DNA of 64,000 nucleotides from Bacteroidales bacterium. Its GTDB lineage: Bacteria; Bacteroidota; Bacteroidia; Bacteroidales; PXBB01. Below are positions 1 through 64,000 of the stretch, one piece after another (position 1 is the stretch's first letter; each line of letters starts with the position of its first letter). The stretch is from assembly GCA_003565735.1 (NCBI GenBank), contig PXBB01000015.1:2175-66174 (forward strand), in the 5' to 3' direction. A program made the position numbers and the translations under genes. Under the pieces are notes generated by a model that made no database searches, had not been told where the DNA came from, and saw nothing but the letters and a program-made list of their open reading frames with translations.

Positions 1-944
1 ATGGTTTTAGCACCCTCTTCGGTATAGCCTCCCCAGATGCCATTCAAATCAAATGAAGGGCGAATGCCTAAGCGCTCGAGCGTAGAAAAGCCTTTTTCAC
101 CATCAACAGCTTTTACATTGAGATCCTTTTTGAATGCTTCAAGATTAAATGGTGCCTTTGCCATTTCAGCTCTCTCTTCATCGCTTACAAGCAGTACATC
201 ATCGTAGAAACCGGGGATGGTTACTTTGTTGTTCTCATCTGTCAGTTGTGTAATCATGTTACACAAAACATTGAGCGGATTAGCAACAGCGCCTCCAAAA
301 ACACCTGAGTGCAGGTCTCTGTTGGGTCCCTGAACTTTAACTTCCACGTATGCAAGCCCTCTCAACCCCACATCTATAGATGGCTGATCATTAGCAATCA
401 TAGCCGTATCCGACACCAGTATAACATCTCCTTTAAGCCTTTCCTTATTATCTTCTACAAATTTGTACAAGCTGGGCGAGCCAATTTCTTCTTCACCTTC
501 AATCATAAACTTTACATTACAGGGCAGTTCATTATTTTTCAACATGTACTCGAAAGCCTTGACATGCATAAACAATTGTCCTTTATCGTCATTGGCACCA
601 CGTGCATAGATTTTATCATTCTTGATAACAGGCTCGTAAGGCGGTGAATTCCATAATGACAAATCGCCCGCAGGCTGTACGTCATAATGACCATATACAA
701 TAACAGTTGGTAATGACGTGTCAATAATTTTCTCACCCAATACCACGGGATGACCTTCAGTTTCACATATCTCAGCCTTATCGACACCGGCTTTTAACAA
801 GTGCGTTTTGATTAGTTCTGCCATCTGCCTCATCTCATTGTCGTGCTTCTTACTACCGCTTACAGATGGTATTCGCAGCATCTCAAACAACTCTTCTAAA
901 AATTTTTCTTTGTTTTCTTCAATGTAGTTCTTTAGATTGTTCAT
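1..944 (-). CDS. M20 family (ArgE/DapE/ACY1/CPG2/YscS-type) dipeptidase, N-terminal ~314 aa. The C-terminus runs off the left window edge.
   Basis: Absent from the ORF track because the frame is open to position 1. Manual reverse-strand translation from the ATG at 944-942 gives MNNLKNYIEENKEKFLEELFEMLRIPSVSG...VIVYGHYDVQPAGDLSLWNSPPYEPVIKNDKIYARGANDDKGQLFMHVKAFE...KFMIEGEEEIGSPSL...GPNRDLHSGVFGGAVANP with no stops. HYDVQP, RGxxDDKGQ and EGEEExGS are the M20 metal-ligand blocks. Confidence 0.85.
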   Translation of the reverse strand, partial: MNNLKNYIEENKEKFLEELFEMLRIPSVSGSKKHDNEMRQMAELIKTHLLKAGVDKAEICETEGHPVVLGEKIIDTSLPTVIVYGHYDVQPAGDLSLWNSPPYEPVIKNDKIYARGANDDKGQLFMHVKAFEYMLKNNELPCNVKFMIEGEEEIGSPSLYKFVEDNKERLKGDVILVSDTAMIANDQPSIDVGLRGLAYVEVKVQGPNRDLHSGVFGGAVANPLNVLCNMITQLTDENNKVTIPGFYDDVLLVSDEERAEMAKAPFNLEAFKKDLNVKAVDGEKGFSTLERLGIRPSFDLNGIWGGYTEEGAKT

Positions 945-1169
945 ATGTTTTTGTTTTTATTAAAAAAATTTTAGTAAAAATATAAAAAAATAGCATACCA
1001 ATGAAAAATATGATGTAAATTTGCTTTATTGTTTGGGCTTTTTTTCTGTGCTTTAAGGCAACTTTTTTAATAAGCTTGCGTCATATATAATGAGAAGTAC
1101 GATTAAACCGGCACAGATATGGAGCGGAAAGCTACCGAAATTTGTTATAAGATATTAAAAAGTTTTTAT

Positions 1170-3512
1170 ATGTTTCTTTTAAAGCGTTTATTGTGGCATC
1201 ATTTAGTATTGGCTTTGTTGTTGTTGCTGCTGTGCCACAATAAAACACAGGCCCAATTGATAATCACCCCTAATTCAACGGCACAGCAGTTAGTTGACAC
1301 CCTGGCAGGTGGTGGTGTGACAGTTTTAAACCCTACATTTGGTGGTGCTGCTAACTCCAGAGGCGTTTTTACAACAGGGCCAAATCCGACCAACTTAGGC
1401 ATCAGCTCAGGAATTATTATGTCGTCAGGAAATGTTATTGATGCTGTTGGACCTAACAACATGATGGGTACATCAACTGCTTTCGACAATAACCCCGTTA
1501 CAGCACAACACCCACATCTGGCAGCTTTGGTACAAGGCATTCCTTTGTATGATGTGTGTTATTTAGAATTTGATTTTATTCCCGAATCTGACACTGTTGA
1601 ATTCAGATATGTTTTTGCTTCTGAAGAGTACCCTACTTTTGTTGGCACCAGCTATAATGACGTTTTTGCTTTTTTTATTACGGGCCCCAATCCTGCCGGT
1701 GGCAATTATGACCATGAAAACATTGCGCTTGTTCCCGGCACCAACTTATTTGTTGCTATAAATAATGTGAATGCAGGATTTAATTCTCAGTATTATGTTA
1801 ACAATCATGCCGTTGGGCAAGGCACTGTCGAATACAATGGTTTTACGACAGTTTTGACCGCCAGGGCTTATGTTATACCCTGCGAAACATATACTTTAAG
1901 ACTCACTATTGGCGATGCCGGTGATGCTATTTATGATTCTGCCGTATTTTTGGAAGCTCAAAGTTTTGCCTCTACAAATATTTCAATGGATACAGAGTAC
2001 ACTTATTTACCTGTTGATAGTGCTGCTATTAGAGGCTGCAGTGATGCCATTGTCACTTTTACCATCTCTGATAATGTAAGTACTGATCTCACAATTCCTT
2101 TTTTAATAGGTGGCTCGGCTGTGATGGGTGTCGATTATCAGCCCATACCCGATTCTGTAGTCATTCCTGCCGGACAGAATTCAGCAACTGTTGTTATAGA
2201 ACCTATTTACACAGGTCAACCCGACCCTATTGTGGATGTCATTTTATATGCTCAAACCTCTGTTTGTTCTCCTGAACTAGACAGTTTGCAAGTGCTTATT
2301 TTGCCTAATGAAGATTTGCACACCGAAGCCATGCTCAATGATACTACTATTATATGCAATGATGATGTGGAGCTTTGGATAGAAGTGGCAGGAGGTGTAC
2401 CCCCCTACACTTATGAGTGGGATAATGGCGTGGGAGTAGGCAATTATGTGTCTGTGAATCCTATAACTCAAACAGTTTATACCGTGACCGTTACAGATGA
2501 TTGTGGACAGGTACATACAGACCAAGTTACCGTAAATGTGATTATGGACTACGGAAGTGTACCCAATGACACCCTGATTTGTGCAGGTGATGTAATAAGC
2601 CTTACTGCTGAGGGTGGCATAAGTTACTTATGGAGTACTGGCGACACTACTGAAACGATAACTGTACAACCTACCCAAACAACAACCTATTCAGTTACCA
2701 TATATGATGGTTGTGAAATGGTGGAAAGTGTCGTAGTAGAGGTACAACCCTTGCCGGTGGTAACAATAACGCCTGATAGTGAAACCATTTGTGAAGGTAA
2801 AGAGGTTAATTTCATTGTTAACGACGGCGTGACCTATTTGTGGTCTTCCAGCCCTATAGATGCATCGTTAACTAATCAAATTAATCAACAATCAATATAT
2901 GTAACGCCACAGGAAACAACAACATATACTGTAGAACTTACCGATTCGTTGGGCTGTGTTGGTATAGGAACAGCAACAATAAACATAAGTCCAAGTCCGG
3001 TTGCTGATTTTATAGCAGACCCGGAGGCTGCAAATATTCTGGACCCCACTATCAACTTCATTGATAATTCTATAGGAGCTGTTTTTTGGGAATGGTTATT
3101 AGGAGATGGCAGTACCTACAGTGTACCAAACTTTCAGCATGTTTTTTCTGACACCGGCAGATATTCAGTAAATTTGTGGATTGAAAATGACTTTGGATGC
3201 AGGGATTCAATAACCGGATTTGTTACAATACACCCTAACTACATAATATACGTGCCTTCTGCATTTACCCCTGATGGTGATTACATTAATGATGTTTTTT
3301 ATGCCTATGGCAAAGGTGTTATTGAGTTTGAGATGCTCATCTTTGACAGATGGGGAAAGAACATTTTTACATCTAATGATATCAATAAAGGATGGGATGG
3401 CCGTGTGGAGAATAAAGATGCCCCGAAAGGTGTTTACGGCTATGTTATAGAATACGTGGACGTAATGGGTAATAGGCATTTGAAAAGAGGCACAGTAACT
3501 TTGATACGTTAA
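1170..3512 (+). CDS. Large secreted adhesin-like protein: choice-of-anchor-L-like N-domain, Calx-beta-like domain, three Cys-containing Ig-like repeats, a PKD domain and a T9SS type B (gliding-motility-associated) C-terminal domain
   Basis: ORF 1119..3512. I prefer the internal ATG at 1170, which starts a signal peptide (MFLLKRLLWHHLVLALLLLLLCHNKTQAQ). There are three ~65-aa repeats of the type CxGDxVxLTAxGGxxYxWSTGxTT..TTTYxVTxxDxxGC. The C-terminus IYVPSAFTPDGDYINDVFYAYG...FDRWGKNIFTS...GWDGR...KGVYGYVIEYVD..G matches the type B sorting domain. Confidence 0.8.
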   Translation: MFLLKRLLWHHLVLALLLLLLCHNKTQAQLIITPNSTAQQLVDTLAGGGVTVLNPTFGGAANSRGVFTTGPNPTNLGISSGIIMSSGNVIDAVGPNNMMGTSTAFDNNPVTAQHPHLAALVQGIPLYDVCYLEFDFIPESDTVEFRYVFASEEYPTFVGTSYNDVFAFFITGPNPAGGNYDHENIALVPGTNLFVAINNVNAGFNSQYYVNNHAVGQGTVEYNGFTTVLTARAYVIPCETYTLRLTIGDAGDAIYDSAVFLEAQSFASTNISMDTEYTYLPVDSAAIRGCSDAIVTFTISDNVSTDLTIPFLIGGSAVMGVDYQPIPDSVVIPAGQNSATVVIEPIYTGQPDPIVDVILYAQTSVCSPELDSLQVLILPNEDLHTEAMLNDTTIICNDDVELWIEVAGGVPPYTYEWDNGVGVGNYVSVNPITQTVYTVTVTDDCGQVHTDQVTVNVIMDYGSVPNDTLICAGDVISLTAEGGISYLWSTGDTTETITVQPTQTTTYSVTIYDGCEMVESVVVEVQPLPVVTITPDSETICEGKEVNFIVNDGVTYLWSSSPIDASLTNQINQQSIYVTPQETTTYTVELTDSLGCVGIGTATINISPSPVADFIADPEAANILDPTINFIDNSIGAVFWEWLLGDGSTYSVPNFQHVFSDTGRYSVNLWIENDFGCRDSITGFVTIHPNYIIYVPSAFTPDGDYINDVFYAYGKGVIEFEMLIFDRWGKNIFTSNDINKGWDGRVENKDAPKGVYGYVIEYVDVMGNRHLKRGTVTLIR

Positions 3513-3517
3513 CTTTT

Positions 3518-5908
3518 TTATTCATCAAAGCCATCGAAATCAAACATTTCTGTATCTTCTGCTTTATCTCTGATGCCGAAATTGTATCTGATATTGATTC
3601 CAAAGCGTCTGTTATCGGTGTATCTGCTGCCAGTAGTTTCTATGCTTCCCTGACTTAATTCAAACTCTGTTCCCATTGTTCTCAGAATATCTCTTGCACT
3701 CAATGTAATGGTCAATCTTTTATTGAGAAAAGTTTGATTTAAGCCAATGTTCAACAAACCAAAAGTATTGAGGTTGTAAAAGTTGTATTGGCCATTTTGC
3801 ATCATGAAGCCTGTCAGTGTAAGTCTGGTGTTTTCACCTATGTTGAGGGCATGGTAAGTAAAAAAACGCCAACTGCCTCTTTCATATTTCAGCGGTTCAT
3901 TTTCATAGAAACCATCATAAGCATTCAGGTTGTACTGAGCGCCAAGGGCAAAAAAATATGTCCCACCAGGTGGAATACCGACAATGCCCCTGAAGTACGT
4001 TTCTTTGTTAGTGCCAACGTTATCATACGTTTGCACAGCGATGTTTTCATTAACCTCATCCTGATACACAACATTAGAAAAAACATCTCTGGTGTAATTT
4101 TGTCCAATAGCGAAAAGAGGCATATGGTTAAAACTGATGTTAGCCTCGTAATTTTCTGTAAACTGTGGTTGTAAAGCAGGATTGCCCATTTCGTATAGAA
4201 ATTCATCAATGAATCTTATGTAAGGGTTAAGACTTTGGTAGCCGGGGCGGGAAATGGTTTTGCGGTAAATAAGGTAGCCATCCAACTCAATGCCCATGAT
4301 ATCGATAATTTTTCGGCTAAGGAAAACATAGGGAAACCAATCTATACGATCGATGACAAAGCTTGTGTCAGAGGGCACCGTTTGCTGACCTTTCATATAA
4401 GTATGCTCCATGCGGAGGCCTGCTTTCACATGAAAACCTGCAAATATATCACGTGAAGCTTGTAAGTATGCTGCACTGAGACGCTCGTCGTAGTTAAAAG
4501 CATTGGTACGCCTATTGTCCAAAACTGTGCCCTTAGGTTTATGTATATAATAATCGGACCGGCTGCTGTAATCTTGAACTGAAATTTTAAAACCCGCTTC
4601 AAGATTAAGTTTCCAGGGTAAGCGGTAGCTCAAATCTGATTGCAGAACATAAAAATGACGCTTTTGCAAATTATCCCCATCGCCTGACATAATGGTATCG
4701 AAAGGTTTGCGGTAATCATACTTATAATCTTGCAAACCATTATTGTTGTTGTAATTGTAGGAAAAACGCGTCAACAAATTTGAACCATTAGTATCCAAGC
4801 TTACCCTTAACCCGATATCCTGCTGTAAGTTGACAAAATCGGAGGTACTGGATAGCTCGTTAAAACTTTCCATGAGAATGACCTCTTCAGCTGTTTTTAT
4901 GGTATTATGGTTTTCTGTGTTTGATGCTCTTTTACTAATATTAATCCTGCCATCGTAACTGATGTTAAAATTTTCACTCACATCATAATTGATTCCATAA
5001 CCAACAAAGCCCTGATGGCTTCCATGCTCTGTTACCGGCGCCTGATACATAGATGTGTCAGTGCGCATGGAGCGTGCAATATTGAGTTCTTCTGTGCGTC
5101 CATTAAAACTATAGTTGGCATTGATGTATGAGGTACTGTTTTCGCCGCTGTTGTTCAGGCTGAAACCTGCGAATCTGTTTCCGGATATGCCTTGATTCAT
5201 TCCGGCATTTACAGACCCAAAGCGGCCAATACGCACACCTTTTTTTAGAACGATATTGATAATACCACCTGTACTGGCTGCATCATATTTAGCAGAGGGT
5301 GTGCGTAAGACCTCTATTCTTTGAACGCTTCCCGGTGGCAGGCTGCGCAATATGGTGCCTATATCCTGATTGCTCATCTTTTGCTCTCTGCCATTGATAT
5401 ACACCGTGGCCGGTGTTGCACTGGTTAGGTATATACCACCGTCCTGGTCAACAAATAAACCGGGTGTGCTTTCAAGAATTTCCAATGTATTTGTACTGAT
5501 AGCAGCCATAGGCTCAGGGTCGATAATCATTTTATCGCCCTCTTGTGTTATCAGGGGGCGTCTGCCACTAATGGTAACAGCACCCAGAGAGATGGCACTT
5601 TCCTTAAGCGTATATTCCAAAAAACGATGGCCCTCGCGCACATTGATGGTTTTTTCAATTGTCTCAAAACCAATAAAACGAACTGTAATATCGTAAAGTC
5701 CGTCAGAAATATTTTCAAAACGGGCTATGCCATTCCTGTCGGTAACATTAAATACCGCATCTTTTTTTTCAACATTTTTTAGCTCGATAGTGGTACCCAC
5801 AAGAGGCAAACCATCAGTATCTTTAACAAATACCGTCACGTTTTGAGCCATACTCCATTCATACGCAATAATAAAGAAGATGAGCGCTAAAAAACGAAAT
5901 ATTCCCAT
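3518..5908 (-). CDS. TonB-dependent-receptor-like outer-membrane beta-barrel family protein (CarboxypepD_reg N-domain, plug-like region, large barrel)
   Basis: ORF 3518..5932. The start is moved to the ATG at 5908 (MGIFRFLALIFFIIAYEWSMAQ signal peptide), which removes the overlap with folE. NVTVFVKDTDGLPLVGTTIELKN...GLYDITVRFIGFE is a carboxypeptidase-regulatory-like fold. Alternating beta-strand pattern; ends ...NIRYNFG plus an acidic tail. Paralog of 57036..59546. Confidence 0.75.
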   Translation of the reverse strand: MGIFRFLALIFFIIAYEWSMAQNVTVFVKDTDGLPLVGTTIELKNVEKKDAVFNVTDRNGIARFENISDGLYDITVRFIGFETIEKTINVREGHRFLEYTLKESAISLGAVTISGRRPLITQEGDKMIIDPEPMAAISTNTLEILESTPGLFVDQDGGIYLTSATPATVYINGREQKMSNQDIGTILRSLPPGSVQRIEVLRTPSAKYDAASTGGIINIVLKKGVRIGRFGSVNAGMNQGISGNRFAGFSLNNSGENSTSYINANYSFNGRTEELNIARSMRTDTSMYQAPVTEHGSHQGFVGYGINYDVSENFNISYDGRINISKRASNTENHNTIKTAEEVILMESFNELSSTSDFVNLQQDIGLRVSLDTNGSNLLTRFSYNYNNNNGLQDYKYDYRKPFDTIMSGDGDNLQKRHFYVLQSDLSYRLPWKLNLEAGFKISVQDYSSRSDYYIHKPKGTVLDNRRTNAFNYDERLSAAYLQASRDIFAGFHVKAGLRMEHTYMKGQQTVPSDTSFVIDRIDWFPYVFLSRKIIDIMGIELDGYLIYRKTISRPGYQSLNPYIRFIDEFLYEMGNPALQPQFTENYEANISFNHMPLFAIGQNYTRDVFSNVVYQDEVNENIAVQTYDNVGTNKETYFRGIVGIPPGGTYFFALGAQYNLNAYDGFYENEPLKYERGSWRFFTYHALNIGENTRLTLTGFMMQNGQYNFYNLNTFGLLNIGLNQTFLNKRLTITLSARDILRTMGTEFELSQGSIETTGSRYTDNRRFGINIRYNFGIRDKAEDTEMFDFDGFDE

Positions 5909-5912
5909 AGAT

Positions 5913-6551
5913 TTAGTGTAGCTTAATGCCAATAAGGTGCATAAACTCCGCCCTTGTTTTTTCAGTTAAAAAAGCGCCTGTAAAATCGGATGTTGTGCTG
6001 ACCGAGTTTTGCTTTTGTATGCCCCGCATTTGCATACACAGATGGTGGGCTTCAATGACAACAGCAACGCCCAGTGGGTTAAGTGTATCCTGAATGCAAT
6101 TTTTTATTTGCGTGGTTAGCCTTTCCTGAACTTGCAGTCTGCGTGCATAAGCATCTACAACCCTTGGCAATTTGCTTAAACCCACTATGTAGCCGTTAGG
6201 AATATACGCTACATGCGCCTTACCAATAAAAGGCAACATATGGTGTTCACAAAGAGAATATATTTCAATATCTTTTACTAAAACCATTTGTCTGTAATCT
6301 TCTTTAAAGCGCGCAGACATTAGTATATCTTCGGGGTTCAAATCATAACCATGTGTTAGAAACTGAAGTGCCTTTGCAACCCGTTCAGGTGTTTTTAACA
6401 AACCCTCGCGCTGCGGGTCCTCTCCTACTGCTACGATAACTTTTTTGTATGCCTCAGCTATGTCATTTATAAGATTTAGATTATAAACATCATGTTTTTC
6501 ATAACCATCCATGGTGTTTTCTTTTATCATTTCCTTGTTTATTTCATTCAT
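5913..6551 (-). CDS. folE: GTP cyclohydrolase I (FolE type I)
   Basis: [40 protein letters not shown] and [14 protein letters not shown] are the canonical FolE blocks, including the Zn-binding Cys/His. Confidence 0.95.
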
Positions 6552-6856
6552 TTTTTTTGCATTTATGAAATTTTTTATTAAAAATCTGGTTTTTATTTAA
6601 GTTTATGTTTTCGAAACAATCTCAGCGGGATATTATTTTATAACCATCAGCACAGTTTGCTATTTTTTTCAATTGACGCATCTTACCATTTTATTAAAAC
6701 TAAAAACCAAAAATAATTAATTCTTTTAAATGCCTAAAAATAATTAAAGGCAAAATTGTGATTTCTTTTTGAGATTTTGTGTTTTAATAAGTTCCGCAGG
6801 CTTTTAGAAATCAAAATTAATTTAAACCTTAACAACACTGTTTAGCAAAATATTCT

Positions 6857-6864
6857 TAATTTTG
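6857..6864 (+). promoter_or_regulatory. Candidate Bacteroidota -7 promoter box TAATTTTG (consensus TAnnTTTG) upstream of holB
   Basis: Exact match to TAnnTTTG, 29 nt upstream of the holB ATG at 6893, in an AT-rich 340-nt divergent intergenic region. Confidence 0.35.
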
Positions 6865-6892
6865 CTTTTGGAATTAATACCAACAAATACTT

Positions 6893-8026
6893 ATGCTTTT
6901 CAAAGATATTTTTGGGCACGAAAACATCAAAAGACGCCTTATAAAATCGGTGACCAATAACAGGGTGAGTCATGCTCAATTGTTTTTGGGTGCAGAAGGT
7001 TGTGGTAAATTTGCTTTAAGTATAGCCTATGCCCGTTATATTTGTTGCACTGATAAACAGGAGTTCGATGCTTGTGGGGTATGCAAATCCTGCCAAAAAT
7101 ATAATAAATTAGAACACCCCGATTTACACTTTTTTTTTCCTAATGCTGCTACCACAAAGGTTAAGAAACCATCCAGCAAATCTTTTTTAAATGATTGGCG
7201 TGCTTTTGTCAAAGAGAAGAAATTTTACATTTCTCTTTCTGATTGGTATAGCGAAATAAATATCGAAAACAAACAAGGCATCATAAATGCTGAAGATGCA
7301 CTCGACATTATTAAGGTAATCAACTTAAAATCATACGAGTCAGCTTATAAGATTATCATTATTTATATGGCTGAGAAGTTTTATCATGCTTCGGCACCAA
7401 AACTCCTTAAAGCCTTTGAAGAGCCTCCCGAAAGAACGGTTTTTTTGCTTATAGCAGAAAATCAAGATGCCATTCTTAAAACAATTCTCTCGCGTGTACA
7501 GTTGGTAAAAGTTCCTAAACATGCAGCAAATGACGTCTTAATGTTTTTAAAAGAGCATAAGTCATTAGAATCGCAGGATGCAGCCATTATTTCAAAAATT
7601 GTTGACGGCAACATCGTAGAAGCCATAAGAATGGCAGATAATACTAAAGATGTTATTTTTTATTTTGAGAATTTTGCCAACTGGATGCGCTTGTGTTACA
7701 CGAGAAACTTTTCCGATTTGATAGTCTGGATTGATGAGATGGCTAAGAAAACGGTAGGTCGTGAAAAGCTTAAAAAGTTTTTTACTTTCTCTTTACGTAT
7801 GGCCAGAAACAGCCTGCTCATAAACCTCAACAGCAGCTCCATTATGGCTGTACCTAATAATGAAGCTGGTTTTCTCGAAAAGTTTCACCCTTTTATTAAT
7901 GAACGTAATATCCTTACTATAAATGAAGAGTTTAATAAAGCCTTGTATCATGTCGAACGAAATATTAACCCAAAAATGCTTTTTATGGATTTATCTTTTA
8001 AAATGATGAAACTGTTGCGTTTATAA
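6893..8026 (+). CDS. holB: DNA polymerase III delta-prime subunit (clamp-loader AAA+ protein)
   Basis: RVSHAQLFLGAEGCGK P-loop-like region, Zn module CTDKQEFDACGVCKSCQK, EHPDLHFF, LLKAFEEPPERTVFLL, and SRVQ (SRC-type motif). Confidence 0.85.
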   Translation: MLFKDIFGHENIKRRLIKSVTNNRVSHAQLFLGAEGCGKFALSIAYARYICCTDKQEFDACGVCKSCQKYNKLEHPDLHFFFPNAATTKVKKPSSKSFLNDWRAFVKEKKFYISLSDWYSEINIENKQGIINAEDALDIIKVINLKSYESAYKIIIIYMAEKFYHASAPKLLKAFEEPPERTVFLLIAENQDAILKTILSRVQLVKVPKHAANDVLMFLKEHKSLESQDAAIISKIVDGNIVEAIRMADNTKDVIFYFENFANWMRLCYTRNFSDLIVWIDEMAKKTVGREKLKKFFTFSLRMARNSLLINLNSSSIMAVPNNEAGFLEKFHPFINERNILTINEEFNKALYHVERNINPKMLFMDLSFKMMKLLRL

Positions 8027-8164
8027 AAACTGGTGAGCGTAAAAAAAGAAAAAAACTAATTGGCATTATTAAACTGTATTTGTAATAGTAAGATAAATTG
8101 TAAAGATAGCATTGAAGCAATATAATAGAACTTTTATTGTTTAAAAATAAAAAAGTAATTAATC

Positions 8165-9271
8165 ATGGAACAAAATTTTTTTGAAAGCAGAGGCTGCAAA
8201 TATGTTCCCAAGTCATATACAAAAAATGAGGGTGTTTTTTCACAAAGCTATTGTAAAATGAGTTCACATGACTGGCTCGAAGGCTTACCAAAGCCTCCAT
8301 GTCATAAACAATATGCCATAGTAGAAGTACGCTTTAAGAATACCCGTTGCGACTTTTTTATTAAACCCGATGATTTGGAACTTGAAGTAGGAGAATTTGT
8401 AGCTGTTGAAGCATCTCCCGGGCACGATATAGGCATTGTAAATGCTGTTGATGATATTGTCAGAATTAAACTCAGAAAGAAAAAGTTTAAACCCAATCAT
8501 GAGTTTAAAAAATTGTACCGAAGAGCCAAAGCATCAGATATCGACAAATGGGTCATGGCTGTAGAGCAGGAAGAATCAACAAAAATCAAGTCGCGCAATA
8601 TTGCCGTGGATCTGAATTTAAAAATGAAAATCAGTGATGTGGAATTTCAGGGCGACAAAACAAAAGCCATTTTTTATTATACGGCTGATGAGCGGGTTGA
8701 TTTTCGCGAACTCATTAAATACCTTGCTGATGCATTTTCTGTCAGAATAGAGATGAAGCAAATAGGTGTCCGTCAGGAAGCCAGCAGGCTGGGCGGCATT
8801 GGTTCCTGCGGCAGAGAGTTGTGCTGCTCCACATGGCTGTCGAATTTTAAATCGGTATCAACAAACACAGCCCGCACACAACAATTGGCACTTAACCCCT
8901 TGAAAATGGCCGGCCAGTGCAGCAAGCTTAAGTGCTGCCTAAACTATGAAAATGACGTTTACATGGATGCTTTAAAAGAATTTCCTGATAAAAATTTAAA
9001 GCTTAAAACACGTAAAGGCGATGTGTTTTTTCAAAAGTATGACATCCTAAAAGGCTTGATTTGGTTTGTTTATGAAAATGAACCTGATAAGCCATTGCCT
9101 GTTACAATTGAAAGTGCTAAGAAAATTTTAGCTTTGAATAAAAAAAATATCATTCCTGAAGAAATTGAATCCTATATCCCCGAAAAGGATTTCAAGGCTA
9201 ATTTTTGGACTTTTGCTAATGAAGAAGATGATATAAGTCGTTTTGATAAAAAAAAGAAAAAAAGAAAATGA
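8165..9271 (+). CDS. PSP1 domain protein (YaaT/RicT-like)
   Basis: FYYTADERVDFRELIKYLADAFSVRIEMKQIGVRQEASRLGGIGSCGRELCCSTWLSNFKSVSTNTARTQQLALNPLKMAGQCSKLKCCLNYE is the PSP1 C-terminal domain with its Cys clusters. Confidence 0.9.
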   Translation: MEQNFFESRGCKYVPKSYTKNEGVFSQSYCKMSSHDWLEGLPKPPCHKQYAIVEVRFKNTRCDFFIKPDDLELEVGEFVAVEASPGHDIGIVNAVDDIVRIKLRKKKFKPNHEFKKLYRRAKASDIDKWVMAVEQEESTKIKSRNIAVDLNLKMKISDVEFQGDKTKAIFYYTADERVDFRELIKYLADAFSVRIEMKQIGVRQEASRLGGIGSCGRELCCSTWLSNFKSVSTNTARTQQLALNPLKMAGQCSKLKCCLNYENDVYMDALKEFPDKNLKLKTRKGDVFFQKYDILKGLIWFVYENEPDKPLPVTIESAKKILALNKKNIIPEEIESYIPEKDFKANFWTFANEEDDISRFDKKKKKRK

Positions 9272-9735
9272 TGATTCGTTTAGGAGTTTTGTGTTTTGTA
9301 GTTTTATTAGTATCCTGCGACCCTAATCGTGTCTATGAAAAAAACTACAGTTTTAAAGATGATACCTGGCACGTGTACGACACCAAAAAATTTAACTTTG
9401 AAATTAAGGATTCAACACAGTTGTATAATCTTTTTGTGAATATACGCAACACCACATCATACCGTTACAGCAATTTGTACATATTTATGAATACAACCTT
9501 TCCGGACAATCAAATGGCAAGAGATACCATCGAAATAATTGTAGCAGATCCTCAAGGACGCTGGCTGGGCAGAGGTTGGGGAAACTACAGGGTTTTAAAA
9601 GCCCCTTTAGGACTTAATCTGCAATTCGGGCTCACAGGTAAATACACTTTCGAATTTGAGCATGCTATGAGAACTCAAAAGCTGAAACATATCAGTGATA
9701 TTGGTATGAGAATTGAAAAAACTTCAAACGAATAA
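9268..9735 (+). CDS. gldH: Gliding-motility lipoprotein GldH
   Basis: 155-aa lipoprotein (LLVSC lipobox) with a size and sequence pattern typical of GldH (NLYIFMNTTFPD..., DPQGRWLGRGWG). It sits in the holB/PSP1/gldH/PBP1A arrangement recalled from other Bacteroidota. ATGA overlap with the PSP1 gene. Confidence 0.75.
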   Translation: MMIRLGVLCFVVLLVSCDPNRVYEKNYSFKDDTWHVYDTKKFNFEIKDSTQLYNLFVNIRNTTSYRYSNLYIFMNTTFPDNQMARDTIEIIVADPQGRWLGRGWGNYRVLKAPLGLNLQFGLTGKYTFEFEHAMRTQKLKHISDIGMRIEKTSNE

Positions 9736-9738
9736 AAA

Positions 9739-12012
9739 ATGCCTAATAAAGTTAAAACAAAAAAGAAAGTAAAAGCAAAGCCTAATATTAAAAAATATAT
9801 CAGAGGTTTTTGGATTATCAATGCTTCCGTTGCAGCGCTTGTTGTTTTATTATTTTTCTTCATTTCTATCGGGCTATTTGGTTTTATGCCCTCCTTTGAG
9901 GAGCTTGAAAACCCACAAAGCAATCTGGCCTCTCATATTTATTCCGCTGATGAACAACTTCTGGGAACATATTTTATTGAAAATCGTTCCAATATACATT
10001 ATGAGGATTTAAGCCCCAATATTGTAAAGGCTTTGCTGGCAACTGAGGATATCCGTTTTGAATCGCATGCCGGCATCGACTACAGAGGTGTTGCAAGGGC
10101 CGTAATAAAAACAATCTTACTACAGGACAGAAGTGCCGGCGGTGGGAGTACCATCACGCAGCAGCTGGCTAAAAACCTTTTCCCGCGTAATCCTGATGCC
10201 TCTAAGCTACAGCTTATCATTACAAAGCTCAAAGAATGGGTTGTTGCTATTCGCCTGGAACGCAACTACAGCAAACAGGAAATTTTGGCAATGTACCTGA
10301 ACACAGTTGATTTCGGCAGCCATGCTTTTGGTATTAAATCAGCTTCTGCTACTTTTTTTGGAAAGACACCCGATGCGCTTAAACTGGAAGAAGCAGCTAC
10401 TTTAATTGGGCTGCTGAAAGCGCCTACATGGTTCAGTCCTGTCAGAAATTACGACAGATCTCTTGGCAGAAGAAACGTGGTTATCGGACAATTACACAAG
10501 TACGGTTTTATTTCAGAACACGAGCGGGACTCTATTACCCAATTGCCCATTGACCTGTCATCATACCAAATTATTGATCACAGGGCAGGGTTGGCCACTT
10601 ACTTTAGAGAATACCTTCGAAAACAACTTGTGGAATGGAGTAAAACAACTATGAAGCCTGATGGCACACCATACGATATCTACAGAGACGGTCTAAGAAT
10701 TTATACAACCATTGATTCACGCATGCAAAGATATGCTGAAGAAGCCGTAGAAGAATACATCGGCGGTGAACTTCAAAAGCAGTTTTTTAACCATTGGAAA
10801 GGGTGGCGTAATGCGCCATTTGACAGGCAGATGAGCGACAGCGATGTGCAAAGACTGATAAATTTATCAATAAGGCGCAGCGACAGATACCATAGTCTTA
10901 AACGAAAAGGATGGGAAGAAGACTCTATAATCGCTAATTTCAATGAGCCGGTGCGCATGTCTGTATTTTCGTGGGAAGGTAGTATTGATACAGTCATGAC
11001 GCCTCTGGATTCGATTTGGTATCACAAACACTTTTTGCACTCGGGCCTGATGGCTATGGAACCCCAAACAGGACATGTGAAAGCTTATGTGGGCGGTATC
11101 AATTACAGACACTTTAAATTTGATCATGTTAAAATAATGAGACGACAGGTCGGGTCAACTTTTAAGCCTTTCGTTTATACTTTAGCAATGCAAGAAGGGG
11201 AGTTTACACCCTGCACAAAAGTGCCTAATGTCCCGGTTACTTTTCGCCTTCACGATGGACAAACATGGACACCACGCAATGCATCTGATGCCAGAGAAGG
11301 CGAAATGGTTACACTGAAATGGGCCTTAGCCAACTCAGTAAATTTTGTATCGGCCTATCTTATGAAAAGGTATTCTCCACAAGCCGTTGTCCAAATAGCA
11401 CGTAAATTAGGTGTCAAAAGCCCTATTGATGAAGTTTATGCTGTCGCTTTAGGGACGCCCGACCTTACTGTTTATGAAATGGTTGGAGCCAACAGTGCTT
11501 TTGTTAATAAAGGTATTTACGTAGAACCCATTTTCATTACTAAGATTGAGGATAATAATGGCAACATTATCGAAACTTTTGTACCCAAAACTCAGGAAGC
11601 CATGAGCGAAGAAACGGCATACCTCATGATTGAACTTATGAAAGGAGTTGTTGAAAGTGGCACCAGTGTAAGGCTGCGTTTTAGATATGGCTTAAATAAT
11701 CCTATCGCCGGTAAAACCGGTACAACACAAAACAATTCTGATGGCTGGTTTATAGGCATGACCCCTGAACTCGTTACCGGTGTATGGACAGGAGGCGAAG
11801 ACAGAAGCATACGATTCAGAACTATTACATATGGTCAGGGTGCGCATATGGCCTTACCTGTATGGGCTCTTTTTATGCAGAAAGTGTATGCAGATAAGTC
11901 ACTGGATATCTCTAAAGGTGATTTCGAAAAACCGGCCAGCGGCTTACGTGTTGAAACAGATTGTGATAAATATCACCGGCAAAAAAAACAAACTCAAGAA
12001 ACCCTTTTGTAA
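9739..12012 (+). CDS. mrcA: Class A penicillin-binding protein 1A (glycosyltransferase GT51 plus transpeptidase)
   Basis: N-terminal TM anchor. GT51 motifs ATEDIRFESHAGID, GGSTITQQLAKN and RLERNYSKQEILAMYLN. Transpeptidase motifs SVGSTFKP (SxxK), NSVN (SxN) and KTGTT (KTG). Confidence 0.92.
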   Translation: MPNKVKTKKKVKAKPNIKKYIRGFWIINASVAALVVLLFFFISIGLFGFMPSFEELENPQSNLASHIYSADEQLLGTYFIENRSNIHYEDLSPNIVKALLATEDIRFESHAGIDYRGVARAVIKTILLQDRSAGGGSTITQQLAKNLFPRNPDASKLQLIITKLKEWVVAIRLERNYSKQEILAMYLNTVDFGSHAFGIKSASATFFGKTPDALKLEEAATLIGLLKAPTWFSPVRNYDRSLGRRNVVIGQLHKYGFISEHERDSITQLPIDLSSYQIIDHRAGLATYFREYLRKQLVEWSKTTMKPDGTPYDIYRDGLRIYTTIDSRMQRYAEEAVEEYIGGELQKQFFNHWKGWRNAPFDRQMSDSDVQRLINLSIRRSDRYHSLKRKGWEEDSIIANFNEPVRMSVFSWEGSIDTVMTPLDSIWYHKHFLHSGLMAMEPQTGHVKAYVGGINYRHFKFDHVKIMRRQVGSTFKPFVYTLAMQEGEFTPCTKVPNVPVTFRLHDGQTWTPRNASDAREGEMVTLKWALANSVNFVSAYLMKRYSPQAVVQIARKLGVKSPIDEVYAVALGTPDLTVYEMVGANSAFVNKGIYVEPIFITKIEDNNGNIIETFVPKTQEAMSEETAYLMIELMKGVVESGTSVRLRFRYGLNNPIAGKTGTTQNNSDGWFIGMTPELVTGVWTGGEDRSIRFRTITYGQGAHMALPVWALFMQKVYADKSLDISKGDFEKPASGLRVETDCDKYHRQKKQTQETLL

Positions 12013-13187
12013 TGGATTTAGCAATTTATTTTGAACCTGTTGAATACAAGTTTAAAAAAACTATTGATGATGGTGCCCCTTTAAAATTGGGTGATATTAT
12101 CAAATCTTTTATTGATAAAGATAAGTTCCCGGATATTGAAAATGTTCGCATCGCTATTCTTGGTGTGAAAGAAGAAAGAAACGGCGCTGAAAATGAAGGA
12201 TGTCTTGATGCTCCGGATGTTATCAGACGTTTTTTTTACGAATTATACCCCGGCAATTACGATATCAAAATAGCTGACCTTGGTAATATTATTGGCGGCC
12301 ATACACCAAAAGACACATACTTTGCTCTTGCTAATGTGGTGGCAGAGCTTATCAAAAATAAAATTGTGCCTGTTATCCTCGGCGGGACACAAGATTTGAC
12401 TTATGCCAACTACAGGGCCTACGAACAACTCGGACAGATTATTAATATTGTTGCTGTTGATGCCGGTTTTGATATTGGTTATAAAAATGATGGTATCGCT
12501 TCTAAAAATTATCTTAACAGCATCATTATGCATCAGCCCAGCTATTTATTTAATTATGCCAACCTGGGCTATCAATCCTATTTGGTGGACAATCAAGCTG
12601 TGGAATTGATGGGAAATTTACTTTTTGATGTTTACAGATTAGGCAAAGTTAGAGAAAATATTGAGGAAGTAGAACCCATAGTGCGTAATGCCGATATGCT
12701 TAGCTTTGATATCACAGCTGTTCGTATGTCTGATGCTCCCGGCAATAAATATGCCTTACCGAATGGTTTTTATGGCGAAGAAGCTTGCCAAATTGCACGT
12801 TATGCTGGTATTAGTGATAAACTTACCTCTATTGGCTTTTACGAATACAACCCTACTTATGATAAAAATTATCAAACGGCCTCTTTGATATCTCAGATTA
12901 TTTGGTATTTCATTGATGGCTTTTACAATCGTAAGAACGATTACCCTCATTTAGGAAAAGAAGATTACCTAAAATACAGGGTAAATCTTAAAGACATGAA
13001 AGAAGAAATCATTTTTTACAAAAGTAAAAAAAGCGATCGTTGGTGGATGGAAGTGCCATGCCCCGTTGAAGTGTCCAATAAATACCAAAGGCATTATCTA
13101 GTGCCCTGCACATATAATGACTATAAAATGGCCCTAGCTGATGATGTCCCCGACAGGTGGTGGCAGGTTTATCAAAAACTTATGTGA
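12012..13187 (+). CDS. Arginase/formimidoylglutamase-fold (ureohydrolase family) protein with degenerate metal-ligand motifs
   Basis: VPVILGGTQDLTYANY aligns to the xGGDHS block, IVAVDAGFDIGY to DAHxD, and MLSFDITAVRMSDAPG to SxDxDxxDPxxAPG. Its start overlaps the PBP1A stop by 1 nt (TAATG). Confidence 0.6.
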   Translation: MDLAIYFEPVEYKFKKTIDDGAPLKLGDIIKSFIDKDKFPDIENVRIAILGVKEERNGAENEGCLDAPDVIRRFFYELYPGNYDIKIADLGNIIGGHTPKDTYFALANVVAELIKNKIVPVILGGTQDLTYANYRAYEQLGQIINIVAVDAGFDIGYKNDGIASKNYLNSIIMHQPSYLFNYANLGYQSYLVDNQAVELMGNLLFDVYRLGKVRENIEEVEPIVRNADMLSFDITAVRMSDAPGNKYALPNGFYGEEACQIARYAGISDKLTSIGFYEYNPTYDKNYQTASLISQIIWYFIDGFYNRKNDYPHLGKEDYLKYRVNLKDMKEEIIFYKSKKSDRWWMEVPCPVEVSNKYQRHYLVPCTYNDYKMALADDVPDRWWQVYQKLM

Positions 13188-13255
13188 TTTCTTTTTAATC
13201 ATAAAATTACGAACTAATGTTTGCAACTTTTTTAATTTCTAATACATATTTAAAG

Positions 13256-15289
13256 ATGAAAAGATTTATTTTATGTCCACTATTGATTTTGTTCATTTCT
13301 GCAACTTTAAATCTCAAGGCGCAGATAACTGTATCAAATTTGTTTGATATCAAGCATGTATTTGAAGTAGCTTTATCACCCGATGGTAAATATATTGCTT
13401 ACACCCTTAATGTTCCACGCCCTTTTGACCATAGGCCCGGCGGTGATTACAGAGAGCTGCATCTTTTAAATATTGCTAATGGCGAGTCGAAGCCTTTAAT
13501 AAAGGGTGCTAAAAGTGTATTTTCTGTTCAATGGCACCCAAAGGGTAATGACATATTTTTCAGAGCCAACATGCCCGACACTGCCGGCGTGCAGGTTTAT
13601 GCCATCAGCCCTCATGGGGGGAAGCCCCGGCTAACAGTACATCATAATCAATCTGTAAGAGCTTATGCATTCCTCAATGAAAACACTGTTGTGTTTTCTG
13701 CACTCGACCCCGAAGAAGAAGCACGTAAAAAATTCCGTGATAGGGGCTTTAATATTGAAATTTTTGAAGAAGAAACAAGGGCTTTAAATTTACATCTTTA
13801 CAATATCCACACACAAAAACACAAGCAAATAACCCACAATACGGTTGTTTTTGACTTTTCGGTTAATCCTTCAGGCACAAAAATAGCAGCAGCCGTTGCA
13901 CCGAACAATCTCGTTGATGATTCCTATATGTTCAAAAGAATTTATGTCTTAGATTTAAAAACTTTAAGACTCGAATTGGTTATGGAAAATCCCGGGAAGC
14001 TGGGTAAAATGGTATGGAGTCCTGATGGGAAAAGATTGGCTTTTATAGCTGCTTCAGACCTCCACGATAGTGTTTCGGGAAGCCTTTTTGTGATTGATGT
14101 GCCTACTACCAAAAAATTTAAACATCTGCGTAATTATGTAGAGGGCTTTCGGGGCTCTGTTAGAGATATCAGCTGGAAAGATGATAACACACTGCTTTTT
14201 TCAGCAGAAGAGGGCGTTGACATTGTGCTTAGTAAAATACGACTGGATGGATCAAAAAGAGAAGTTCTGCTGCCTGCTGAGCACATTGTTTTCAGAGGTT
14301 TTCATCACCGGGATAACCTCATTGCAATGGCCGGCAACACAGCCAAGCATCCCACCGATGTCTTCTTGTTTGACATCAAGAAACAAGCACTCAAACGCAT
14401 GACCAATCACAACCCCTGGATAGATGACCTCAGGTTGGCAAGGCAAGAAAAAATAAGATACTATGCTAAAGACGGCCTCGATATTGAAGGTGTTTTGATA
14501 TATCCTTTAAATTATGAAAAGGGTAAAAAATACCCACTGATTGTTTATATTCATGGAGGTCCTGAAGCTGCTGTGCAAAATGGATGGAGCACCTATTATT
14601 CCATGTGGGGGCAAGTTGCGGCTGCTGATGATTTTTTTGTTTTTATGCCTAACTACCGTGCCAGCTCAGGCAGAGGTGTTGAGTTTACCATGTATGGCTT
14701 TGGTGATTTGCTTGGCGTAGAGTACGATGATGTTTTAGATGGGATCGACTTTCTTATCGAAAAGGGATTGGTAGATGAAAATAAAGTCGGCATGGGAGGA
14801 GGCTCCTATGGCGGTTATTTTTCAGCCTGGTCTGCTACCAAGCACAGCGAAAGATTTGCAGCTGCTGTTGTTTTTGTCGGGATAGGAAATCAGATCTCTA
14901 AAAGAAATACAACAGACATCCCCTACGAGGATTATTATGTACATTGGGGCTTTTGGACACACGAGGATTACCAAAGAGTCTATGCCGTTAGCCCTGTAAA
15001 ATATGCTCATAAAAGTAAAACACCTACACTCGTTCTACATGGTGCCGATGACCCACGTGTGCCACTTTCACAAGGACTTGAAATATACAGGACGCTTAAA
15101 CTACATGGCAACGCTCCCGTTAGATTTGTAATATACCCAGGCGAAGGACATGGCAATAGAGTGAACACCAATCGGCTTGACTACATCGCCCGAACGATGC
15201 AATGGTTTAACTACTACCTCAAAGATGGTTACGACAAAACCAAAATGCCGGAGAAGTATCTTGAATACGATGATGCTATCAAATTTTAG
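13256..15289 (+). CDS. Secreted S9 family serine peptidase (prolyl oligopeptidase/acylaminoacyl peptidase type) with an N-terminal beta-propeller
   Basis: ORF 13217..15289. The internal ATG at 13256 gives the signal peptide MKRFILCPLLILFISATLNLKAQ. Propeller-type repeats (SPDGKYIAY, SPDGKRLAF). Catalytic domain with YIHGGPEA, nucleophile elbow GGSYGG, then HGADDPRV and EGHG. Confidence 0.88.
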   Translation: MKRFILCPLLILFISATLNLKAQITVSNLFDIKHVFEVALSPDGKYIAYTLNVPRPFDHRPGGDYRELHLLNIANGESKPLIKGAKSVFSVQWHPKGNDIFFRANMPDTAGVQVYAISPHGGKPRLTVHHNQSVRAYAFLNENTVVFSALDPEEEARKKFRDRGFNIEIFEEETRALNLHLYNIHTQKHKQITHNTVVFDFSVNPSGTKIAAAVAPNNLVDDSYMFKRIYVLDLKTLRLELVMENPGKLGKMVWSPDGKRLAFIAASDLHDSVSGSLFVIDVPTTKKFKHLRNYVEGFRGSVRDISWKDDNTLLFSAEEGVDIVLSKIRLDGSKREVLLPAEHIVFRGFHHRDNLIAMAGNTAKHPTDVFLFDIKKQALKRMTNHNPWIDDLRLARQEKIRYYAKDGLDIEGVLIYPLNYEKGKKYPLIVYIHGGPEAAVQNGWSTYYSMWGQVAAADDFFVFMPNYRASSGRGVEFTMYGFGDLLGVEYDDVLDGIDFLIEKGLVDENKVGMGGGSYGGYFSAWSATKHSERFAAAVVFVGIGNQISKRNTTDIPYEDYYVHWGFWTHEDYQRVYAVSPVKYAHKSKTPTLVLHGADDPRVPLSQGLEIYRTLKLHGNAPVRFVIYPGEGHGNRVNTNRLDYIARTMQWFNYYLKDGYDKTKMPEKYLEYDDAIKF

Positions 15290-15421
15290 TGGGTCAAGAG
15301 CACCTGCTATACGCTCAAATTTCATTTAAGAACAGAAAATACAATTTGTAATACAATATGTATTTTTACTGATTTTCTTTATATTGCAAAAAATATAAAA
15401 AAAAATAGCCGAGCCTATTTA

Positions 15422-15429
15422 TAATTTTG
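15422..15429 (+). promoter_or_regulatory. Candidate -7 promoter box TAATTTTG upstream of the START-like gene
   Basis: Exact TAnnTTTG match, 44-53 nt upstream of the candidate ATG starts at 15473 and 15482. Confidence 0.35.
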
Positions 15430-15481
15430 TATATTGGCTCACTATTTAAAAAAACAATAATTTTTGATAAGTATGTCTTGC

Positions 15482-15862
15482 ATGAAGAAATTTTCTTTAG
15501 AGTATCCGGTAAGATCAAGTATAAAAATACTATTTGAGTTTATCAGCACCCCGGAGGGTCTTGCAGAGTGGTTTGCAGAAGAGATTACCGTTAACAACGG
15601 AATCATGACATTCAGGTGGTACGACTCTGAAATTAAAGGGAAGCTTTTAACTAAAAAAGACAATGAATATGTTCGTTTTCAGTGGCTTGATGAACATGAT
15701 CACCCTTCACAATACTTGGAGTTAAGGATAAATATTGAACCTGTCACCGGCGATTTAGCGCTCATCATTACAGATTTTTGTCCCCCTGAGGAATTAGAAG
15801 AACAAAAAGCCTTGTGGGACATGAGTGTCAACAACTTAATCCGTCGCATAGGAGGCCAGTAA
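15482..15862 (+). CDS. START-like / SRPBCC-fold small protein
   Basis: ORF 15464..15862 begins at a TTG. In-frame ATGs occur at 15473 and 15482 (MKKFSLEYPVRSSIKILFEFISTPEGLAEWFAEEITV...), and I chose 15482. The sequence pattern resembles AHSA1/START-like domain proteins. The start is uncertain by 9-18 nt. Confidence 0.55.
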   Translation: MKKFSLEYPVRSSIKILFEFISTPEGLAEWFAEEITVNNGIMTFRWYDSEIKGKLLTKKDNEYVRFQWLDEHDHPSQYLELRINIEPVTGDLALIITDFCPPEELEEQKALWDMSVNNLIRRIGGQ

Positions 15863-15868
15863 TAAGAT

Positions 15869-16585
15869 TTAGATAATTCCGGGCATATGAAAGTGAGGCC
15901 AAACATCTCCCTTGGGCGGCCTTGCAGTAATTTCCAATGGCACCTTCTTCACAGGATGCTCAAAACTGACCATATAAGCGTGCAAACAAACCGAAGCATC
16001 TTTGTTGCTTCTCTGAAAACCATACTTTAAATCTCCTTTAATAGGACAGCCAATGCTCGCTAACTGAGACCTTATTTGATGGTGACGCCCCGTCTCCAAA
16101 GCCACTTCCAATAAATAATAGCCTCCTATGGATTTCCCTATAACCTTATAGCTTAGGATTGCTTCTTTACTAAATTTTTTTGGTGTAATGTATGCATAAG
16201 ACTTATTCTGCTTTTCATTTTTTATTAAATAATGAATAAGTTTGGCTTCGGTATCTGGAGGCTTATTTTTCACAACAGCCAGGTATGTCTTTTTTACAAG
16301 TCGTTCTTTGAAAAGATAGTTCATGCGGCTGAGGGCTTTTGATGTACGTGCAAAAATCAAAACCCCACTTGTGGGCCTATCCAGTCTATGAGAAACACCC
16401 AGAAAAACATTCCCTTTTTTATTATACTTATGTTTTAGGTAATCTTTCACACGTTGCAGCAAAGTTTCATCACCTGTTTTATCACCTTGCACTATTTCGG
16501 AAGGCTGCTTATTGACAACAATAAGGTGGTTGTCCTCGTAAAGAATTTGTGATAACATGCAAGGTAAAGAGTTAGTATTGCTCAC
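15869..16585 (-). CDS. RluA family pseudouridine synthase
   Basis: [21 protein letters not shown], catalytic block [27 protein letters not shown] and [11 protein letters not shown]. Confidence 0.9.
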
Positions 16586-17387
16586 GTTTATTGGGAAACT
16601 CCCCTGATTTCACATCAGAAATATATGCTTTTACAGAGCCTTTGATTTCTTCGTATAGGTTATGATACCTTCGCAAAAAGCGTGGCGAAAAATCTTGAGA
16701 TATACCAAGCATATCATGTAAAACGAGTACCTGCCCATTAACACCGGCGCCGGCACCAATACCAATGGTGGGTATTCTGATTTTTTTGGTAACTTGTGTA
16801 GCGAGCTTGGCAGGTATTTTTTCCAAAACAATACTGAAGCAGCCAGCTTTTTCGAGTATGTATGCGTCCTCGGTCAGTTGCCTGGCCTCTTGGTCCTGCG
16901 TAGCACGAACTACATAAGTCCCAAATTTATGAATAGATTGTGGTGTCAGCCCTAAATGACCCATCACAGGAATTCCTGCGGATAAAATACGATCTATAGA
17001 TTCCAATATTTGTTTACCTCCTTCCAATTTCACAGCATTAGCCCCCGACTCTTTCATTATTCTAATGGCCGAATATAAAGCCTCTTTAGAGTCGCCCTGA
17101 TAGCTTCCAAAGGGTAAATCAACAACAACAAGCGCTCTTTTAACAGCACGCATAACAGACGAAGCATGATAAATCATTTCATTAAGCGTGATAGGTAAAG
17201 TTGTCGTATAGCCGGCCATAACGTTGGAAGCCGAATCTCCAACCAATATAACATCCACGCCAGCTTCATCTAATATCCGGGCATGCGAATAATCGTAAGC
17301 CGTTAGCATAGAAATCTTCTCTCCACGCAACTTCATCTCTTGCAACACATGTGTTGTGACTTTGTTTACTTTTAGTGTATCTTTCAT
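16572..17387 (-). CDS. panB: 3-methyl-2-oxobutanoate hydroxymethyltransferase
   Basis: [57 protein letters not shown] and IGIGAG. Overlaps the downstream rluA-family gene by 14 nt. Confidence 0.95.
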
Positions 17388-17396
17388 AGAAATATT

Positions 17397-17756
17397 TTAT
17401 TGTAAATAAACGGTTCTTTTAACTGTTTGGTCTGCCCTTAGACGCACACGCGATACCCCTTCTAATTGCTTATGACTGCCGTCAATAACAATATCTTTGC
17501 GCACTGTTACATCCAGTATCTTTTCTAAATCAAATGTATGTGCGTATATGCCTGATGCATTTGTTTGGCCTTCAATTTTGACTTCTCCCTTTTCCAAAAT
17601 AACTTTGGCTCCAGATACTGTTGTTTCTGGTGCATCATAGTAGCTTACCGTAATTTCTACAGGGTAAACCGGAGCTTTGTAACATGCTATTAATATTACA
17701 AGAAAGCCCAACGACAGCAGAAGAAAAAAGACCCTAAACTTTTGCAAAACAATCAT
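17397..17756 (-). CDS. Small hypothetical lipoprotein or signal-anchored protein
   Basis: 119 aa with a hydrophobic N-terminus and a possible lipobox (VILIAC). Lies 9 nt upstream of panB on the same strand. No recognisable catalytic motif. Confidence 0.5.
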   Translation of the reverse strand: MIVLQKFRVFFLLLSLGFLVILIACYKAPVYPVEITVSYYDAPETTVSGAKVILEKGEVKIEGQTNASGIYAHTFDLEKILDVTVRKDIVIDGSHKQLEGVSRVRLRADQTVKRTVYLQ

Positions 17757-18112
17757 AATTAATATGGTGTAAACTCATAAAAGCATGCAACATGCTGATA
17801 TTTTCGAATCTTTATAATTTTAAAAACATTTTCAAATTTTTGAATTGATTACCAGCCTTATACATTTTGCGTTTATTTTTGTGAATTAATACAGCTTGAA
17901 AAACTATGTAGTTATATTTTAAAATAAATACTGTTTAAAAAACCTTACAAAGGTTTATAAAATTTACTAATATTGCAAAATATTTTAAGCAAATATAGTT
18001 TATTTAAACTACTTTTTTAATAAGTTGATTTTTTTTTAACGCTCAATATAAAAACGAAAAGCTCTCTTAAAGCTAAATTAGAAGAATCAAAAGATACAAA
18101 AGAACACATTTT

Positions 18113-19141
18113 ATGAAAACACAAATAACTGAATGGCTTTTGGAGGTTGAAAGGTTTACAACTACAAATTCTAAAGATTTGGAAGACTTCAGAGTCAAGT
18201 TTTTAGGCAAAAAAGGTCATTTGGCTCATGCTTTTGAAGCTTTTAAAAATATACCTCCCGAAGAGCGAAAAGAATATGGCCAACACGTCAACAATCTTAA
18301 AAGCAAAGTTAATGATAAGATTGCTGAGCTGCGTGCATCCATTGATCGTTCAAGCACAACAGGTTCAGATACTACAAAAGATATTGACTTAACAGCACCC
18401 GTAGATATACACGATTTAGGCTCCCGGCATCCTTTATCAATAGTACGTAAAGACATCATAAAAATTTTTGAACGTTTAGGGTTCTATGTTTCAGATGGCC
18501 CCGAAATAGAAGACGATTGGCATATCTTCACTGCATTAAACTTCCCGCAAGATCACCCTGCCAGGGATATGCAAGACACATTTTTTATTGAAAAAAAACC
18601 TGACATTGCCTTACGAACACATACATCATCCGTACAAGTGCGCGTTATGCAAAACAACAGCCCACCTATCCGTACCATTTCTCCAGGACGTGTTTTTCGT
18701 AATGAGGCTATTTCGGCACGGGCCCATTGTATTTTCCATCAAATTGAAGGCCTTTATATCAATAAGGATGTTTCATTTGCTGACCTTAAACAAACCCTGC
18801 TGTACTTTGCTCAGGAAATGTTTGATAAAGACACGCACATTCGCCTACGCCCTTCTTATTTTCCTTTTACCGAGCCATCGGCAGAAATGGATGTTTCATG
18901 CAAGCTGTGCAAAGGTAAGGGATGTAATATTTGTAAGTACACAGGATGGGTTGAAATATTAGGTTGTGGGATGGTTGACCCCAATGTTTTGGAAAATTGT
19001 AATATTGACAGCAGCATTTATTCCGGTTTTGCTTTTGGCATGGGCGTAGAAAGAATGACCATGCTTAAATATGATATTAAAGACCTGAGAATATTTTTTG
19101 AAAATGATCTTAACTTCCTAAAGCAATTTGCATCTCTGTAA
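18113..19141 (+). CDS. pheS: Phenylalanine--tRNA ligase alpha subunit
   Basis: HPLS, FPQDHPARDMQDTFF, LRTHTSSVQVR, GRVFRNE, FHQIEGL, RPSYFPFTEPSAE and FAFGMGVERM, which include the class II synthetase motifs. Confidence 0.95.
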   Translation: MKTQITEWLLEVERFTTTNSKDLEDFRVKFLGKKGHLAHAFEAFKNIPPEERKEYGQHVNNLKSKVNDKIAELRASIDRSSTTGSDTTKDIDLTAPVDIHDLGSRHPLSIVRKDIIKIFERLGFYVSDGPEIEDDWHIFTALNFPQDHPARDMQDTFFIEKKPDIALRTHTSSVQVRVMQNNSPPIRTISPGRVFRNEAISARAHCIFHQIEGLYINKDVSFADLKQTLLYFAQEMFDKDTHIRLRPSYFPFTEPSAEMDVSCKLCKGKGCNICKYTGWVEILGCGMVDPNVLENCNIDSSIYSGFAFGMGVERMTMLKYDIKDLRIFFENDLNFLKQFASL

Positions 19142-19155
19142 AAGCATCGTGCTTT
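19141..19155. terminator. Short hairpin AAAGCA-tcg-TGCTTT between convergent pheS and the mltF-like gene
   Basis: A 6-bp stem (19141-19146 / 19150-19155) with a 3-nt loop. It touches the pheS stop (19139-19141) and the mltF-like stop (19155-19157) and is flanked by A/T runs. Possible bidirectional terminator. Confidence 0.35.
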
Positions 19156-20624
19156 TAATCTTCGTATAAATTTAGATAATGCAAGTAGCGTTCCCACACC
19201 TGTCTGGTCATCCTGTAAGTTTCTCTTCCTATTATTGAGCCATGCCTTACAACAGAAGCATTTAGGTATTTAGGGTTTGATTTATGCAAAATATAATAAT
19301 CCACATTATTAAACCACAGCTGTGGATCTCTGCCAAACTTTTCTGCCAATCTTTGAGCATCAGCTACATGCCCCAAGCCCACATTGTAAGAAGCTATAAT
19401 AAACTTCTTCCTTTCGATATCGCAATAGACTTTGGATTTTAGTTGTTGGTCTAACCATTCTAAATACATTACCCCTGCTTTTATTTGTTCTTCGGCTGTT
19501 GAAGTACTGTCAATATTGTACTTTTCAGCTGTTACAGGCATTAACTGCATCAAACCAAAAGCTCCGGCATGAGATACTGCATAGGGATTAAAACGGGATT
19601 CCTGATACATCAAAGAAGCTAACAATCGCCAATCCCAATTTATTCTTTCACTGTATTTCTTTAAATAGTCATCATATATTGATATTCTGTTCCCGCGCGT
19701 AGAAGCGTAGGCACTACGGGATATTCTGACTTGAGAATAGCTATAAAAATACCTATGTAGCAAAGCATTATAGTGTCTGGAATAGATAAAACCATCCAAA
19801 AAGGTATCCAATGCATGCAACAATTCAGGGGTATTTTTTCTCACAGCCCACGCTATATTCTGCTCGAAACTTATGGGCAATGTAACATCTAAGTTAGGGT
19901 AGTATTTAGCATTAAGGCGCGCAACATGAATATCAGCAACGGTATAGTCTATCCGTCCTTTAGCAACCTGTCTTATAAGCATTTCTGTTGAAAAATCAGA
20001 ATTATCAACAATATGAATGGTGTCGCCAATCTCATCCGACAAATTCAGCAATCTTCTGTGATAAGATGTTTTAGATTTCACAAAAACAGTCTTGCCGGCT
20101 AACTCCAAAACCGAATTTACATGGGTGGTATCAAGACGGTGTTTTGGCCGACGCTGCACAAGCACCTGTTGCGTTTGCATAACAGGTGTGGTATAGTCAA
20201 ACAGTTTTTTGCGGTCTTTATCAACAGTTATGTAAGTTGCTATAATATCGCAATTACCACTTTGTAAATGGTGCACAGATTTTTCAAAGTCATTTTCCAC
20301 AATAATTCTTAATGGCACATTGATATGCGCAGCAAATAGGCGTAAAATATCGTATTGAAAACCCATCACGCGCCCTCTGTAAGCATAATAATTGAATGTG
20401 TTGTGGTCGGTAAGTGCTATCAGGTAACCCCTCTCATCAATCTCAGATAAATCAAAAATCAAATCATCAATTTTTGACGGTTTTTTGGTAGGAATTATTA
20501 AAAAGTGTAACAAGAGCAATAAAACAACTGTAGGCAGTATGATGTAAACAGAAAAAACGAAATGCCTGTCTTGCTTCATAATAAAATAATATGATGGTAA
20601 AGATACAATTTTTTGAAATAACAT
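19155..20624 (-). CDS. MltF-like membrane-bound lytic murein transglycosylase (periplasmic solute-binding-like domain plus SLT domain)
   Basis: N-terminal TM segment, an SBP_bac_3-like domain (GFQYDILRLFA..., DIIATYITV) and an SLT catalytic block LMYQESRFNPYAVSHAGAFGLMQLMP. An alternative start is Met16 (20579). Confidence 0.85.
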   Translation of the reverse strand: MLFQKIVSLPSYYFIMKQDRHFVFSVYIILPTVVLLLLLHFLIIPTKKPSKIDDLIFDLSEIDERGYLIALTDHNTFNYYAYRGRVMGFQYDILRLFAAHINVPLRIIVENDFEKSVHHLQSGNCDIIATYITVDKDRKKLFDYTTPVMQTQQVLVQRRPKHRLDTTHVNSVLELAGKTVFVKSKTSYHRRLLNLSDEIGDTIHIVDNSDFSTEMLIRQVAKGRIDYTVADIHVARLNAKYYPNLDVTLPISFEQNIAWAVRKNTPELLHALDTFLDGFIYSRHYNALLHRYFYSYSQVRISRSAYASTRGNRISIYDDYLKKYSERINWDWRLLASLMYQESRFNPYAVSHAGAFGLMQLMPVTAEKYNIDSTSTAEEQIKAGVMYLEWLDQQLKSKVYCDIERKKFIIASYNVGLGHVADAQRLAEKFGRDPQLWFNNVDYYILHKSNPKYLNASVVRHGSIIGRETYRMTRQVWERYLHYLNLYED

Positions 20625-20697
20625 AAAAAATGGGATAAGGTTTTTGCAAAACAGCTAACCTGTATTATATCACAAAAAGTAAACAAAAAATGTATAA

Positions 20698-20874
20698 CCT
20701 TAAATCCGTAAGTGGTTTGCGTAACGAAGGTCTGAAGTGTATTTCAGATGTGGGAAGCGCAAATATGAGCACTCTAAGCGTAGCCGTAGCTACGGTGAAG
20801 AGCGGAATATTGAGCATTTCCGCAGATGGTGTGCAATTCAGACATGCAGTAGCAAATTACATGCGGATTTAAGA
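20698..20874 (+). mobile_element. MITE-like nonautonomous element (copy A): 177 nt, 10-bp perfect terminal inverted repeats, possible TATAA target-site duplication
   Basis: CTTAAATCCG at 20699-20708 and its exact reverse complement CGGATTTAAG at 20864-20873. The TIR extends imperfectly to about 22 nt. TATAA occurs at 20693-20697 and 20875-20879. A second copy in the opposite orientation, ~80-85% identical by eye over ~120 nt, lies at 35528-35647. Confidence 0.55.
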
Positions 20875-20931
20875 TATAAGACTAATTATCAATGCAAAAA
20901 AATTAAAATTCTTAAAAACATTATTTTGTTT

Positions 20932-20981
20932 ACTTTTAGCGAGTGCTTTTACTTTAGGCCATCTGCTGCGTTGCGAAAACC
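20932..20981 (-). repeat. Possible third, heavily degraded fragment of the same repeat family
   Basis: acttttagcgagtgcttttactttaggccatctgctgcgttgcgaaaacc aligns, with gaps, to the reverse complement of copy A (ttagagtgctcatatttgcgc...catctg...cgttacgcaaacc). Weak, by-eye alignment only. Confidence 0.25.
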
Positions 20982-21185
20982 TTGAAATAGTTTACTATGT
21001 CGGCAGCTTTCGACGCCTTGCATCTGACCTAAATTAAAAAGCATGAATAATACAGGCTAAAATTTTTGAAAATTAAAAATTTAAGCAAAAAAAACAGCTT
21101 GTAATTCAACAGTTTTTTATACTTTTACGCTCCCAAAAAAGCAAGATTTTTTTTAATAAACAAACAAATATAAACAATTATAAAA

Positions 21186-23321
21186 ATGAAGATTTATAAG
21201 ACATCAGAAATTAAAAACATCGCTCTTATCGGTGGTGCAAAATCAGGCAAAACAACTCTTTCTGAAGCAATGGTATTTGAAGGAGGTGGCATAAACAGAA
21301 GAGGCACCGTTGATGAAGGAAACACTTTATCAGATTACAGAGAAATTGAATTGGAACGGCAGAACTCCATTTTTTCATCCATTTTATATGCCGAAATAGA
21401 TGGAAAAAAAATAAACATTATTGATAACCCCGGTTTTGACGACTTCATTGGAGAGGTTGTTGCTTCTTTAAAAGTAGCCGATACTGCCTTAATGCTTGTT
21501 AATGCTCAGAATGGTGTCGAAGTTGGAACAGAAATTACCTGGCGTTATACAGTTAAGTATAACAGTCCTGTAATTTTTGTTGTCAATCAACTCGGACATG
21601 ATAAAGCTAATTTCGATGAGACCCTGCGTCAGTTGAAACAACAATTTGGAGAAAAAGTAACAGTCGTTCAATATCCTGTGAATGCTGGATTAGGGTTTGA
21701 CACTGTTATAGATGTTTTACAAATGAAGATGTTGAAATATCCAAAAGAAGGCGGTAAGCCAGAGGTTCATGATATCCCTGCCGAGGAAATGCCTAAAGCT
21801 GAAGAGCTGCAAACCAAACTTATTGAAGCAGCTGCAGAAAGTGATGAAGCTCTTATGGAGAAATTTTTTGACGCAGGAACACTCTCGGAAGAAGAAATGC
21901 AGACAGGTATTAAAATGGGCATCGCTAAAAGAGATATGTTTCCACTTTTCTGTGCCTCTGCTAAAGAAAATATGGGTACCGCTCCATTGCTTAATTTTTT
22001 AGCAAACTTTGCACCACTACCTACTGACCTTGAACCATACAAAACAACAAATGGCAAAGAATTGCACTATAAAATTGACAACCCACCTTGTGCATTTATA
22101 TTCAAAACCTCTATAGAACCTCACTTGGGTGAAGTTTCTTTTTTCAAAGTTCTTGAAGGTGAAATAACCGAAGGTATGGACCTTGTTAACACAGCAACCA
22201 ATACCAAAGAACGTATATCACAAATTTTTGCCATTTATGGTAAAAACCGTACTAAGCTCGAAAAAGCTGTAGCCGGTGATATTGTAGCTACTGTTAAACT
22301 CAAGGACTCTTACACCAATAATACACTGGCAACTGCGAAAAACTCCGAAGATGTTATTGAACCCATCGTTTTCCCTGAGCCAAAATTCCGAACAGCCATA
22401 AAAGCAAAAAATGCAGCTGATGATGAAAAACTGGGCAGTGTTTTAAAACGACTACGCAATATTGACCCAACCATAATTGTTGAACATTCCGTTGAATTGA
22501 AACAGATTATTGTTCACGGTCAAGGCGAACTGCATCTTAATATTCTAAAATGGCAGGTAGAAAACCTTGACAAAATTGAAATTGAGTTTATTACACCCAA
22601 AATACCTTATCGTGAAACCATTACCAAGCCGGCTAAAGCAACTTACAGACATAAAAAGCAGTCGGGTGGTGCCGGTCAGTTTGGTGAAGTGTATATGCTC
22701 ATAGAGCCTTTCATAGAAGGGAAAACCGACCAAACAGAGTTTCCTATCAGAGGCAGAGATGAGATTAAACTCAACTGGAGTGGTAAACTTATTTATCACA
22801 ACTGTATTGTTGGTGGCGCCATTGACGCACGTTTTCACCCAGCCATCATTAAGGGCATCATGGAGAAAATGGAAGAAGGTCCGCTAACAGGATCTTATGC
22901 AAGAGATATCATCGTAAATGTTTATGATGGTAAAATGCACCCCGTTGATTCTAACGAAATATCTTTTAAACTAGCAGGAAGAAATGCCTTTAGAGAAGCT
23001 TTCAAAAATGCAGGACCCAAAATTTTGGAACCCATTTATGATGTGGAAGTTATCGTTCCTGAAGATCGTATGGGAGATGTTATTACCGACTTGCAAGGAC
23101 GAAGAGGCGTAATGATGGGAATGGAAAGTGAAGGCAATTATCAAAAAGTAAAAGCACGTGTTCCGTTAGCTGAAATGAACAAGTATTCAACAGCACTCAG
23201 CTCCATTACCAGTGGAAGAGCCACTTATTCTCTGCGCTTTTTGGAATATCAACAAGTGCCACCTGATGTTCAAGATGTGCTTATAAAGGCATACGAAGCG
23301 CAAGAACAAGAAGAAGAATAA
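21186..23321 (+). CDS. Elongation factor G paralog (EF-G2-like) with a degenerate GTPase active site
   Basis: Five-domain EF-G architecture (G domain, domain II VSFFKVLEGEITEGMDL, domain IV GQGELHLNI...SGGAGQFGEV, domain V EPIYDVEVIVPEDRMGDVITDLQGRRG). G1 is GGAKSGKT, G3 is DNPGFDDF (Phe where DxPGH has His), and the NKxD position reads NQLG. Confidence 0.85.
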   Translation: MKIYKTSEIKNIALIGGAKSGKTTLSEAMVFEGGGINRRGTVDEGNTLSDYREIELERQNSIFSSILYAEIDGKKINIIDNPGFDDFIGEVVASLKVADTALMLVNAQNGVEVGTEITWRYTVKYNSPVIFVVNQLGHDKANFDETLRQLKQQFGEKVTVVQYPVNAGLGFDTVIDVLQMKMLKYPKEGGKPEVHDIPAEEMPKAEELQTKLIEAAAESDEALMEKFFDAGTLSEEEMQTGIKMGIAKRDMFPLFCASAKENMGTAPLLNFLANFAPLPTDLEPYKTTNGKELHYKIDNPPCAFIFKTSIEPHLGEVSFFKVLEGEITEGMDLVNTATNTKERISQIFAIYGKNRTKLEKAVAGDIVATVKLKDSYTNNTLATAKNSEDVIEPIVFPEPKFRTAIKAKNAADDEKLGSVLKRLRNIDPTIIVEHSVELKQIIVHGQGELHLNILKWQVENLDKIEIEFITPKIPYRETITKPAKATYRHKKQSGGAGQFGEVYMLIEPFIEGKTDQTEFPIRGRDEIKLNWSGKLIYHNCIVGGAIDARFHPAIIKGIMEKMEEGPLTGSYARDIIVNVYDGKMHPVDSNEISFKLAGRNAFREAFKNAGPKILEPIYDVEVIVPEDRMGDVITDLQGRRGVMMGMESEGNYQKVKARVPLAEMNKYSTALSSITSGRATYSLRFLEYQQVPPDVQDVLIKAYEAQEQEEE

Positions 23322-23370
23322 AATTTGTACACCCTTTTATTTTGTGTACTGATGTTTTTGTTATAAATTA

Positions 23371-23407
23371 GTGCCCCCGAACCTTATGGGTTAAAGGGCA
23401 CTTTTTT
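23371..23407 (+). terminator. Rho-independent terminator downstream of the EF-G paralog
   Basis: GTGCCC (23371-23376) pairs with GGGCAC (23396-23401), there is an inner AACC/GGTT helix, and a T6 run follows (23402-23407). Confidence 0.6.
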
Positions 23408-23429
23408 AATATTATAATACCCAACAGCT

Positions 23430-24155
23430 ATGATACTAAGAACAGAAAACCTCGTGAAAGTTTATAACAAACGTGCTGTGGTTAACGATGTATCTGTCAG
23501 TGTTAAACGTGGTGAAATTGTAGGGTTACTCGGTCCTAATTGCGCAGGCAAAACAACCACCTTTTACATGATTGTAGGTTTGATAAAACCTTTGGAAGGA
23601 AAGATATTTCTGGACAGTAAAAATATCACCAAAGAAGCTATGTACAAAAGAGCCCAAAAAGGCATTGGCTATTTGGCACAAGAGCCTTCTGTTTTTAGAC
23701 AATTAAGCGTTGAAGATAATATAAAAGCCATACTGGAATTCAGCACCCTTAACAAAGACCAAAGAAAAGACAAATTAGAAGAGCTGTTGCATGAGTTTGG
23801 ATTACACCATGTGCGTAAAAGCTTAGGTATTCAACTTTCAGGAGGCGAACGCCGCCGCACTGAAATAGCACGCTCCTTGGCACTCAACCCTATGTTTATC
23901 CTACTTGACGAACCTTTTGCCGGCGTTGACCCTATTGCCGTAGAGGATATACAAACTATCGTTACCAAATTAAAAGAAAAAAATATAGGCATTCTTATTA
24001 CCGACCATAACGTTCACGAAACACTATCAATAACCGACAGGGCATACTTGCTTTTTGAAGGTAAAATCCTCAAAGATGGTACTGCCGAAGACCTTGCAGC
24101 CGACGAAAGGGTAAGAGAACTATATTTGGGTACAAAATTTAAACTTGACAGATAA
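23430..24155 (+). CDS. lptB: LPS export ABC transporter ATP-binding protein
   Basis: Walker [11 protein letters not shown]-loop YLAQE, signature LSGGERRR, Walker [14 protein letters not shown]-loop ITDHN, and the C-terminal RELYLG typical of LptB. Confidence 0.9.
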
Positions 24156-24160
24156 AGCTT

Positions 24161-25039
24161 ATGCCATCCGAAAAAATTATTGATGCTTTTACCAATGAAT
24201 ACAACAAGAAGTATGGCGAAAAACCTGTCATCGAAAAAAAAATAAGTGTTTCCGGAGGTTGTATTAACAAAGGGGTAGGATTATTATGTGCAGAGTCGGG
24301 CTTTTTTATTAAGTGGAATTTAAAAAATGCTTACCCCGGAATGTTCGAAACCGAAGCAAAAGGCTTAAAACTTTTGTTGAAATCAAACACCCTTACAATC
24401 CCACGCCCACTGTTATGCGGAGAAATTGATGAATGGGCTTTCATTGCAATGGAATTTATTAAAAGCGCCCCACAGAAACCTGACTTCTGGATACTTTTTG
24501 GACAAAAACTTGCAGCAATGCATAAACACAGCAGTGGTTTTTTTGGCTTAGAGTATGATAACTATATAGGCTCATTACCACAATCAAATAATAAAAAACA
24601 TAGCTGGCCTGAATTTTTTGCTTCAGAAAGACTTGATAGATTATGTGAAAAAGCTTTTAATGAGGGGCTGCTTAGCAGCAAACATATAAGACATTTTGAA
24701 AGTTTCTACAAAAAGCTGCCCGACATTTTTCCCGACGAACCCCCTGCCCTACTCCACGGGGACTTATGGAACGGAAATTATATGATTGATAAAAATGGGG
24801 ACGCCTGTATCATGGACCCCGTAGTATATTATGGTCATAGAGAAATGGACTTGGGTATGAGTAAACTCTTTGGGGGATTTGCAGCTGAATTTTATGATGC
24901 ATACCACAATTCATACCCTTTAGAACACGGTTGGCAAGAACGGCTAAACTATTGTAATTTGTATCCGCTATTGGTTCATCTTATTCTTTTTGGAAGCAGT
25001 TACCGTAGCAGTATAGACAATATCATCAATAAGTTTTAA
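24161..25039 (+). CDS. Fructosamine/ketosamine-3-kinase family protein
   Basis: FIKWN, MFETEAKGL, IPRPL, and the catalytic region LLHGDLWNGNYM...IMDPVVYYGHREMDLGM. Confidence 0.85.
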   Translation: MPSEKIIDAFTNEYNKKYGEKPVIEKKISVSGGCINKGVGLLCAESGFFIKWNLKNAYPGMFETEAKGLKLLLKSNTLTIPRPLLCGEIDEWAFIAMEFIKSAPQKPDFWILFGQKLAAMHKHSSGFFGLEYDNYIGSLPQSNNKKHSWPEFFASERLDRLCEKAFNEGLLSSKHIRHFESFYKKLPDIFPDEPPALLHGDLWNGNYMIDKNGDACIMDPVVYYGHREMDLGMSKLFGGFAAEFYDAYHNSYPLEHGWQERLNYCNLYPLLVHLILFGSSYRSSIDNIINKF

Positions 25040-25056
25040 TACAAGCAAACAAAAAA

Positions 25057-25088
25057 AACCAAAAAGCAATGCTTTTTGGTTTTTTTTG
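25057..25088. terminator. Bidirectional rho-independent terminator between convergent genes
   Basis: AACCAAAAAGC (25057-25067), loop aat, GCTTTTTGGTT (25071-25081). An A-run precedes it and a T-run follows, so it can terminate transcription on both strands. Confidence 0.65.
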
Positions 25089-25109
25089 TTTGTTCAGAAA
25101 CTGTTGCTG

Positions 25110-26399
25110 TTACTGCACAATAAATTTCTTAGTAGCTGTTTCGTTACCCATTTCTAAGGTATAGAAATACAAGCCGGATTGCATATCATTTGTATTGATT
25201 TCAATCACTTGATATCCTTCTTTAAGGTTTTCATTAACAAATATTTCTTGACCAATGACATTTCTAATTACCAAACGGGCATCAGAAGATAAGCTCACAG
25301 GAATGTTAATAAGATTTCCTTGGGCTGTTGGGTTTGGATAAGCATCACCAAGAACCATGCTGTTGTCTTTGGTAATATTGTTTACATCTACAGTACCACA
25401 TTCTGTCTCACAAGTGATTTTATACAGAATCCAATGGTGCTCATAACTATATGTCGGCTGGTTGCCCATATAAGCAAACGAAGGTATATACATGCCATTC
25501 CAGTTGCCTGCCATATCATATCTTACATCCTTTGGAACAATATATGACACATTGTAATCACCCTTGGAATATAATGGGAAAGAATTATCTTGTTGTTTGA
25601 AAGACAAGAATCTTATTCTGTTCATATCATTTAGAAAATCTGTGTGAGGCGTCCAGGTGTATCCGGGAATAAATTTCACAGCAAGCCCCACATATTCGCC
25701 AGCGAGAATTGTCGGAAGGTCGGGAGTGGCAATAGATAAAATATGTAGGCCATTGGAAAGAGAGTCAGCGTAAACTTGTTCGTCAAGAGGAAGTTTGTAA
25801 ACAAATTTTGCAGGGTGGTCTAATTCGTTATTAGCAGAGTAATATTCTAATCCTCTAAACGAAACAGTGTCTGCTCCTAAGTTAGCGTTTACATTACCGC
25901 CGGCAAAATACCAGCTTGACAAGTCACCGTTAACAACAACTTCAAAGACAAGTGTATCAACAATGTTAGGGTCAACAAGATTTCTGTCATAAATAGCAAT
26001 CATAGAAATAGAATCAAGTGTGTACGTACTGTGTTTGCTCAATGCTAATTCCTGATTGTGCATCATGGGATTGTTGAAAAACTGAGAAGTTACATCCAAT
26101 ACATCTCCTAAGGCATGAATCCAAGGCGTACCGGGACCATCAGCATATTGAAATAATATGGTAGAGTCTGGAAACAAATTGTTAGCAAATAGCACTGACT
26201 CCCCGCTAAAGAAAACATCCATGGTTTGCCCGTAGTTATACCATCTTTCATTAGCTTTGGTTGTAGTTTTAACAACATTGTTCTTGTCCAACTGAATAAT
26301 TTCACCCTGTTGAGAAGGATGCGTCAGCGTTGGAAGCTGCTGTGCTATACTGCTGCTAAATAGAAAAACAACAGCAAGCAAGAAAGTAATCTTTTTCAT
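25110..26399 (-). CDS. Secreted protein of unknown function with a T9SS type A C-terminal sorting domain
   Basis: Signal peptide MKKITFLLAVVFLFSSSIAQ. C-terminus YPNPTAQGNLINIPVSL...LVIRNVIGQEIF...MQSGLYFYTLEMGNETATKKFIVQ is a Por_Secre_tail-type CTD. The ~330-aa body has no motif I recognise. Confidence 0.75.
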   Translation of the reverse strand: MKKITFLLAVVFLFSSSIAQQLPTLTHPSQQGEIIQLDKNNVVKTTTKANERWYNYGQTMDVFFSGESVLFANNLFPDSTILFQYADGPGTPWIHALGDVLDVTSQFFNNPMMHNQELALSKHSTYTLDSISMIAIYDRNLVDPNIVDTLVFEVVVNGDLSSWYFAGGNVNANLGADTVSFRGLEYYSANNELDHPAKFVYKLPLDEQVYADSLSNGLHILSIATPDLPTILAGEYVGLAVKFIPGYTWTPHTDFLNDMNRIRFLSFKQQDNSFPLYSKGDYNVSYIVPKDVRYDMAGNWNGMYIPSFAYMGNQPTYSYEHHWILYKITCETECGTVDVNNITKDNSMVLGDAYPNPTAQGNLINIPVSLSSDARLVIRNVIGQEIFVNENLKEGYQVIEINTNDMQSGLYFYTLEMGNETATKKFIVQ

Positions 26400-26572
26400 A
26401 CTAAAAAATTTATTGGTTAATAATTTTGTATTTAATCAATGCAAAGATAAAAAAGAATTTAATATTAAAAAAAAAAAAATGATTTTTTTTTAATATTTGC
26501 GCAGCCCCTGTAAATACAAAACCCAAATCAAAAATTATGCTTAGTTTTACACTTGGCTTCAAAAAAAATATT

Positions 26573-27148
26573 ATGAAAAAAATTGCTATTTTTGCCTCTG
26601 GTAGTGGAACCAATACCCAGTGTATTGCCGAATATTTTCAAAATAAAAACAGTGCATGTGTGGCACTTATCCTGACTAACAAAGCTGATGCTTACGTTAT
26701 CGAAAGAGCCAGGCGCTTGGCTATTCCATATCTGGTTTTTGATAAAAATGACCTGCTCAACGAAACATTTATGCTAAATCATCTTAAAAAGCATGACATA
26801 AGTCTTATTGTTCTGGCCGGCTTTTTATTAAAAATCCCCCCTTATCTTATAGAAGCTTATCCTCAAAAAATAATCAATATACATCCGGCTCTTTTGCCAA
26901 AATATGGCGGCAAAGGCATGTATGGAAACAATGTACACAAAGCAGTTCTGAATAATAATGAACATACTTCGGGCATCAGCATACATTATGTAAATGACCA
27001 CTATGATGAGGGTGCTGTTATTTTTCAAAAAGAAACCACAGTTGAACCGTCAGATAATATTGAGACCCTCGCTGCAAAAATTCACCAACTGGAATACACG
27101 TACTACCCCCGTGTTATCGAAAATATTCTTAATGAGTCGGCTGACTGA
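26573..27148 (+). CDS. purN: Phosphoribosylglycinamide formyltransferase
   Basis: ORF 26537..27148. The internal ATG at 26573 gives MKKIAIFASGSGTN. Also VLAGFL, IINIHPALLPKYGG, and GISIHYVNDHYDEGAVI (catalytic N/H/D). Confidence 0.92.
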   Translation: MKKIAIFASGSGTNTQCIAEYFQNKNSACVALILTNKADAYVIERARRLAIPYLVFDKNDLLNETFMLNHLKKHDISLIVLAGFLLKIPPYLIEAYPQKIINIHPALLPKYGGKGMYGNNVHKAVLNNNEHTSGISIHYVNDHYDEGAVIFQKETTVEPSDNIETLAAKIHQLEYTYYPRVIENILNESAD

Positions 27149-27160
27149 TAAAAAGGGTGA

Positions 27161-27577
27161 CTACAAATAAGCTCTGCACATGTGTAAGGCTTCCTCAATG
27201 TTATGATGGTTAAGGTCGCGTGCTTTTACCCAATCTTCACATGCCGCAGGCATATTGTTCCTAAACTGAAACAAACGCCCCCTGCCATAATATGCATCAG
27301 AGTTTTCGGGATCCAGTTCTATGGCTTTGGTGAAATCTTCCAAAGCTTCGTCAATGTTTCCCCTGACAAAAAAAATGCGTGCCCTTTCAACATAAGCCTG
27401 CGAAAATGAAGGGTCTTTTTCAATAGCCTTTTCGAAATATTTAAAAGCCTCATCGGTTCTTTGTTTACGCATGCTGCGCTGCCCTTCATGCAAATAATCA
27501 TCTGCCGACATACCCCCACATGATACAAATAATATTAATAACAAAACTTTTACAAAAAATAAACCCTTCAAATACAT
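27161..27577 (-). CDS. Tetratricopeptide-repeat lipoprotein
   Basis: Lipobox LFVSC. Three TPR-like units (AFKYFEKAIEKDPSFSQAY, ALEDFTKAIELDPENSDAYYGRG). Confidence 0.75.
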   Translation of the reverse strand: MYLKGLFFVKVLLLILFVSCGGMSADDYLHEGQRSMRKQRTDEAFKYFEKAIEKDPSFSQAYVERARIFFVRGNIDEALEDFTKAIELDPENSDAYYGRGRLFQFRNNMPAACEDWVKARDLNHHNIEEALHMCRAYL

Positions 27578-27764
27578 AGCTGTTTTTTTTCAATGTTTAA
27601 AACACAAATATCTGCTTTTTTTTTATTCCCAAAACTTAAAAATAGTAAAAATTGAAGCAAGACAAATAAAATATTATGAAATAAAATGTTACTTTTGTGT
27701 AAAATTCTTACATAAGTTGCTCATTTGAACTACTATTTTTAATAATAACCAAAAAAACTGTTTC

Positions 27765-29804
27765 ATGAAAAAACTAATTCTTTTTTTAACAATTACAGCT
27801 TTTATAGCTTGTAAAACTGAAGAAGCCCAACAGGAAAAACAACTTCTTGACACAAAAGTTATTGAGTCGGTCATTCATAAGCTTACCGAAAAACATGGCG
27901 AAGCGCATTTAGAACGCATAGAACGAGGCGTCAGAGGGACAGCCAATCTCTGGCATATTGAAGATGGTGATGCTGAAGCATTTGAAGAATTTTGCATGGC
28001 ACAATTTGTTGCTGACCCCGAAGAACTGGATTACTTGTTCGATGCTCTTGCACGTAACTTTGAGTATCTTTTTGGTTATATGAACAGAATCGTTCTGGAG
28101 ATCAACCGCCCGGTACACGAAGATGTCGGGAGCCTGCATCCTATCGACCGCATGTTTGGTGCTTACAGCCCCGCATCGCATATTCATGATGATTTATACA
28201 ACAATAAAATCGCTTTTGTCATTACGCTTAACTTTCCCTATTATTCACTTGATGAGAAAAATGAGCTGGGTGGCGATTGGGACGACAGACAATGGGGGTT
28301 TGCCCGCTTAGGGGATTACTTCACAGCACGTATTCCTGCACCCGTTCTGCAGGAATATAACAGGGTCTATTCCGACGCCAGAATGTATATTTCTGAGTAT
28401 AATATATACGCCGGTCGTTTAGTAAATGATAATGGTGAAACATTGTTTCCCGAAAACATGGTATTATTAGCCCACTGGAACATCAGAGATGAAATAAAAT
28501 CTAACTATGGTGAAGAAAATGCTCTTGAAAAGCAGGAAATGCTATATCATGTTATGCTACGTATAATCAATCAGGATATTCCTAAAGAAGTGATTAATAA
28601 TGATGCGTACAAATGGAACCCTATCAGCAATGAACTGTGGAAAGACGGCCAGAAAGTATCGCATACGCCCGAAGAAGTCACACGCTATCAACACTTGCTC
28701 AACAACTTCCGTGCACTTAAAGCTATGGACCCTTACTACGAGAACCTTGACACATATATTAAAAGACGCTTTGAAAGCAGCATGGAAATTCCTTACGAAG
28801 AGGTAGAGGCGTTATTTACTGAGTATGCTTCATCACCTTTGCTGAGAGAAGTAGCGAAAATCATAAGAAAAGATTTGGGACGCGAGTTGCGCCCTTTCGA
28901 CCTTTGGTACAATCAGTTTTTAGGTCGTGGCGGGCTCTCTGAAGACATGCTTGACAAAATCACGAAAGCCAGATATCCTGATGCACAAGCCATGCAGGAT
29001 GATTTGGCGCGTATGCTCAGAACTCTAGGTTTCGACAATGAAACAGCTGATTTTTTGGCCTCCAAAATTGAAGTAAATGCAGCCCGCGGGTCAGGTCATG
29101 CATGGCGTGCTTCCATGCGCAGCAAGCCTTCTCACCTGCGCACCCGAATTGCTGCCGACGGCATGGACTATAAAGGCTATAACATTGCCATTCACGAGTT
29201 TGGACATAATGTAGAGCAAACTATTAGCGTGCATAAAGTTGACAACTACTTTATTAACGGCATCCCTAATACGGCTTTTACCGAAGCACTGGCTTTTATG
29301 TTCCAACGACGTGACTTGGAGTTGCTCGGACTCAGCGAAGAAGACCCTATGCGCAAACATTACGAAGTAATTGATGTGCTTTGGGACAACTACGAAATGA
29401 TGGGTGTCTCACTCATTGATATGCAAGTATGGCAGTGGCTTTACGAAAACCCAGATGCGGATGCAGAGCAACTCAAAATAGCCACTATTCAAATAGCAGA
29501 AAATATTTGGAACACCTATTATGCCGACATTTTTGGCGAAGAAGACAACCCGCTGCTAGCCATTTACTCCCATATGATTCAGTCGCCTTTATATCTCATG
29601 AACTACCCTTATGGGCGTCTGATTATGTATCAGCTTGAAGACTATATCAGCGACAAAGATTTTGCCCAAGAGATCATGCGTATTTTTTCTATCGGTCAGT
29701 TAACTCCTAAACATTGGATGCAAAAAGCTACCGGCGAGCAAATCAGCAATCAACCGCTATTTGATGCTGTTGAAAGAGCTCTGAAAGCTGTCAACAATGA
29801 ATAG
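27765..29804 (+). CDS. Lipoprotein gluzincin metallopeptidase, distantly M3-like (HEFGH)
   Basis: Lipobox AFIAC. HEFGH at 29193-29207 with a candidate third-ligand Glu 26 residues after the second His (NTAFTEALAF). Family assignment is tentative. Confidence 0.55.
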   Translation: MKKLILFLTITAFIACKTEEAQQEKQLLDTKVIESVIHKLTEKHGEAHLERIERGVRGTANLWHIEDGDAEAFEEFCMAQFVADPEELDYLFDALARNFEYLFGYMNRIVLEINRPVHEDVGSLHPIDRMFGAYSPASHIHDDLYNNKIAFVITLNFPYYSLDEKNELGGDWDDRQWGFARLGDYFTARIPAPVLQEYNRVYSDARMYISEYNIYAGRLVNDNGETLFPENMVLLAHWNIRDEIKSNYGEENALEKQEMLYHVMLRIINQDIPKEVINNDAYKWNPISNELWKDGQKVSHTPEEVTRYQHLLNNFRALKAMDPYYENLDTYIKRRFESSMEIPYEEVEALFTEYASSPLLREVAKIIRKDLGRELRPFDLWYNQFLGRGGLSEDMLDKITKARYPDAQAMQDDLARMLRTLGFDNETADFLASKIEVNAARGSGHAWRASMRSKPSHLRTRIAADGMDYKGYNIAIHEFGHNVEQTISVHKVDNYFINGIPNTAFTEALAFMFQRRDLELLGLSEEDPMRKHYEVIDVLWDNYEMMGVSLIDMQVWQWLYENPDADAEQLKIATIQIAENIWNTYYADIFGEEDNPLLAIYSHMIQSPLYLMNYPYGRLIMYQLEDYISDKDFAQEIMRIFSIGQLTPKHWMQKATGEQISNQPLFDAVERALKAVNNE

Positions 29805-29855
29805 TACGGCTAAAGTCTAAAAATATAAGTAAACAACTTGACTTTGCAATAAACA

Positions 29856-30977
29856 ATGAATAGTAAAGCGTGTGCCCACTTTAGGCAAAACCTAATAGAT
29901 TGGTATGATACGCATAAAAGAGATTTGCCCTGGCGCCACACCCGCGACCCATATTTTATATGGGTTTCGGAAATCATCTTACAACAAACAACTGTAGATC
30001 AAGGTTTATCTTACTATTATAAATTTACAAACACATACCCAACCATATTTCATTTAGCTGATGCCGACGAAAAGGATGTATTAAAGCTTTGGCAAGGCTT
30101 GGGTTATTATTCACGTGCTCGCAATATGCACCATACCGCTGGTATAGTGGTAAAAAAATATAACGGTCATTTCCCAGACAGCTACAAAGAGTTGTTAGAA
30201 CTTAAGGGCATAGGGCCTTATACAGCCGCAGCCATTTTGTCTTTTGCCTTCAACAAGTCTTTAGCTGTAACAGACGGTAACGTCATGCGGGTTGTTGCAC
30301 GCCTTTTTGCCATAGAAAAACCCGTAAACACTACCAAAGGCCTGAGTGAAGTAAATAAAAATCTCAGCCATATTTTCGACACAAAGCAACCGGGCACTTT
30401 TAACCAGGCCATCATGGAATTTGGTGCACAACATTGCAAAGTACATAAACCTTTGTGCAACAGCTGTTTTGCCAAAGATTATTGTAAAGCTTATGCTGAT
30501 AACTTGCAATTTATTCTGCCCCTCAAAGAAGCTAAAACTAAAACACTTGACAGATACTTGTTTTACTTCATTCCCCTTTTTGTTGAAAATAACAGCTTGT
30601 GTACATACTTAAACAGGAGAACCGCTAAAGATATATGGCAACATTTATACGATTTTATCTCTTTTGAAACAACTAGAAAAACAAGCCCACAGAATTTTTT
30701 AAAAAGCAAAATATTCACACAGTTTTTAGCTGACAACAGCATAAAAAGATCTGCCATCGATTTTTATATCAGCAAATTATACCATCATAAACTAACGCAC
30801 CGGCACTTACATGTCACTTTCATTTCATTTGTAACGCCACCGCTGGAGTTGGGTCAACCGTATATAAAAACACCATTAAGTCAGGTAAAGGATTATCCCT
30901 TGCCTAAATTGCTTGAAAATTTTTCTAATGAAAAAGATTTTAATAATTTTTGTTTAAATTTGTTACCTGTTAGGTGA
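29856..30977 (+). CDS. mutY: A/G-specific adenine DNA glycosylase
   Basis: DLPWRHTRDPYFIWVSEIILQQTTV, GLGYYSRARN, the HhH-GPD block LKGIGPYTAAAILSFAF, catalytic DGNV, the 4Fe-4S cluster CKVHKPLCNSCFAKDYC, and a C-terminal NUDIX-like domain. Confidence 0.92.
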   Translation: MNSKACAHFRQNLIDWYDTHKRDLPWRHTRDPYFIWVSEIILQQTTVDQGLSYYYKFTNTYPTIFHLADADEKDVLKLWQGLGYYSRARNMHHTAGIVVKKYNGHFPDSYKELLELKGIGPYTAAAILSFAFNKSLAVTDGNVMRVVARLFAIEKPVNTTKGLSEVNKNLSHIFDTKQPGTFNQAIMEFGAQHCKVHKPLCNSCFAKDYCKAYADNLQFILPLKEAKTKTLDRYLFYFIPLFVENNSLCTYLNRRTAKDIWQHLYDFISFETTRKTSPQNFLKSKIFTQFLADNSIKRSAIDFYISKLYHHKLTHRHLHVTFISFVTPPLELGQPYIKTPLSQVKDYPLPKLLENFSNEKDFNNFCLNLLPVR

Positions 30978-31089
30978 AAGCATTGATAAGCTCTGCAATG
31001 CATTTAGATAACTGTATTTTAATATCTTAAGCCATACATAAAACTTAGTTCAAATGTAAAAACTTTTCTTATTGATAAAAACGGAATAC

Positions 31090-33624
31090 ATGAAAAAAAA
31101 CATATTAACTATAGCGTTTTCCATTTTGATATTTTCTTATGGTTTTACGCAAGCTGAAGACTTTTCGCTGCCTGACACTATCAAGCCTGATGATATATCC
31201 GACAGGCCGGTATTCAGTATTACAGCCGAGATGCTTGAGGAAGCGGTTGATGACCAGGGCGTATCGCCACTGTTGCAATCTTCACGAGATGTTTATACTT
31301 CGTTAGCAGCTTACAACTTCGGGCAGGCACGTTTCAGGATAAGAGGCTACAACAACGACCTAACAACAGTTCTTATCAATGGGGTTAATGTAAACGAACG
31401 GGAGTCGGGCAGGCCTGTATGGGCATTTTGGGGTGGTCTCAACGACATCACACGCTGGCATGAAAACAGGACAGGAATAGCTTTTTGCCCACTGGCTTTC
31501 AGCAATATTGGCGGCTATTCTAATATTGATGCCCGTGCCACATCCAACAGGCAAGGCACTAGAGTATCTTATGCAGCTGCTAACAGAAGCTATAACAACA
31601 GAATAATGATGACCCACTCAACAGGTCTCAATGATAATGGCTGGGCTTTTACCTTTTCGGGTTCCAGGCGCTGGGCTCAGGAAGCATATGTAGAAGGCAC
31701 TTTCTATGATGCCTGGAGCTACTTTGGTGCAGCGGAAAAACATATTAACAACAGACACAGCCTGGGCCTTATAGCTTATGGAGCTCCTGCACGTACCGGT
31801 GCTTCAGGACTGGCCGTGCAGGAAGCATACGACCTTACAGGAAACAATTATTACAACCCATTTTGGGGCTACCAGGATGGTGAAAAAAGAAATGCCCGCG
31901 TTAGAACAACACACAAGCCCATGCTTATGCTCTCGCACTATTTCACTATTGATGAAACTTCCCGCCTTCAGACAACGGCATTTTATACTTTTGGTAAAGG
32001 CGGTTATACGCGTCTTAACTGGCATGATGCCAGCAACCCCCACCCCGACTACTACAGATACTTGCCAAGCTTTTGGTCAAACAATGCATACCTTTACAAC
32101 TACTATACTGATTTATGGAAAAATGATGAACAAGCCCGCCAAATAAACTGGGACCATTTTTACTTTGCCAACAGCAAAAATCTTTATACCGTCTATGATG
32201 TCGGTGGTGAACAAGGTGAAAAACTTACCGGAAACCGTTCTAAATATATTTTGGAGGAAGCCCGAAACGACATTTCTCATTACGGCTTAGCATCAGCATA
32301 TTCCAATATATTGAATGAAAATATGAGCATTCAGGGCGGCATACATATCGACCGCTATCAGGGTTTCAATTTTAACACCGTTAAAGACCTTTTGGGTGGT
32401 GATTTTTGGGTAGATATTGACCAGTTTGCCGAAAGAGATTTTGACGACCCGATATTGGCACAGAACGACTTGAACAATCCCAACAGAGTCGTATATCAAG
32501 GCGATACATTCGGCTTCGATTATATAGCCAACATCCATAAAGAAGAAGGCTTTGTGCAGGCATCATGGTCTTATCATAAATTTGACGTATCACTTGCCGG
32601 GAATATTTCCCATACCACATACTGGCGTACAGGAAACATGCTTAATGGAAAATTCCCTGACAATTCATACGGTGATTCTGAAAAGCAAAACTTCTTAAAT
32701 TACGGTTCTAAGCTGGGCATTGTTTACAAATTGACAGGAAGGCATATCATAACTGCTAATGCTGCTTACTTAACGCGCGCACCTTCATTTCGCAACTCTT
32801 ATATTTCACCACGCACACGAGACCATATAACCGCTAATCTTCAGGATGAGGAAGTTATTTCTGGTGACATCAACTACTTGATACGCTACCCCAACTTTAA
32901 GGCAAGATTGACTTATTACTATACAGAAATCAACAATCAAACCTGGGTGCGCAGCTTCTACCACGATGTGTACCGTACTTTTGTCAACTATCAAATGAGC
33001 GGTGTTGACCATTTGCATACAGGCCTTGAAATAGGTATAGACTACAACATCACATCATCTCTAAACCTAACAGGCGCTTTTACTAAAGGTGAAAATATTT
33101 ACAACTCACGGCCTGAAGTAACCATAGCACGCGATAACAGCGCCGAGTTAATAGCTGAAACCCGTACGGCTTACCTTAATCATTATAAAATCGGGGGCAT
33201 GCCTCAAACAGCTGCTTCAGGAGGCCTGAGATATAATGGCAAAAAGTTTTGGTTTGCCGGGTTTAACTTCAACTATTTTGCTGATATGTATTTATCCCCA
33301 AACCCTGACAGACGCACCTCAGAAGCACTCGACAACTATGTTTTCTCCGACCCCCAATGGGATCAAATCATCAGTCAGACAAAGCTGGATAACAATTTCA
33401 CAATTGATGCCTATTTTGGAAAATCCTGGCGCATAAGAGGTGACAACCAAAACTATTTTATCAATTTAAATATTAATATCAATAATATCCTTAATAATAA
33501 TGACTTTATAATTGGTGGTTTTGAACAGCTGCGTTATGATAGTAGCGATATTGACAAATTCCCACCCAGGTTTTCATATTTATATGGAAGAACTTATTTT
33601 GCAATGCTGACATTAAGATTTTAG
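31090..33624 (+). CDS. TonB-dependent receptor (plug plus 22-strand-type barrel)
   Basis: ORF 31072..33624. The ATG at 31090 gives the signal peptide MKKNILTIAFSILIFSYGFTQA. Plug region RIRGYNNDLTTVLINGVNVNERESG. Long alternating barrel region ending ...TYFAMLTLRF with a terminal Phe. Confidence 0.8.
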   Translation: MKKNILTIAFSILIFSYGFTQAEDFSLPDTIKPDDISDRPVFSITAEMLEEAVDDQGVSPLLQSSRDVYTSLAAYNFGQARFRIRGYNNDLTTVLINGVNVNERESGRPVWAFWGGLNDITRWHENRTGIAFCPLAFSNIGGYSNIDARATSNRQGTRVSYAAANRSYNNRIMMTHSTGLNDNGWAFTFSGSRRWAQEAYVEGTFYDAWSYFGAAEKHINNRHSLGLIAYGAPARTGASGLAVQEAYDLTGNNYYNPFWGYQDGEKRNARVRTTHKPMLMLSHYFTIDETSRLQTTAFYTFGKGGYTRLNWHDASNPHPDYYRYLPSFWSNNAYLYNYYTDLWKNDEQARQINWDHFYFANSKNLYTVYDVGGEQGEKLTGNRSKYILEEARNDISHYGLASAYSNILNENMSIQGGIHIDRYQGFNFNTVKDLLGGDFWVDIDQFAERDFDDPILAQNDLNNPNRVVYQGDTFGFDYIANIHKEEGFVQASWSYHKFDVSLAGNISHTTYWRTGNMLNGKFPDNSYGDSEKQNFLNYGSKLGIVYKLTGRHIITANAAYLTRAPSFRNSYISPRTRDHITANLQDEEVISGDINYLIRYPNFKARLTYYYTEINNQTWVRSFYHDVYRTFVNYQMSGVDHLHTGLEIGIDYNITSSLNLTGAFTKGENIYNSRPEVTIARDNSAELIAETRTAYLNHYKIGGMPQTAASGGLRYNGKKFWFAGFNFNYFADMYLSPNPDRRTSEALDNYVFSDPQWDQIISQTKLDNNFTIDAYFGKSWRIRGDNQNYFINLNININNILNNNDFIIGGFEQLRYDSSDIDKFPPRFSYLYGRTYFAMLTLRF

Positions 33625-33645
33625 AACAATAAAAACCCACAAAAA

Positions 33646-34926
33646 ATGGATACAAATAAAACAATAGCCACAGCCCTATTTACAGGCTTCTTTGCCTTAG
33701 TGCTGTTTTCTTCATGTGTAAAAGATGATTTTGACACACCCCCTATTAAAGAAATACCCGAGGGGCACATTCTTACCGTAGAACAGCTTAGAGATATGCA
33801 CCAGGGTGTATCGATCAAATTTACGGGCGACTCATCAGTTTATGCTACGGTAACGATGGACGCTCAAAGTGGAAATATTTACCGCAATGCTTATGTGCAA
33901 GACCATACCGGTGCCATTGTGTTGCGCACCTTGTCGCCCGGTGGCTTATACCTTGGCGACTCCCTGCGCATATACCTAAAAGGTGCGGTTTTGTCTTCGT
34001 ACAATGGCATGCTTCAACTCGACTCTGTTGATGTTGATTATAACATTATTAAACAAAAAACAGGCGTGCCTTTTAGCCCTGAGATTTTTGACGACCTTTC
34101 TGCTATTAACACCGGCCATCAGGCTCAACTCATTAAACTTGAAAATGTGCAATTTGCTAACAGTGAGCTGGGTAAAACCTTTGCCGACCCTGTTAACCTG
34201 CAAAATGTAAACCGCATGCTTGAAGATGTTTTTGGCAATCAGATTATTGTCAGAACCAGCGGCTATGCCAGCTTTGCAGGAGACACACTGCCTGAAGGCA
34301 GCGGCTCTATGGTGGCTATTGTTGGCGAATACAACGGCATTATGCAGCTCTACATCAGATCGAAAGAAGAAATTAAAATGAATCAGCCCCGCTTAGGCAT
34401 AGACTCTTACATCACTATACTTGAAGAAGATTTTCAAACAACAACAGAGTTTCAGGAAGTAAATGTCAATGGGTGGCAAAGTATTGCCGAAGAAGGCACA
34501 AGAAGATGGGTCGGCAGAGTGCACCAAGGCGATAGATATGCACAGGTGTCAGCTCACGGTAGTGGTGAACCCTCTAATATTGCATGGCTGATCAGCCCAC
34601 CAATCAATATTGACGGTTATGATATTGTATTGTTAAACTTCCAGACAGCTTTCGAACATTGGGTGCATGATGCCTTATCTGTTTTTATTTCAACGGATTA
34701 CGATGGCAGCGACCCCACTTCCGCTTATTGGCAAAATCTGACCAGTGCTGTTATTGCTACTAATGAAGATGGCTTTCATAACTGGATCAACTCCGGCAAT
34801 GTAAACCTTTCTGCATATTCGGGCGATATACATATAGGATTCAGATATGAAGGAAGCGGCACAGGCGGGCAAACTACCACTTACAGGGTCAATAATGTCA
34901 AGGTTTTAGGCGCTCAGCAAGACTAG
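33646..34926 (+). CDS. Surface lipoprotein with an OB-fold (DUF5689-like) N-domain and a choice-of-anchor-J-like C-domain, partner of the upstream TonB-dependent receptor
   Basis: Lipobox LFSSC. OB-fold-like segment VYATVTMDAQSGNIYRNAYVQDHTGAIVLRT...GDSLRIYLKGAVLSSYNGMLQLDSV. C-terminal jelly-roll-like domain (WQSIAEEGTRRW...AWLISPPINI...LNFQTAFEHW...VFISTDYDG). Lies 21 nt downstream of the receptor gene. Confidence 0.6.
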   Translation: MDTNKTIATALFTGFFALVLFSSCVKDDFDTPPIKEIPEGHILTVEQLRDMHQGVSIKFTGDSSVYATVTMDAQSGNIYRNAYVQDHTGAIVLRTLSPGGLYLGDSLRIYLKGAVLSSYNGMLQLDSVDVDYNIIKQKTGVPFSPEIFDDLSAINTGHQAQLIKLENVQFANSELGKTFADPVNLQNVNRMLEDVFGNQIIVRTSGYASFAGDTLPEGSGSMVAIVGEYNGIMQLYIRSKEEIKMNQPRLGIDSYITILEEDFQTTTEFQEVNVNGWQSIAEEGTRRWVGRVHQGDRYAQVSAHGSGEPSNIAWLISPPINIDGYDIVLLNFQTAFEHWVHDALSVFISTDYDGSDPTSAYWQNLTSAVIATNEDGFHNWINSGNVNLSAYSGDIHIGFRYEGSGTGGQTTTYRVNNVKVLGAQQD

Positions 34927-34979
34927 AACTTAAGCCTGTTGTCATTTACACCTATTATCAACTGGTAAAAATAAACCGC

Positions 34980-35435
34980 TCAGACCGGCTGGTTGTCTTC
35001 AGCAAACCATTCGGCATAAGATGTTTCGGTTTCCTGAAGTTTGAGGCTGTAAAGCTCCATATCGTTATTCAATACCGACCGGATACGCACAGAAAAGTCC
35101 AGCAGCAGGTTTTCACAAGTGGGCTGATAGTCAACCATAATTGTCCTTTCCGAAAAACTGCGCAAAAGCGCTTTATCTACTCCGGGTGTTTGACCATTTA
35201 TAAGCAAGGCATGATCGAATACTGATATGATATGCTTTTTGATGACTTTATTTATTTCCGAAAAATCAACGACCATCCCTTTCTTAGGGTTTCCCTCTTC
35301 TGTACTTGGTGTTCCACGAAGAGTAACCCACAAAACATAAGAATGGCCATGTATATTTTTACACAAACCATCGTAACCCGTCAATGCATGTGCCATTTCA
35401 AAATTAAAGCGCTTTGTAATCCGTATTTTTTGCAT
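34980..35435 (-). CDS. queD: 6-carboxy-5,6,7,8-tetrahydropterin synthase / 6-pyruvoyl-tetrahydropterin synthase family
   Basis: FEMAHAL...CKNIHGHSYVLWVTLRG (CxxxHGH Zn site), VVDFSEI and DHALLI. Confidence 0.85.
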   Translation of the reverse strand: MQKIRITKRFNFEMAHALTGYDGLCKNIHGHSYVLWVTLRGTPSTEEGNPKKGMVVDFSEINKVIKKHIISVFDHALLINGQTPGVDKALLRSFSERTIMVDYQPTCENLLLDFSVRIRSVLNNDMELYSLKLQETETSYAEWFAEDNQPV

Positions 35436-35527
35436 CTTACATACGTTTTTTTTTTAAACAATGCAGGCTAATAAATGCTGCAAATTTAATCATAATTTAC
35501 CACAATCATCCAACAATTGAAAAACAC

Positions 35528-35670
35528 CTTAAATCCGCAAAGAACTCGCTACTACATATCTGAATTGCACACCAACTGAGGAAATGCTCAACATTCCAAT
35601 CTTCATCATTGATAAGGCTACGCTTACAGTGCTCATATTTGCGCTTCTCTCTTCACTTTACTTCGTTTCG
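35528..35670 (-). repeat. Truncated copy B of the 20.7-kb MITE-like element (one terminal repeat retained, inverted relative to copy A)
   Basis: Begins with CTTAAATCCG (35528-35537). 35528-35647 aligns to the reverse complement of 20754-20873 at roughly 100 of 120 positions by eye (for example ctgaattgcacacc, ggaaatgctcaa, ggctacgcttaNagtgctcatatttgcgcttc). Similarity fades after ~35650, and the second terminal repeat is absent. Confidence 0.7.
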
Positions 35671-35691
35671 TTCAGAATAACAAGGTACTTT

Positions 35692-35731
35692 GTCATTCTG
35701 AACTCCGATTACCATCGGAGTTCAGAATGAC
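35692..35731. repeat. Perfect 18-bp inverted repeat with a 4-nt loop (REP-like hairpin), plus an upstream third arm
   Basis: GTCATTCTGAACTCCGAT (35692-35709), tacc, ATCGGAGTTCAGAATGAC (35714-35731). GTTCAGAAT at 35670-35678 can alternatively pair with ATTCTGAAC at 35695-35703. Confidence 0.9.
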
Positions 35732-35734
35732 ATA

Positions 35735-35976
35735 AGAAGCCGGCGGAGCCTTGACTTTTATCAAGCAAAAAGAACGTAGAAAAAAACTGCATTTTATCTT
35801 AGCCAGAGAAGAAATCAAAAATAGTATGCCCATAGCAAGCTGGCATAGTCCAACTCGGTTTTATGAAACACTTCCATGAAACACTTCCATTTGTATCTGT
35901 ATTTTTACAATAAATCTCAGCACTTATGCGTTTAATTAATATTTTGCACGGAAACAATCAATAAAAGGCTATGTAG
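35735..35976 (+). repeat. Noncoding leader module, copy 1 (upstream of the beta-barrel gene). Homologous to 37176-37347 but carries a ~130-nt internal insertion.
   Basis: Shared blocks are gccggcgGagcc; aagcaaaaagaacGtaGaaaaaaa (35763-35787); and acttatgcgTttaattaatattttgCACggaaaCAATCaataaaaggctatgtag (35922-35976). The module ends 25 nt before the ATG at 36002. Confidence 0.75.
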
Positions 35977-36001
35977 TAAAGCATTTAAGAAAAACGACCA
36001 T

Positions 36002-36652
36002 ATGAGAATAACACTAACAGTTTTAATATCATTATTGACAACTACATTCTTATTTGGGCAGAAATTTTCTGTGGGCGGAGAAATAGGATTTATCTCATCA
36101 ATTAATACAAACTTTAAAATTGCCGATATTGAAAACCGAAGAAATACATATTATACAGGTCTCAGCTTGAATTACAAGTATGACGACAGACTATCATTTA
36201 CAACGGGATTTCATTATTTGCGACAGGGCTATCGTCATTCAACCTGTTACATATTTGAAGAAGGGGTAAAGAATGAGTTAGTAGGTAAGATTGATTATTT
36301 AACCATACCTTTATCTGTAAATATTGACTTACTAAAGTCAAGAAAATTAATTGCGACTTTTGGACTTCTAGGAGCATACAATATAAAGGCAGTTCAAGAT
36401 TATCCAGAACCAATAGGCGGTTGCCTCATATACTACGAAAGAGACTTAACTAAATCTATTAAACAACATTCGCTGTATGGTACTTTTGGTATTGGATACA
36501 AGGTGTTTAAAACAGAAAATGTAGTGTTGATATCAAATATTAAATATTATCAAGGGCTAACAAATATAAAGAGAAACCCTTACCCTAATATTACATGGGT
36601 TGATAAATACAGCTCACTTCTATTAACATTAAGCTTAAACTACACACTATGA
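36002..36652 (+). CDS. Small outer-membrane beta-barrel protein (porin-family/OmpW-like size class)
   Basis: Signal peptide MRITLTVLISLLTTTFLFGQ. Repeated amphipathic strand pattern (FSVGGEIGF, YYTGLSLNYKY, LSFTTGFHYLRQGY, YGTFGIGYKVF, LLLTLSLNYTL). Visibly AT-rich coding sequence. Confidence 0.65.
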   Translation: MRITLTVLISLLTTTFLFGQKFSVGGEIGFISSINTNFKIADIENRRNTYYTGLSLNYKYDDRLSFTTGFHYLRQGYRHSTCYIFEEGVKNELVGKIDYLTIPLSVNIDLLKSRKLIATFGLLGAYNIKAVQDYPEPIGGCLIYYERDLTKSIKQHSLYGTFGIGYKVFKTENVVLISNIKYYQGLTNIKRNPYPNITWVDKYSSLLLTLSLNYTL

Positions 36653-37008
36653 GAAGCTTTGCAACTTTATCATTTATAATGACACTTTTGGTGAGCTGTG
36701 AGAAAGAAAAATTCCCAGAACAGAAACAATTACAAGGGACTTGGAAAGAAATAACCGAAAACACCTTCAAACATAAATTACGTTTTGAGAATGAAACTAT
36801 GTATTTCTTCAAATCAAATTCTATCGATACCCTAACATTCAGACTTGATGATAATAAAGAAAGGATGTATTTACAATTAAAGAATCACAATTCAGAAATT
36901 GAGTCCAAACATAAAATAAAACTTAATAAAAAAAGAAACGAGTTGACAGTATGGAATTTATTTATAACAATTGGGAATGAAACAGAAACAATATTTAAGA
37001 AGGAATAG
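36649..37008 (+). CDS. Small lipoprotein of unknown function, translationally coupled to the upstream beta-barrel gene
   Basis: ATGA start/stop overlap at 36649-36652. Lipobox LLVSC followed by a ~95-aa Lys/Glu-rich beta-type domain (LQGTWKEITENTFKHKLRFENETMYFF...). Confidence 0.55.
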   Translation: MRSFATLSFIMTLLVSCEKEKFPEQKQLQGTWKEITENTFKHKLRFENETMYFFKSNSIDTLTFRLDDNKERMYLQLKNHNSEIESKHKIKLNKKRNELTVWNLFITIGNETETIFKKE

Positions 37009-37175
37009 AAAAACGCCCTATAACAGCAGAGCTTTGCACAATGGTGGCGAGGAAGAAACAGATATTAGAGTTTGCGGTTAAAACACAAATTGATATAGCG
37101 GCAGCGTGCAATCAAGTAACTCGTATTCTGCTACAGTGCCGGCTCGCCGTTTTGTCCAGCCTGACCGCAAAAAAA

Positions 37176-37347
37176 CTGCCGGCGAAGCCCTTTTCCCCGG
37201 CATCGCCTATATTACGCCAATTGTAAAAATGCCAAACACTTAATGCCAAAAGCCTCTTCATTAAGCAAAAAGAACTTAAAAAAATAACAATACTTATGCG
37301 ATTAATTAATATCTTTGTAGGGAAAGGTTTAATAAAGGACTATTGTG
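37176..37347 (+). repeat. Noncoding leader module, copy 2 (upstream of mrr)
   Basis: Shared blocks are gccggcgAagcc; aagcaaaaagaacTtaAaaaaata (37263-37287); and acttatgcgAttaattaatatctttgTAGggaaaGGTTTaataaaggactattgtg (37292-37347). About 80% identity to copy 1 over the 3-prime ~55 nt. Confidence 0.75.
37310..37317 (+). promoter_or_regulatory. Candidate -7 promoter box TATCTTTG (TAnnTTTG) inside leader module copy 2
   Basis: Exact consensus match 80 nt upstream of the mrr ATG. The equivalent position in copy 1 (35939-35946, atattttg) is one base off consensus. Confidence 0.4.
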
Positions 37348-37397
37348 TTGTGCATCAAAATGGGTTGACAAATAACATTTATTAGAAAAAATATAAT

Positions 37398-38294
37398 ATG
37401 GAATTACCAAAATATCATGAGACTTTCTTGCCGATTTTAGAAACATTAAATTCTGCAGAATCGCTTAAAAGTAGAGAACTAGCAGTTATTGTAAAAAATA
37501 ACTATTACTCTCATTTGCCTGAAGAATTACTTAAACAAAAAACCAGTTCTGGTTCGAATGTTTTACTTGACAGGATACTTTGGGGTAAGTCATATCTAAA
37601 AATGGGGAAATTTGTTTCATACCCTAAACGAGGCATCGTTCAAATAACAGAAAAGGGAAAACAAGTTTTAGTTAAAGGTTCCTTGTCTTTACATGACCTT
37701 CAAAATGATCAAGATTTTATCAACCATAGAGAATCAGTAAAAACTGAAAAAGAAAATGATATTGATATAGATCCGATTAAAGTTGAGAATGCTTCGCCAC
37801 AAGACTTAATTGATTCAGGCTTTTCAACTATTGAAAAACAAGTAAAAACTGAACTTTTAGAGAAACTAAAAGAAATAGACCCATATTATTTTGAGAAAGT
37901 TATCCTTATTCTTCTTAAAAAAATGGGATATGGTGATTTTGTCGAAACGTTAAAATCAAGTGATGGTGGAATTGATGGTATAATAAATGAAGACAAGTTA
38001 GGTCTTGAAAAAATTTACACTCAAGCAAAACGCTATAATGAGAACAAAGTACGTGAAAAAGACATAAGAAATTTTATTGGAGCTATGAGTGGAGATACAA
38101 GAAAAGGTGTTTTTATAACAACATCAACTTTTGATGATTCTGCTATTAAAAAAGCAAGAGAAGCACATCATTCTATTATTTTGATTGACGGAGCTAAATT
38201 GGTTGATTTAATGCATCAATATAATGTTGGTATACAAGTAAAAACTATTTACGAAGTGAAAGAGATTGATAACGACTTTTTTGAAGAAGAATAA
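37398..38294 (+). CDS. mrr: Mrr-type (type IV, modification-dependent) restriction endonuclease
   Basis: N-terminal winged-helix Mrr_N-like domain (YHETFLPILETLNS...RILWGKSYLKMGKFVSYPKRGIVQITEKG). C-terminal Mrr_cat PD-(D/E)xK core (FEKVILILLKKMGYG...SSDGGIDGIINEDKLGLEKIYTQAKRY). Confidence 0.88.
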   Translation: MELPKYHETFLPILETLNSAESLKSRELAVIVKNNYYSHLPEELLKQKTSSGSNVLLDRILWGKSYLKMGKFVSYPKRGIVQITEKGKQVLVKGSLSLHDLQNDQDFINHRESVKTEKENDIDIDPIKVENASPQDLIDSGFSTIEKQVKTELLEKLKEIDPYYFEKVILILLKKMGYGDFVETLKSSDGGIDGIINEDKLGLEKIYTQAKRYNENKVREKDIRNFIGAMSGDTRKGVFITTSTFDDSAIKKAREAHHSIILIDGAKLVDLMHQYNVGIQVKTIYEVKEIDNDFFEEE

Positions 38295-38456
38295 CTAAGC
38301 ACAATCGAGTAGCTACCCACCAGCTAACAATTTTAACATAGTTTTCCTTGTTTGCAGTTTGATATGATTTTGAGCCTCACTACGAAGTTCTAATGCATAA
38401 TGCGAGTTCTAAAAGCTACCGCCAAGAGCCCAAAAGAAAGCATAAAGCTAAAGAGC

Positions 38457-41087
38457 TTATCTGTTTAGTTTTCCGGCAAGTACAGCCGTTTTTTTATATT
38501 TTTTCACCTGACCGTTAACATCAAAAACCTCAACAAAAATGATGTAAATGCCGATATTTGCTTTAAGGTTATCATCTGTAATGCCATTCCAGGAAAACAT
38601 ACCGCTGGTGCCTAACAATTCATTGTTTACCAGGTGGCGCACTTGTCGTCCACGGGCATCATATATAACAATGCTGGCCACATAACCCGGATTTTCGAAT
38701 TTATAAGCTACGTTAAGGACATCATCATGGCCATCGTTATCAGGAGAAAAAACTTTAGGATATACCGTAATGGCGACATCATCTGCTTCAAGGACAATAC
38801 CGAATTGAGAGTTTTTATATCCCGGGGTACCATAGCCGGCGCCGGCAGCAGCCGAATGCCAATTTGTACGATCATCAGAGGGGCGCTCATAGTGGATACG
38901 CTCCAGAGAAACACCCTTTACATCTCTTAGCAAAGGATAGTGCATACCCTCTTCATAAACGAGCATATCTATTTCTTCAGCTGCTGCATTTGCTATAACG
39001 GCAATACCACTGCTGTTATTAAACTGAGGCAAAGATGGCATTTCAACAAAATTTTGAGGATAGGGCGTGTGGTAAAAAGGTTTAACCCTATGATTGTTAG
39101 AAGTAAGCACTATATAATCTTCGGGAAACATCAGGTAACTGCTTGCCGATATGTTTCTTATTTGCGTCAGCTCATCTAAAATGGTATCCTTAGAGCTGAG
39201 TCTTAAAGTCTGCAAATCAATGATCTTGGAGGAACGGTTATAAATTTCCACATACTCCGTCCCACCAACAGGGGGATTAAAAAGTATTTCATTGATGACA
39301 ATATCGTTTGGTTCGGCCGGTTGTGGTAAACCAAAATAGGCCGTGTTATTATCAGAAAGCTGAAGCCCCACGCAGTCTTCTAAAGCCTGGGAGACGGTTA
39401 TTTTGTAGATGGTTCCGGTTTGCAGCTCAACAGGCAATTCAAGGATTACCGACTTGAATAAAGGGCTTTGTGGCATGAGGCTTAAAGGTTGCCCAATGCC
39501 ATTATCTATGGAATAGTATTGTGGTATATCAAGTGAATGGGGTAACATGCGTTGGTCGAAGAACACTTCTACAGTCACGGAATCAATAATACCTACCCTC
39601 AATACTGAAGGTTTGAGGGTATCAGGATTATCGGCAATAATTGAATTTTCATATCCGGGTGTTCCACCGGTGGGGTCTTCAGAGGCTCTCCAGTTAGCCA
39701 TACCACCACAAGGGTTTGCGGCATCAATCATTTCGAGAGACCACCCGCCATTTCTTTTCTGGTTATCATCATACCAGTCATCCGTATATGCAAGCGCATG
39801 AATGATATTGTTTTGTGCATCGGATAAAACCAGGGTTGTGCCAGCATTTGTCAGTGCTGTTGCAGAAAGTCCGGGTACAGCTACCACATTTCCATAGGCA
39901 GCCAACTCGGGATAAGCATTTTCTGTAACCAGTAATACATAACCCTCCGGCTCAATGACAGCATCAGGGATGATACGTACTGTTTGTGCATGTTGCAAAT
40001 GCCAGTCTCTGAGATTTATTGGATAGGGGGTGCGGTTGTATAACTCAATGTACTCATGCGGGGGAAGGCCTACTGCCGGTGTAGGGTCAACCATAAGCTC
40101 ATTGAAAACAACATCATGCAATACAGGGATATAGTAAACAAACTGCTTAGATTGCGTCTGCATAGTATTGCCGCTAAGGTCCATAATGTTCCGGGCGGTT
40201 ATAATGTATGGCAGGGTTTGCGTAAAGCTGCCGGTAAAGGAAAGTTCTACAACATTAAAAGAGCCGGCAACAAAGGAAGCCTGTGCAGGCTGCCCTACCC
40301 CCATATCAACCTCGTAGTTAGACAGGTCAAGCGCAGTAGTGGGTTCTAATGCCTTATTAAAAACAAGCTCCAAAGAATTATCTGACAGCACATTAACCAT
40401 TTCAATCTGTGGGGGTATGGTATCCGGGATTATCTGCCCGACATAGAAGTCGTCGAAATAAAACCTGTTAACATTAGTGGTTGTATATTTGCAAAGAACG
40501 CCAAAAAAAGCGGTTGCGTTATAGGTTTGGTCTATGGCACTGCCTTGAGGGAAAAAAGCATGACCGCCGAGCGGGTCGCAAAACATTTCCCATAAGCCAT
40601 TACCATCGCGCGTCACTCTTATTCTCAGCAAATTATTACTTCCTGTTGCAAGATTATCCAATCCTTCAATAAGCTGCGTCTTTTGTGTTCCGTCCTGCCT
40701 GAACAAATACAAGCGCTTATTATCGGTGCCGGTTTTACCAATTTGGATATAATATCCGTTAAGGGGCCCTCTTAAATCAGCATTGTCGGACGCCAGATAA
40801 ATCACAGCATGGTTATTGTCGGACGGTGTAAAGGCAAGACGTACAAAAAAACGCCATTCGGTTTGTTCAACAATGCTGCTTTCTGTTACCAGATAAGAGC
40901 TGTCGGGGAAAGGACCCTGCGAGGGAGATGTCAGCCTTAACTGATAATTTTCAACACTAAAGTGTGAAACATCCCCTGACCATGAAGGATTGTGGGTAAA
41001 GTTACCATTGCTGAAATCGTCTGTAAACTGGGCATGACAAAAGACAGGAATTATTAATATAAAAATAAATATTTTTTTCATATACAT
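38457..41087 (-). CDS. Large secreted lamin-tail-domain (LTD) protein with a C-terminal beta-sandwich resembling a T9SS type B / FlgD-Ig-like domain
   Basis: Signal peptide MYMKKIFIFILIIPVFCHAQ. Two LTD units (VVFNELMVDPTP...EYIELYNRTPYPINLRDW and IVINEILFNPPVGGTEYVEIYNRSSKIIDL). C-terminus FSPDNDGHDDVLNVAYKF...IYDARGRQVRHL...FSWNG...GIYIIFVEV. Confidence 0.7.
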   Translation of the reverse strand: MYMKKIFIFILIIPVFCHAQFTDDFSNGNFTHNPSWSGDVSHFSVENYQLRLTSPSQGPFPDSSYLVTESSIVEQTEWRFFVRLAFTPSDNNHAVIYLASDNADLRGPLNGYYIQIGKTGTDNKRLYLFRQDGTQKTQLIEGLDNLATGSNNLLRIRVTRDGNGLWEMFCDPLGGHAFFPQGSAIDQTYNATAFFGVLCKYTTTNVNRFYFDDFYVGQIIPDTIPPQIEMVNVLSDNSLELVFNKALEPTTALDLSNYEVDMGVGQPAQASFVAGSFNVVELSFTGSFTQTLPYIITARNIMDLSGNTMQTQSKQFVYYIPVLHDVVFNELMVDPTPAVGLPPHEYIELYNRTPYPINLRDWHLQHAQTVRIIPDAVIEPEGYVLLVTENAYPELAAYGNVVAVPGLSATALTNAGTTLVLSDAQNNIIHALAYTDDWYDDNQKRNGGWSLEMIDAANPCGGMANWRASEDPTGGTPGYENSIIADNPDTLKPSVLRVGIIDSVTVEVFFDQRMLPHSLDIPQYYSIDNGIGQPLSLMPQSPLFKSVILELPVELQTGTIYKITVSQALEDCVGLQLSDNNTAYFGLPQPAEPNDIVINEILFNPPVGGTEYVEIYNRSSKIIDLQTLRLSSKDTILDELTQIRNISASSYLMFPEDYIVLTSNNHRVKPFYHTPYPQNFVEMPSLPQFNNSSGIAVIANAAAEEIDMLVYEEGMHYPLLRDVKGVSLERIHYERPSDDRTNWHSAAAGAGYGTPGYKNSQFGIVLEADDVAITVYPKVFSPDNDGHDDVLNVAYKFENPGYVASIVIYDARGRQVRHLVNNELLGTSGMFSWNGITDDNLKANIGIYIIFVEVFDVNGQVKKYKKTAVLAGKLNR

Positions 41088-41176
41088 TTTGTTTGCGAAC
41101 GTAAAAATACTATTTTTGTTTATAAATATATTTACTATTCCTAAAAAAATTACAGGATTAATAAAAACTAAAGTTT

Positions 41177-42166
41177 ATGAAATTAGCAGTCGTAGGCATT
41201 ACCGGATTAGTGGGTCGGGTCATAACAGAAGTTCTCGAAGCCTATAAGTTGCCATTAAGCATGTTCATTCCTGTTGCTTCGGCAAGATCTGCCGGCAAGC
41301 AGGTACAGTTTTGCAAGCAAGCTTACACAGTATTAACACCAGAGGAAGCACTTGAGATGCATCCCGATATAGTAATTTTTTCAGCCGGCAGCGACACATC
41401 CAAAAAGTGGGCACCTGAATTTGTGCGGGCTGGCAGCTACGTCGTTGACAATTCGTCAGCCTGGCGTATGGATGAAAGCGTCCCCTTGATAGTGCCTGAA
41501 GTAAACGGGAACATACTGAAAAAGCACCACAAAATAATAGCCAACCCTAATTGTTCTACCATTCAACTGGTGGTAGCCTTGGCACCTTTGCACACAGTTT
41601 ACGGAATAAAAAAAATACATATAGCAACCTATCAATCTGTTAGTGGCTCGGGCAAAGAAGCTGTTGAACAACTAAATGCGGAGAGGCGTGGCATGAAAAG
41701 TAAACAGGCATACCCCCACCCCATCGATTTGAATTGCTTTCCTTTTGGTGGCTCATTTTTAGACAACGGTTATTCAACTGAAGAAATGAAGCTGGTACAT
41801 GAAACACGAAAAATATTAGGCGCACCTGCTATTGAAGTCAATGCTACTGTGGTTCGTATTCCTGTTTTAGGAGGGCACTCGGAAGCTGTTTATGTAGAAT
41901 TTGAAAAAAATGTTGACATAGATACTGTTAATCAACTGTTGCAGAAGGCTAAAGGAGTTGAAGTTCAAGATGATATAGCTCAGCATCTTTACCCTATGCC
42001 TTTGTATGCCGAAAACAGAGATGAGGTATTTGTAGGACGGATACGCAAAGGCCTTTTTAACGACCACTCAGTCCATATGTGGATAGTAGCCGACAACCTT
42101 CGGAAAGGAGCTGCTACCAACGCTGTACAAATAGCCCAAATAATTATAAATAATAAATTTTTGTAA
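41177..42166 (+). CDS. asd: Aspartate-semialdehyde dehydrogenase
   Basis: VVGITGLVGR (NAD(P) binding), the active-site block IIANPNCSTIQLVVAL, SVSGSGK, and GHSEAVYVEF. Confidence 0.93.
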   Translation: MKLAVVGITGLVGRVITEVLEAYKLPLSMFIPVASARSAGKQVQFCKQAYTVLTPEEALEMHPDIVIFSAGSDTSKKWAPEFVRAGSYVVDNSSAWRMDESVPLIVPEVNGNILKKHHKIIANPNCSTIQLVVALAPLHTVYGIKKIHIATYQSVSGSGKEAVEQLNAERRGMKSKQAYPHPIDLNCFPFGGSFLDNGYSTEEMKLVHETRKILGAPAIEVNATVVRIPVLGGHSEAVYVEFEKNVDIDTVNQLLQKAKGVEVQDDIAQHLYPMPLYAENRDEVFVGRIRKGLFNDHSVHMWIVADNLRKGAATNAVQIAQIIINNKFL

Positions 42167-42182
42167 ACTAAAAACTAATATC

Positions 42183-42824
42183 ATGGAAAAAGAAAATCTA
42201 CGTGAGGAAAAACTGTTAAATCCCTCAGAAATAGCCAATATTAGAATCCTTGGCGGACTGGGTGCCCTTTTTGCTTTGGCAGGCATCATACCTTACATTG
42301 GCTGGCTGCTCTCTGTAGCAAGCATTGTGTTATTGCTGATAAGCTTTTACAAAATATCTTTCTTATCAGGCAAAAAGTTCATTTTTAATTATATCCTCAT
42401 CTCTGTTTTGCTAGGTTTTGCTATGGCAATGGTAGTCGTACTTATTATCATTTTTTCTTTTATGGAAGCTTTAAAATTCAGCCATTTCGATATGCAGCAT
42501 TTTATAGACACCTTTAGGGTTGAAGGCAGTATTCTTTATACTATCCTGATGATTTTAGTATTTATTTATGCCCTGTCTATTGTTGTTGCATTTTTATGGA
42601 AGAGAAGCCTGGAGGGATGCGCTTTGTTCTTTAAGGAAAAACTGTTTTCTACAGCCGGTTTATTATTTGTTATCGGGGCTTTCACTTTAATACTATGCGG
42701 TATTGGTATTCTTGTGAGTCTTGCTGGTTATATAGTTTTAGCCATAGCTTTCTTTTCAATAAAACCCATCATCCCGGAACAAGAAAAAAGTGCTGACATC
42801 ATGGATGTGCCTGCGTCAGATTAA
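42183..42824 (+). CDS. Multi-pass integral membrane protein of unknown function
   Basis: 213 aa with about 5 hydrophobic helices (ILGGLGALFALAGIIPYIGWLLSVASIVLLLI, ILISVLLGFAMAMVVVLIIIF, and others). Lies 16 nt downstream of asd. Confidence 0.5.
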   Translation: MEKENLREEKLLNPSEIANIRILGGLGALFALAGIIPYIGWLLSVASIVLLLISFYKISFLSGKKFIFNYILISVLLGFAMAMVVVLIIIFSFMEALKFSHFDMQHFIDTFRVEGSILYTILMILVFIYALSIVVAFLWKRSLEGCALFFKEKLFSTAGLLFVIGAFTLILCGIGILVSLAGYIVLAIAFFSIKPIIPEQEKSADIMDVPASD

Positions 42825-43362
42825 AATTTTCAGGATATTTGGCATTTTTTCCTGTATAAAATGCTTTAATAATTTTGAAATCGGCCTCATAAATGCCCTG
42901 AGGATACAAAACAGTATCACTCAAGCCGCATCTTTTGTGTTTATAATCAATGTACCCCATAAGTATAGGCACTCCGGCAGCCTGCGCTATGGTATAAAAA
43001 CCTTTTTTCCAGTTGTTGGTATATTTACGGGTGCCTTCAGGAGTAATAACAAGGTACATCTTTTTGGATTTTTTAAACAAATCAACCAGTTGTTTGACAG
43101 TTCTTTTGGGATTTTTCCTGTCAACTGGGACGCCCCCACACCTTTTTAACAACCAGCCCAGCGGTGTGTTGAAAGCTTCTTTCTTAATCATAAAATGGAA
43201 CTTAACACCCAGCACATTGGATGCATGCCAGCCAACATAAAAATCACTATAGCTGGTATGGGGAGCCTGTATTATAATAGCTTTGTTTATGTGTGTAGGT
43301 ATTTGCCCGGAAAGTTTCCACCCATAGCTTTTTAAAACCAATCGAGAGAATATTTTTAACAT
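42799..43362 (-). CDS. 1-acyl-sn-glycerol-3-phosphate acyltransferase family protein (PlsC-like)
   Basis: HxxxxD acyltransferase motif in IIQAPHTSYSDF, then LVITPEGTR (the xxEGTR block). Confidence 0.75.
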   Translation of the reverse strand: MLKIFSRLVLKSYGWKLSGQIPTHINKAIIIQAPHTSYSDFYVGWHASNVLGVKFHFMIKKEAFNTPLGWLLKRCGGVPVDRKNPKRTVKQLVDLFKKSKKMYLVITPEGTRKYTNNWKKGFYTIAQAAGVPILMGYIDYKHKRCGLSDTVLYPQGIYEADFKIIKAFYTGKNAKYPENFNLTQAHP

Positions 43363-43380
43363 CGTCTGAAAAATAAATAA

Positions 43381-46269
43381 TTACCTGCTGAAAAGATTTC
43401 TTTTTCTGACTTCAATGATCTTCCCAAATTTTTCAATTTCCTGCATGTCCAGTTTTCTTTTATCACCAACAATACAGATAACCACAGGCTTATTCAAAAG
43501 GTTTTGCTGATGGAAAGTAACAATATCATTCATATTTAGGGTGCTGAAAATTTCCATTTTAAGAAGTGCCGGGTCGTCGTAAAATCCCTGGTGGCGCCAA
43601 TCAGCAACTTTTTTACTAAGGACTCGGAAATGTGGTCTCGATAGGTATAGCTTTTCTAAAAGAGATTGCCGGAGCACTTCCACCCTCTCTTCTTTTTCAG
43701 GCAGGTTGTTAAATAACTCCATAAAAGTTTCAATAGCTTCAACAGTCTTATCAGCCTGCGTTCCTATATAGCCGGTAAAGAATGAAGGTTCGTGCGCTTT
43801 TACCGGTTTTACCAACGAAGCTCCCGTAGCATAAGCCAGTGAGCGAAATTCACGAATTTCCTGAACGACCAAACCGGAGAAGCCGCCACCAAAATATTCA
43901 TTAAAAGCTTCGTAGTAGGGATCGTTTTCCGGTTTAAAAGTTTCGCCATTAACGAGGAAATATATTTGACTTTGAATGGCATTCCTGTCATTTACAAAAA
44001 ACACCTTATTTTGTTCAAATACTCTGTCTTTAATATGCAGCGGCGCTTTCGACTCTTGCAAATCACCGGATAAAATCAAATGTGTTTCTATGAGAGAAGC
44101 CAGCTCATCAGTGCGCATAAGGGAACCGACATAGTGCATTTCTACCTGATATTGTAAAGCATAGTTGAAAGCTTCCAAAAGTTCATCGGTTTTAAACCTT
44201 CTTACTTGCCTTAGCGTGGGTCTGTTAATAAAAGTAGAAAGGTCGCCACGACGTACATAATGAACCAGAGCACGCGCGATACTTGCCGGGTCTTTATCTT
44301 CCAGGCGGCGCATGGTGCGTTCTTCCTGATATATAAGCCTTACTTTGTCCCTCTCAATAACAGGTTCATTCAACAACTCATTAAGCAGGAGTAAGGCATC
44401 TTTAAAATTTTGCTCCAGCCCACGCATCTCGATGTTTAAGTATTGGTTGTCACTATATATCTGATAGGTGGCTCCAATATTCTGAAAATCTCTTTTTAGC
44501 TCATCCACATTTCTGTTGACCGTACCAGCATAGTTCATAATTTGGGCAGCATGTTTTAAAATAGGTTTTTCAAAATGACCTATGCCCACTCTAAACCTGA
44601 CACTAAAAACGTCATTAACGGGATTTTGCACATGAAACATTTTTATATGGTCAGAGACTTGGATTTCAACAACATCGTTCCGGAAACTTACGGGCACAAA
44701 AGAAGGTTCCATAGCAGGTTGCTCGAGGAAAACTTCTGCATAAGGGGAAACGGCATCAACATCCGGTTCAATAGGGTCAAAGCCGGGTTTTTCGAGTTTT
44801 TCCTTTCGGGGGAAGCCTCTTTTAGAGTGAAGAACCAAATAGTTTTCGTTAAAGTACTTTTGAGCCACTCTGCTCACATCCTGAATTGTAACAGCTTGAA
44901 TATGTCTTGGGTAGTCAAGCGCTCTTCTGATATCTCTGTTTTGCGAAAAAGCCTGAGCCAAAAATACGGCACGCCCTTGCAAATCTTCCATAGAGCTGAC
45001 ATAATAAAGATAAATTTCATTTTTTACAGCCATGAACAACCTTTCGTCAATATTACCGCTGTGTATTTCTTTAAGTGCGTCAAGTACAATATTTTCTGCT
45101 TTTCTGAGAGACTGCCTGAAAGGTTTTGGGATAAAAAGGATAACACCTGCTCCGTGATCATTGAAACGGGCAATAGGAAGGGGCCCCGCATACATGAGTT
45201 TATTGTCAAGAACCAGCTTATCGAGAACACCCGTACCAGAGGTATTTGAAAGAATTCTTTCAAATACATCCACTGCATACTCATATTCATGCGTGTTAGG
45301 AACGGTTCTGAAACCCATCAGCCCTAACTTAATGGGGCTTAGTCTTTCTGACACAAGCTCCCTGCCATCAAAAGGCTCTTCTTCATAACGGGGGTACCGA
45401 GGCAGTGGTCTGTACTCTAAATTACCGAAATAGTTTTGCAAATGAGATTTGACAAATTCATAATCAAAATTTCCGGTAAGAATCAGCGCCATATTGTTAG
45501 GCACGTAATAGGTATTGTAAAATTCATACATTTTACTTAATGACGGGTTTTTTAAATGCTCGGTAGAACCAATTATGGATTGTTGCCCGTAAGGGTGTTT
45601 CTTAAACAAGTGTGCCATAAAAGTTTCAAAAACACCGGTGATAAAATTGTCGTTATACATATTCTTTTCTTCAAAAACGACCTCCAACTCCGATTGAAAA
45701 AGTCTGAACACAGGGTTGGTAAAACGATGGCTGTATAGGTCCAGCCATTTTTCAATTTGGTGGGGAGGGAAAGCATTAAAATAGAATGTCATCTCATGAC
45801 CGGTAGCTGCATTGAGGTTCGTTCCGCCGATACTTCTCACCAACTTATCAAGTTCAGCAGGAATGGCAAACCGACCTGCTTTTACCGAGAACTTGTTAAT
45901 CTCTTTCAAAATCTTTTTACGTTCTTCCTCATTCTGTGTCTTCGACAGCTTGTCATACAAAGCTGTAATTTTATCAAGATAAGGCTTTTCTTCCTCGTAG
46001 TTGGTCGTTCCTAAGATGTCAGTACCCTTAAAAAGCATATGTTCAAGATAATGTGCTATGCCGGTTTGGTCGGCAGGGTCATGTTTACTTCCTGCTCTTA
46101 TCACCACACCTCCGAATACTTTTTGCTGGCTGTTGTCAGGATTTAGAATGACAGTTAATCCATTATCCAAAGCAAAAACATCAAGTTCATAACCGGAAAA
46201 CTCCTGTGCTTTCAAAAATTGGCTACCTAATAGCTGAAAGCAAAAAAATATTAAGAAAAACTTTTTCAT
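43381..46269 (-). CDS. Secreted M16 family (pitrilysin/insulinase-like) zinc peptidase, double-length form
   Basis: Signal peptide, then the inverted zinc motif HYLEHMLFKGT (HxxEH) with downstream NAATGHEMTFY. 962 aa is consistent with four M16 half-domains in a single chain. Confidence 0.88.
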   Translation of the reverse strand: MKKFFLIFFCFQLLGSQFLKAQEFSGYELDVFALDNGLTVILNPDNSQQKVFGGVVIRAGSKHDPADQTGIAHYLEHMLFKGTDILGTTNYEEEKPYLDKITALYDKLSKTQNEEERKKILKEINKFSVKAGRFAIPAELDKLVRSIGGTNLNAATGHEMTFYFNAFPPHQIEKWLDLYSHRFTNPVFRLFQSELEVVFEEKNMYNDNFITGVFETFMAHLFKKHPYGQQSIIGSTEHLKNPSLSKMYEFYNTYYVPNNMALILTGNFDYEFVKSHLQNYFGNLEYRPLPRYPRYEEEPFDGRELVSERLSPIKLGLMGFRTVPNTHEYEYAVDVFERILSNTSGTGVLDKLVLDNKLMYAGPLPIARFNDHGAGVILFIPKPFRQSLRKAENIVLDALKEIHSGNIDERLFMAVKNEIYLYYVSSMEDLQGRAVFLAQAFSQNRDIRRALDYPRHIQAVTIQDVSRVAQKYFNENYLVLHSKRGFPRKEKLEKPGFDPIEPDVDAVSPYAEVFLEQPAMEPSFVPVSFRNDVVEIQVSDHIKMFHVQNPVNDVFSVRFRVGIGHFEKPILKHAAQIMNYAGTVNRNVDELKRDFQNIGATYQIYSDNQYLNIEMRGLEQNFKDALLLLNELLNEPVIERDKVRLIYQEERTMRRLEDKDPASIARALVHYVRRGDLSTFINRPTLRQVRRFKTDELLEAFNYALQYQVEMHYVGSLMRTDELASLIETHLILSGDLQESKAPLHIKDRVFEQNKVFFVNDRNAIQSQIYFLVNGETFKPENDPYYEAFNEYFGGGFSGLVVQEIREFRSLAYATGASLVKPVKAHEPSFFTGYIGTQADKTVEAIETFMELFNNLPEKEERVEVLRQSLLEKLYLSRPHFRVLSKKVADWRHQGFYDDPALLKMEIFSTLNMNDIVTFHQQNLLNKPVVICIVGDKRKLDMQEIEKFGKIIEVRKRNLFSR

Positions 46270-46372
46270 GGCAGTTGTTTATGTTTTAATTAGTATAAAA
46301 TTAGGGCATAAAATATTTTTGGGTTTTATCATCAACATATAAAAACAATGCTGTTGTTGTGTGATATAAAAA

Positions 46373-48163
46373 TTAGTTACTGTTAACAGGCAGTTTCAAT
46401 CTTTGGCCCGGTCTAATGCTGCTCCCTGTAAGATTGTTTAACTGTTTCACTTCAGATACACTCACACCACCATGCCTCCTGACAATGTCCCATAAAGTAT
46501 CACCACCCCGAACAGTATAGTAGGTATAAGATTGTTTATTTTTTTCCTCCTGCACTTCATCAATATCCATATTTTCATTTTTTGGTACCGACCGTTCAGA
46601 TGACTTTTCAATATTTTCATGGGGTATGTCTTCATTAACTGCGAGCGTTAAAAGATCACTTTGAATACTTATAGAATCAGTGGTATCTAATACAGGAACA
46701 TGAATGATAAGCTCCTGGCCTGCCATAAGTCGCAGGTCTTTAATTTGATTCCAAAGCCTGATATTGTCAACGGTAGTTTCAAACAGTTCTGCCACACAAC
46801 GCAATGATTCATTTGGCTGGGCAATATGTTTTTTTATAATGGTATTCTTGGGAGGTTTAGGCTGTTCCAGTTCGGGAGGAGCTATGCTAACAACAAGCCT
46901 CTGACCGGGGTGTATGGTCGTTCCCCGAATATTATTCCAACTTTGCAAATCGTTAACCCTAACACCATATCTTCTGGCAATTACGTGAAGACTTTCGCCT
47001 GAGCGAACTGTATGGGTTCTATCGGCAGAAAAATTCTTTTCAGGGTTACGCGCCAAATAATCCTCTTTAATAAGTTGCTCCAGCGTTTTAAAATTGTAAA
47101 TATACGATTCATTAGCCAAAAATTCACCCACTTTTGTCACCGGCATTTTAAGCTTATAAAATCTTTCGGGCGAAGAGGGTATGACGTTTCTTTTGAAGCT
47201 GGGATTTAAAACTTCCAGCTCTTCAACAGAAATATTAAGCGCCTGTGAAATTTGATCGAAGCTTAGTTTTTGTTTTACAGTAACCGTATCCATTTTCTCA
47301 AACAAGTAGGCCGGATAAACAGGATACAGGTTATGCTCTGCCGGATGCATCATAACATACGAAGCTGCCATAAAAATGGGCACGTAGCTTCTTGTTTCGC
47401 GTGGCAAAAACCGCCGGATTTCCCAATAATCTGTTTTTCCGCCTGCGCGTCTTATAGCTCTGTTCACATTGCCACTTCCGGCATTATAAGCAGCTAAAAC
47501 GAGGTTCCAGTCGCCATAAATACGATACAAATCAACAAAATGTTCGCAAGCAGCCACAGTTGATTTGTAAGGATCGAAACGATCATCCACATAAGAAGTT
47601 ACCTGCAAACCATAGTGGCGTCCAGTACGATACATAAATTGCCACAAACCGGCAGCTCCCGCCCTTGATACAGCCTTGGGATTAAGAGCCGACTCAATGA
47701 CAGCAAGATATTTTAACTCTAAGGGTAAATTGTGTTTGGCCAGTTGTTCTTCAAACAAAGGGAAGTAAAATTCTGCCAAGCCAAGCAAACGGGATGTCAT
47801 ACGCCTGTATCTTTTGGCATAAACATTTATAAACCTACTGACATCTTCATGATAAACAAAAGGCATGGGCGATTTTGTACGCATTAATTCAAATCTCTGC
47901 TCGTAAATCGAATCAGCAAACTCAGGCACTTCATCAGGCGCATAACCATAAATATTTAACACAGCTGTGTCGGCTGCAATAGTGGGCTTTGCAAACAAAA
48001 CTGAAGCTGCCAGACTATCCATCATAGCCGCAATAGGATTATCAACAAAAAAGTCAGTAACAACAACAGAAAGACTGTCGGGCTCTTGTGTTTTGGATTC
48101 AAGATTTTGACCAAACAACACCAAAAGTATGATAAGAAATATTGTCTTTGTATTTTTTTTCAT
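46373..48163 (-). CDS. MltD-like lytic transglycosylase with three C-terminal LysM domains
   Basis: ORF 46373..48190. The ATG at 48163 gives MKKNTKTIFLIILLVLFG. SLT block LAVIESALNPKAVSRAGAAGLWQFM...YNAG. Three LysM units (HTVRSGESLHVIARRYGV..., HIAQPNESLRCVAELF..., YTVRGGDTLWDIVRRHG...). Confidence 0.88.
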   Translation of the reverse strand: MKKNTKTIFLIILLVLFGQNLESKTQEPDSLSVVVTDFFVDNPIAAMMDSLAASVLFAKPTIAADTAVLNIYGYAPDEVPEFADSIYEQRFELMRTKSPMPFVYHEDVSRFINVYAKRYRRMTSRLLGLAEFYFPLFEEQLAKHNLPLELKYLAVIESALNPKAVSRAGAAGLWQFMYRTGRHYGLQVTSYVDDRFDPYKSTVAACEHFVDLYRIYGDWNLVLAAYNAGSGNVNRAIRRAGGKTDYWEIRRFLPRETRSYVPIFMAASYVMMHPAEHNLYPVYPAYLFEKMDTVTVKQKLSFDQISQALNISVEELEVLNPSFKRNVIPSSPERFYKLKMPVTKVGEFLANESYIYNFKTLEQLIKEDYLARNPEKNFSADRTHTVRSGESLHVIARRYGVRVNDLQSWNNIRGTTIHPGQRLVVSIAPPELEQPKPPKNTIIKKHIAQPNESLRCVAELFETTVDNIRLWNQIKDLRLMAGQELIIHVPVLDTTDSISIQSDLLTLAVNEDIPHENIEKSSERSVPKNENMDIDEVQEEKNKQSYTYYTVRGGDTLWDIVRRHGGVSVSEVKQLNNLTGSSIRPGQRLKLPVNSN

Positions 48164-48254
48164 AGCAATGTAAAATTTTACCGGCGCCATATAAGGCTTC
48201 CAAACGCATACCTACATAAGCCTACAAAAGTAATATTTTTAGATGTTTTTAAAT

Positions 48255-48287
48255 AAAAAAACCACCGGAAAAGGGGTGGTTTTTTTA
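48255..48287 (-). terminator. Rho-independent terminator downstream of the ferritin gene
   Basis: ACCACC (48261-48266) pairs with GGTGGT (48275-48280), flanked by an A-run and a T-run. On the minus strand the stem is followed by T8. Confidence 0.65.
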
Positions 48288-48325
48288 AACAATTTTTGAA
48301 CATGCATTTGTCGTTCAAAAAGATA

Positions 48326-48829
48326 TTATTGTTCGCCGTGTTCTTCGCCACGCATCGACATGATATCACGGTCAAAAATATACATATTATGGTCGCCCAT
48401 GATATTAAGTTTATCAATGATACGCTGCACAGATGTTTCTTCCTCAAATTGTTCGGCAATGAACCATTGCAGCCAATTTTGAGCAGCATAGTCATTTTCC
48501 TCCACAGCTGCTTTAAAAATATTGTTTATTTCTCCAGTGATATATTTTTCATGCTTTAATGATTCATCAAAAATAAATTTTACATTAGGGAAATCTGCCT
48601 CCGGTTTTTCCAATGCCGGCACTATAGCCTTACCTCCACGTTCATTAATATACCGTACAAACTTCAACATATGCATACGCTCCTCTTCAGCCTGAGCATA
48701 AAACCAATCGGCAATACCTTCAAAACCTTGATTTTCGGCCCATGATGCCATTGATAAATATAAATTTGATGAGAAAGCTTCTTTTTCTACCTGTTCATTC
48801 ATTAATTCTTCTAAACTTTTTGAAATCAT
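48326..48829 (-). CDS. Non-heme ferritin
   Basis: LNEQVEKEAFSSNLYLSMASW, the ferroxidase-centre residues in EEERMHMLKF, and YEHEKxxT-like LKHEKYITGEIN. 167 aa. Confidence 0.9.
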   Translation of the reverse strand: MISKSLEELMNEQVEKEAFSSNLYLSMASWAENQGFEGIADWFYAQAEEERMHMLKFVRYINERGGKAIVPALEKPEADFPNVKFIFDESLKHEKYITGEINNIFKAAVEENDYAAQNWLQWFIAEQFEEETSVQRIIDKLNIMGDHNMYIFDRDIMSMRGEEHGEQ

Positions 48830-49016
48830 AATCTTACTTTTTATTGTTAAACATTATTTTTTTTCTTACCACCACAAAAATAACTCTTTGAACCTATACA
48901 ACCAAAGTTTTTACCTTGCTTTTAAGTTAAAAATTGTTAATGCTACAGGAAACCACCTTATAGCAACCGCCATTGTAAGCAATAAAACAATATAAAATGT
49001 AGTAGCAACAGCTTTT

Positions 49017-50180
49017 TTAATGGATGATAAGTTTTGACATATAGTCTTTGTGAGTGGTATTTATGCGAACTGTGTAAAACCCTTTTGATAAATGATTTAA
49101 ATCGAGCTGATTATGGATGCGTTCTATTGTTTTAAAATAGATCATTTCACCCTTCAGATTATAGACAGCAATATGATTTGCAGAGTTTTCAAAAACGATA
49201 TTTAAAGGATTGCCATGAGGCAAAGGGTTAGGAAACATATGAATACCACCCTTATCATTTGGCTTAATATTTAAACTGTTGCAATCTTTTTTGTAGGTTA
49301 TGCGATGGGAGTTCTGAAGGGAATCCAGGAAAATATCCATCTGACCTTGCTGTTGCTTAAGCTTATAATTTAGATACGGCAACAGAAAGTCGAAAATCAC
49401 TTTGTGCTGCTCTGCTCTGCTGATTGATGGCTGAGGTGTTGTAAGCAGTTCGGCAGCTTCGCAAATAATGTTTCTGTTGGCAAAAAAGCAATGTCCTCCA
49501 CCCTTAATACCGATAATAATTTTACATGAACTTTCTAAACTCTGATACATAGGCATTTGATGTTGATTCAAAGGTGTCACGCCATCATTCTCACCATAAA
49601 AAATCAAAGCCGGAATATCAATGTGTTTGGCAGCATCAATAGCAGAAGGGTTGGTTTCTGCCGGCGCAAAAGTGACGAGTGCAGAAATGCCTGCTTGATT
49701 GGCAGCAGCGAGAAAGGAAGCCCCACCACCCATAGAATGCCCCATCAACGCAGACTCATAAGCTACATGTTGGTAAAAAAGAGAGGACGTATCCTGTCCC
49801 ATAAGCTTCATTTTTTTATTTAAGAAAAGTAAATCTTCTCCAAAGGCACCATGGTCAGGAGACGGTATGACACCACCTTCCGTAGTAGGAAAAACCATTA
49901 TATAACCTTTTGGAACCAGCTCTGTCCAATAGTTTTCATATGCCGACCAGACCATTGCCAAACCATGACCAAACACTAGAACGGGAAAACTTCCTGCTGC
50001 TACCGCTACCTGTGTGCCTGGCGTTTGCGCAGGATAGTATATATGAACAGGAACTTCTCGTTGGCGAATATCATCATAAAAACTGTCCTGCATATATCCA
50101 ATAGCATAAGGCTGTGCGCTCGCATTAAAAGCTAAAAGCAAAGCGATGATTAGGGCTGTTATGGCTGTATAATATTTCAT
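49017..50180 (-). CDS. Secreted alpha/beta hydrolase (chlorophyllase/dienelactone-hydrolase-like) with a T9SS type A C-terminal domain
   Basis: Signal peptide, FPVLVFGHG, nucleophile elbow GHSMGG, and later GENDGV and GGGHCFF. C-terminus FPNPLPHGNPLNIVFE...VYNLKGEMIY...LSKGFYTVRINT...KLIIH. Confidence 0.78.
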   Translation of the reverse strand: MKYYTAITALIIALLLAFNASAQPYAIGYMQDSFYDDIRQREVPVHIYYPAQTPGTQVAVAAGSFPVLVFGHGLAMVWSAYENYWTELVPKGYIMVFPTTEGGVIPSPDHGAFGEDLLFLNKKMKLMGQDTSSLFYQHVAYESALMGHSMGGGASFLAAANQAGISALVTFAPAETNPSAIDAAKHIDIPALIFYGENDGVTPLNQHQMPMYQSLESSCKIIIGIKGGGHCFFANRNIICEAAELLTTPQPSISRAEQHKVIFDFLLPYLNYKLKQQQGQMDIFLDSLQNSHRITYKKDCNSLNIKPNDKGGIHMFPNPLPHGNPLNIVFENSANHIAVYNLKGEMIYFKTIERIHNQLDLNHLSKGFYTVRINTTHKDYMSKLIIH

Positions 50181-50183
50181 TCT

Positions 50184-50792
50184 TTATAAATTAATCTGCT
50201 GATTACAAACAGGATACTCGTGTTTAAAATTATTAGAGCATACAATAAGCAGCCTGTTATTTAAGTATTCTTTCAATAGTTCCGCATACCAATTAATACT
50301 TGAGTTGTCCATATTATTGCAAGGCTCATCAAGCAAAATAATCTTTCTGGAAAACAGCAGTGCCATTCCAATTTTTACTCTTTGCATCATGCCCGAAGAA
50401 AAAGTTTTAAGCTCTGCATCCCTAAATTGCCTCAAACCAATGATTTCAATAACATTATCACAGGACAAACCATTGTAGGGATTGCAAAATTTGGCTTGAA
50501 AAGAAACCATTTCGCTAAGAGTAAAATCCATAATAAGATCGGAGTATGGCGCAACAAATGCAGTGTAAGCATAAATATGGTCACTGCTAATTTCGGTATT
50601 GTTTATGGTAAATTTTACCTGTCCGTTGTCCGGACTAATAATACCTGCAATAATTTTAAGCAGCGTTGATTTACCGCTTCCATTGGCACCTAAAATGACT
50701 GTTGGGGTTTCCTTGTTAACAGAAAAGCTAATGTTATTAATGACAATCTTGTCGTCAAAGGATTTAATAATATTTTTTACATCAATTTCCAC
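50184..50792 (-). CDS. Stand-alone ABC transporter ATP-binding protein (202 aa) with an atypical signature motif
   Basis: Walker A GANGSGKST and Walker B IILLDEP. The signature position reads SSGMMQR rather than LSGGQ. No permease gene is adjacent. Confidence 0.7.
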   Translation of the reverse strand: MEIDVKNIIKSFDDKIVINNISFSVNKETPTVILGANGSGKSTLLKIIAGIISPDNGQVKFTINNTEISSDHIYAYTAFVAPYSDLIMDFTLSEMVSFQAKFCNPYNGLSCDNVIEIIGLRQFRDAELKTFSSGMMQRVKIGMALLFSRKIILLDEPCNNMDNSSINWYAELLKEYLNNRLLIVCSNNFKHEYPVCNQQINL

Positions 50793-50834
50793 CCTTAAAG
50801 GTTTACAGGTAAAAAGCCAGACAGGAAATCAACT

Positions 50835-51623
50835 TTAGGAACTTGAGTTGTACCCTTTCATAATACCACGCGAAGACTTACTAATGAAATCAATAATTTC
50901 ATCTCTTTCGGGCGTTGCAGGCATTTCAGCTTCAATAATCATTATAGCTTTAGAAATACCGAAGCCCTTCATATAAATAATGCGATAGATATCCTGAATT
51001 TCTTTTATTTTTTCAGTAGTGAAGCCTCTTCTTCTGAGTCCAACGGAGTTAATACCTACATAGGACATAGGCTCACGCGCACCTTTGGTATATGGAGGCA
51101 CATCTTTTCTTACAAGCGAGCCCCCCGAAATCATGGTATGTGTTCCAATATTTACAAACTGGTGCACTGCTGATAAACCACCAATGATGGCATAATCTTC
51201 AACATTAATATGTCCTGCAAGGTTAGCCGCATTAGCTAAAATGCAGTTTTTACCAATGACACAATCATGGGCAACGTGGGAGTAAGCCATAACCAGGGAA
51301 TTGTCTCCAATAACAGTATTGAAAGTAGCTTTTGTGCCTCTGTTTATAGTAGCATATTCGCGAATTATAACATTATCACCAATCACCACATACGATTCTT
51401 CACCATTAAATTTCAAGTCCTGCGGTATGGCAGCAATGACAGCACCGGGAAAGATTTTGCAATTTTTTCCTATACGTGCTCCTTCCATGATGGTTGTATG
51501 TGGCCCAACCCATGTTCCCTCACCAATTTCAACATTTTTCTGAATAGTTACAAATGGCTCAATTACAACATTTTGTGCAATTTTTGTTTGCGGATGTATA
51601 TAAGAAAGTGAATGATTCATCAA
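50835..51623 (-). CDS. lpxA: Acyl-ACP--UDP-N-acetylglucosamine O-acyltransferase
   Basis: Left-handed beta-helix hexapeptide repeats (IHPQTKIAQNVVIEPFVTI...), the catalytic-region SHVAHDCVIG, and a C-terminal helical domain (GLRRRGF...I). Confidence 0.93.
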   Translation of the reverse strand: MMNHSLSYIHPQTKIAQNVVIEPFVTIQKNVEIGEGTWVGPHTTIMEGARIGKNCKIFPGAVIAAIPQDLKFNGEESYVVIGDNVIIREYATINRGTKATFNTVIGDNSLVMAYSHVAHDCVIGKNCILANAANLAGHINVEDYAIIGGLSAVHQFVNIGTHTMISGGSLVRKDVPPYTKGAREPMSYVGINSVGLRRRGFTTEKIKEIQDIYRIIYMKGFGISKAIMIIEAEMPATPERDEIIDFISKSSRGIMKGYNSSS

Positions 51624-51684
51624 ATATGTTTAAAAAACTGTGGCAAAGATATAACAATTTCAATATCTATATCAAATACCTGAT

Positions 51685-53076
51685 TTATTTTTTTACTATT
51701 TGTGCTGTAAGTTCGGCTTCAACAACGACTTTATCGCCAACATAAGCCACGCCCTTCATTTCTGAAATACCTCTACGGACAGGCGACATTAGTTCGAGCT
51801 TAAACAGTAATGTGTCTCCTGGTACCACCTTCTGCTTGAAACGCACATTGTTAATTTTCAGAAAATAGGTCAGATAGTTCTCCGGGTCAGGAATCGTGTG
51901 CAGCACAAAAATACCTCCTGTTTGTGCCATAGCTTCAATAGTTAACACACCGGGCATGACCGGCTCATCGGGAAAGTGTCCAACAAAATGAGCTTCGTTC
52001 ATGGTCACATTTTTCAAACCAATAACATAATCATCACTTATTTCCAGTATTTTATCAACAAGCAAAAACGGAGGCCTGTGAGGCAAAATCTTTTTAATAT
52101 CATTAATGTTATATATCGGCGCTTTATTAGGATTATAAACAGGGGCTTTCTTTTTTATCCTTTGCTGTTTGATATATTTTTTTATTTCTTTAGCAAATGC
52201 GATATTTGAAGCATGGCCTGGTCTTGTTGCAATGATATGAGCTTTGAGTGGCTCTCCTATGAGGGCCAAATCGCCTACAACATCCAGCAGTTTATGACGT
52301 GCAGGTTCGTTATCGAATCGCAGTTCCAAATTATTTAAAATGCCCTGCTTTAAAACTTTCACCTCCGGACGGTTGAATAATTTTGCCAGTTTTTTGAGCT
52401 CATTATCATCTATTTCTCTGTTTATAAAAACAATAGCATTGTTGACATCACCCCCTTTTATCAAGTCGTTATTTACCAAATACTCCAGCTCGTGCAAAAA
52501 AACGAAGGTGCGACAGGGTGCAATTTCATTGGCAAAGTCTTCAATATTTTCGAGTATGGCATTTTGAGGAACTAAGACATCCGAATCGTAATCAATAAGA
52601 ACAGATATTTTGAAAGTATCAGAAGGTAGCGCAATCATTTGCACTTTTCTTTCCGGATTTGAATAAATAATAGTGGTATCCAGTTCGAAAAAATCTTTGG
52701 GCTTATCTTGTTCAATTATTCCGGCCTTTTTAAGTGTGCTTACAAATGTATTTGAACTCCCGTCCATTATGGGCAATTCCGCCTTATCCACTTCGATAAT
52801 AACATTATCAATTCCCAAGCCGGATAAAGCAGCCAGAATATGTTCCACAGTTTTTACCTCAACGCCATTATTAGCAATGGTGGTTCCGCGGGATGTATCT
52901 AAAACATTATCAACGTTGGCATATACTACCGGCTGACCGGGTAAGTCAACACGCTTAAAACAGTAACCTGTATCTACAGGTGCCGACTTAAAAATCACAT
53001 TTACTTTTTCTCCTGTATGTAAACCTGTACCACAAACGCTTGCCGTATCTTTTATTGTTTTTTGTTGCTCTTGCAT
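51685..53076 (-). CDS. lpxC/fabZ: Bifunctional UDP-3-O-acyl-N-acetylglucosamine deacetylase / 3-hydroxyacyl-ACP dehydratase
   Basis: N-terminal LpxC (GTGLHTGEKV, TVEHILAAL, ELPIMDGSS, HKLLDVVGDLAL, RPGHASN) fused to C-terminal FabZ (LPHRPPFLLVDKI, FVGHFPDEPVMPGVL, hot-dog fold). This fusion is typical of Bacteroidota. Confidence 0.95.
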   Translation of the reverse strand: MQEQQKTIKDTASVCGTGLHTGEKVNVIFKSAPVDTGYCFKRVDLPGQPVVYANVDNVLDTSRGTTIANNGVEVKTVEHILAALSGLGIDNVIIEVDKAELPIMDGSSNTFVSTLKKAGIIEQDKPKDFFELDTTIIYSNPERKVQMIALPSDTFKISVLIDYDSDVLVPQNAILENIEDFANEIAPCRTFVFLHELEYLVNNDLIKGGDVNNAIVFINREIDDNELKKLAKLFNRPEVKVLKQGILNNLELRFDNEPARHKLLDVVGDLALIGEPLKAHIIATRPGHASNIAFAKEIKKYIKQQRIKKKAPVYNPNKAPIYNINDIKKILPHRPPFLLVDKILEISDDYVIGLKNVTMNEAHFVGHFPDEPVMPGVLTIEAMAQTGGIFVLHTIPDPENYLTYFLKINNVRFKQKVVPGDTLLFKLELMSPVRRGISEMKGVAYVGDKVVVEAELTAQIVKK

Positions 53077-53304
53077 TATTTAATTGTTAAGAGATTTGAA
53101 ACTGCAAAAATAATTTTTTTTATTTTACCAGGCTAACTTAACTGCATAATTCACAAAATGTAAGCAAAAATATATCATTCCGGTTATTGGCATAACGCTA
53201 TTTAAGAAGCATTATTCACTGGAAAAACTACTCCCGTTGGAAATCCCATTGAAATCACATACTTCATTGTATTTCTGTGTGAATTTTAGCTTCAATACCA
53301 AGTT

Positions 53305-53718
53305 TTAATGTGTAATGCAGGTTAAAAGGATTTTTCTGCGTCCGCCATTATTTCTAAACTCGCATAAATAAATCCCTTGCCAGGTTCCTAATGCAATTTT
53401 TTGCGCCCGAACCGGTATGTTTAATGATTGACCTGTAATAGCTGTTTTCAGATGCGCTGTTATATCGTCAGGACCCTCGTAAACATGCTTATAAAAGCTT
53501 AAATTTTCGGGTACCAATTTATCAAAAAAACTATTAAAATCCTGCCTTACAGTAGGGTCTGCATTTTCGTTGATACACAACCCGGCAGAGGTATGTCTTA
53601 GAAAAATATTTAACAAGCCCTGATCCGGCAAATTATCAAAAGCCTTGTTTATGTGGTGCGTTATCAAATGACAACCTCTTTCAAATGCCGGCAGTGTGAT
53701 TTCTTTTTGTATGACCAT
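53305..53718 (-). CDS. yjbQ: YjbQ/UPF0047 family protein (secondary thiamine-phosphate synthase-type)
   Basis: GLLNIFLRHTSAGLCINENADPTVRQD, DDITAHLK and GTWQGIYLCEF are characteristic of UPF0047. Confidence 0.85.
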   Translation of the reverse strand: MVIQKEITLPAFERGCHLITHHINKAFDNLPDQGLLNIFLRHTSAGLCINENADPTVRQDFNSFFDKLVPENLSFYKHVYEGPDDITAHLKTAITGQSLNIPVRAQKIALGTWQGIYLCEFRNNGGRRKILLTCITH

Positions 53719-53737
53719 TCAACAAATTATTTAATCT

Positions 53738-56704
53738 TTAGTGAATTATAACTTTATGATGCCTTATAAAACCTTTATACCTGGTTTCTAACATATAAAG
53801 ACCGCTTTCAAAAGCAGATATATCCAGTTCATAACTGTTATGAGGTGCTGCAAAATGATTGATTTCCTTATTGAACATTTCTTTCCCGAGGAGATTGTAC
53901 ATTCTTAAAAGTAAAGGACTTTCATTTGCTTTGTCAACATGGATAAACAATTTATCAGTAGCAGGGTTAGGGTAAACAAAGATACCACTATGAGTGCTTA
54001 AATCTTCAAGGCTGGAACTTACAAGAACGGTAATATAAGCATCTTTGGTTAAACTCGCTGGCCCATTATTATTAGAAGCTGTTAAAGACACATTGTAAAC
54101 ACCGGGTGTGTGATAGTGTATGGCTGTAGGATTTTGAAGCGTTGAAGTATTAGGCGTGCCTCCTTCAAAATGCCACAACCAGTCAGTAGGGTTGTTTGTT
54201 GTCAAGTCAGTAAAATTCACTGAGTGGTCCTGCATTACAGTAGTCATATTAGCAGAAAAGTTAACTTCAGGCACATGTGGATTAGGTATCACAGTAATAA
54301 AAGAGGTTTTTGTTTTTGTGTCGGTGCCATAAAAATTCCCAACTTCAAGAGTAACATCATAAACACCGGCGTTATTATAAACAATGTTAAAGGGGTTTGG
54401 TAAGCTGGAAGTAGTGGGAGTGCCACCGCTAAAAGTCCATGTCCATGAGTCAGGATTGTTTAATGACATGTCTGTAAAATTTATACCTTGCCCTTCGTAA
54501 ACCTGCATACTACTGGCTTCAAAATCAGCTATCGGCTGGTTTGATATTGTATCTCCATAAATTTGAATATTGTCAATAAAGAGGTTATTTTGATAACTGT
54601 TGTAAGATTCAAATTTTATAATAACACTGCTGTATCCCACAAAAGGCGTCAGGTTTACAGTAAAACACGAAGCACCCAGAGACCCTGCCAGACACCAGTC
54701 AGCGCTTGCAGATGGCGTAAAAGGGTTAACAGATGTGCTTGCCGTAGCAAAAGATCCTGTCCCGTTTTCACCGCCAGCAAAAACCCTGTAAGGAAATGTC
54801 TCTCCACAGTCTGTTGACACATATATTATCAGCGAATCAGTTGATGATTGATCGTACCGCCTGTAAGCATGTTCAAAAGATAACTCAGCAACTGCGTATC
54901 CTGTAAAATCCAAAGGTGGTGTAAGCATGCTGTTTCGCTGTCCAATAGCTGTGTAATAGTAGTGTTCCATCTTTGCTGACTGGTTTCCAGGCGTGGTTCC
55001 CTGGGTATTTACAATTTGCCAGCCTATGTCGTTATCTGGATTATGCACACTCCAGTTGTTTGTATCAAAAGAACCGGATTCGAAATTTTCTGTAAATGGT
55101 AAAACCATAATGGTATCATAATGGTTAAAAACCGTAAAAGAGGTATCATTAGTGTTGTTACCATCCTGACCTGCATTGGGATTTTCGGTATAAACGGTAA
55201 AAGTATGCTTCCCTGGTGTAACAGTCATAGATGTAAGGATTACTGTGGTTTCGTGGTGCGTAGGTAAGACCCCCGACCAATTATAAGTGTTGAGCGGCCC
55301 ATTATTGAGCTTATATTTTATGTCCACGCTTGTTAAAGTATCTACGCCAAAATTTCGCAAAACAATTTCCGGAACGATACTTTCCTGACATACTGTTGGA
55401 CGCGGGTGTTTTATTACGCTGATGCCGGCATCCAGGGGAACTACTGTAGCACTGACACACTGCATGGCCTGGTATGCATTGATACGTCCTGCACCCAGAA
55501 GGCCAACAAAATTAGGATTTTGCGTATCAATATTATCTGCCGAACTTGTCAAACAGTTTTTTATCTCAGTGGGTGTTAGGTTAGGGTTTAAAGAAAGCAT
55601 CAAACCGCACAGACCTGCAACCAGTGGCGAGGACATAGACGTACCCGAAAAACTTTGATAGCCACTAAACGGGACTGTACTAAGTATCTGAGTTCCGGGT
55701 GCAGAAACATCTATCCATGAACCATACTGCGATGAGGTGGCTTTAGCATCTGTCGTGGTGGTATTGGCTACTGCTATGACACTATTGTAAGCCGCGGGAT
55801 AAAAAACAGGGTTGCCCTGATGGCCGCTATTACCGGCAGCAGCAACAAGCACAATACCATTATTGAAAGCAGCATTAACAACATTAATAGCCGTTTGACT
55901 GGGATTGGCGCCTCCCCAGGACATATTAATGACATTTGCGCCATTATTGGCAGCCCAGGCAACCCCCTCGTAACCATGTGTTATATTGGTGCTTGTATTG
56001 GTTGCCTTTACCGGCAGAATACTTATATTCCAACCTATTGAAGCAATACCAACACCGTTATCTGTTACAGCACCTGCAATACCGGCTACATGAGTACCAT
56101 GATTAAATTGTGTGCTGGGCGGATTGGGGTTGTTATTATTGTTAGCCACATCCCTTCCGGGCAGCATATTATCAGCAAGGTCAACATGGGTAGTTTGAAC
56201 AGCATCATCAACAATAGCAACAACAATACTGGAATCTCCGGTAGAGATATCCCATGCCTGCTGTGCATTAATTCTGTGTAGGCCCCATTGGTTAAACTGT
56301 CCTGATGATGGGCCCAAATCATTCGGTGTTAAGCACTTTACAAGATATGGAACTGGTTCAGCATAATCAACAAAAGACATTTCATCAAAAAAACGTATCA
56401 GTTCGGGTGCCAAGTGGTGCCTGTCAAATTCTACTCTTAATGTTTGCAGTAAATCCCGGTCATTTGTAAAGTAAAATGATTTATATACACGTGTTATCTC
56501 ATACTTTTCAACAATATCTTTTAGAAAATACAAAGAGTTGACGTCCAGATCACCATTTTCGGAAATGGCTATATTGAGCGGGTAGTCATTTTTAATCTTA
56601 ACATAAATGGCACCATCAAGGCCCCAGGAAATGGTGTTTTGTCCATACAATAACAGAGGCCCTAAAAACAAAATTAAAATGGTTGTGAAACAAGTTTTTA
56701 TCAT
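53738..56704 (-). CDS. Secreted S8 (subtilisin-family) serine peptidase with a propeptide, accessory beta domains, two PKD domains and a T9SS type A C-terminal domain
   Basis: Catalytic triad blocks VAIVDDAV (Asp), HGTHVAGIAG (His) and SGTSMSSPLVAG (Ser). Two PKD repeats (ADFEAS...INFTDMS...WTWTFSGGTP... and VNFSAN...VNFTDLT...WLWHFEGGTP...). C-terminus VYPNPATDKLFIHV...MYNLLGKEM...LYMLE...KVIIH. Confidence 0.92.
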   Translation of the reverse strand: MIKTCFTTILILFLGPLLLYGQNTISWGLDGAIYVKIKNDYPLNIAISENGDLDVNSLYFLKDIVEKYEITRVYKSFYFTNDRDLLQTLRVEFDRHHLAPELIRFFDEMSFVDYAEPVPYLVKCLTPNDLGPSSGQFNQWGLHRINAQQAWDISTGDSSIVVAIVDDAVQTTHVDLADNMLPGRDVANNNNNPNPPSTQFNHGTHVAGIAGAVTDNGVGIASIGWNISILPVKATNTSTNITHGYEGVAWAANNGANVINMSWGGANPSQTAINVVNAAFNNGIVLVAAAGNSGHQGNPVFYPAAYNSVIAVANTTTTDAKATSSQYGSWIDVSAPGTQILSTVPFSGYQSFSGTSMSSPLVAGLCGLMLSLNPNLTPTEIKNCLTSSADNIDTQNPNFVGLLGAGRINAYQAMQCVSATVVPLDAGISVIKHPRPTVCQESIVPEIVLRNFGVDTLTSVDIKYKLNNGPLNTYNWSGVLPTHHETTVILTSMTVTPGKHTFTVYTENPNAGQDGNNTNDTSFTVFNHYDTIMVLPFTENFESGSFDTNNWSVHNPDNDIGWQIVNTQGTTPGNQSAKMEHYYYTAIGQRNSMLTPPLDFTGYAVAELSFEHAYRRYDQSSTDSLIIYVSTDCGETFPYRVFAGGENGTGSFATASTSVNPFTPSASADWCLAGSLGASCFTVNLTPFVGYSSVIIKFESYNSYQNNLFIDNIQIYGDTISNQPIADFEASSMQVYEGQGINFTDMSLNNPDSWTWTFSGGTPTTSSLPNPFNIVYNNAGVYDVTLEVGNFYGTDTKTKTSFITVIPNPHVPEVNFSANMTTVMQDHSVNFTDLTTNNPTDWLWHFEGGTPNTSTLQNPTAIHYHTPGVYNVSLTASNNNGPASLTKDAYITVLVSSSLEDLSTHSGIFVYPNPATDKLFIHVDKANESPLLLRMYNLLGKEMFNKEINHFAAPHNSYELDISAFESGLYMLETRYKGFIRHHKVIIH

Positions 56705-57035
56705 AAAAGCATTAAAGGTTTAATGTAGTTTGTAAAATAAATTTTCTTTTCAACAAAAGAATGGTTTTTGCAAAATTTGCTATGGGTCAGCATTTTTGAA
56801 CTTTGGGGATGATTCATGTATATTATTCACAATGAAAACTATAGTAAAATAAATATGAAATTTATTAAACCGTTACCTATGCAAATTTACATTTTTTTTT
56901 TAATAGGGGCATAATCATACGGCTCTCAAGCTCCTGAAATATTACGGACAGATTAAAAAAGACGGCTATAGTTGCAACATTTTTACAAAACTAAAGCATG
57001 TAAGGAGGGAATAAATTTTCTAATGAAAATTGGCA

Positions 57036-59546
57036 TTAATCCATGTCAATTTCTTCTTCTAAAGAAGGCCTTCTATCTCGTCTGGGCCGGTATTCATTTA
57101 TTCTGTAAGAAAAGCCTACAAATAAAACCCGGCTTTCTCTACGTCTTTCGACGCTTGACTCAAAATTATCCCCGTAAGTATGGACATCGAATTTTATGGT
57201 ATTAAAAACATCTCTAAGCCTGAGCGTTATTTGTCCTTTATTATCCAATACACCTTTACGTAAAGACATATCAACAAAATAGTTTTCACTTCTGATACCT
57301 AGCCCGCCTGCACTTTGAAAGTAGCGATAGTTAGACATCCCACCTGTAAAAATTTGCGGCGATCTGTAATTAAAGTTAACCTGCACATCCAGTTGGTTTT
57401 GAAAACGCATGGTAGAATTAACTCTGAAAGTCCAGCTATAATTATCATCAGCCTGAGAACTTATGTCCTCGCCATAGAGACGTGTCCTGAAGTGGCTATA
57501 GTTAGCATTAATACTCCACCACTCAGTTAAATTGTGCGATACTATGAGCTCAAGGCCATAAGATTCCTCTTTGTTGATATTTTCAAAAGTTGTCATAGCG
57601 GTTATTCCGTCATCTTCAATAAGCATAACACGCGTCACTATACCATCTGTATATCGATAAAAAAGATTCGTATTTATTACGGATTTGTTATGATAAAAAG
57701 AATAGCCTGCTTCAAAAGAGTTTACAAATTCAGGGTCGAGGTATGGGTTTCCGCGCGAGAGGTTAAAAGGGTCGGAATAATCAACAAAAGGGTTGAGTAC
57801 ACGGGAACCCGGTCTGTTTACACGACGGCTGTAGCTCAACAAATAATTGTGCCTTTGAGAAGGTTCATAGCGCAAATGAATAGAAGGGAACAGGTTAAAG
57901 TAGCTTCTTTCGAATGTCGTATCCTGAGTAAGCTGCTCTCCTTCGGTAAAAACTTGCTCTGCCCTTATGCCCCCTTGGTATTTAAGTTTTTCGTTAATAG
58001 AATTAGAGTAAATGACATATGCTGAGTGCAATTGCTCATTGTAAATAAACTCATTAGCAGCAAATTCATCATGAAGCCAGCCATTACTTATAGTATCAAA
58101 AGACATCATCATATAGTCCATATGATTTTCATTAAGGCTTAATTTATAGCCTGTTTCTAAACGCCCGCCATTACCTACCGGCGTCACGTAATCGATCTGG
58201 CCGGTAATGTTATGACGTTGGGTATTACTACGCGTCAATTGTAAATAGTCATGCATTTCTCTGGGTGTTTGATCAGGATAGAAAAATGAGCGATTCATAT
58301 CTCTGTTGCTACGCCATTCAGATGATGAATAAAACAAATCTGCGGTCAGTTCCTTAATCCTGTCATCATAGGTTCTTCTATAATTAATAGCCCCTTCGTA
58401 TCCATCGCCACCTATACGGCTGTCAGAAAATTGTGTAAAATAATCTACCGGCTCTTCAATGCCATTTAAGATGCTATAGGTGCTGTACTTATTATGCTCT
58501 TCACCCAAAAACTGGCGTAAATTTCCCATTAGCATAACACTTAGCGTATTTCTGTCGTTAATAAAGTAATCGCCTCCAAGACGTAAATTATTAAAATGGC
58601 CGTTACGTTCAAAATCTTGTTTTTGCCTCAGACTTTGCCTTGCATCTGATAAAGTGGTAATCCTTTCAAAGTTGCTGTAACCTTGCATCTCCCAGATACG
58701 GGTATTGGCATTGATAAAAAAGTTTACTTTATTTTCCCTGTAGTTAAAGTTTAGAGTTCCAAATGCTTTGGCTTTGGTACCGTATGTCATAGAAACCATG
58801 CCATTGTAACCGGGGTCTCGCTCCTTTTTCAAAACGATGTTAATCATGCCCGAAGTTCCGTCAGGGTCGTACCGTGCTGAAGGATTGGTAATCAGCTCAA
58901 TACTTTCTATCATATCAGCAGGCATTTCATCCAAATTATTAAGCATAGAGGGACGCCCGTCGATAAGAATAATAACATTTGACGACCCCCTTAAGCTGAC
59001 ATTACCATCAACATCAACTGTTACCGAAGGGATATTTTGCATGACTTCTGCCGCAGTACTGCTGGAAGCAGCAATATCACTTTCGATATTGATGACGCGC
59101 CGGTCAAGATTAAACTGCAATGGAGCTCTTTCACCCGATACAACAAACTCATCAAGGTCAACCGATGAAAACTCCAAGGCAATAGACCCCATATCAAGTT
59201 GTGCGTCATTTGGCCTTATGAAAATTGAGTCTATAGTATATGCAGGGTAACCTACGTACTGAATTTGAAGATAAAAAGCTCCGAAAGGCAAAGCCGAAAT
59301 ATTAAAAACCCCCTCTTCGCTGCTTATTGTACCGTCAACAATTGTTGAATCCTTTAAACGATACAGTACAATATTAGCAAATGGAACCGGCGCACCGGTC
59401 TGCTGATCTACTACCACTCCTTTTAGTGAACCAATACGTGCTTCAGACATGCCTTGCCCACGACCACTACCCGGCTGAGCTTTTAGAAAATATATACTGC
59501 CTAAACCTATAACCAAAAAAATTACTAACCGCCTGTAAAAATCCAT
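57036..59546 (-). CDS. TonB-dependent-receptor-like outer-membrane beta-barrel family protein (CarboxypepD_reg plus plug-like region plus barrel), paralog of 3518..5908
   Basis: Signal peptide ...SIYFLKAQ. SLKGVVVDQQTGAPVPFANIVLYRLKD...GAFYLQIQYVGY is a CarboxypepD_reg fold. Shares blocks with the other paralog (TPATVYINGR/VIILIDGRP, GGIINIVLKK/SGMINIVLKK, RPGYQSLNPY/RPGSRVLNPF, GNPALQPQF/GNPYLDPEF). Confidence 0.78.
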   Translation of the reverse strand: MDFYRRLVIFLVIGLGSIYFLKAQPGSGRGQGMSEARIGSLKGVVVDQQTGAPVPFANIVLYRLKDSTIVDGTISSEEGVFNISALPFGAFYLQIQYVGYPAYTIDSIFIRPNDAQLDMGSIALEFSSVDLDEFVVSGERAPLQFNLDRRVINIESDIAASSSTAAEVMQNIPSVTVDVDGNVSLRGSSNVIILIDGRPSMLNNLDEMPADMIESIELITNPSARYDPDGTSGMINIVLKKERDPGYNGMVSMTYGTKAKAFGTLNFNYRENKVNFFINANTRIWEMQGYSNFERITTLSDARQSLRQKQDFERNGHFNNLRLGGDYFINDRNTLSVMLMGNLRQFLGEEHNKYSTYSILNGIEEPVDYFTQFSDSRIGGDGYEGAINYRRTYDDRIKELTADLFYSSSEWRSNRDMNRSFFYPDQTPREMHDYLQLTRSNTQRHNITGQIDYVTPVGNGGRLETGYKLSLNENHMDYMMMSFDTISNGWLHDEFAANEFIYNEQLHSAYVIYSNSINEKLKYQGGIRAEQVFTEGEQLTQDTTFERSYFNLFPSIHLRYEPSQRHNYLLSYSRRVNRPGSRVLNPFVDYSDPFNLSRGNPYLDPEFVNSFEAGYSFYHNKSVINTNLFYRYTDGIVTRVMLIEDDGITAMTTFENINKEESYGLELIVSHNLTEWWSINANYSHFRTRLYGEDISSQADDNYSWTFRVNSTMRFQNQLDVQVNFNYRSPQIFTGGMSNYRYFQSAGGLGIRSENYFVDMSLRKGVLDNKGQITLRLRDVFNTIKFDVHTYGDNFESSVERRRESRVLFVGFSYRINEYRPRRDRRPSLEEEIDMD

Positions 59547-59638
59547 AATTCCTTTTTCAAAAATTTATTAATCTGCAAAATTACACATATATTTACGACT
59601 CCGGTTTTTGCAAAACGTTTAATTTTGTTAAAAAAAAA

Positions 59639-60859
59639 TTGACAGACAGAAAAATATATGTGGCCATCCCTGCTATGAACGAGGGAGATTATTTAGATGC
59701 CTGCCTGGAAGCTATAGACAGTCAGACATATAAAAATTATGAGGTTTTTATTTGTGTAAATCAACCTGATGCCTGGTGGCATAACGAAACCAAAAAAAAT
59801 GTCTGTATAGCTAATGAGCAAACGATAAAAGCTTTGCAAAAAAGAACTTGCCATGTCATTGACAAATCAAGTAAGGGCTGTGGGTGGGACGACAAAAGGT
59901 ATGGTGTAGGATGGGCACGTAAAGTTTTGATGGATACCGTAAACCGTGCAGCCAAAGAAACCGATATTATTTTAAGTCTTGACGCCGACACACTTTTTGA
60001 TGCATTTTATTTTTCAAGTATAATTGAGGTTTTCAGGCAGGCTCCTCAAGCCACAGCCCTTTCCAATCCCTATTACCACAAATTGACAGGGATAGAAAAA
60101 TACGACAGGCCAATGCTACGGTATGAAATATATATGCGCTATTATGCATTAAACTTATGGCATATTCAATCTCCATACGCTTTTACAGCACTGGGTTCAG
60201 CAATAGCTGTATCCGTATCTGTTTACCGTAAAATTGGTGGGATAACACCAAAAAAAAGTGGTGAAGATTTTTACTTTTTACAAAAGTTGAGAAAATTTGG
60301 CCATATTCTCACCTGGAACACCCGGAGAGTTTACCCGTCAAGCCGCTTTTCGGACAGGGTGTTTTTTGGCACCGGACCTGCACTAATAAAAGGACATAAA
60401 GGCATTTGGGACAGCTACCCCTTATATCCCCGGCAACTTTTCGATCATTTAGCCAAAACTTATGAGCTTTTTATACCTCTATACAACAAAAATATCCCTA
60501 CGCCTATTGATGGTTTTCTGGAAAAACAATTTGGCAATAAAAATATCTGGAATCAACTACGCAGCAATACCAATACTTCTTATGCTTTTGTAAAAGCCTG
60601 CCATCAAAAAATTGACGGGCTCAGAATTTTGCAATACCTCAAGAGTAGTCATAAAAACATTTGCATGAGCGATGAGGAGGCATTGATAGATTTTTTAAAT
60701 AACTACTACCCCGATACCATTCAAAAAGCTTTACATAATTTTTGCTTTTCTACCGCTCCTGTCAGCCTTTTAAATTCGATAAGAAATTTTTTAGCAGAAA
60801 AAGAAGCTTTGTTTCAAAAAAAGAATTTTGACGCGTATGTAAAAACTCCAAACACTTAA
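59639..60859 (+). CDS. Family 2-type glycosyltransferase with a ~200-aa C-terminal extension
   Basis: KIYVAIPAMNEGDYLDACLEAIDSQTY..YEVFICVNQP is a GT-A first beta-alpha-beta unit, with a DxD-like ILSLDADTLF. The track start at 59639 is a TTG, and the first in-frame ATG (59675) would delete the first strand, so the start is uncertain. Confidence 0.6.
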   Translation: MTDRKIYVAIPAMNEGDYLDACLEAIDSQTYKNYEVFICVNQPDAWWHNETKKNVCIANEQTIKALQKRTCHVIDKSSKGCGWDDKRYGVGWARKVLMDTVNRAAKETDIILSLDADTLFDAFYFSSIIEVFRQAPQATALSNPYYHKLTGIEKYDRPMLRYEIYMRYYALNLWHIQSPYAFTALGSAIAVSVSVYRKIGGITPKKSGEDFYFLQKLRKFGHILTWNTRRVYPSSRFSDRVFFGTGPALIKGHKGIWDSYPLYPRQLFDHLAKTYELFIPLYNKNIPTPIDGFLEKQFGNKNIWNQLRSNTNTSYAFVKACHQKIDGLRILQYLKSSHKNICMSDEEALIDFLNNYYPDTIQKALHNFCFSTAPVSLLNSIRNFLAEKEALFQKKNFDAYVKTPNT

Positions 60860-61005
60860 CTTCTGAAAACCTTCAGATACCACACCGTAAAACAAAAGCC
60901 CCCTCTAAATCGGTTTGAAAAAATGGCATATTTTAACCATAAAACTGATATTTTTTATATCTTTGCTTGCATAACGAATCATTACTAAAAAAAAAAGGAA
61001 ATGTT

Positions 61006-61719
61006 ATGAGTTCAGAAAAAGAGAGACCAACAGAAAACAATAATAATACTAACGAAGAAGATAAGCATACCACCAATAATGAGGTTGAGGAATCTAAAAC
61101 ACCTTCGGACCCACAAGAAGACAATGCTGCAGAAAACACAACTGACACAAAGATCGATAATGAGTTCAGTTTGTATGGTTATGTAAAAAAGAACTACAAA
61201 AATGCATTTATCGTTGTATTATTGCTCACAATAATCATTATGTATTTGTGGGCTTATTTTGCTTTACGAAAGACAGAGCGATTGCATACAAAAGCTTATC
61301 ATACATTGTACGATGCCGCGACATCCTTTTCAAACAAAAAGGATTCGTTGTACCTTGTTAGTTTAGGGCAAGCTTTTTCCTATGCTATCTTGTCCGAAAA
61401 GATGCAGCGCAATCTCCGTAATATTGAACTTTATACAGCGGGTATGCTTCAAAGAGATCGCAATATGATTGAAATCATTATTGCAGACAAAAATGGCGAC
61501 ATTATGGTCTCTACAAACAAAAAACATGAACAGAATAACCTGCGAAACTACATGTTTTTCAATTATTTATCGCTCAACAATATTGTAATAAAAAGCGATG
61601 TTTATGATGACAGTTATATGGTTTTCGCTCCCCTGAAAGGTTTAAACAGAGACTGGGGGTATTTGATTTTTCGTTATAAGAGACAGGATTTTGTACACCA
61701 TGAACTGTTATACGAATAA
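61006..61719 (+). CDS. Single-pass membrane protein: acidic low-complexity N-terminus, one TM helix and a ~140-aa extracytoplasmic PDC/Cache-like domain, with no output domain
   Basis: ORF 60967..61719 starts at a TTG, and I prefer the in-frame ATG at 61006 (MSSEKERPTENNNNTNEEDK...). TM helix AFIVVLLLTIIIMYLWAYFAL. The C-terminal IEIIIADKNGDIMVSTNKK...VFAPL pattern resembles sensor-type PDC folds. Weak call. Confidence 0.45.
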   Translation: MSSEKERPTENNNNTNEEDKHTTNNEVEESKTPSDPQEDNAAENTTDTKIDNEFSLYGYVKKNYKNAFIVVLLLTIIIMYLWAYFALRKTERLHTKAYHTLYDAATSFSNKKDSLYLVSLGQAFSYAILSEKMQRNLRNIELYTAGMLQRDRNMIEIIIADKNGDIMVSTNKKHEQNNLRNYMFFNYLSLNNIVIKSDVYDDSYMVFAPLKGLNRDWGYLIFRYKRQDFVHHELLYE

Positions 61720-61771
61720 ATAGCCGGCGATATCTTCCCGCAATTACATATCAGAAGATGCATAGCTTTTT

Positions 61772-62752
61772 TTATTGCGTAACATCATCATGAATAAGTT
61801 CTTTAATAATATCCTCAACATTAATATTTTCAGCTTCAGCCTTGTAATTTCGTACCAGTCTATGCCTTAAAACAAGAGCTGCCACTTTTTTCACATCTTC
61901 AATATCAGGCGCATACTTGCCATTAAGAGCTGCGTGGCTTTTAGCACCGAGAATAAGATACTGTGAAGCACGAGGTCCTGCTCCCCACGACACGTATTGA
62001 TTGGTCATTTTATGAGCCTGAGGTGTGTTCGGCCTTGTTTTGGCTACTAAATTAACAGCATAGCGTAAAACATTTTCCACTACAGGGATGCGTCTTATTA
62101 AACTTTGAAAATATAATATCTCCTCAGCGTTGAGAACTACTTCAATTTGATGATCTTTATCGGAGGTGGTTTCGCTGACTATATGCAATTCCTCATCGAA
62201 GCTTGGGTAGTCTAACCATATATTAAACATAAACCTGTCAAGCTGGGCTTCGGGTAGAGGGTATGTGCCTTCCTGTTCGATAGGGTTTTGTGTAGCCAAA
62301 ACAAAAAAAGGCTCACTCAATATGTAGGAATTTCCTGCTACCGTTACACTTTTTTCCTGCATAGCTTCAAGAAGCGCCGACTGTGTTTTTGGTGGTGTAC
62401 GGTTAATTTCATCTGCAAGTATAATGTGTGCAAAAACAGGACCTTTAATAAAGCGGAATTTTCTGGCATCGTCAAGTATCTCAGTGCCAATAATATCGGA
62501 CGGCATTAAATCAGGTGTAAATTGAATGCGGCTGTAGTCAAGGCCTAAAGCCTTTGCTGTTGTATTAACCATAAGGGTTTTGGCCAAGCCGGGCACACCA
62601 ACCAAAAGACAGTGTCCTCTGCTAAACAATGAAATAAGCAAATTCTGAACAACATCATGCTGCCCAATAATAACTTTTGCAATTTCTTTTTTAAGTAAAT
62701 TATTTTTATTAACGAGTGCTTCTATAGCTTCTTTATCGGTATCGTATTTCAT
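61772..62752 (-). CDS. moxR: MoxR-family AAA+ ATPase (AAA_3)
   Basis: IIGQHDVVQNLLISLFSRGHCLLVGVPGLAKT (Walker A), ILADEINRTPPKTQSALLEAMQE (Walker B, sensor), and ATQNPIEQEGTYPLPEAQLDRF. Confidence 0.92.
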   Translation of the reverse strand: MKYDTDKEAIEALVNKNNLLKKEIAKVIIGQHDVVQNLLISLFSRGHCLLVGVPGLAKTLMVNTTAKALGLDYSRIQFTPDLMPSDIIGTEILDDARKFRFIKGPVFAHIILADEINRTPPKTQSALLEAMQEKSVTVAGNSYILSEPFFVLATQNPIEQEGTYPLPEAQLDRFMFNIWLDYPSFDEELHIVSETTSDKDHQIEVVLNAEEILYFQSLIRRIPVVENVLRYAVNLVAKTRPNTPQAHKMTNQYVSWGAGPRASQYLILGAKSHAALNGKYAPDIEDVKKVAALVLRHRLVRNYKAEAENINVEDIIKELIHDDVTQ

Positions 62753-62785
62753 CGGTAATTATTAATATTTCAACATTTTTCTATT

Positions 62786-64000
62786 TTATTGCCATTGATT
62801 TTGAAATTGGCAGCCCAAGTAATTTTCAATGATGTTGATGTATGTTGTTTGTATTTTCCTTTCGACCCAGTTTTGCAACACCTTTTGTTTTTTATTTTGA
62901 AGGGCTAATTCCTGAATTTTGTCGTAATCCTCTCTGAGGTTTGCAATATGTGGCTCAGTACGTGATTTTAAGTGAAGTATTCTGTAAGCCTGTCTGCCTG
63001 TTTGTGTTCTAAAAGGTACCGGTTTTGAAATCTCGCCGGGGTCTAAATTATCAACCACAAAAAACATTGAAGGCTCTAGTTCATCAGTTTTGAAACGAGA
63101 TGTGAGCGTCATGGGATTAACAATAATGCCTGAATTTTTTTTACTGGGATCATCCGAAAACTCTAAGGCAGCATCACTGAAAGACATCTGCCCGGTGTTA
63201 ATTAAATCATAAACAGAGTTCAGTAGATTTTTAGCATCGGCAAGATCTTGTGTTGATGGTCTGGGCTGCAAAAGAATGTGCCTCACATTGATTCTTTCGC
63301 CCCTTCTTTCTATCATTTGTATGATATGATAACCTGCTTTTGTTTCAACAATGGGTGATATTTCACCGGGGGCAAGGCCATAAGCTACAGCTTCAAACTC
63401 GGGATACAATTCTCCGCGACTGTAGAACCCCAGCTCTCCTCCTCTACTGGAACTGCCGGGATCATCTGAATATAAAACTGCCATTACTGCAAAATCGTCG
63501 CCATCAATGATGCGCTGCCGATAAGTATTAAGCCGGTTTCGGGTTTCCTGTATGACTTCCTCGGATATTTCAGGCTTCTTCACAATATGCCCAATAACCA
63601 ATTCAGAGTCAACCATTGGCAAGCTATCTTCAGGAATGCTTCTAAAAAAATTTCTTACTTCTGAGGGCGTTATTCTGATGTCTTCTACAATTTTTGACTG
63701 CACTTTCTGAACCTTGAGTTGCTCACGAATGAAAGGCATAAACTCATTTTTTATTTCCTGAATAGACTTTTGATAGTAGGCTTCAAGTTTTTCCTCCGAA
63801 CCTATTTGCCGTATAAAAAAGCGTAAACGCCTTTCCATTTCTGCTTCTACCTGTGCATCAGAAACCTCTAAACTATCTATAGAAGCTTGCTGCAGAAGCA
63901 ACTTTTGAACTAAAAGTTCTTCAAAGATTTCACATTTTAAAGCATCGCCACCACTTAAACCTTCAACGACGTATTGCAAATATTGACTTTCTATATCTGA
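62786..64000 (-). CDS. SurA-like periplasmic chaperone / parvulin-type peptidyl-prolyl isomerase. The N-terminus lies beyond the right window edge.
   Basis: The track start at 63979 is a TTG, and the frame stays open to position 64000 (…SDIESQY-LQYVVEG…). SurA_N-like helical region, one parvulin domain (HILL...GGELGFYSRGELYPEFEAVAY...GEISPIVETKAGYHIIQ) and a second, degenerate one. Confidence 0.8.
   Translation of the reverse strand, partial: SDIESQYLQYVVEGLSGGDALKCEIFEELLVQKLLLQQASIDSLEVSDAQVEAEMERRLRFFIRQIGSEEKLEAYYQKSIQEIKNEFMPFIREQLKVQKVQSKIVEDIRITPSEVRNFFRSIPEDSLPMVDSELVIGHIVKKPEISEEVIQETRNRLNTYRQRIIDGDDFAVMAVLYSDDPGSSSRGGELGFYSRGELYPEFEAVAYGLAPGEISPIVETKAGYHIIQMIERRGERINVRHILLQPRPSTQDLADAKNLLNSVYDLINTGQMSFSDAALEFSDDPSKKNSGIIVNPMTLTSRFKTDELEPSMFFVVDNLDPGEISKPVPFRTQTGRQAYRILHLKSRTEPHIANLREDYDKIQELALQNKKQKVLQNWVERKIQTTYINIIENYLGCQFQNQWQ

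What the first reader, a model, noticed from the sequence alone, without database searches (positions are those of the whole stretch)
35436..38456. AT-rich three-gene accessory island (beta-barrel plus coupled lipoprotein, then Mrr) between queD and the LTD surface-protein gene
Most genes in this window are separated by 0-150 nt. This 3-kb stretch instead has 566-, 389- and 162-nt noncoding spacers full of repeat debris. Its three genes (36002-36652, 36649-37008, 37398-38294) are visibly more AT-rich than both flanks; compare 36002-36060 with 34500-34560. The content is a 216-aa outer-membrane beta-barrel whose stop overlaps (ATGA) the start of a 119-aa lipoprotein, followed by a stand-alone Mrr type IV restriction enzyme. 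Each unit is preceded by the same noncoding module. This looks like horizontally acquired, cassette-like cargo. As pure inference, the outer-membrane pair and Mrr could be two layers of one phage-resistance island (surface exclusion or receptor masking, plus restriction of modified DNA), or simply independent cargo.
Basis: partly seen in the sequence, partly recalled or inferred. Interest (0 to 1): 0.6.

Follow-up and report, generated by a model that had tools for sequence, protein, structure and literature searches.

The report
Fossil integron gene cassettes in Bacteroidota
This AT-rich 3-kb stretch is foreign DNA made of two separately acquired mobile gene cassettes, one for an outer-membrane barrel plus a small lipoprotein and one for an Mrr restriction enzyme; their recombination sites have decayed, so they are now fixed between housekeeping genes and are not one coordinated defence system.

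Summary
Three real genes are present: an OMP_b-brl_2 barrel, a lipoprotein overlapping it by ATGA, and a full-length Mrr. They are the three lowest-GC ORFs of 47 in the window, and the spacers are unusually long. The "same module" claim is only partly true: about 68+28 nt at about 80% identity, upstream of the barrel gene and mrr only.

Homologs of the barrel gene in other Bacteroidota contigs are textbook integron gene cassettes. They start at G|TTATAGGGC, end at GCCCTATAAC, and are followed by 124-134-nt attC hairpins with strong covariation. The same 862-bp cassette (99.5% identical) lies in two different arrays. The window keeps the 3' box intact, but its 5' box is mutated. It has no detectable attC and no integrase among the ORFs tested.

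mrr is a discrete ~0.96-kb unit, 90% nucleotide-identical to copies in unrelated defence islands. It is bounded by cassette-like inverted boxes (GTTGTGC…GCACAAT), but no canonical attC was found beside any copy.

Neither the barrel nor the lipoprotein gene lies near Mrr in any other locus examined. So the cargo is horizontally acquired, cassette-derived and independent, not a two-layer defence island. Interest is moderate, mainly because integron cassettes are rarely reported in Bacteroidota.

The parts
35436..35738 (.). Left part of spacer A. It holds the queD upstream region (a TAnnTTTG box on the minus strand at 35488) and repeat debris: a perfect 19-bp hairpin at 35691-35732 plus a third, imperfect copy of GTCATTCTGAAC at 35670-35681.
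   Evidence: (hairpin z = -6.1)
35739..35972 (+). Module copy A. It starts with GCCGGCGGAGCC. The conserved pieces are 35757-35784 and 35905-35972, split by a ~120-nt insertion (35785-35904) that contains a 13-nt tandem duplication (35863-35888). It has a near-consensus -7 box, TATTTTG, at 35940-35946. Its last 34 nt are 85% identical to the sequence abutting the barrel cassette in L011.
35973..35982 (+). Mutated 5' cassette boundary (R'-equivalent): GTAGTAAAGC where intact cassettes have GTTATAGGGC. Homology to barrel cassettes in L022, L029 and L023 begins at 35980-35981.
36002..36652 (+). 216-aa outer-membrane 8-stranded beta-barrel (PF13568) with a signal peptide. It has conserved Cys82 and Cys141 and conserved motifs in the predicted extracellular loops L2 and L3.
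   Evidence: pLDDT 88; OmpA/Ail/OmpW/OmpX-like
36649..37008 (+). 119-aa small lipoprotein (lipobox LVSC) whose start overlaps the barrel stop (ATGA). The family is tiny (5 homologs) and has no Pfam match. The AF2 model is all-beta but low confidence.
37009..37025 (+). Intact 3' cassette boundary, AAAAACGCCCTATAACA. R'' is CTATAAC at 37018-37024, and GCCCTATAA is the reverse complement of the cassette's 5' TTATAGGGC. It is 100% identical after barrel genes in L020, L021 and L029 and about 95% in L022. All homology to other cassettes stops at 37025-37028.
37026..37176 (+). Probable decayed attC body. An L''-like start (AGCAGAGCTTTGC...) and an L'-like end (GACCGCAAAAAAAC, 37163-37176) are present. 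There is no GTT R' box, no significant fold and no significant model hit.
   Evidence: z > 0; 9.1 bits, E=3.6; alignment to the L020 attC scores 60 against a shuffle mean of 42.5 and maximum of 66.5: weak
37177..37343 (+). Module copy B. It starts with TGCCGGCGAAGCC and carries a perfect Bacteroidota -7 box, TATCTTTG, at 37310-37317 (88 nt before the mrr ATG). It lies between the L'-like end of the decayed attC and the mrr unit's GTT box.
37347..37353 (+). 5' boundary box of the mrr unit, GTTGTGC (fits the R' consensus GTTRRRY except at one of the three R positions). The 90% nucleotide homology to L030-L036 begins at 37346/37347.
37398..38294 (+). 298-aa Mrr type IV restriction endonuclease (Mrr_N winged helix + Mrr_cat PD-(D/E)xK, with DGGIDG...QAK present). 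It matches the PADLOC mREase_IV model end to end.
   Evidence: E=2.4e-52
38299..38305 (+). 3' boundary box of the mrr unit, GCACAAT. It is the reverse complement of the 5' box except for one base. Homology to other mrr loci ends at 38298-38304.
38306..38456 (.). Spacer C, running up to the stop codon of the convergent LTD gene. It has no module copy, no attC by the model, and no significant fold.

Best explanation
The interval between queD and the LTD gene holds two independently acquired, integron-type gene cassettes that are now immobilised in the chromosome. Unit 1 (about 35973-37176) is a two-gene cassette encoding an 8-stranded outer-membrane barrel and a translationally coupled small lipoprotein. 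Unit 2 (37347-38305) is a single-gene Mrr type IV restriction cassette-like unit. In other Bacteroidota, unit 1 is a working cassette: it begins at the G|TT crossover of an upstream attC, ends with its own attC, and moves between arrays. In this genome the recombination sites have decayed. The 5' GTT box of unit 1 is mutated, its attC lacks an R' box and no longer scores as an attC, and no integrase was found among the ORFs tested. The genes are therefore fixed. (Inferred) Each unit is preceded by a copy of an AT-rich module of about 165-230 nt carrying a Bacteroidota-type -7 promoter box. This module probably supplies transcription to cassettes that are otherwise promoterless. (Inferred from family) Mrr cleaves modified foreign DNA. 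The barrel and lipoprotein are cell-envelope accessory proteins with a conserved, probably disulfide-linked surface-loop motif and an unknown ligand. The two units are not functionally linked.
For: Composition is foreign: the three genes have the lowest GC of 47 ORFs, and mrr has GC3 = 0.18. Barrel homologs are flanked 5' by ...AAAmC|GTTATAGGGCATTTwAAAtGACGAC..ATG, with unrelated sequence upstream, and 3' by GAAAAACGCCCTATAAC, its reverse complement. Twelve flanking sites of 124-195 nt fit the R''-L''...L'-R' structure: 78% of cells pair against 27-36% in slid controls, all 10 L-box pairs covary, and 0/500 shuffles reach the observed score. Covariance model R1 scores them at E=1e-5 to 1e-11 and finds one new site. 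L020 and L021 share an 862-bp barrel cassette at 99.5% identity with no homology outside it, breaking at CGTTAT. Homology of the window to these cassettes starts at 35980-81 and stops at 37025-28, i.e. at the boxes. The window has no attC with filters off (best E about 1) and no integrase among the 10 plausible-size ORFs tested. For mrr, more than 100 protein clusters are 84-94% identical across Bacteroidota orders, while the adjacent LTD gene's best relative is 46%. The 90% nucleotide homology to L030-L036 runs exactly 37346/7-38298/304, bounded by GTTGTGC...GCACAAT. L030 has the perfect inverted pair GTTGTACAT...ATGTACAAC. Independence: the barrel or lipoprotein never lies near Mrr in any other locus. 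Promoter inference: TAnnTTTG is 3.7-fold enriched within 150 nt upstream of genes in this window, and a perfect box lies in module B at -88 from mrr. L011 has a perfect box at the equivalent place before its barrel cassette. Literature: small type II/IV restriction systems are prevalent in integron cassettes (bioRxiv 10.1101/2024.07.02.601686). IntI can insert cassettes outside att sites, where expression needs a nearby promoter (bioRxiv 10.1101/2022.09.11.507474).
Against: No attC is detectable in the window, so its cassette status rests on homology to cassettes elsewhere. No integron integrase was seen in any locus examined. No canonical attC was found beside any of the 4 other mrr contexts, so mrr's cassette origin rests only on the boundary boxes. 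Model R1 was trained on 12 sites from 6 loci and may be too narrow, and it was largely tested on its own training loci. The similarity of spacer B to the L020 attC beyond the first ~30 nt is not significant. Module A has only a near-consensus -7 box, and there are no transcription data. Only 10 of 47 window ORFs were screened for recombinase domains.
Confidence: 0.7

Rival explanations
1. Only the barrel(+lipoprotein) unit derives from an integron. mrr arrived by a different route, for example defence-island hotspot exchange, homologous recombination, or an unknown site-specific element that uses GTTG...CAAC termini, and landed next to the cassette by chance or because the site is a permissive gap.
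For: No attC was detected beside mrr in L030-L036, L037/38 or L039-L047. Those contexts are classical defence islands: type III R-M in one, TIR/caspase/PIN/NERD plus a tyrosine-recombinase fragment in another. In L037/38 and L039/40 the homology covers little more than the ORF.
Against: The window, L030 and L036 copies all lose homology at a GTTG box ~50 nt upstream. The window and L030 have inverted complementary boxes at both ends, just like the R'/R'' boxes of cassettes. mrr is preceded by the same module as the barrel cassette, abutting its GTT box. Type IV enzymes are common integron cargo.
Confidence: 0.2
2. A single integrated phage-resistance island: the outer-membrane barrel and lipoprotein mask or exclude at the surface, and Mrr restricts modified DNA, co-selected as one system.
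For: The genes are adjacent, on the same strand, and share an upstream module in this genome. Integron cassettes and defence islands are enriched for anti-phage functions.
Against: Barrel/lipoprotein and Mrr never co-occur in any other locus examined. The barrel and lipoprotein give no PADLOC hits. The barrel's predicted surface loops are its most conserved parts, the opposite of what is expected for a receptor-masking decoy under phage pressure. The two units have separate boundaries and different GC3 (0.26 against 0.18).
Confidence: 0.04
3. An ancestral core locus whose AT-richness and long spacers reflect local mutational or expression constraints rather than horizontal acquisition.
For: All five same-population contigs from three data sets carry the identical arrangement. 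No close relative lacking it could be found.
Against: mrr is 90% nucleotide-identical to copies in unrelated genomic contexts, while flanking genes have at best 46% protein identity to any relative. The barrel unit is a mobile cassette elsewhere. The Lentimicrobiaceae relative keeps asd-LTD but has a ComF-like gene directly at the LTD 3' end.
Confidence: 0.03

Closest known systems
Integron gene cassettes / CALINs and SALINs (attC clusters or single attC sites lacking an integron integrase; Cury et al. 2016, PMC4889954; Néron et al. 2022, PMC9024848; Loot et al., bioRxiv 10.1101/2022.09.11.507474)
   Same: These are short promoterless ORF units on one strand. They are bounded by the G|TTRRRY crossover remnant and a complementary RYYYAAC box. 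Homologs are followed by structured attC sites of ~130 nt and are found in different arrays. No integrase is nearby. The units sit among housekeeping genes, as described for small CALINs and SALINs that may arise by off-site insertion.
   Different: In the window no attC is detectable, so IntegronFinder-type criteria for a CALIN (at least 2 attC) or SALIN (1 attC) would not be met. The 5' GTT of unit 1 is mutated. Each unit is preceded by a duplicated promoter-like module not described for integrons. The host phylum (Bacteroidota) is one where integrons are reported as very rare or absent.
Mrr type IV modification-dependent restriction endonuclease (E. coli Mrr; PADLOC mREase_IV)
   Same: It has the Mrr_N winged-helix plus Mrr_cat PD-(D/E)xK architecture, is a stand-alone single gene, and matches the full-length profile.
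   Different: No NCBIfam equivalog hit was obtained. The specificity is unknown. This particular clade is extraordinarily conserved (84-94% amino-acid identity) across Bacteroidota orders, which implies recent spread.
Small 8-stranded outer-membrane barrels (OmpA N-domain, OmpX/Ail, OmpW; Pfam OMP_b-brl_2, named 'PorT family' by NCBI for some homologs)
   Same: The AF2 model has 8 strands (pLDDT 88). Foldseek matches OmpA, Ail, OprG, OmpW, NspA and OmpX at E=1e-7 to 5e-5, and Pfam PF13568 matches.
   Different: Sequence identity to these is only 10-15%. The family has two near-invariant cysteines and highly conserved loop motifs (YLRQGYRHSTCYIFEEGVKNELVGKIDYL and QDYPEPIGGC) that the model places in extracellular loops. 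There is no NCBIfam hit above cutoff, and function is untested.
Defence islands
   Same: A restriction gene sits in an AT-rich, horizontally acquired segment. Close Mrr homologs lie in bona fide defence islands.
   Different: Here Mrr is the only recognisable defence gene, and its neighbours are envelope proteins with no defence-family match.

Membership tests
Integron gene cassette (barrel+lipoprotein unit) | The 5' end begins at the G|TTRRRY crossover remnant, and the 3' end carries a complementary RYYYAAC (R'') box | tested here: inconclusive
   Homologs have GTTATAGGGC ... GCCCTATAAC. In the window the R'' box is intact (37015-37024) but the 5' box is mutated to GTAGTAAAGC (35973-35982). 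Homology breakpoints fall at the boxes.
Integron gene cassette (barrel+lipoprotein unit) | A structured attC site (R''-L''...L'-R' imperfect hairpin) follows the ORF | tested here: not met
   Window: model R1 with filters off gives only 9.1 bits, E=3.6 at 37014-37087, and the folds have z > 0. The feature is met in homologous loci L011, L020, L021 and L022 downstream, and in L029 upstream, at E=1e-5 to 1e-11, with covariation.
Integron gene cassette (barrel+lipoprotein unit) | The same unit occurs in different arrays with breakpoints at the attC crossover | tested here: met
   L020 and L021 share 862 bp at 99.5% identity with unrelated flanks. L022 and L029 have different neighbours again.
Integron gene cassette (mrr unit) | Complementary R'/R'' boxes at the ends of a discrete mobile unit | tested here: met
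   Window: GTTGTGC (37347) ... GCACAAT (38299-38305). L030: GTTGTACAT ... ATGTACAAC. The 90% nucleotide homology is confined to 37346/7-38298/304.
Integron gene cassette (mrr unit) | An attC site follows the ORF in at least some contexts | tested here: not met
   Model R1 gives no hit at E<=1 in L030-L036, L037/38 or L039-L047. The L030 segment between its two boxes does not fold significantly. The model may be too narrow.
Complete integron | An intI tyrosine recombinase with attI and Pc adjacent to the array | tested here: not met
   None of the 10 window ORFs of plausible size has a Phage_integrase domain. There is none next to the L011, L020 or L021 arrays. The remaining window ORFs were not all screened.
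CALIN (at least 2 attC sites without an integrase) | At least two detectable attC sites clustered together | tested here: not met
   The window has 0 significant attC sites. L011 (3 sites), L020 (at least 3) and L021 (4) do qualify.
Mrr type IV restriction endonuclease | Mrr_N DNA-binding domain plus Mrr_cat PD-(D/E)xK nuclease with the catalytic motif | tested here: met
   PF14338 E=1.7e-17; PF04471 E=3e-33; PADLOC mREase_IV E=2.4e-52 over residues 1-297. DGGIDG...YTQAKRY is visible in the translation.
Mrr type IV restriction endonuclease | Cleavage dependent on DNA modification | not testable with these tools
   This requires biochemistry or methylase co-expression assays.
8-stranded OMP beta-barrel (OMP_b-brl_2) | Signal peptide plus 8 antiparallel transmembrane strands | tested here: met
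   PF13568 E=1.6e-10. The AF2 model has pLDDT 88 and 8 strands. Foldseek matches OmpA, Ail, OmpW and OmpX.
Bacterial lipoprotein | Signal peptide ending in a lipobox [LVI][ASTVI][GAS]C | tested here: met
   MRSFATLSFIMTLLVSC. Cys17 is invariant in all homologs. Lipidation itself was not tested.
Multi-gene phage-defence system (barrel + lipoprotein + Mrr) | Conserved co-occurrence of the components across genomes | tested here: not met
   No co-occurrence in 12 other barrel contexts, 3 further lipoprotein contexts and 4 other Mrr contexts.

The most novel reading that the evidence does not exclude
Bacteroidota, a phylum reported to lack or almost lack integrons, may carry a substantial unrecognised pool of integron-type cassettes in integrase-less arrays. 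The duplicated AT-rich module that abuts the GTT box of both window units, and of the L011 barrel cassette, could be a novel attI-like or promoter 'docking' element that captures and expresses cassettes and then fixes them as their attC sites decay. A related point is that the same barrel ORF keeps its R'/R'' boxes while carrying three unrelated attC cores. This would give a direct handle on how cassettes acquire host-specific attC sites.
Probability: 0.15. Interest if true: 0.65.

Novelty: new member of a known kind. Interest (0 to 1): 0.4.

Why it matters
This finding turns a vague "AT-rich island" into a defined mechanism of origin: integron cassette capture followed by decay. It also shows that cassette-derived genes can be recognised by boundary homology even when attC-based tools would find nothing. 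It documents clear attC arrays in Bacteroidota contigs, including a 3.4-Mb chromosome-scale contig with sprA. In this phylum, surveys of complete genomes report integrons as very rare. It identifies a widely shared outer-membrane barrel cassette with conserved surface loops, and an Mrr clade spreading almost unchanged across Bacteroidota. Both are candidates for functional study. It removes support for a combined surface-plus-restriction defence system.

Tried and rejected
- **Presence/absence polymorphism:** exact-protein look-ups returned only same-population contigs (99.8-100% identical). L005 looked as if it lacked mrr, but it simply ends at 37198. The genome scan for LTD relatives gave only 44-46% homologs, too distant for this test.
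- **RNA elements:** Rfam and tRNA scans found nothing in the spacers.
- **Promoter/terminator scan:** the sigma-70 scan gave no more hits than shuffles and does not suit Bacteroidota.
- **Home-made R''/R' arm-complementarity scanner:** too strict or too noisy, so I replaced it with a covariance model.
- **MFE folding as an attC test:** unreliable, because true attC sites L011a and L022k also give z > 0.
- **Spacer B as a decayed homolog of the L020 attC:** only weakly supported.
- **Module as an attC or ORF-less cassette:** no attC-like fold and no model hit.
- **Integrase next to the arrays:** none found.
- **Plasmid collection search for mrr-unit contexts:** one partial hit, uninformative.
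- **Lipoprotein structure:** pLDDT 61, too low for a fold search.
- **Weak model hits at 42.3-42.9 kb:** these fall in ordinary DUF996 and acyltransferase genes.

Full report
**1. Observation**

The three ORFs exist as described:
- 36002-36652: 216 aa, Pfam OMP_b-brl_2, E=1.6e-10.
- 36649-37008: 119 aa, with its start overlapping the barrel stop as ATGA and an LVSC lipobox.
- 37398-38294: 298 aa, Mrr_N + Mrr_cat, E=3e-33.

The flanks are queD/PTPS (34980-35435, minus strand) and an LTD/Big_5/CHU_C surface protein (38457-41087, minus strand).

The compositional deviation is strong. Among 47 ORFs in the window (mean GC 0.389, sd 0.023), these three are the lowest (0.283, 0.300, 0.316; z = -4.7 to -3.2). 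mrr has GC3 = 0.184 (z = -5.6). The 566- and 389-nt gaps rank first and third in the window (median 52 nt), although four other gaps exceed 330 nt.

The "same module before each unit" claim is only partly right. Spacers A and B share 35905-35972 with 37275-37343 (about 80% identity; score 54 against a shuffle maximum of 36) and 35757-35784 with 37257-37284 (86%). In A these pieces are separated by a ~120-nt insertion. The third spacer lacks the module, and its 21-nt core occurs only twice in 64 kb.

Rfam and tRNA scans found nothing.

**2. Relatives of the locus**

Exact-protein look-ups returned only contigs of the same population (99.8-100% identical). They come from soda-lake MAGs GCA_007136045.1 and GCA_007127545.1 and from metagenome contigs. 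One contig appeared to lack mrr but merely ends at 37198.

The only other genomes with the flanking LTD gene are 44-46% identical. The Lentimicrobiaceae MAG keeps the asd-LTD pair, but a ComF-like gene directly follows the LTD stop. A fine-scale presence/absence test was therefore impossible.

**3. The barrel(+lipoprotein) unit is an integron gene cassette elsewhere**

The barrel family has 85 detected homologs (35-78% identity) in Bacteroidales, Saprospiraceae, Sphingobacteriaceae and Flavobacteriales MAGs.

The sequence just past the window's lipoprotein stop, AAAAACGCCCTATAACA (37009-37025), recurs at 100% identity directly after barrel genes in L020, L021 and L029, and at about 95% in L022. 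None of these has a lipoprotein gene.

Upstream, these barrel genes are preceded by ...AAAmC|GTTATAGGGCATTTwAAAtGACGAC..ATG, with unrelated sequence 5' of GTTAT. TTATAGGGC is the reverse complement of GCCCTATAA. This is the R'/R'' relationship of an integron cassette.

Between R'' and the next GTT lie imperfect inverted repeats of 124-134 nt (one of 195 nt). I aligned the arms of 12 such sites. For the structure R-box + L-box:
- 78% of cells pair, against 27-36% when partner columns are slid.
- All 10 L-box pairs show compensatory changes.
- 0/500 shuffles reach the observed covariation score.

A covariance model built from them (R1) scores the natural full-length sites at E=1e-5 to 1e-11 and finds one further site. 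A caveat is that the model was mostly tested on its own training loci. The covariation count is the independent evidence.

L020 and L021 share an 862-bp barrel cassette at 99.5% identity, with no homology outside it. They break at the upstream and downstream CGTTAT. L011 is a 3.4-Mb contig carrying sprA, so it is Bacteroidota. It has a three-attC array that begins with barrel + lipoprotein and lies between suf genes and sprA, with no integrase.

**4. State of the cassette in the window**

Homology to other barrel cassettes begins at 35980-35981 and ends at 37025-37028, at the boxes. The R'' box is intact, but the 5' box reads GTAGTAAAGC instead of GTTATAGGGC.

Downstream of R'' there is an L''-like start and an L'-like end (GACCGCAAAAAAAC, 37163-37176). 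TGCCGGCG... follows where GTT should be. The segment does not fold significantly, and R1 with filters off finds nothing above noise anywhere in the window (best E about 1; 37014-37087 at 9.1 bits). Its similarity to the L020 attC beyond ~30 nt is weak.

None of 10 plausible-size window ORFs has a recombinase domain; they are housekeeping genes. The cassette is therefore a fossil.

**5. The lipoprotein is an optional second gene**

Only five homologs were found. The overlapping pair recurs in L011, where the lipoprotein carries an in-frame TAG.

L020 and L021 retain a 23-nt, 100%-identical relic of the lipoprotein's 3' end, which suggests deletion of the gene in that lineage. In L018 and L019 the lipoprotein follows a different 121-aa lipoprotein with the same 4-nt overlap. 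There, homology starts after the lipobox (36697) and ends at R''.

The AF2 model is all-beta but low confidence (pLDDT 61).

**6. mrr**

The protein matches the PADLOC type IV model end to end (E=2.4e-52). More than 100 clusters are 84-94% identical, in Carboxylicivirga, Maribacter, Robertkochia, Cyclobacteriaceae and others. This contrasts with 46% for the neighbouring LTD gene and implies recent horizontal spread.

Nucleotide homology at 90% to six loci runs exactly 37346/7-38298/304. It starts at GTTGTGC and ends at GCACAAT, which are inverted complements apart from one base. L030 has the perfect pair GTTGTACAT...ATGTACAAC, and L036 also breaks at a GTTG box.

The other contexts are defence islands:
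- Type III R-M in L030-L035.
- ThsB-TIR, caspase-like, TIR, PIN and NERD genes plus a tyrosine-recombinase fragment in L037/38.
- A same-strand run of small genes in L039-L048.

R1 detects no attC next to any of them, and the L030 inter-box segment does not fold significantly. So mrr is a discrete unit with cassette-type termini, but its integron origin is not proven.

**7. The module**

Both copies end immediately before the GTT-type box of the following unit. The L011 barrel cassette is also preceded by 34 nt that are 85% identical to the module's 3' end (score 38 against a shuffle maximum of 32), rather than by a canonical attC.

TAnnTTTG, the Bacteroidota -7 box (known from the literature on Bacteroidetes promoters; my knowledge), is 3.7-fold enriched within 150 nt upstream of genes in this window. 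A perfect box lies in module B (37310-37317, 88 nt before the mrr ATG), and another lies at the equivalent L011 position. Module A has the near-match TATTTTG.

My inference is that the module supplies a promoter to promoterless cassettes. Whether it is an attI-like platform remnant, a duplicated promoter or a small insertion element is unresolved.

**8. No functional link between the units**

Across 12 other distinct barrel contexts, 3 further lipoprotein contexts and 4 other Mrr contexts, the barrel or lipoprotein never lies near Mrr. The cassettes accompanying the barrel are heterogeneous: a DNA methylase, a PIN-like pair, a Crp-like regulator plus an acyltransferase, an FGE-sulfatase-like protein, and unknowns. 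PADLOC gives no hit for the barrel or lipoprotein.

The barrel model (pLDDT 88) is an 8-stranded OmpA/Ail/OmpW/OmpX-like barrel. Its most conserved motifs and two near-invariant cysteines map to predicted extracellular loops. That argues for a specific surface function rather than a variable phage decoy. This point is an inference.

**9. Comparison with the literature**

- IntegronFinder 2.0 reports only In0 elements and a single complete integron (Salinibacter) in Bacteroidetes complete genomes (PMC9024848).
- Darracq et al. describe Bacteroidota as a clade previously found without integrons, and note that small type II/IV restriction systems are prevalent cassette cargo (bioRxiv 10.1101/2024.07.02.601686).
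- Loot et al. show IntI-mediated insertion of cassettes outside att sites, with expression dependent on nearby promoters. They propose that small CALINs and SALINs arise this way (bioRxiv 10.1101/2022.09.11.507474).

The window fits this known framework as a decayed, integrase-less remnant. It is a new member of a known kind, with the duplicated promoter-like module as the only unusual feature.

**10. Verdict**

The "horizontally acquired cassette-like cargo" reading is supported and sharpened to integron-type cassettes: firmly for the barrel unit, suggestively for mrr. The "two-layer defence island" idea is not supported. Interest is moderate (0.4).

Noticed in passing
L020:5938-6805, L021:296-1163 and 2976-3114, L022:306-1145, L011:7938-9159: The same barrel ORF (73-74% nucleotide identity) keeps its R'/R'' boxes but is attached to three unrelated attC cores. 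The L022 core is 91% identical to the attC behind an unrelated acyltransferase cassette in L021, and the L011 core resembles the other attCs of its own array. This looks like attC-core replacement or homogenisation within each host array, and it bears on how cassettes acquire host-specific attC sites.
   Followed up: partly
window 35670-35732: A perfect 19-bp hairpin (TGTCATTCTGAACTCCGAT / ATCGGAGTTCAGAATGACA, 4-nt loop; DNA fold z = -6.1) has a third, imperfect GTTATTCTGAAC copy just upstream, giving nested inverted repeats. The stem contains ...GAAC/GTTC..., and its function is unknown. It occurs only here in the 64 kb.
   Followed up: partly
window 35785-35904 (tandem copies 35863-35875 and 35876-35888): A ~120-nt insertion splits module copy A relative to copy B. 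It contains an exact 13-nt tandem duplication, ATGAAACACTTCC x2.
   Followed up: no
L011:8001-11364: A 3.4-Mb Bacteroidota contig (it carries sprA) holds a three-attC, integrase-less cassette array (barrel + lipoprotein pseudogene, FGE-sulfatase-like, 297-aa unknown) wedged between the suf operon and sprA. It is a clear CALIN in a phylum where integrons are said to be rare.
   Followed up: partly
window 37398-38294; L030-L048: This Mrr clade is 84-94% identical in protein across several Bacteroidota orders (7,461 homologs at E<=1e-30). It sits in varied defence islands: type III R-M in one, ThsB-TIR/caspase/TIR/PIN/NERD in another, and KAP-NTPase or caspase+TIR variable ends in a third. This implies very recent and wide horizontal spread.
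   Followed up: partly
L018:886-1613, L019:289-1016: These are two-gene cassettes made of two different small lipoproteins that overlap by 4 nt. The second is the homolog of the window's 119-aa protein, and both share an SCKK(D/E)xFP start to the mature protein. The first gene of the cassette appears to be swappable.
   Followed up: partly
window 36002-36652 (residues 70-100 and 130-145): The barrel family's most conserved segments (YLRQGYRHSTCYIFEEGVKNELVGKIDYL and QDYPEPIGGC) and two near-invariant cysteines map to predicted extracellular loops L2 and L3. This suggests a disulfide-stapled, functionally constrained surface site.
   Followed up: partly
window 37198, 36932, 37892 (ends of L005, L004, L003): Three independent assemblies of this population break inside the island. 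One break lies at the start of module copy B, which is consistent with repeat- or coverage-related assembly problems in this segment.
   Followed up: no
window 38457-42166; L007:8927-12601: The divergent asd / LTD-CHU_C gene pair is syntenic with a Lentimicrobiaceae MAG (LTD 44% identical). This places the window organism among Bacteroidales/Lentimicrobiaceae-like soda-lake bacteria. Synteny ends exactly at the LTD 3' end, where the island sits.
   Followed up: partly
window 42183-43362: A second low-GC stretch with strong negative AT skew turned out to be an ordinary DUF996 membrane protein and a PlsC-type acyltransferase. The weak attC-model hits there are chance.
   Followed up: yes
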